Source: an uncultured virus (IMG/VR IMGVR_UViG_3300006120_000016)
Lineage: Duplodnaviria > Heunggongvirae > Uroviricota > Caudoviricetes
IMG/VR virus record: IMGVR_UViG_3300006120_000016
DNA: 20,000 bases
Strand: one strand, 5' to 3'
Position 1 is the stretch's first letter; the number at the start of each line of letters is the position of its first letter. Position numbers and translations under genes: made by a program. Below the pieces are notes generated by a model that was not told where the DNA came from, made no database searches, and saw nothing but the letters and a program-made list of their open reading frames with translations. Below are positions 1 to 20,000 of the stretch, one piece after another.

Positions 1-682
1 TAATTTTGCAACTCAGGGTATCACCTATGCAAGTTCATATGCTGTAATGGACGGCAACTACAAGTATCAATACGACAAGTATAATGATACATATCATTGG
101 GTTCCATTGAATGGCGATATCGCAGGTCTTTGTGCTGGTACAGATTATACCAACGATCCTTGGTGGTCTCCTGCTGGATTTAATCGTGGTCAGATTAAGA
201 ACGTTACTAAACTTGCTTATAATCCAAATCAAGCACAGCGTGATCTTCTATACATTAACTATATTAATCCTGTAGCAACTTTCCAGAGTCAGGGGACTGT
301 TCTATATGGTGATAAAACTATGATTGGTCATCCATCAGCATTCGATCACATCAATGTCCGTAGACTGTTTATTGTTCTAGAAAAGGCAATTTCCATTGCT
401 GCACAGCAAAGTCTTTTTGAATTCAATGATACCTTTACTCGTTCACAATTTGTTAATATGGTAACTCCATATCTCAGACAGATTCAAGGGCGTCGTGGTA
501 TCTATGATTTCAGAGTTGTTTGCGATAAAACAAATAATACCCAAGCTGTTATTGACGGAAATCAGTTTGTTGGTGACATCTATATTCAGCCAGCCAGATC
601 AATCAATTACATAACTCTAAATTTTGTGGCGGTTCGTACCGGAGTAGATTTCAACACAATCGTTGGTACATTTGGCGGTTAA
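1..682 (+). CDS. gp18: Tail sheath protein, C-terminal part (gene begins before the window)
   Basis: Frame is open from nt 2. T4 gp18 motifs WWSPAGFNRGQI, GTVLYGDKT, SAFDHINVRRLF, FEFNDTFTR and PARSINYITLNFVA; followed by the tube gene. Confidence 0.97.
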   Translation, partial: NFATQGITYASSYAVMDGNYKYQYDKYNDTYHWVPLNGDIAGLCAGTDYTNDPWWSPAGFNRGQIKNVTKLAYNPNQAQRDLLYINYINPVATFQSQGTVLYGDKTMIGHPSAFDHINVRRLFIVLEKAISIAAQQSLFEFNDTFTRSQFVNMVTPYLRQIQGRRGIYDFRVVCDKTNNTQAVIDGNQFVGDIYIQPARSINYITLNFVAVRTGVDFNTIVGTFGG

Positions 683-706
683 TAAGAAAATATAAGGAGC
701 AATACA

Positions 707-1270
707 ATGGCTTTCAGTATCACCGATATTCTATCAAACTTTCAATTCGAGGGTGCGCGTCCTACATTATTCAATGTATCGATTACCATTCCTCAAGACA
801 ATACCACAAGCCAGCTAACTCAGTTTCTGGTAAGTTCAACATCTATTCCTGCATCAGATCTTGGAAACATTGCAGTTCCATATTTTGGTCGTATTGTAAA
901 TTTTGCTGGTGATAGAACATATCAACCATGGAATGTTACAATTATGAACGATGAGAACTTTGCAGTTCGTAACGCTCTTGAAACATGGTCCAATCTTATT
1001 AATAAGAGAGAGCTAAACACTCGCGATCCATCTGTTGCTTCTCAGGGCTATAAATCAACTGCTATTGTGACTCAACTTGCAAAAACTGGCGAAGCCCTTA
1101 GAGCATATAAGTTCAATGGACTTTATCCAACATCAATTCAGCCAATTCGGTTGGATTGGAATGCAGTTAATGTGTTTGAATCGTTCGATGTTCAGTTCAC
1201 ATATGATTGGTGGGAAATTTCAACTAGTGGTGATGCGGGAACTACTGGTGATGGGGGCGGATTGAATTAA
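707..1270 (+). CDS. gp19: Tail tube protein
   Basis: GARPTLF, VPYFGRIVNFAGDRTY.PW.VTIMNDENF and F.V.FTYDWW motifs; AAGGAG SD; synteny with gp18 and gp20. Confidence 0.96.
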   Translation: MAFSITDILSNFQFEGARPTLFNVSITIPQDNTTSQLTQFLVSSTSIPASDLGNIAVPYFGRIVNFAGDRTYQPWNVTIMNDENFAVRNALETWSNLINKRELNTRDPSVASQGYKSTAIVTQLAKTGEALRAYKFNGLYPTSIQPIRLDWNAVNVFESFDVQFTYDWWEISTSGDAGTTGDGGGLN

Positions 1271-1274
1271 GTGA

Positions 1275-1282
1275 TATAAATA
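1275..1282 (+). promoter_or_regulatory. T4-type late promoter (gp55-dependent)
   Basis: Exact TATAAATA in the gp19-gp20 intergenic gap; gp55 is encoded in this window. Confidence 0.85.
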
Positions 1283-1312
1283 CATTATATTATGGATTAA
1301 AGGAGTGCCGCT

Positions 1313-4243
1313 TTGGAATTATTTGGATGGGAAATTGCTAAGAAGAAAGATGATTTAGATCTTTCTTCTTTTGCGCCTAAGGAAACAGATGATGGTGCTA
1401 TGGTTGTCACTGCTGGTGGCACCTATGGCACTTATTTGGACATGGAAGGTTCTGCTAAGACTGAAGCAGAATTGGTTGTCAAATATAGAGAAATGGCACT
1501 CCAGCCAGAGTGTGAAAAGGCAGTTGATGAAGTAACAAATGAAGCCATCGTTAAAGAAGGCAATGATAAAATTGTTACTTTAAATCTAGATGATATTAAG
1601 TCTTTAAACGATAAAATCAAGAAAATCGTTCAAGACGAATTTGATGGGGTCACTCAGCTTCTTAATTTCAATAACTATGGATATGAAATTTTCCGTAGAT
1701 GGTATGTAGATGGAAGACTCTACTATCATGTTATGATTGATGAGAATAATCCAGAACAAGGCATTCAGGAACTTCGTTATATAGATCCCCGCAAAATTCG
1801 TAAGGTAAGATTACTTACTCGTGAACGTAAGGGTCAAATCTATATCAACAGGAACACTGCCGAGTTTTATGTTTATAACGAAAAAGGATTCAAGGCAACC
1901 GGTTCTACTGGTATGGACAATCAGGGTCTGAGGATTTCCACAGATTCAATTCTCCATTGCACATCAGGACTTATGGATAAAGACGGAAAACTTGTATTAT
2001 CATATATCCATAAGGCAATCAAGCCATTAAATCAACTTCGTATTCTTGAAGACGCCACAGTAATTTATCGTATTTCTCGCGCTCCTGAGCGTCGTGTGTT
2101 CTATATTGATGTTGGTCAGATGCCTAAGATGAAGGCAGAACAACATATGCGTGATATGATGGTAAAGCATAAGAATCGACTAATCTATGATGCCTCCACT
2201 GGTGCAGTAAGAGATGATCGTAAGTTCGCATGTTATGCTCTAGACACAAAAATTCCACTTCTTGATGGAAGAACTTTAACTATAGAAGAAATTATCTCTG
2301 AATATAATCAGGGAAGAACAAACTGGGTTTATTCTTGTGATCCTATTACAGGCAAGTTTTATCCCGGACCTATTTCTTGGGCAGGTATTACCAAGAAAGA
2401 AAGTGATGTGGTTAGAGTCACTTTTGACAACGGAAAGAGTGTAGTCTGTACTCCAGATCATAAGTTTCCTGTTTGGAATAAAGGATTCATTGAAGCCAAG
2501 GATCTTCAAGTTGGTGAATCTTTGATTCCCGGATACCGTAGAACCAATAAGGTTGCTAATAACAGCAAAGAATACGAACAGATTTATCTTAATGACACCA
2601 AGACTTGGGAATTTACACACAGGGAAGTTGCCAAGTGGAAAGACGATCTAGGACTAACAGAAACCAAGGTTTACAAAGATCATACTGAGGATTTTTCTGT
2701 TGTTCATCACCTAGACTTCAACAGAATGAATAATAATCCAGAAAATCTCGTTTATATGGGATATCTAGATCATTGGCTATATCACACAGAAAATCAAACA
2801 ATACGATATACCGATACGATTATTGGTCAAGTCGTCAATATGCTATCTATGAGAAAAACTTCAGATGAGATTTTGTATGAACTAAACTCAAATGAAGAAA
2901 TTATTTCTGAGTGGATGTCGCTGAATTCAGAAAATCATGTCAAGAACAAGAATTTTGATCATCTAATCAAAAAAGATTTGGTCAAAATCTCTAAGATTTG
3001 TGGATTTGAAACTTGGAATAAAATGAGATCTTCCCTTTGTCCACCAAAAGATCAGATTAGAAGAAATCTAACTTCTCAAAGAGGATCTGATGAATGGAAG
3101 CAAAAATTGAGTCAAGCCAGAATAGGAATTGTAAGTAAATCAAAGACTTGGAAAATATTCAATCCAAATGGCGATATTGAAATTGTTGAAAATCTAAATG
3201 AATATTGTAGTGTCAATAATCTGAATAGAACCAATATCAAGGGTCAATTTGGATCTAGAGGATATAAGGCAGAAATCCTGAACAATCATAAAGTTATTTC
3301 TGTAGAATTTCTAGATGAAAAAACTACTGTGGCCGCATTGACAATCGACCAAGAAGAAACCTATCACAGCCATCACACATATCTTCTGGATGCAGGGGTA
3401 TATACCAAAAATACCATGCTTGAAGACTACTGGCTGCCTCGTCGTGAAGGTCAGAACGGAACAGAAATTACTACACTTCCATCAGGACAAAATCTTGGTA
3501 AGCTAGAAGACGTAGAATATTTTGAAAAGAAACTTTATAGAGCTTTAAATGTTCCTGTATCAAGATTGAATCCTGATGAATCCGGATTTAGTCTTGGCCA
3601 ATCAGATGAAATCAGCCGAGATGAACTTTCGTTCCAAAAATTCATTGATAGACTTAGACTTAGATTCTCTGCTCTGTTACTTGGTGCTTTAGAGAAGCAA
3701 TTAATTCTTAAAAAGGTTTTTGCACAATCGGATTGGGATGAGATTAAGGATCTAATTCACTTTGATTATGCAAGAGATAACTATTTTGCTGAATTAAAAG
3801 ACACAGAAATTCTTCTGAATCGTGTTGGAGCACTTGCACAGATTCAACCATTTCTTGGTATGTTCTATTCACAAGAGTGGGTTAAGAAAAATGTCCTATT
3901 CCAGACAGATAATGACATTAAAGAAATGTCTCAGCAGATGGAAAAAGAATCCAAAGAAATGGCTGAGAGGGGCCTTAATCCAGATGGAACTCCAATGATG
4001 ATGGGTCCAGAAGATGATGATCAAGGTGGTTTTGGTAGCGATTCTTCAAGTAAAGGATCTGCGCCAAGTCCTGAACCTAAAAAGGATTCTGGTGTATCAT
4101 CTGGAAATGTTGGTGGAAAAGATGCAGAACCTGCTCCTCACAATAGAAGAGTGCCAAAAGAAAGAAAAACTGAAATTGTTCAAGGTCCATCTGGACCATT
4201 CACTAGACAAATGCCTGTTAGAAGAAACCCTTCAGGTAATTAA
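1313..4243 (+). CDS. gp20: Portal vertex protein precursor containing an intein
   Basis: TTG start after AAGGAG. Portal motifs FRRWYVDGR, ELRYIDPRKI, HKAIKPLNQLRILEDA.VIYRISRAPERRVFYIDVG and MLEDYWLPRREG. A 394-aa insertion lies between DDRKFA and TMLEDYW. Confidence 0.96.
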   Translation: MELFGWEIAKKKDDLDLSSFAPKETDDGAMVVTAGGTYGTYLDMEGSAKTEAELVVKYREMALQPECEKAVDEVTNEAIVKEGNDKIVTLNLDDIKSLNDKIKKIVQDEFDGVTQLLNFNNYGYEIFRRWYVDGRLYYHVMIDENNPEQGIQELRYIDPRKIRKVRLLTRERKGQIYINRNTAEFYVYNEKGFKATGSTGMDNQGLRISTDSILHCTSGLMDKDGKLVLSYIHKAIKPLNQLRILEDATVIYRISRAPERRVFYIDVGQMPKMKAEQHMRDMMVKHKNRLIYDASTGAVRDDRKFACYALDTKIPLLDGRTLTIEEIISEYNQGRTNWVYSCDPITGKFYPGPISWAGITKKESDVVRVTFDNGKSVVCTPDHKFPVWNKGFIEAKDLQVGESLIPGYRRTNKVANNSKEYEQIYLNDTKTWEFTHREVAKWKDDLGLTETKVYKDHTEDFSVVHHLDFNRMNNNPENLVYMGYLDHWLYHTENQTIRYTDTIIGQVVNMLSMRKTSDEILYELNSNEEIISEWMSLNSENHVKNKNFDHLIKKDLVKISKICGFETWNKMRSSLCPPKDQIRRNLTSQRGSDEWKQKLSQARIGIVSKSKTWKIFNPNGDIEIVENLNEYCSVNNLNRTNIKGQFGSRGYKAEILNNHKVISVEFLDEKTTVAALTIDQEETYHSHHTYLLDAGVYTKNTMLEDYWLPRREGQNGTEITTLPSGQNLGKLEDVEYFEKKLYRALNVPVSRLNPDESGFSLGQSDEISRDELSFQKFIDRLRLRFSALLLGALEKQLILKKVFAQSDWDEIKDLIHFDYARDNYFAELKDTEILLNRVGALAQIQPFLGMFYSQEWVKKNVLFQTDNDIKEMSQQMEKESKEMAERGLNPDGTPMMMGPEDDDQGGFGSDSSSKGSAPSPEPKKDSGVSSGNVGGKDAEPAPHNRRVPKERKTEIVQGPSGPFTRQMPVRRNPSGN
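2231..3412 (+). mobile_element. Intein (394 aa) with HNH homing endonuclease domain in the portal gene
   Basis: Block A CYALDTKIPLLDG, block B VCTPDHKF (TxxH), internal HNH VVHHLDFNRMNNNPENL, block F HKVISVEF, and C-terminal HTYLLDAGVYTKN followed by Thr+1. Removing it restores DDRKFA-TMLEDYWLPRREG. Confidence 0.93.
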
Positions 4244-4247
4244 AATT

Positions 4248-4255
4248 TATAAATA
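4248..4255 (+). promoter_or_regulatory. T4-type late promoter
   Basis: Exact TATAAATA just after the portal stop, followed by a GGAG SD. Confidence 0.8.
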
Positions 4256-4265
4256 GGAGATGCAA

Positions 4266-4439
4266 ATGAGTGATAACGAATATACAACCCACGATGTAGT
4301 TGATGCCGCCATTAATGGAGAAGTCGCTAGTCTTGAACAAACATTCGATTATGTCATGAGGCAAAAGATTAATCAGGCACTAGAGGGCAGGAAACAAGAA
4401 ATTGGCCTGAGTCTAGGAGAAGTCGAAGAGGACGAATAA
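4266..4439 (+). CDS. Small prohead core protein, gp67-like (57 aa; not in the ORF track)
   Basis: Manual translation MSDNEYTTHDVVDAAINGEVASLEQTFDYVMRQKINQALEGRKQEIGLSLGEVEEDE. GGAG SD; helical and acidic; occupies the gp67 position after the portal; TAATG overlap with the next gene. Confidence 0.8.
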   Translation: MSDNEYTTHDVVDAAINGEVASLEQTFDYVMRQKINQALEGRKQEIGLSLGEVEEDE

Positions 4440-5767
4440 TGACAAAAGCAAGAGTCGATAAGGACAACAGCGATTATCTATCTAAGACAGCTAGACCAGA
4501 AGGAGAGTCTAAGACTGCTTATTGGTCAAAAGATTCTATTGAAGGGGCTGGAAGTCAAGCTGACGCCAATGGAACGTCTGGAGAAGCAGATAGGTCTGGC
4601 AATAAGCAAGATGTCTATAGTGGCGGAACTAAGAAAGACAAGACTCGTATTGCAGATCGTCCTATGAAACTTGTTTCTGGTGAAACTGGTATTGGTGATA
4701 CTGGAACCGGTCTTGGTGAATCTGATAATCCTTTTGCTAAAGTTATTGCCAGAAGATTTGGTCTACAAGAAGACGAAAATCCCGGAGTGGCATCATCGTC
4801 ATCAACTTCTGATAATCCTTCATTAGGAATGATGTCGGTTAACAATACAGACTTTCGTCAAGATGCACCTAATATCAAAAATATTCTAGAGGCAATTGCG
4901 CTTCAGGCTGCAGATTCTTTTGAATTGATGGATGAAAATAGGAAAGTTCCTCCTGCAATATCAACTCAACTTGAAAATTGTCAGAATATTATTACAAAAT
5001 TTTATCAGTATATGACAAGTAATGCAGACAAATCTCCTTCATCAGATCCAGCCGATACCCCTCCTGTTCAAAAAGATACTGCTGAACGCAAAACTGCAGT
5101 TAATGAAAGCGATGAATATCCCAGTTTCGTTCGTCGTAAGGACGCAAAAGGTAATCCAAGACTTACTAACATAAGAATAACAGACACAACTCCAAAACCT
5201 CCAGAAGATGTAAGAACTCCTTTTGAAAAAGCAACCAATGTTTCGATTCATCGTTCTGTAAATTATAGAAAAGAATCTTTAGAGAATTTCTATCTCTATG
5301 CAGAAACTGCTGAGGGAGATTCATTCGAATCTGAGCCTTTGACTGAAATGGAAGCAGATACAAATATGCAAGAGATGATCGAATCTGGTGCATATACCAT
5401 TATCGAAAAGAAACTAATTGGTAATCAAAATAAATTAGATGCTAATCATAATGGACATTTAGATTCTGATGATTTCAAGAAACTTCGTGGTAAGAAGACC
5501 ATGAAGGAAGCGGTTAATGTTGTATTCCGTAATCTATTAAAGGATAATCTCGAACATATTGATGAAGTTCTTGATACAAAAGAACGAATTAAATCATATC
5601 TGAAACCTGCCGGAAAAGATAGAGGAAAGCAAATCGCTCAATATCAAATAAACCGAGATGTTGATCTTGATGCAGCAGATGAAAATCGCAGAAAATTTGC
5701 TAATAGAACATCTGGTATTATTCGAGCAAAGAAAAAAAGATCTTCTTATAATACAGGAGAAGAATAA
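4439..5767 (+). CDS. Hypothetical head-region protein (442 aa), probable internal/core protein with an EF-hand-like motif
   Basis: Coupled at both ends by TAATG overlaps. Hydrophilic and low-complexity, with many (L/I/V/M)-x-E sites and a DANHNGHLDSDDF loop. Confidence 0.75.
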   Translation: MTKARVDKDNSDYLSKTARPEGESKTAYWSKDSIEGAGSQADANGTSGEADRSGNKQDVYSGGTKKDKTRIADRPMKLVSGETGIGDTGTGLGESDNPFAKVIARRFGLQEDENPGVASSSSTSDNPSLGMMSVNNTDFRQDAPNIKNILEAIALQAADSFELMDENRKVPPAISTQLENCQNIITKFYQYMTSNADKSPSSDPADTPPVQKDTAERKTAVNESDEYPSFVRRKDAKGNPRLTNIRITDTTPKPPEDVRTPFEKATNVSIHRSVNYRKESLENFYLYAETAEGDSFESEPLTEMEADTNMQEMIESGAYTIIEKKLIGNQNKLDANHNGHLDSDDFKKLRGKKTMKEAVNVVFRNLLKDNLEHIDEVLDTKERIKSYLKPAGKDRGKQIAQYQINRDVDLDAADENRRKFANRTSGIIRAKKKRSSYNTGEE

Positions 5768-6111
5768 TGCCGATCATTAAAAATCAAATCGGTGGTCATG
5801 TCGGAACATTCGACACCGCCAATGTAACATATACCACAGCAAATATCGCTTCTCCAAATAGTTCAGTTGAAACTGTAACTGGTATGGCACTTGCTCGTAT
5901 TCTTTGGACAGGCGATTGGGTTGTAAAGCAAGGATCTAATGTAATTTTCCAAGCACCAGCAGGAACTAGTGGAACATGGGATGTTTCTGCCGAGGGTCTT
6001 CTTTTGATGGGATCAAACAATGCTGCTAATATCACTGCGAATACAGCCAATACTCAATCTTCTATCGCTCTTGTTCTAACCAAGTATGCTTATAATACGG
6101 CTGGAGTCTAA
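5767..6111 (+). CDS. Hypothetical small beta-rich virion/head-associated protein
   Basis: AGGAG SD; lies in the late operon just before gp21; T/A/N/G-rich composition typical of structural proteins. Confidence 0.7.
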   Translation: MPIIKNQIGGHVGTFDTANVTYTTANIASPNSSVETVTGMALARILWTGDWVVKQGSNVIFQAPAGTSGTWDVSAEGLLLMGSNNAANITANTANTQSSIALVLTKYAYNTAGV

Positions 6112-6114
6112 GAA

Positions 6115-6783
6115 ATGAAACTGATCACCGAAAACATTGAAGAAATTCGTGTTATTTCAGAAGCCAGAGAAGATGGCAAGAAGAATCTGTATCTAGAAGG
6201 CATCTTCATGATGGCAGAGGAACCAAATAGAAATGGTCGCCGTTATGGTAGATCAATTCTAGAAAATGCTGTGAACAAATATACTGGAAAGTATATTAAA
6301 GAAAACCGTGCATATGCTGAACTTGGACATCCTCAGGGACCAAATATCAATCTAGAAAGAGTTTGTGGACTTCATGAATCTCTTAAATGGGATGGCAACA
6401 ATGTTATTGGTCGTATGAAAGTAACCAGTACACCTTATGGTCAGATTGTTGCCGGTCTAATTGAAGATGGTGCCAGACTTGGTATGTCATCAAGAGGTAT
6501 GGGTTCAGTGGTTGAGGGTAAAGATGGCATCATGGAAGTCAAGGACGATTTTGTTCTGGCTACTGCTGCAGATGTTGTTGCAGACCCTTCGGCACCTCAA
6601 GCATTCGTTCGCGGAATCATGGAAAATGTAAACTGGGTTTATGATTCATCTAATGATTCTTGGCAAGCACAACAGTTTATTGAACAGACAAAGCAGGAAA
6701 TGAAAAAGATGACTGTATCTGCCATCAATGAAAATAGCATCGCATATTTTGAGCATTATCTTCGTAGATTATCTTCAAAATAA
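6115..6783 (+). CDS. gp21: Prohead core protease
   Basis: MKLITE start, LYLEGIF, NRNGRRY, ELGHP (catalytic His), GMSSRGMGS (catalytic Ser) and DVVADPSAPQAFV. Confidence 0.97.
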   Translation: MKLITENIEEIRVISEAREDGKKNLYLEGIFMMAEEPNRNGRRYGRSILENAVNKYTGKYIKENRAYAELGHPQGPNINLERVCGLHESLKWDGNNVIGRMKVTSTPYGQIVAGLIEDGARLGMSSRGMGSVVEGKDGIMEVKDDFVLATAADVVADPSAPQAFVRGIMENVNWVYDSSNDSWQAQQFIEQTKQEMKKMTVSAINENSIAYFEHYLRRLSSK

Positions 6784-6789
6784 AGATTT

Positions 6790-6797
6790 TATAAATA
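6790..6797 (+). promoter_or_regulatory. T4-type late promoter
   Basis: Exact TATAAATA between gp21 and gp22. Confidence 0.85.
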
Positions 6798-6819
6798 GAT
6801 AAAACAAAGGAGTAAACCA

Positions 6820-7878
6820 ATGGCAACTAGAAAGCAAAGCCATGAACTTGATGAGAATTTCAAGTCAGTTGATGGTCAAAGTGAACTTCCAGAGCCTGCA
6901 ATTCAAGGTAGCGCAAAGCGTGGTGCCGACAAGTCAGCAGGCGAAACAGAATATTCACAGACAACTAAATCAGAAGTTCTGGCTAAGTTGATGAATGATC
7001 TTCAATCACGCAGTCATGAAGAAGTTCTTAATGTTTATAAGGCAGTATCATCAACTACTGATTCTGTCAATAAGCGTTCAGCGGATAAAAATCTAAATGG
7101 CGGTGAAACTTATGATACAACAACTCATGCTGCAACTGCTGTAAAGCCTATTGTTGCTCGTGAGCACGTTGAAGAAATCTTCACTGGCGAAGAGATGTCA
7201 GAAGATCTTATGAACCGTGCTGCTGTAGTTTATGAAGCTGCAGTTAATCAACGTCTGGCTATTATGGAATCTCGTCTTGAGGAGCAATATACTGCTGCTC
7301 TAGAAGAAGCTATTGATCATGTTCATGAAGAATTAGTTGAGTCCGTTGACAAGTATATGTCATATGTAGCCAATCAGTGGGTTGCAGATAATGAACTAGC
7401 TATTGATAATGGTCTTAAGGTCGAAATGGCTGAAGAGTTCCTTCTTGGATTGAAGAATCTCTTTGAGACCAATTATGTAACAGTTTCTGAAGACCGCGAA
7501 GACGTTTTATCTTCGATGGCCGAAGAAATTGAGAATCTCAATCATCGTCTAAATGAGGAAGTTGAAAAGAACATTTCTCTTTCAGAAAAGATTGAATATT
7601 CTCAAATCGGTGAAATCGTTGCCGAAATGACAGAGGGTATGACTATCTCTGATAGAGAAAAGTTTAAGTCTCTGGCAGAAAACATTAGCTTTGCTGATGT
7701 GGGCGATTTCGTTTCCAAGGCGGAAACAATCAAAGAATCATACTTTTCATCTAAGAAGTCACATACTGCTGCTCAACCTCTAACTGAAGATTTCTTCGCA
7801 GAGGAAGACACAAAGGCAAATGTTCCTTCAAACATGAAAGTGTATGCTGAACATCTTGCGAGAATCTCAAAAGTTTAA
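6820..7878 (+). CDS. gp22: Prohead core scaffold protein
   Basis: Acidic coiled coil with AAVVYEAAV, VDKYMSYVANQWVADNELAIDNGLKVEMAEEFLLGLKNLF and IKESYF; lies between gp21 and gp23. Confidence 0.94.
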   Translation: MATRKQSHELDENFKSVDGQSELPEPAIQGSAKRGADKSAGETEYSQTTKSEVLAKLMNDLQSRSHEEVLNVYKAVSSTTDSVNKRSADKNLNGGETYDTTTHAATAVKPIVAREHVEEIFTGEEMSEDLMNRAAVVYEAAVNQRLAIMESRLEEQYTAALEEAIDHVHEELVESVDKYMSYVANQWVADNELAIDNGLKVEMAEEFLLGLKNLFETNYVTVSEDREDVLSSMAEEIENLNHRLNEEVEKNISLSEKIEYSQIGEIVAEMTEGMTISDREKFKSLAENISFADVGDFVSKAETIKESYFSSKKSHTAAQPLTEDFFAEEDTKANVPSNMKVYAEHLARISKV

Positions 7879-7882
7879 TTAG

Positions 7883-7890
7883 TATAAATA
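7883..7890 (+). promoter_or_regulatory. T4-type late promoter
   Basis: Exact TATAAATA upstream of the major capsid gene. Confidence 0.88.
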
Positions 7891-7926
7891 AACAATAACT
7901 CAAAAAAGAATAAGGGAGTTACTAAA

Positions 7927-9279
7927 ATGAGCTTACATTCAGAAATTCAACAGAAGTGGAGTGCTATTCTTGAGCATGACGCTCTGCCCCGTATCGAGAA
8001 CAACCACAAGCGTTCTGTCATTGCACAGCTTCTAGAGAACACCGAACGTGCTCTTATGGAAGAGGGCAATCAGGGCGGTCAGACATCAATGCTGTCTGAG
8101 ACTTCAGGTTCACTTGCAACATCACTTTCTGGTGGCGTACAGAACTATGATCCAGTTCTAATTTCACTAGTTCGTCGTGCAATGCCTAACCTGATTGCTT
8201 ATGACATTTGCGGCGTTCAGCCAATGACTGGTCCTACCGGCCTGATCTTTGCTCTTCGTCCTCAGTACGACAATCAGAGCGGTGCCAATGCCTTCTACAA
8301 CGAAGCTAACACCGGCCAGTCAACCTATGGTCGCACAGGCAATACTCAGGTCGTTGGCCAAGCCAATCAGACTTGGGGTGGCATCTACGGTGTGAACACC
8401 GCCACTGTTGTTTCAGGCAACTCACAGACCTATAACTTTGCTGGTGGTGCTAATTCTGCTCAGTCAGAAGCTCTTGGTTCAACTGGTAACGTTGACTTCA
8501 ACCAGATGGCTTTCAGCATCGACAAGGTTACCGTGACCGCTCAGTCACGCGCCCTGAAGGCTGAATACACCATCGAACTAGCTCAGGATCTGAAGGCAAT
8601 TCACGGTCTGGATGCTGAGACTGAACTATCAACCATCCTTTCAGCAGAAATTCTTGCTGAAATCAACCGCGAAATCGTTCGTACCATCAATCTAACCGCT
8701 AATCAGGGTGCTGCTGAAACCACCACTGCAGGCACTTTCGATCTTGATATCGACTCAAATGGTCGTTGGTCAGTTGAGAAGTTCAAGGGTCTGATGTTCC
8801 AGATCGAGCGTGAAGCTAACCGTATTGCCAAAGACACCCGTCGTGGTAAGGGCAATATCATGATCTGCTCTTCTGACGTTGCTTCTGCTCTTCAGATGGC
8901 CGGTGTTCTTGATTACGCTCCTGCTCTTAACAGCAATAACCTTGAAGTCGATGATACAGGTAATACCTTCGCTGGTGTTCTTAATGGTCGCATTCGCGTC
9001 TATATCGATCCCTATGCTGCTGGTAACTATCTGACTGTTGGTTATAAGGGTGCTTCAGCATTTGATGCTGGTCTGTTCTACTGCCCATATGTTCCATTAC
9101 AGATGGTTCGTGCAGTTGGTCAGGATACCTTTCAACCGAAAATCGGCTTCAAAACCAGATACGGGGTCGTCGCCAATCCATTCGCTTTTGGCGCTAACCC
9201 CAATGGTTACACTCCCGGTCAGTTGATCCAGAGCACTAACCTATATTATCGCAGAACTCTTGTCAACAACATCCTTTAA
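7927..9279 (+). CDS. gp23: Major capsid protein
   Basis: DPVLISLVRRAMPNLIAYDICGVQPMTGPTGLIFA, SRALKAEYTIELAQDLKAIHGLDAE, EILAEINRE, DAGLFYCPYVPL and FQPKIGFKTRYG. Confidence 0.99.
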   Translation: MSLHSEIQQKWSAILEHDALPRIENNHKRSVIAQLLENTERALMEEGNQGGQTSMLSETSGSLATSLSGGVQNYDPVLISLVRRAMPNLIAYDICGVQPMTGPTGLIFALRPQYDNQSGANAFYNEANTGQSTYGRTGNTQVVGQANQTWGGIYGVNTATVVSGNSQTYNFAGGANSAQSEALGSTGNVDFNQMAFSIDKVTVTAQSRALKAEYTIELAQDLKAIHGLDAETELSTILSAEILAEINREIVRTINLTANQGAAETTTAGTFDLDIDSNGRWSVEKFKGLMFQIEREANRIAKDTRRGKGNIMICSSDVASALQMAGVLDYAPALNSNNLEVDDTGNTFAGVLNGRIRVYIDPYAAGNYLTVGYKGASAFDAGLFYCPYVPLQMVRAVGQDTFQPKIGFKTRYGVVANPFAFGANPNGYTPGQLIQSTNLYYRRTLVNNIL

Positions 9280-9304
9280 TTGTTGCTGATTATTATGTAG
9301 TTTG

Positions 9305-9340
9305 AAAATAGAGGAGTAGGGAAACTTACTCCTCTATTTT
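9305..9340. terminator. Bidirectional intrinsic terminator
   Basis: AAAATAGAGGAGTAGG-GAAA-CTTACTCCTCTATTTT: a 16-bp stem with one G-U pair, a GAAA tetraloop and A/T tracts on both sides, between convergent genes. Confidence 0.92.
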
Positions 9341-10767
9341 TATGAATAATATGTAAACTTACATTGACCACAATCATATATGATTCTATATTTGTTGTCA
9401 ATCATATTATCAAACTCGCTTTTAGATTCATCATACCCAGAACCTAATAATTTCGATAGTTTATTCTTCTGTGTATTAAAGCGATTAATTCTTATTTTTT
9501 TATCAGTCCAAAAATATCCAATATCAGTATATTTCTCAAATATAAACCCATGATATGCTTCTTTATTTGAATATCTTCTATCGGCATAAGAAACAAGATC
9601 TATATTAATGAACTTAAGTAGTTTTGTCAACCCTCCCACAACCACAGTATCTTTAATTGTGCAGAGACGCAATAATTCTATCTTATCTTTTTCAAACCTA
9701 GATTTACCAATAGTCATCAATTGAGCTAATTCTCCATTATGATATAATCCATAATGTTTTCCAGCAACAAATCCCTGAAGATGATTATTATTCAAAAATT
9801 CCTTGGCCTCTAGACTAGATACCGACATTATATTTGTTTTTCGGGCATGAATTTTATTATTACAAATTCCCAATTTAACTTTGATAATTGATTTCCAAAT
9901 ATCTCGCTTCAATATCCATTCGTCCTCAAATATCCTCAATAATTGTAATCCTTGATCTTCACATTCTATAGACTTTTGTAATGATTTCTTTCGTTCTTTT
10001 ACCGAAACTCTCATATCATATGAATGCCAATAAAGGCCATCAATTTCTATACAAATATTCTTAGATGGAATATGAATGTCAACTTCTTTTCTACCTAGAA
10101 TTTTATCATTGCGTTCATGATAAACACCCAAATCAGTTAGAAATCTAGACAGTTCAACCTCATATAATGAATAATTTGATGTTTGTTTTATCTTAAATCC
10201 ATGAGATTTACAATATGATATTACTGTACCATAATATACCCCCAATTCGTCTGCAATATCTACTGCAGTTCTATTGTTGATAATATACTCATTATACATC
10301 CATTTCTTATCTGTAAGTTTTTCTTGTGTATCAACACTTAAATGATAATTCGTTCTTGTGATAGATAAAATTTTCTTTATTTCTGGTCTTTGAGAATTAT
10401 ATTCATATCCATATTTGTCAAGCATAGTTTGTTTGCGCATTTCATTGGCAGCAATCGCATCCCTTTTAGAATAATGATCGTCAGATCTAACTTTAGTAGA
10501 ACATCCTATGGAACAAAACCGCCTAAATTCAATACCAGCAACATCTTTATTTCTAAACGTATATTCACCACATACTTCACAAGTTGGTGCTTCTGTTATA
10601 CCAACAACCATACATTGAATTTTGAATGATAAATTGTGAACTTCTGTGTTAAACCCATATCCATAGTTCACCACCACATCAAGCAAATTATGCTTAATAA
10701 GATATTTTTCAGAAGTTCTCTTCGCAGGGATCTTACCGTTTACCATAAATAATTCTTTATAATTCAT
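9340..10767 (-). CDS. Putative free-standing homing endonuclease (Vsr/PD-(D/E)xK, Hef-like) with Zn-ribbon, HTH and a C-terminal GNAT/Mom-like region
   Basis: CEVCG...FCSIGC; TMLDKYGYEYNSQ; HTH-like TAVDIADELGVYYGTV; nuclease core EVDIHIPSKNICIEIDGLYWH...LLRIFEDEW; C-terminal HARKT...FLNNNHLQG...ELLRLC...SYADRRYS. AT-rich and antisense to its neighbours. Confidence 0.8.
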   Translation of the reverse strand: MNYKELFMVNGKIPAKRTSEKYLIKHNLLDVVVNYGYGFNTEVHNLSFKIQCMVVGITEAPTCEVCGEYTFRNKDVAGIEFRRFCSIGCSTKVRSDDHYSKRDAIAANEMRKQTMLDKYGYEYNSQRPEIKKILSITRTNYHLSVDTQEKLTDKKWMYNEYIINNRTAVDIADELGVYYGTVISYCKSHGFKIKQTSNYSLYEVELSRFLTDLGVYHERNDKILGRKEVDIHIPSKNICIEIDGLYWHSYDMRVSVKERKKSLQKSIECEDQGLQLLRIFEDEWILKRDIWKSIIKVKLGICNNKIHARKTNIMSVSSLEAKEFLNNNHLQGFVAGKHYGLYHNGELAQLMTIGKSRFEKDKIELLRLCTIKDTVVVGGLTKLLKFINIDLVSYADRRYSNKEAYHGFIFEKYTDIGYFWTDKKIRINRFNTQKNKLSKLLGSGYDESKSEFDNMIDNKYRIIYDCGQCKFTYYS

Positions 10768-10799
10768 ATCATATCTTTCTATGCTGGTTTATATTACAT

Positions 10800-10828
10800 A
10801 GTATATAGAGTCATATAATCAGTGTCAA
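10800..10828 (-). promoter_or_regulatory. Sigma70-type promoter for the antisense endonuclease
   Basis: Minus strand TTGACA (10828-10823), 17-nt spacer, TATACT (10805-10800), about 30 nt upstream of the ATG at 10767. Confidence 0.8.
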
Positions 10829-10830
10829 CA

Positions 10831-10845
10831 TATAAATCATAAATA
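10831..10845 (+). promoter_or_regulatory. Variant late promoter(s) for the gp3-uvsY-uvsW unit
   Basis: Overlapping one-mismatch copies TATAAATC and CATAAATA upstream of the gp3 GGAG SD. Confidence 0.55.
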
Positions 10846-10869
10846 CTCCAATGAATATCGGAGAAAACC

Positions 10870-11421
10870 ATGAATGCACTCACAAACAATCCCGGAAATC
10901 TGAATTTTCTAGGTCAAGTTGGTTTCAGTTTTAAGATCGGAAGATCACCAAATTTTAACTATTTCATTCAGAAAGTGGATTTTCCCGGCGTAACTCTTAC
11001 TCCTGCTGAAATGCCAAATCCATTCGTGAAAACTCCGCTTCCCGGAGATCATCTGGATTATGATGACCTAAATATTACTTTCAAACTTGATGAAAATTTA
11101 AATGGATATTTTGAATTGTATGATTGGATTAAAGCATTAGGTAAGCCTGAAAATTTCAACGAATCTAAAGTCATATATACTACACCAAGATATGATAAAA
11201 ATGCAATTTATTCAGATGCTACTTTAGTCATTCTTGATGGAAATATGAATCCGAATATTTCAATTCAGTTTTATGATGTTCTTCCAGTATATCTATCTGG
11301 GTTTACATTAGAGACAGATGCTAAGGATATTCAATTTATTACTGCCAGTATGAAATTGGCATATAGAAGTTATGATTATGTTTATGTTAATGGGGAAACA
11401 AATAATCCCTATGATGTTTGA
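10870..11421 (+). CDS. gp3: Tail tube terminator / tail completion protein
   Basis: NFL...FSF.I...PNFNYFIQKVDFPG, PLPGDHLDYDDLNITFKLDENL.GYFELYDWI and SDATLVIL; usual position before uvsY. Confidence 0.88.
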   Translation: MNALTNNPGNLNFLGQVGFSFKIGRSPNFNYFIQKVDFPGVTLTPAEMPNPFVKTPLPGDHLDYDDLNITFKLDENLNGYFELYDWIKALGKPENFNESKVIYTTPRYDKNAIYSDATLVILDGNMNPNISIQFYDVLPVYLSGFTLETDAKDIQFITASMKLAYRSYDYVYVNGETNNPYDV

Positions 11422-11438
11422 TATGAGAAAGGTTTATA

Positions 11439-11876
11439 ATGACGCTCGACGAAATCTTCGAAAATTGGTCAAAAGACTCTATTATTGATAAAAATGCACT
11501 TGATAATGAATCTTTAGAAATTCCAAAAATCCACTCAAAATATCTAAAGTTCTTTGCCGTAGAGAGATTGACTCTCCAGCGTCTTGAACAAGAATACAAG
11601 ATATTATTTAAGACAAAGACAGAATATTTTGCTGGTACTTTGGATCTAGATACGATTAAGGAAAATGGATGGGAACCTAATCAGAAGATGATTCTGAAAG
11701 GGGATATTGGTATGCATATTGACGCCGATCCTCAAATTCAGAAATTGTCTCTGAAAATTGGTCTCCAGAAAGAGAAGATAAGTACTCTAGATTCTATTCT
11801 AAAGTCTTTAGCCAATCGCGGTTTCCAGATAAAAAATTCAATTGATTTTACCAAAATGATGAATGGATTGATATGA
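11439..11876 (+). CDS. uvsY: Recombination mediator UvsY
   Basis: WSKDSIID...LDNESLEIPKIHSKYL and NRGFQIKNSIDF; overlaps the uvsW start (ATGA). Confidence 0.93.
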   Translation: MTLDEIFENWSKDSIIDKNALDNESLEIPKIHSKYLKFFAVERLTLQRLEQEYKILFKTKTEYFAGTLDLDTIKENGWEPNQKMILKGDIGMHIDADPQIQKLSLKIGLQKEKISTLDSILKSLANRGFQIKNSIDFTKMMNGLI

Positions 11877-13222
11877 GTGATATTCACCTTAAACATTTTA
11901 ATGAAGTTCATGCCAGAGTAGAATGCGAAGCTGGCCTCTTGATGGAGTTGTCTGATTATCTAACATTCAAAGCAGAAAACTACAAGTTTCATCCAAAATT
12001 TAAAGCGCGTTTGTGGGACGGAAATATATCACTTGTAGGAAGAATGAATAGGCTAGTATATAAAGGTCTGGCACAAAGAATAAAAAAATTCTGTGATGAA
12101 CGAGAGTATTCGTTTTCCTTTGATGATGAGTTTCTATATGAGAATGTTTCCGAACATGAAGTTCTTGATTTTATCAAGACACTAAAACTTCCATTTGAGC
12201 CTAGAGATTATCAGATCGATGCTGTTATTAAATGTCTCAGAAGTAATAGAAGAACTCTAGTTAGTCCGACTTCAAGCGGAAAAAGTCTTATTGCATATAT
12301 TATTACTCAATGGTATAAAAACAAGACTTTAATTATTGTACCAACAATAAATCTGGTGTCTCAGTTGAAATCTGATTTTGAATCTTATGGATATAAAGGC
12401 GTTATTCATACATCATTAGATGGAATTTCTAAAGATAATAATATTCCAGCAGATTTATCAATATCAACTTGGCAATCGCTTGAGCATGGCAAACGAGGAA
12501 TGTCTGCCGAATGGTATGATCAGTTTGATTTAGTTATTGGAGATGAAGTCCACACTTTTAAAGCAACCAGTCTCATAAAAATTCTTGGTAATATGAAAAA
12601 TACCAAATATAGATTTGGCATGACCGGAACTTTAGATGGGCATCCATTAAATGAAGCCACAATTGAAGGATTGTTTGGAGCTAAGTATAAAACAACAACC
12701 ACCAAAGAATTAATGAATCGTGGAGATGTAACTAAACTCAAAATCAAATGCATAGTTCTGAAATATCCAGATGAAATTTGTAAGGAATATTCAAAAGGTA
12801 TATACGATCCTATTACAAAAAAATATAGGAAAAAGACTTATCAAGAAGAAATAGATTTCATCACATCATATCAACCAAGAACCAACTTTATTAAAAATCT
12901 AACTCTGTCACTTAAAGGCAATAAACTAGTATTCTTCAGAATGAAAGAACATGGTAAGGATCTTTATGATGCTATAAGTAGTGATACAAAGCATAATGTA
13001 TTCTATGTTGATGGTGATGTAAAAGGATCTGATAGAGAAAAGATTCGTCATGCTATTGAAGATATACATTATAATATAACTTTACATTTCAATGATGTGA
13101 GTAAAACATTCCCGTCAGGAACAAAGGTATTATTATCTGATGGTTCTGTTAAATTAGTAGAAAATATTACATGTGACGACGATATTTCAGATATATGGAT
13201 ATGTGAAAATATAAATATATAA
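11873..13222 (+). CDS. uvsW: SF2 DNA helicase UvsW, N-terminal fragment with a 50-aa non-helicase tail
   Basis: PRDYQ, Walker A SPTSSGKS, IIVPTINLVSQ, DEVH, GMTGT and motif IV region LVFF. Similarity ends at DREKIRHAIED, before motifs V and VI. Confidence 0.93.
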   Translation: MSDIHLKHFNEVHARVECEAGLLMELSDYLTFKAENYKFHPKFKARLWDGNISLVGRMNRLVYKGLAQRIKKFCDEREYSFSFDDEFLYENVSEHEVLDFIKTLKLPFEPRDYQIDAVIKCLRSNRRTLVSPTSSGKSLIAYIITQWYKNKTLIIVPTINLVSQLKSDFESYGYKGVIHTSLDGISKDNNIPADLSISTWQSLEHGKRGMSAEWYDQFDLVIGDEVHTFKATSLIKILGNMKNTKYRFGMTGTLDGHPLNEATIEGLFGAKYKTTTTKELMNRGDVTKLKIKCIVLKYPDEICKEYSKGIYDPITKKYRKKTYQEEIDFITSYQPRTNFIKNLTLSLKGNKLVFFRMKEHGKDLYDAISSDTKHNVFYVDGDVKGSDREKIRHAIEDIHYNITLHFNDVSKTFPSGTKVLLSDGSVKLVENITCDDDISDIWICENINI

Positions 13223-13225
13223 ATA
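13210..13225 (+). promoter_or_regulatory. Tandem T4 late promoters at the end of uvsW-N
   Basis: TATAAATA-TATAAATA at 13210-13217 and 13218-13225, overlapping the last codons and stop of uvsW-N, 27 nt before the HNH start. Confidence 0.75.
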
Positions 13226-13252
13226 TACCAGTAGTCATAAGAATATATTTAT

Positions 13253-14356
13253 ATGGATTTTATTGAAATTTTTTATAGTGTGTTGGGAACCCCAGATTCT
13301 TTAGACAAGTTAATTGAATATATAGATTATTGTATATCTAATAAGACTGAAGAAATAAATGAAATATATTGTGAAAACCACCATATATTACCAAGAAGTA
13401 TGTTTCCTAACTATATTAATGAAACTTTTAATATAGTTAGATTGCCGTATGCTTCTCACATAGAAGCCCATAAATTATTGGCAATGGCGTATACCATAAA
13501 ACCATTTACTAGACCATTAAATAATATGGTTCCATCTGATGACATCACTCGAAATCTTCTTTCTACAGCACAAAAAAGATGGTGGAAAGAATTATCTGAT
13601 GAAGCCAAGAAACTTTTTGGAGACAACATTTCAAAAAAGAAAATTGATAGGTGGAACTCAATGACAGACGAAGAACAGGATTTGATTAGAGATCATTGCA
13701 AACAAATGTCGTTAACCAGACATGCTAAGGAAGGTTCTGCAGAAATTTTATCTAATCAAATGAAATTACAATGGCAAGATGAAGATTATAGAAATTATAT
13801 GATTCAAAAGGTTATAGATAGATATAATGATCCCGAATATTATGAATTCTTTTGTGAAAGAATGCAATATAGATGGGATAATATGCCTGAAGAAGAAAGA
13901 GAAAAATTCAGAGATAATATGACTATTGTTAATAGAGATATGAATAAAAGAGAAGATGCCGGTAAAAAAATAAAAGCAAAATGGCAAGATGAAGAATATC
14001 TCAAAAACCTAGAAATCGGTAAATCTAATTCCGAAAGAGAACAAAATAGAAGAAAAAATATGGGAAATATACAACTTAAAATTTGGGCAGATCCTATTAA
14101 AAAGGCAGAAAGATTAGAAAAAAGAAAAAAGACAAGAAAGGTTTGGTGGAACAATGGAGTAGATGAAATAAAATCTGTAGATGCTCCAAGAGAAAATTGG
14201 GTACGAGGTCGAAAGAAACCAAGTAAACCACCTAAAGAAAAATCTTCGCCAAAAAAAGTAAAGTGCCCACACTGCGATGTTATAGGGAACATTTCTCCAA
14301 TGCATAGGTGGCATTTTGATAATTGTAAGAAAAGGATTAAAGATGAAACCAACTAA
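13253..14356 (+). CDS. Free-standing HNH homing endonuclease (MobE-like N-terminus) inserted in uvsW
   Basis: YCENHHILPRSM...NIVRL...HIEAHKLLA HNH module; about 7 W/Y-anchored helical repeats; WWNNG...WVRGR; C-terminal CPHC...HRWHFDNC Zn finger. Confidence 0.85.
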   Translation: MDFIEIFYSVLGTPDSLDKLIEYIDYCISNKTEEINEIYCENHHILPRSMFPNYINETFNIVRLPYASHIEAHKLLAMAYTIKPFTRPLNNMVPSDDITRNLLSTAQKRWWKELSDEAKKLFGDNISKKKIDRWNSMTDEEQDLIRDHCKQMSLTRHAKEGSAEILSNQMKLQWQDEDYRNYMIQKVIDRYNDPEYYEFFCERMQYRWDNMPEEEREKFRDNMTIVNRDMNKREDAGKKIKAKWQDEEYLKNLEIGKSNSEREQNRRKNMGNIQLKIWADPIKKAERLEKRKKTRKVWWNNGVDEIKSVDAPRENWVRGRKKPSKPPKEKSSPKKVKCPHCDVIGNISPMHRWHFDNCKKRIKDETN

Positions 14357-14670
14357 GGTAGAAATGGAGGTATGTGACTCGATTCTTATCGGGTCACTTT
14401 TGACTGGGTACAACCTCAACCGGTGTGAACATTAAGAAATTACACCATATGATTGCTGCTTCTCCGTCTAAATCTAAGATTAAAGTTCTTCAGTCTATTG
14501 GTAGAATGCTTCGTCTACACGAATCAAAAGATGAAGCAATTCTCTATGATATTATAGACAACCTTGAATATAAATCACATAAGAATTTTACTTTGAATCA
14601 TTTCTTGGAAAGAATTAAGATATATACTCAAGAGAAGTTCTCTTTTAAACTTTACAATGTAGGATTATAA
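14343..14670 (+). CDS. uvsW: UvsW C-terminal fragment, split across two frames (+1 shift near 14400-14408)
   Basis: ATG 14343 (AAGGA SD) reads MKPTKVEMEVCDSILIGSL, and that frame stops at 14435. The +1 frame from 14404 reads LGTTSTGVNIKKLHHMIAASPSKSKIKVLQSIGRMLRLH (helicase motifs V and VI). Confidence 0.8.
14374..14401 (+). other. 10-bp RNA hairpin followed by UUUU inside the uvsW-C 5' coding region
   Basis: GTGACTCGAT-TCTT-ATCGGGTCAC (one G-U pair), then TTTT. Confidence 0.6.
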
Positions 14671-14671
14671 T

Positions 14672-15109
14672 ATGGAAACGGTGCTTATCAGACTTACTAA
14701 TAATGACAGAATTGCTGGAAAACTCATATATCATAATAATTATATGGTTTCTTTATATGCTCCCATGAGCATTAAAAAGGAACAACATATAATGTTGGAT
14801 GAAGATTCTGATGATCCATCATCTAAAGGATATTATGTTTATACTCCTTATGATCCACTTTCTGATTCAGCTATGGTTGTTTTTGATATCCAACATGTTC
14901 TTACTGTAACTATTCCTAAAGACATTATCGAAAAGTTCTATAATGAGGCTTGGGTTAAATACTATCCTAAATATGAAAACTTCAGGAAATCAATGATTGA
15001 CAGATATGATCTGGAAGATGACTTTCTAGATGATAATGAATTTAATCCAGATAAGCTAAAGGATATGTTCAAAGAGTTTCTAAGTAAACCTAAATCAGAT
15101 AATAAGTAA
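14672..15109 (+). CDS. Hypothetical protein of the type found downstream of uvsW in T4-like phages (possible Sm-like fold)
   Basis: LIRLTNNDRIAGKL...PM...YDPLSD...HVLTV pattern; AGGA SD; synteny. Confidence 0.7.
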   Translation: METVLIRLTNNDRIAGKLIYHNNYMVSLYAPMSIKKEQHIMLDEDSDDPSSKGYYVYTPYDPLSDSAMVVFDIQHVLTVTIPKDIIEKFYNEAWVKYYPKYENFRKSMIDRYDLEDDFLDDNEFNPDKLKDMFKEFLSKPKSDNK

Positions 15110-15133
15110 TATTATTTTCAACCCTATAATAGG

Positions 15134-15161
15134 AGTATATCATACTTACAAACCATGTCAA
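15134..15161 (-). promoter_or_regulatory. Antisense sigma70-like promoter with no cognate ORF
   Basis: Minus strand TTGACA (15161-15156), 16-nt spacer ending TGA, TATACT (15139-15134); extended -10 (TGn). Confidence 0.5.
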
Positions 15162-15216
15162 GAGAGATTTGGTGTAAAATAAAGTTTATTTTTCTATTCG
15201 GCATAGAAGATATGTG

Positions 15217-15225
15217 TGGTATAGT
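15217..15225 (+). promoter_or_regulatory. Extended -10 promoter element upstream of gp55
   Basis: TGGTATAGT (TGn-TATAGT) 23 nt before the ATG; no good -35 box (TTCGGC). Confidence 0.45.
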
Positions 15226-15248
15226 GTTGTTTAAGGTAAGGAGATATT

Positions 15249-15812
15249 ATGGTAAAGAAAAAGGCTTCTGTTTATTATATTGATAATAAAAGATTTTATC
15301 AAGAAATCAAAGATTATATTCACCTTTGCCGAGAAGCAGATGAAAGAGGTGATATTAAGCCAATTATCCCCAACTATATTGGGGAATGTTTTTATAAGAT
15401 CGCTACAAAATTAGCTAATCGACCAAACTTCTCATCATATTCTTATAAAGATGAAATGATCGGTGATGCCATCGAAAATTCTGTAAATTATGTTTCTACG
15501 TTTGATCCAGACAGAGGAAGCAATCCATTTGCATTTTTTACTCAGACTGCTTGGAATGCATTTGTTGCAAGAATCAATAAAGAAAAGAAACAGCAGTATG
15601 TTAAATACAAAGGTATGGAGCATATGATTATTCATAACAATAATTTTTCTGCTCAAGTATCAGATGTACCTCACGCCCTTTCATCAGAATTTTATGAGAA
15701 CACACAAAAGTTCATTGCCTCTTATGAAGAAGGTATTGAAAACGCAAAACTAAAGAAAGAAGCAAAGCTCCAAGAAAAAAGAGGATTGGAGAATTTTATA
15801 GAGGATGTATAA
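15249..15812 (+). CDS. gp55: Late-transcription sigma factor
   Basis: YYIDNKRF, IPNYIGECFYKIATKLANRPNFSSYSYKDEMIGDAIEN, FDPDRGSNPFAFFTQ..WNAFVARINKEKKQ. Confidence 0.96.
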   Translation: MVKKKASVYYIDNKRFYQEIKDYIHLCREADERGDIKPIIPNYIGECFYKIATKLANRPNFSSYSYKDEMIGDAIENSVNYVSTFDPDRGSNPFAFFTQTAWNAFVARINKEKKQQYVKYKGMEHMIIHNNNFSAQVSDVPHALSSEFYENTQKFIASYEEGIENAKLKKEAKLQEKRGLENFIEDV

Positions 15813-15814
15813 AC

Positions 15815-15976
15815 ATGTTAAAGTATGATAATGTACCAGTATTAATTAGACAGATGGGTGATAACGCTCTTGATAAAAGCAATCGTCAAGATGTAAGATT
15901 TAATTATGTCCAGACAATTAGAAATATCAAAGAATATTGTGATCATATTATTGCGAAATATGAAGGAAGAAAGTGA
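15815..15976 (+). CDS. Small hypothetical protein (53 aa; not in the ORF track)
   Basis: MLKYDNVPVLIRQMGDNALDKSNRQDVRFNYVQTIRNIKEYCDHIIAKYEGRK. GAGG SD; fills the gp55-gp47 gap exactly, with a GTGA overlap into gp47. Confidence 0.75.
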   Translation: MLKYDNVPVLIRQMGDNALDKSNRQDVRFNYVQTIRNIKEYCDHIIAKYEGRK

Positions 15977-17037
15977 CTAAAATTGCTCTGATTACGGATC
16001 AACATTTTGGATCGCGTGGTGATGCAGATGTTATGCACAATCACTTTCAAAGATTTTATGAGAATGTATTTTTTCCTTATTTGAAAGAAAACGATATAGA
16101 TACTGTAGTGGATTTGGGCGATACTTTTGATAGAAGAAAGTTTATCAACTTTGTTTCATTGAAGCGTTGTCGTGAATATTGGTTTGATCCTATCCGGGAG
16201 AACAATATAAATCTGCATTTAATTGTGGGCAATCATTGCACCTCATATAAAAATACAAATGAAGTAAACTCGCCGGATCTACTTCTAGGTGAATATGATA
16301 TTGGAGTATATTCTTCTCCTACAGAAATAGATATTCGTGGTCATAAAATAGTTATGATGCCATGGATCTGTGATGATAACAGAGAGCAGGCTCTGGACAT
16401 TATTGAGAAGTCAAATGCTGATATTCTTCTAGGACACCTAGAACTGGATGGATTTGAGATGCACAGAGGACAGCCACATCACGGTGGTATGGAAGCAAAT
16501 GTATTTTCAAAGTTTCATCTTGTTCTGTCTGGACATTTCCACCACCGATCAACTTCTCGCAACATCACATATCTTGGATGTCCATATGAAATGTCATGGA
16601 GCGATTATAATGATCCAAAGGGGTTTCATGTGCTTGATCTTGAAACAAAAGAGTTGACATTTATTGAGAATCCGTATAAACTGTTTCATAAGGTCAAGTA
16701 TGACGATAATAAGTGGAAAGATTCGGATCAACTGAAGTCTTTCGATTTCTCGTATCTGAAGGATTCTTACGTCAAGGTGATTGTCATCAACAAGACAAAT
16801 CCTTATTGGTTTGATCTATTTGTTGATAAGATCGAAAAGGAAAATCCTATTCAAGTTCAGGTGGTTGATGATAACTTGAATCTAGATTTGGTTGATGACG
16901 AAGATATTCTAGAAAATGTGGATGATACCTTGACTATTCTACATAACTCCATAGATAATATGGCAACAGATGTTGACAAGAAAAGACTTGACAATTTGTT
17001 CAAATCACTGTACAGTTCCGCCCTTGATATAGGATAA
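15973..17037 (+). CDS. gp47: Recombination endonuclease subunit (Mre11/SbcD-like)
   Basis: Metallophosphoesterase motifs ITDQHFG, LGDTFDRR, VGNH, GHLEL and SGHFHH. Confidence 0.96.
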   Translation: MTKIALITDQHFGSRGDADVMHNHFQRFYENVFFPYLKENDIDTVVDLGDTFDRRKFINFVSLKRCREYWFDPIRENNINLHLIVGNHCTSYKNTNEVNSPDLLLGEYDIGVYSSPTEIDIRGHKIVMMPWICDDNREQALDIIEKSNADILLGHLELDGFEMHRGQPHHGGMEANVFSKFHLVLSGHFHHRSTSRNITYLGCPYEMSWSDYNDPKGFHVLDLETKELTFIENPYKLFHKVKYDDNKWKDSDQLKSFDFSYLKDSYVKVIVINKTNPYWFDLFVDKIEKENPIQVQVVDDNLNLDLVDDEDILENVDDTLTILHNSIDNMATDVDKKRLDNLFKSLYSSALDIG

Positions 17038-17041
17038 TTAT

Positions 17042-17227
17042 ATGACTTTTGCAGAATGGTTCAACGAAATTGAATTGTATAGTCTTCGTGGCGAAAGATT
17101 TTACGATGATCTTTATACCTACAAAATGGATGGTATTGATGCTGAACACATAATAAACTGGCTCAAGGCTGCATACGAAGTTGGATATGAACATGCTATG
17201 GGAAACTTGTTGGATGATGGTAAGTAA
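17042..17227 (+). CDS. Small hypothetical protein (61 aa)
   Basis: AGGA SD; TAATG coupling to gp46; FAEWFNEIE.YSLRGERFY...WLKAAYEVG pattern. Confidence 0.75.
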   Translation: MTFAEWFNEIELYSLRGERFYDDLYTYKMDGIDAEHIINWLKAAYEVGYEHAMGNLLDDGK

Positions 17228-18939
17228 TGCTGTTCTTTAGAAAACTTCGTTGGAAAAATCTCCTTAGTACCGGCAACACATTTACAGAGATTGAACTGGA
17301 TAATTCTCCTACGACTCTGATCATTGGTCAGAATGGCTCAGGTAAGTCAACATTTCTAGATGCACTCTCTTATGTTCTGTTTGGAAAGCCATTCCGAAAA
17401 ATCAATCGACCTCAACTTCTGAACTCCATAAATCAGAAGAACCTCATGGTTGAGGTTGAGTTCCAGATTGGAACCAAAGAATATCTCATCAAGCGTGGCA
17501 TGAAGCCAAATGTGTTTGAGATTTGGCAAGACGGAACTCTTCTAAATCAAGATGCTGCGGCTAGAGACTATCAGGATGTTCTAGAAAAAACCATTCTGAA
17601 ACTGAACCACAAGAGTTTCTGTCAGATTATCATTCTGGGTTCTTCGACCTTTGTTCCTTTTATGCAACTACCAACAGGTCAGCGCAGAGAGATTATTGAG
17701 GACCTTCTTGATATTCAGATTTTCTCCAGAATGAATATTCTTCTGAAAGATCGTATTTCACAGAACAAGAACGACATTCAAGAAGTAAAATACCAGATCG
17801 ATTTGATCAAGGAAAAGATTACTCTACACCGAAATCTAATCAAGAAACTTCAGAAGAATAATGATCAACAAATCGACGATCTGCAAAACAAGATTTTTGC
17901 TGCACAAGAAAAGATCAATGATTATGAGGCTCTCATTCAAGAAAAGACGACAGAGGAGATTGCTCTTCGCGATTCTATTTCCGATCAGGAATCAAATAAT
18001 AAGAAGCGAGAGACAGCAGCTTCTCTCATCAAGAGCCTAAGAGAAAAGATCAAAAAGATAAATGCTGAGATTGCTTTCTATCATGACAATGATAACTGTC
18101 CTACTTGCAAGCAAGGCATTGAACACACATTCAAGGACGAGACGATTGAAGGCAAGCGCAAGTCTCTTCGCGAAACGGAAGAGGGACTGAAAACTCTAGA
18201 GGCACAGTTTGTAGATATTGATAAGAGGTCTATAGAAATCGGTGCTATTGTGTTGGATATTGCAGCGATACAACGAAAGATTTCTGAGTATAATGGTCAT
18301 ATCTCTAGCGGATATACATATATAAAGGATACAACGAAAGAAATTGAAGACCTCAAGGTCAAGAATGTTGAAGATACCAATGAAACAAATGTCATCGAAT
18401 CTCTCAAGAAAGAATATATTGAGAAGGAAAAGTTCAGAGAAGAACTATTCAAAGACAAGGGAGTTTTGGATGTCGCTGCTGTTCTGTTGAAGGATGGTGG
18501 CATCAAAGCAAAGATCATCAAGCAGTATGTTCCTGTCATCAATAAACTGATCAATAAATATCTAGCTATCATGGAACTACCGATCAGTTTTGAGTTGGAT
18601 GAGAACTTCAACGAGACTATCAAATCAAGGTTCCGAGACACTTTCTCATACGAATCATTCTCAGAGGGCGAGAAAAAGCGAGTCGATCTTTCCATTCTAT
18701 TTGCTTGGAGAGCCATCGCTAAGATGAGAAACAGTGCAAATTCAAATATTTTGGTTCTTGATGAAATAATGGATGGTGCGATGGACGGCACAGGTATGGA
18801 ACAACTAGATATAATAATTCGAACAATCTGTGCTGATACAAATGTGTTCATCATTTCACATAGAGAGAATCTGATAGATAAGTTCAGTAATATAATAAAG
18901 TTTGAAAAGGTAAAAGATTTTTCACGAATCTCAGCATAA
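17227..18939 (+). CDS. gp46: Recombination endonuclease ATPase subunit (Rad50/SbcC-like)
   Basis: WKNLLSTGN, Walker A GQNGSGKST, zinc hook CPTCKQ, signature FSEGEKKR, Walker B LVLDE and ISH. Confidence 0.97.
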   Translation: MLFFRKLRWKNLLSTGNTFTEIELDNSPTTLIIGQNGSGKSTFLDALSYVLFGKPFRKINRPQLLNSINQKNLMVEVEFQIGTKEYLIKRGMKPNVFEIWQDGTLLNQDAAARDYQDVLEKTILKLNHKSFCQIIILGSSTFVPFMQLPTGQRREIIEDLLDIQIFSRMNILLKDRISQNKNDIQEVKYQIDLIKEKITLHRNLIKKLQKNNDQQIDDLQNKIFAAQEKINDYEALIQEKTTEEIALRDSISDQESNNKKRETAASLIKSLREKIKKINAEIAFYHDNDNCPTCKQGIEHTFKDETIEGKRKSLRETEEGLKTLEAQFVDIDKRSIEIGAIVLDIAAIQRKISEYNGHISSGYTYIKDTTKEIEDLKVKNVEDTNETNVIESLKKEYIEKEKFREELFKDKGVLDVAAVLLKDGGIKAKIIKQYVPVINKLINKYLAIMELPISFELDENFNETIKSRFRDTFSYESFSEGEKKRVDLSILFAWRAIAKMRNSANSNILVLDEIMDGAMDGTGMEQLDIIIRTICADTNVFIISHRENLIDKFSNIIKFEKVKDFSRISA

Positions 18940-18948
18940 GGAATAATA

Positions 18949-19326
18949 ATGACAAATTTTGAAAAAGTTAAGCATTTTATGAAGACATTTGGACAAGAAT
19001 GTCAAGATCAGCCAAAATTTCCCTCTAAGGATGTAGTGGCCCTTCGTTATGAACTAATTCGAGAAGAACTTGAAGAATTGAAGGATGCAATTAAAGATCA
19101 TGATATTGTAGGAGTTGCCGATGGATTGACCGATATTCTTTATGTAACTTATGGAGCGGGTCTGGCATTTGGTATTGATCTTGATGCATGTTTTGCTGAA
19201 GTTCAAAGATCGAATATGACCAAACTTGGTTCTGACGGCAATCCGGTCTATCGCGAAGATGGTAAGATTAAGAAAGGTCCAAATTATGAAAAGCCAAATC
19301 TTAAGCTAATTCTAGGGGTAATCTGA
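18949..19326 (+). CDS. MazG-like / PRA-PH family NTP pyrophosphohydrolase
   Basis: LIREELEEL...VADGLTDILYVTYG...EVQRSNMTKL...REDGKIKKGPNY. Confidence 0.9.
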   Translation: MTNFEKVKHFMKTFGQECQDQPKFPSKDVVALRYELIREELEELKDAIKDHDIVGVADGLTDILYVTYGAGLAFGIDLDACFAEVQRSNMTKLGSDGNPVYREDGKIKKGPNYEKPNLKLILGVI

Positions 19327-19805
19327 TGCAACTTGTTGATGGTAATGATCCAATTCTAAAGCAGCCTTGTGAAAAATATAATTTCATCAATCCACAGACT
19401 GATCTTGTAGAACTTGTTGACAATATGGTTCGAGTGATGTATGATAATTATGGACTAGGAATATCTGCCAATCAGATTGGGGTTCCACTTCAGATTTTTG
19501 TTATGGCGGCAGAGAAGCCGGTTCTAGTGATCAACCCTAAGATTCTAGAATCATCACCAGAATTGGTTGAATTGGAAGAAGGGTGTGTTTCATATCCAAA
19601 ACACTTTCTAAAGATCAAAAGGCCAATGTGGGTTAAAGTTCGGTATAATTTAGGATCTGGTCAGGCACAAACATTTAGATATGAAGGCATTTCTGCCAGA
19701 GTTTTTCAGCACCAGTATGATCTTTTAAATGGTAAAACTATGTGGGATAATGTTTCAAAATTGAAGAGGGATATGCTTCTGAAAAAGATGGAGAAGATGA
19801 AGTGA
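19326..19805 (+). CDS. def: Peptide deformylase homologue with a degenerate metal-binding motif
   Basis: DPILKQ, motif 1 GLGISANQIG, INPKI and motif 2 EEGCVS; motif 3 reads QHQYDLLNG instead of QHExDHLxG. Confidence 0.88.
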   Translation: MQLVDGNDPILKQPCEKYNFINPQTDLVELVDNMVRVMYDNYGLGISANQIGVPLQIFVMAAEKPVLVINPKILESSPELVELEEGCVSYPKHFLKIKRPMWVKVRYNLGSGQAQTFRYEGISARVFQHQYDLLNGKTMWDNVSKLKRDMLLKKMEKMK

Positions 19806-20000
19806 GTGCTTACAAATATTATGAGGAAAATGATGATAGGGAGGAGAAGATGAATCACCACAATACAGTCGGTTTTGACAATGAGCAAACAAAGAAATGT
19901 ATTCAAGATCTCAATAAGAGATTATTTGACAAGATGGAACGTAGCACACAGGCGGGTTCAGAATCCCATTCTAAAATCAACTATAAATACAACGAGGATA
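19802..20000 (+). CDS. Hypothetical protein, 5' part (start GTG 19802 or ATG 19850; runs off the window)
   Basis: Open frame to the window end (...SKINYKYNED); GTGA overlap with def; GGAGG SD before ATG 19850. Confidence 0.65.
   Translation, partial: MSAYKYYEENDDREEKMNHHNTVGFDNEQTKKCIQDLNKRLFDKMERSTQAGSESHSKINYKYNED

Follow-up and report, generated by a model that had tools for sequence, protein, structure and literature searches.

A probable Mob-type homing cassette with a fossil Hint piece in the uvsW gene of an uncultured caudovirus

T4 gp39 and gp60 assemble from a split gene, and the MobA element of T4-like phages is reportedly the subject of a study by Bonocora et al. in 2011. As described in the available part of a preprint, its insertion divides the topoisomerase gene into genes 39 and 60, and it carries a 50-nt translational bypass. 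It consists of an HNH gene, a ~44-aa extension kept in frame, a leader that shares sequence with the endonuclease ORF in another frame, a replacement region of homologous sequence and, after these, a frame-breaking cassette (Manning & Atkins, bioRxiv 10.1101/2022.08.31.505936). In the same part, protection from self-cleavage by the bypass cassette is shown for T4 MobA/gene 60, the shortest bypass is 20 nt, and relatives of the gene 60 cassette are placed only in topoisomerase genes, the cassette being called unique (bioRxiv 10.1101/2022.08.31.505936). In Aeromonas phage Aeh1, an HNH gene, mobE, lies in the coding region of nrdA, and two tailed polypeptides reassemble without splicing (Friedrich et al. 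2007, as cited in the available part of PMC2988022 and in the same preprint); Table 1 of PMC2988022 lists uvsW as the target of SegE of T4, a free-standing GIY-YIG endonuclease. In the fractured genes of Dassa et al. 2009, phage-type DNA-metabolism genes are broken by free-standing endonucleases of a Vsr-like family, with complete N- and C-intein fragments at the break; uvsW has 0 occurrences in the portion of that paper at hand (PMC2677866).

The window analysed here (20,000 nt, IMG/VR record IMGVR_UViG_3300006120_000016) contains a uvsW gene divided by an HNH gene. Positions 13064-14405 are probably a single homing cassette of the Mob (HNH) type with a fossil Hint piece, and not a working or 'clasp' intein. 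The cassette replaces about 29 nt of uvsW and begins with the tail and the late-promoter motifs; the HNH gene comes next, its stop overlapped by a new ribosome-binding site and ATG, and then follow the 11-codon leader, eight replacement codons, hairpin and 7-nt insert (Table 1). As in Aeh1, an HNH gene in a coding region leaves two tailed pieces, but no frame-breaking insert is described there, and function, demonstrated there, is here a possibility (available part of PMC2988022). The locus resembles the genes of Dassa et al. 2009 in that a free-standing endonuclease gene interrupts a DNA-metabolism gene of phage type and Hint sequence occurs at the break (available part of PMC2677866). Through SegE, uvsW is already known as a homing-endonuclease target in T4-like phages; SegE adjoins uvsW and belongs to another enzyme family, whereas the HNH gene here is within uvsW (available part of PMC2988022).

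The interruption in uvsW and its occurrence in two lineages

The first piece was assigned by Pfam search (UvsW_N, E 3.5e-20; ResIII, E 5e-20) and by alignment of ORF residues 8-391 with residues 6-389 of T4 UvsW (2oca, E 1e-60). Within the ORF at 11873-13222, UvsW homology extends only to about residue 397 (AIED, ending at 13063), and by tblastn against 2584 phage records homology to the uvsW ORF breaks off at aa 396-397. The UvsW N-domain and the motifs up to IV are in ORF 11873-13063, motifs V and VI are found only in the +1 frame from 14404, and no single frame holds the N-terminal domain together with SF2 motifs I-VI. An earlier note on this DNA had placed the break between DREKIRHAIED and DSILIGSL, with an HNH gene in between, and the ORFs, tblastn and the match of the intervening ORF to phrog_655 (E 7e-19) bear this out. 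Among 76 other uvsW loci, 72 were intact through motif VI, four were ended by the locus end, and none was split. The tail was absent from all 72 intact homologues, so the possibility raised in the note that it is an ordinary loop of uninterrupted UvsW was not borne out among these loci.

Comparison with a second lineage (L007) gave 100% identity over 13052-14405, except that L007 lacks 657 nt and has one 8-nt loop inverted, with flanking uvsW DNA about 75-80% identical. Since the identical block stands in a helicase that is only 78% identical, it was taken to be one mobile unit. Identity ends at 14405, inside the CTG/CTA Leu codon where the parental sequence resumes, and DNA similarity to the uvsW genes of distant phages starts at 14407-14416, directly 3' of the cassette. 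In the N-part, a further sequence of the L007 lineage (L165) differed from L007 by no more than 2 substitutions. With an identical cassette in the two lineages, post-insertion selection on the helicase pieces is not measurable, and because no cassette-free sibling was found in either lineage, the parental sequence was inferred from homologues of only 55-62% identity.

For spread of the cassette, the endonuclease would cut cassette-free uvsW and recombinational repair would copy the cassette into it. A target is predicted in the highly conserved motif-V DNA that directly follows the cassette, and by analogy with the T4 MobA/gene 60 cassette the diverged eight codons together with the 7-nt insert would disrupt this target, protecting carriers from self-cleavage.

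Table 1. Features of the interrupted uvsW locus, in window coordinates
Feature	Position	Strand	Size or basis
uvsW N-part (UvsW N-terminal domain, RecA1 and first portion of RecA2)	11873..13063	+	397 codons
Tail, in-frame C-terminal extension added by the cassette	13064..13222	+	52 codons + TAA; absent from 72 intact homologues
Putative Hint N-terminal relic (block A and next strand), tail residues 15-43	13106..13192	+	profile/sequence matches
Perfect inverted repeat, 3' arm over HNH start codon	13209..13254	+	12 nt
Two overlapping TATAAATA motifs directly upstream of HNH ORF, over last tail codons and stop	13210..13225	+	
Free-standing HNH homing-endonuclease gene, Mob-like, C-terminal CxxC...HxxxC motif	13253..14356	+	367 aa
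Perfect inverted repeat with 8-nt loop (13420-13427)	13407..13440	+	13 nt
New ATG and leader (N-terminal extension) of downstream piece	14343..14375	+	11 codons; direct reading
Strong RNA hairpin, followed by UUUU	14374..14397	+	10 pairs including one G-U, 4-nt loop
Cassette-borne codons DSILIGSL, substitute for deleted parental strand	14376..14399	+	8 codons; codon alignment with L008-L014
Frame-breaking insert relative to intact uvsW, 3' cassette limit	14399..14405	+	7 nt; placement ambiguous by 1-2 nt
uvsW C-part (motifs V, VI and C-terminus), open only in +1 frame relative to ATG 14343	14404..14670	+	
TAA ending the unshifted product	14433..14435	+	30-codon product

The tail of the first piece and its Hint similarity

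The tail was already recognised in the earlier note, as 50 aa at 13070-13219; it is in fact 52 aa, from 13064. Proteins of similar length that bear it form just two clusters. Against 1.84 billion proteins, 12 matches were obtained at E<=0.001, nine of which carry Hint-family Pfam domains above cut-off, and in these nine Cys1 is aligned with tail Thr15 (ACA, 13106-13108), which occupies the Cys1 position of Hint modules; residues 15-43 correspond to the initial ~30 residues of such modules. BLASTP against P0006 gave 43% identity over 35 aa (E 2e-8), seven of eight PDB phmmer matches were VMA/PI-SceI or other intein chains at the extreme intein start, and the best named clusters in the Atlas search were Hint families. 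Profile search against Hint families, as suggested in the earlier note, matched the tail to positions 2-27 of PF05203 (Hom_end_hint) at E 0.002-0.03, under the family cut-off, and matched the leader to no Pfam family. These alignments indicate that the N-terminal motif of intein-type (Hint) modules is present in the tail, Thr replacing Cys1.

The block A likeness that the note had drawn from an ungapped match to the portal intein of the same window holds through these library-wide matches, but the portal match is not significant alone (BLASTP E 0.31; equal score in 165/3000 shuffles), and the resemblance seen in the strand before the core to a block B lead-in is unsupported. Direct reading of the tail and leader agrees with the note that Cys1, TxxH and a terminal HN are missing. 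The tail ends 37 residues past position 1 and contains no block B TxxH, and the leader ends EVC with D as the next residue, so that blocks F/G, a terminal (H)N and a C/S/T extein residue are all lacking. A complete Hint fold, whether made of one chain or of two fragments, takes at least ~130 aa. The proposal of a Hint-like module other than a normal split intein holds for the N-terminal motif with Thr at position 1, but only ~30 of ~130 residues are present and the leader shows no Hint similarity. Set against the matching N- and C-intein fragments by which Dassa et al. 2009 recognise fractured genes, the locus has a truncated N-side motif and nothing on the C-side (available part of PMC2677866).

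Since blocks B, F and G are missing, the atypical Thr1/Cys+1 splicing chemistry suggested in the note is very unlikely. Natural split inteins with very short N-fragments exist and Thr is a possible nucleophile in principle, but that such an intein, in an active and atypical form with Thr1 and a short N-fragment, trans-splices the helicase has next to no probability and is refuted for practical purposes by the missing blocks and C-fragment: in addition to block B TxxH, F and G, terminal Asn and a C/S/T first C-extein residue are absent, no ~100-aa ORF is available as long C-fragment, the Pfam search gave no Hint match for the HNH protein, and position 1 is set off from the helicase by 14 additional residues. 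These residues, 1-14 of the tail, also count against the homing-cassette reading, which does not account for them.

Joining of the helicase pieces by a non-splicing half-Hint, in which tail strands pair with the leader strand, was the proposal of the note and was judged improbable. The Hint derivation of the tail argues for it, as does the retention of split-gene extensions, which for Aeh1 NrdA are needed for activity (available discussion of bioRxiv 10.1101/2022.08.31.505936). However, the leader lacks Hint similarity, tail and leader total only about 63 aa, the final tail codons overlap the late-promoter motifs of the endonuclease gene, the downstream ORF is frame-broken, and AlphaFold2 gave pLDDT <50 for residues 394-449, with the tail at 28-43 and only two 3-residue strands. 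Under the preferred reading of a homing cassette, the Hint-like stretch would be a catalytically dead relic of intein type, carried along or co-opted as an extension, which would neither splice nor form a Hint fold.

The frame break in the downstream piece

The new ATG at 14343 is preceded by AAGGA 6 nt upstream, and the leader shares 14 nt with the HNH ORF, read in a different frame. The added leader reported in the earlier note is present, but its resemblance to a strand of a C-intein fragment has no support. The counterpart of DSILIGSL in the closest intact homologue is NAILIASL. Compared with L008, five of the eight replacement residues are identical, four of them through synonymous codons, and 15/24 nt are identical and 9/24 differ; all eight codons fall within the stretch of 100% identity shared by the two lineages. 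DSILIGSL, which the note had assigned to the helicase C-half, is instead part of the mobile cassette, and its ORF is cut by the 7-nt insert. The hairpin over these codons folds at -14.9 kcal/mol (z -4.2; equal folding in 0/200 shuffles), and at the same place in five intact homologues the values were -4 to -9.5 kcal/mol and not significant. Together with UUUU, it was flagged as terminator-like and could instead be a terminator.

The 7-nt insert was present in 8/8 hairpin-bearing sequences, from two lineages, and the ORF from 14343 has only 30 codons. Because the insert cuts this second ORF, the halves as first read cannot form a complete helicase. The C-part matches T4 UvsW 405-501 when a +1 step is allowed (E 7e-15), and its frame is closed upstream by TGA 14401-14403. 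Between the window and L007, the +1 frame over 14404-14448 shows six synonymous codon changes and one Val/Ile change. This frame has no conserved start codon before ATG 14449, and a start there would omit motif V. Read in this way, a complete helicase C-piece would require ribosomes to step +1 immediately downstream of the hairpin.

A group I intron bearing the HNH ORF, with tail and leader as intron read-through, was given hardly any weight. Such introns occur in T4-like phages and exon 1 would end in U, but no Rfam family reached the gathering score in the window, within 12800-14800 no intron model was found at E<=10, DSILIGSL begins only 19 nt past the HNH stop, and the 7-nt frame break would persist after splicing.

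Inactivation of uvsW is the fate to which we lean slightly: a selfish cassette would have homed although its 7-nt scar destroys the C-piece, leaving UvsW non-functional and tail, leader and hairpin with no helicase role. UvsW is dispensable for T4 growth in the laboratory. The frame break in 8/8 copies, the missing conserved start in the +1 frame and the decay of the endonuclease in one lineage favour this, as does a contig (L166) in which the cassette 3' end is joined to another phage's uvsY, without the uvsW N-part; this junction, if real, argues that uvsW is expendable. However, a start site and a residue-conserving replacement strand would be pointless if translation stops 10 codons on, both ORF pieces remain open, and the 72 of 76 related loci that are intact, the four others being ended by the locus end, suggest that uvsW is normally kept.

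A recoded split helicase is a lesser but real possibility. Ribosomes starting at 14343 would read the leader and the replacement codons and cross the break, aided by the refolding hairpin, and the C-piece would join the N-piece in the manner of T4 gp39 and gp60. They could hop 7 nt, leaving Leu CUU and landing on Leu CUG/CUA, which would restore the exact parental residue order, or shift +1 at ACU before the rare GGG/AGG codon. The cassette supplies an ATG with its ribosome-binding site and, in frame, a replacement strand that keeps helicase residues despite the 9 changed nucleotides, the hairpin has no significant counterpart in the five intact homologues, the 0-frame ends 10 codons later, and in 4378 codons of window genes GGG, the rarest Gly codon, occurs at 3.0 per 1000 and AGG, a rare Arg codon, at 2.1 per 1000. 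Against this, CUU is followed by no stop and no clearly hungry codon (the next 0-frame codon is UUG, with the rare GGG/AGG two codons later), one tRNA must read CUU, CUG and CUA, and the hairpin is 5' of the take-off codon, ending at the first base of CUU, and does not enclose it. We know of no natural utilised hop over a 7-nt gap. The MobA/gene 60 system is a precedent (available part of bioRxiv 10.1101/2022.08.31.505936), short stop-hops in synthetic constructs and bypassed inserts in yeast mitochondria have been reviewed (available part of PMC5009743), and upstream refolding hairpins are reported as stimulators of +1 frameshifting (available part of PMC6321510). The candidate Leu take-off and landing codons, synonymous though not identical, the rare A-site codon and hairpin directly upstream resemble the sites in the latter two sources, but the 7-nt gap and the lack at the break of any standard slippery site or heptamer do not. 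Any fate of uvsW other than recoding or inactivation has little probability.

The layout shares with the MobA element an HNH homing-endonuclease gene that splits an essential-type DNA enzyme gene as a mobile unit with flanking added sequence, an in-frame C-terminal extension of the first piece (52 aa here), a new start and leader overlapping the endonuclease ORF out of frame, and a short cassette-borne region for deleted host codons. A frame-breaking insert follows in both, each element stops at the codon from which host sequence continues, and in both the endonuclease decays while the remainder is kept. The endonuclease is only distantly Mob-like, the host gene differs (uvsW here, topoisomerase there), and so do the insert (7 nt against 20-50 nt) and the leader (11 aa against ~30 aa). 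No stop follows the take-off codon here and the hairpin is 5' of it, the extension is Hint-derived, and bypass is here a possibility.

That the locus is a second, independent kind of homing-endonuclease-linked recoding cassette, a small-scale equivalent of T4 gene 60 in another gene, in which the 7-nt insert shields the target, a Leu-to-Leu hop or hairpin-assisted +1 shift rebuilds a two-piece UvsW and the extension was recruited from the first intein strands, is put forward only tentatively and is rather doubtful. If true, it would connect two ways of tolerating an endonuclease insertion, by intein and by 'added tails'. For a long time T4 gene 60, with its 50-nt bypass, stood as an isolated curiosity, and the same layout in uvsW with a 7-nt break would make 'endonuclease + target-breaking insert + added tails' a general design; should ribosomes cross the break, the locus would also be a much simpler system for the study of hopping or +1 shifting. 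If uvsW is dead, the locus would still show clearly how a selfish element spreads at the expense of a phage gene that is conserved. The Hint-derived tail would record, in concrete form, an exchange between the intein-borne and the free-standing way of life of endonucleases.

The endonuclease gene and its upstream signals

Besides phrog_655, the HNH ORF matched phrog_12434 (E 7e-16), and distant tblastn matches were to 'mobile/homing endonuclease' genes of T4-like phages, one of them between nrdD and nrdG. Against named Mob-like genes, identity was 24-33% over parts only. The in-frame deletion in the L007 copy spans 13647-14303, from which the endonuclease is read as already decaying in one lineage.

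The repeat at 13209-13254 is possibly a hairpin sequestering the HNH start site, as described for other phage homing-endonuclease genes (available part of PMC2988022); it is treated as a lead only because its fold energy is no better than that of shuffles (z -0.24). In the repeat at 13407-13440, the loop is inverted in L007 and not in L165, which has the orientation of the window.

The TATAAATA motif, which we take to be the T4-type late promoter consensus, has 8 matches in the window against 2.2 expected, a number reached in 0/200 shuffles. Four of the other copies lie just upstream of the ORFs starting at 1313, 6820 and 7927 or just past the portal ORF end.

Organization of the interrupted uvsW locus

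The window was assigned to an uncultured T4-like myovirus, with its nearest record (G001) 100% identical over 12800-14800. ORF reading and homology limits bore out the earlier note's description of a break in uvsW, an HNH gene between the pieces, and a tail and a leader flanking it (table). The N-piece ORF matched T4 UvsW (2oca, residues 6-389) at E 1e-60, and UvsW homology ended at about residue 397 (AIED, last nucleotide 13063).

Features of the interrupted uvsW locus (window coordinates)
Feature	Position	Details
uvsW N-piece ORF, 449 aa	11873-13222	Pfam UvsW_N E 3.5e-20, ResIII E 5e-20
Tail, 52 codons then TAA	13064-13219	Directly after end of UvsW homology
Two TATAAATA motifs	13210 and 13218	Overlap last tail codons
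Homing endonuclease (HNH) ORF, 367 aa	13253-14356	phrog_655 E 7e-19; phrog_12434 'HNH endonuclease' E 7e-16
13-nt perfect inverted repeat inside HNH gene	13407-13440	8-nt loop
Leader MKPTKVEMEVC, then DSILIGSL	ATG 14343	AAGGA + 6 nt precede ATG; 14-nt overlap with HNH ORF, other frame
10-pair hairpin, then UUUU	14374-14397	-14.9 kcal/mol, z -4.2, 0/200 shuffles
Rest of UvsW (motif V STG, motif VI QSIGR, C-terminus)	14404-14670	Open in +1 frame

The cultured relatives of the HNH protein were distant (24-33% over parts); T4-like phages carry them under mobile- or homing-endonuclease annotations, and in a Tequatrovirus one lies between nrdD and nrdG. Kinship with the endonuclease of the window's portal intein was rejected after comparison revealed no relation, as was a setting of the HNH protein's closest relatives within split-intein fractured genes, since in the two loci inspected (L156 and L088; 77 returned) the relatives stand free, flanked by ordinary genes. 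The HNH start codon of the window lies in the stem of a perfect 12-nt inverted repeat, the regulatory layout of other phage endonuclease genes according to the accessible part of the Edgell review (PMC2988022); the fold energy of this start-site hairpin was no better than that of shuffles. The TATAAATA motif occurred 8 times in the window against 2.2 expected, and the copies other than those in the table adjoin listed ORFs. A group I intron carrying the HNH ORF was effectively excluded, as the whole window gave no Rfam match at gathering score and 12800-14800 matched no intron model at E<=10.

None of 76 other uvsW loci was split (72 ran uninterrupted through motif VI, and 4 were cut by the locus end), and no description of a split uvsW was found in the papers examined from a full-text literature search whose reach lay mostly outside subscription journals. 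In one isolate of Synechococcus phage ACG-2014d (L168, 1501-3056), uvsW is annotated as two CDS about 95 nt apart; the gap is at another position than the break in the window, a second isolate (H20) matches in one piece with one CDS, and the L168 arrangement probably stems from mutation or faulty sequencing.

A mobile cassette that breaks the reading frame

The block 13052-14405 was recovered in a second phage lineage, represented by L007, whose UvsW N-piece is 78% identical to that of the window. Over this block the DNA of the two was 100% identical except for one deletion and one inverted loop; the tail, the leader, the DSILIGSL codons and a 7-nt insert therefore belong to the cassette, which moves as a unit, and not to the helicase. 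The deletion, of 657 nt (13647-14303) between two 8-nt direct repeats, is in frame and leaves L007 with a 148-aa HNH ORF (1619-2065), despite which its tail, leader, hairpin and insert are intact. The inverted segment is the 8-nt loop of the repeat inside the HNH gene, which is reversed in L007 (1786-1793) relative to the window and to L165, a member of the L007 lineage that keeps the window's orientation, and alters three endonuclease residues. Further copies of the tail, searched among proteins of 246-786 aa, were confined to two clusters.

In the C-half, the earlier note missed both a stop and a change of frame. The ORF from 14343 has 30 codons only (TAA at 14433-14435), and TGA at 14401-14403 closes the +1 frame upstream of the uvsW C-part. 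In the closest uninterrupted homologues (L008-L014) this region reads ...AVED-EENA-ILIAS-LGTTSTG..., and alignment to them placed 7 extra nucleotides in the window after TCA CT, before the parental sequence resumes. Conceptual translation with a single +1 step matched T4 UvsW 405-501 at E 7e-15. Sequencing error was rejected as the source of the break, because 13000-14500 was identical in three assemblies and the same insert was present in all eight hairpin-bearing sequences, from two lineages. Identity between the window and L007 stopped at 14405, inside CTG or CTA, the Leu codon at which the parental sequence restarts; just 3' of it, the two show six synonymous codon differences in the +1 frame and a single Val/Ile exchange, which marks +1 as the historically selected frame.

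Compared with L008, five of the eight replacement codons specify the same residue, four of them through synonymous codons, and 9 of 24 nucleotides differ. These codons themselves form the hairpin at 14374-14397, the three changed residues providing stem bases, and folding at the equivalent place in five intact homologues was no better than chance. With its UUUU the hairpin was flagged as terminator-like in a scan.

Another locus, L166, lacks the uvsW N-piece. Its capsid-end, tail and uvsY genes are those of a diverged phage; next come a 73-aa ORF, whose zinc-finger end is related, and the leader, hairpin and 7-nt insert in identical form, ahead of a uvsW C-part of L007 type. Either recombination or chimeric assembly joined it at the shared endonuclease 3' end.

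A Hint N-terminal motif in the tail

The proposal that the tail is Hint-like held for its N-terminal motif and for no other part of an intein: no TxxH, C-terminal blocks or HN were found in it. Pfam Hom_end_hint matched below threshold (15-19 bits, cut-off 32; profile positions 2-27), at E 0.034 when the whole ORF was searched and at 0.0035 and 0.0019 with only the tail; seven of eight phmmer matches to PDB sequences at E<=10 were PI-SceI/VMA or other intein chains, aligned at their very beginning (best E 0.02), and Hint families ranked top in a protein-language-model Atlas (first match 0.91). The decisive evidence came from exhaustive phmmer against 1.84 billion representatives, in which 12 proteins reached E<=0.001; multiple matching segments within each protein contributed to the lowest value, 1.7e-11. 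Nine of the 12 carried Hint-family Pfam domains far above cut-off; of the remaining three, one has RCC1 repeats and two have no clear family. In all nine Hint proteins, tail Thr15 (13106-13108) aligned to the Hint-opening Cys, with similarity up to about tail residue 43. From these alignments and a BLASTP match of the tail to P0006 (43% over 35 aa, E 2e-8), the motif was accepted as genuine. Some alignments took in a few more upstream residues and reached the 'LxHN' that ends a preceding Hint module, a weak lead to where the first 14 tail residues may have originated. The nine large proteins (823-1757 aa, among P0004-P0015) have several Hint modules each, and in six the preceding module ends in HN <=9 residues before the Cys of the next.

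Two other sources of the tail were rejected. Its likeness to the window's portal intein, from which it might have been copied, was not significant by BLASTP or shuffles. Descent from the helicase motif V-VI region, suggested by MAFFT placement, gave BLASTP E 0.38; 811 of 3000 shuffles scored equally high against that region, and the best hhalign match to a 28-sequence UvsW profile lay outside it (probability 0.4%).

Active splicing, which the earlier note had entertained as an atypical Thr1/Cys+1 chemistry, is effectively excluded. A Hint 'clasp' joining the helicase halves is improbable; the tail would supply a Hint motif for it, and the leader, proposed as its Hint/IntC partner strand, matched no family. 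The AlphaFold2 model of the N-piece was uninformative on this point because the tail was modelled without confidence (residues 394-449 at pLDDT 28-43, with two 3-residue strands, next to a well-modelled helicase core).

Relation to the MobA element and fate of the uvsW C-piece

The locus is a split-gene cassette of Mob type that occupies uvsW; its extension derives from an intein, and the insert that breaks the frame is minimal. Its layout agrees item by item with that of the MobA element, which splits a T4-like phage topoisomerase gene into 39 and 60 (Manning and Atkins, bioRxiv 10.1101/2022.08.31.505936). As set out in the accessible sections of that paper, the MobA element includes an HNH gene, lengthens the first piece by ~44 aa in frame, starts the second with a leader that shares nucleotides with the endonuclease ORF in a different frame, and supplies a region in place of the deleted host codons; the endonuclease decays and the remainder persists, bypass may be as short as 20 nt and guards against self-cleavage, and making such tails is possibly another general strategy besides inteins and introns. 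Unlike the MobA element, the cassette sits in uvsW, its break is only 7 nt and its extension is Hint-derived. By analogy, it would home by cleavage and repair of DNA, and the insert may protect carriers from their own endonuclease. DNA similarity to uvsW of distant phages starts at 14407-14416, directly 3' of the cassette, and a putative endonuclease target in conserved motif-V DNA, split by the insert, would fit.

UvsW is dispensable in laboratory T4, and we lean slightly towards inactivation of uvsW by the cassette. That dispensability counts against the doubtful, though still serious, alternative that ribosomes recode across the break and make the C-piece, as does L166 (possibly a chimera), in which the cassette 3' end comes after the uvsY of another phage and the N-piece is missing. 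Arguments for recoding are that the cassette brings its own start site and a replacement strand that conserves residues, that the unshifted frame contains the rare codon GGG/AGG and its product terminates early, and that a hop from CUU to CUG/CUA would give back the parental residue order; the 5' hairpin directly adjoins, and upstream hairpins are reported, in the available part of one study, to stimulate +1 shifts (PMC6321510). On the other side, there is no known slippery site, no stop follows the take-off codon, and a utilised 7-nt hop is without precedent, because the cases cited in the accessible part of PMC5009743 are synthetic stop-hops and longer natural bypasses only.

With the uvsW cassette, the window holds three endonuclease-type elements. 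The portal ORF (1313-4243) carries a 394-aa intein at 2231-3412 (Intein_splicing E 3e-13; 50 bits, cut-off 36), which matches HNH_3 weakly in its interior, begins with Cys and ends in KN, then Thr, instead of the usual HN. On the minus strand, a free-standing homing endonuclease of 475 aa is encoded at 9340-10767 (phrog_3339 E 1e-95; Vsr matched weakly), flanked on one side by ORF 7927-9279, whose sequence suggests the major capsid gene, and on the other by the next gene.
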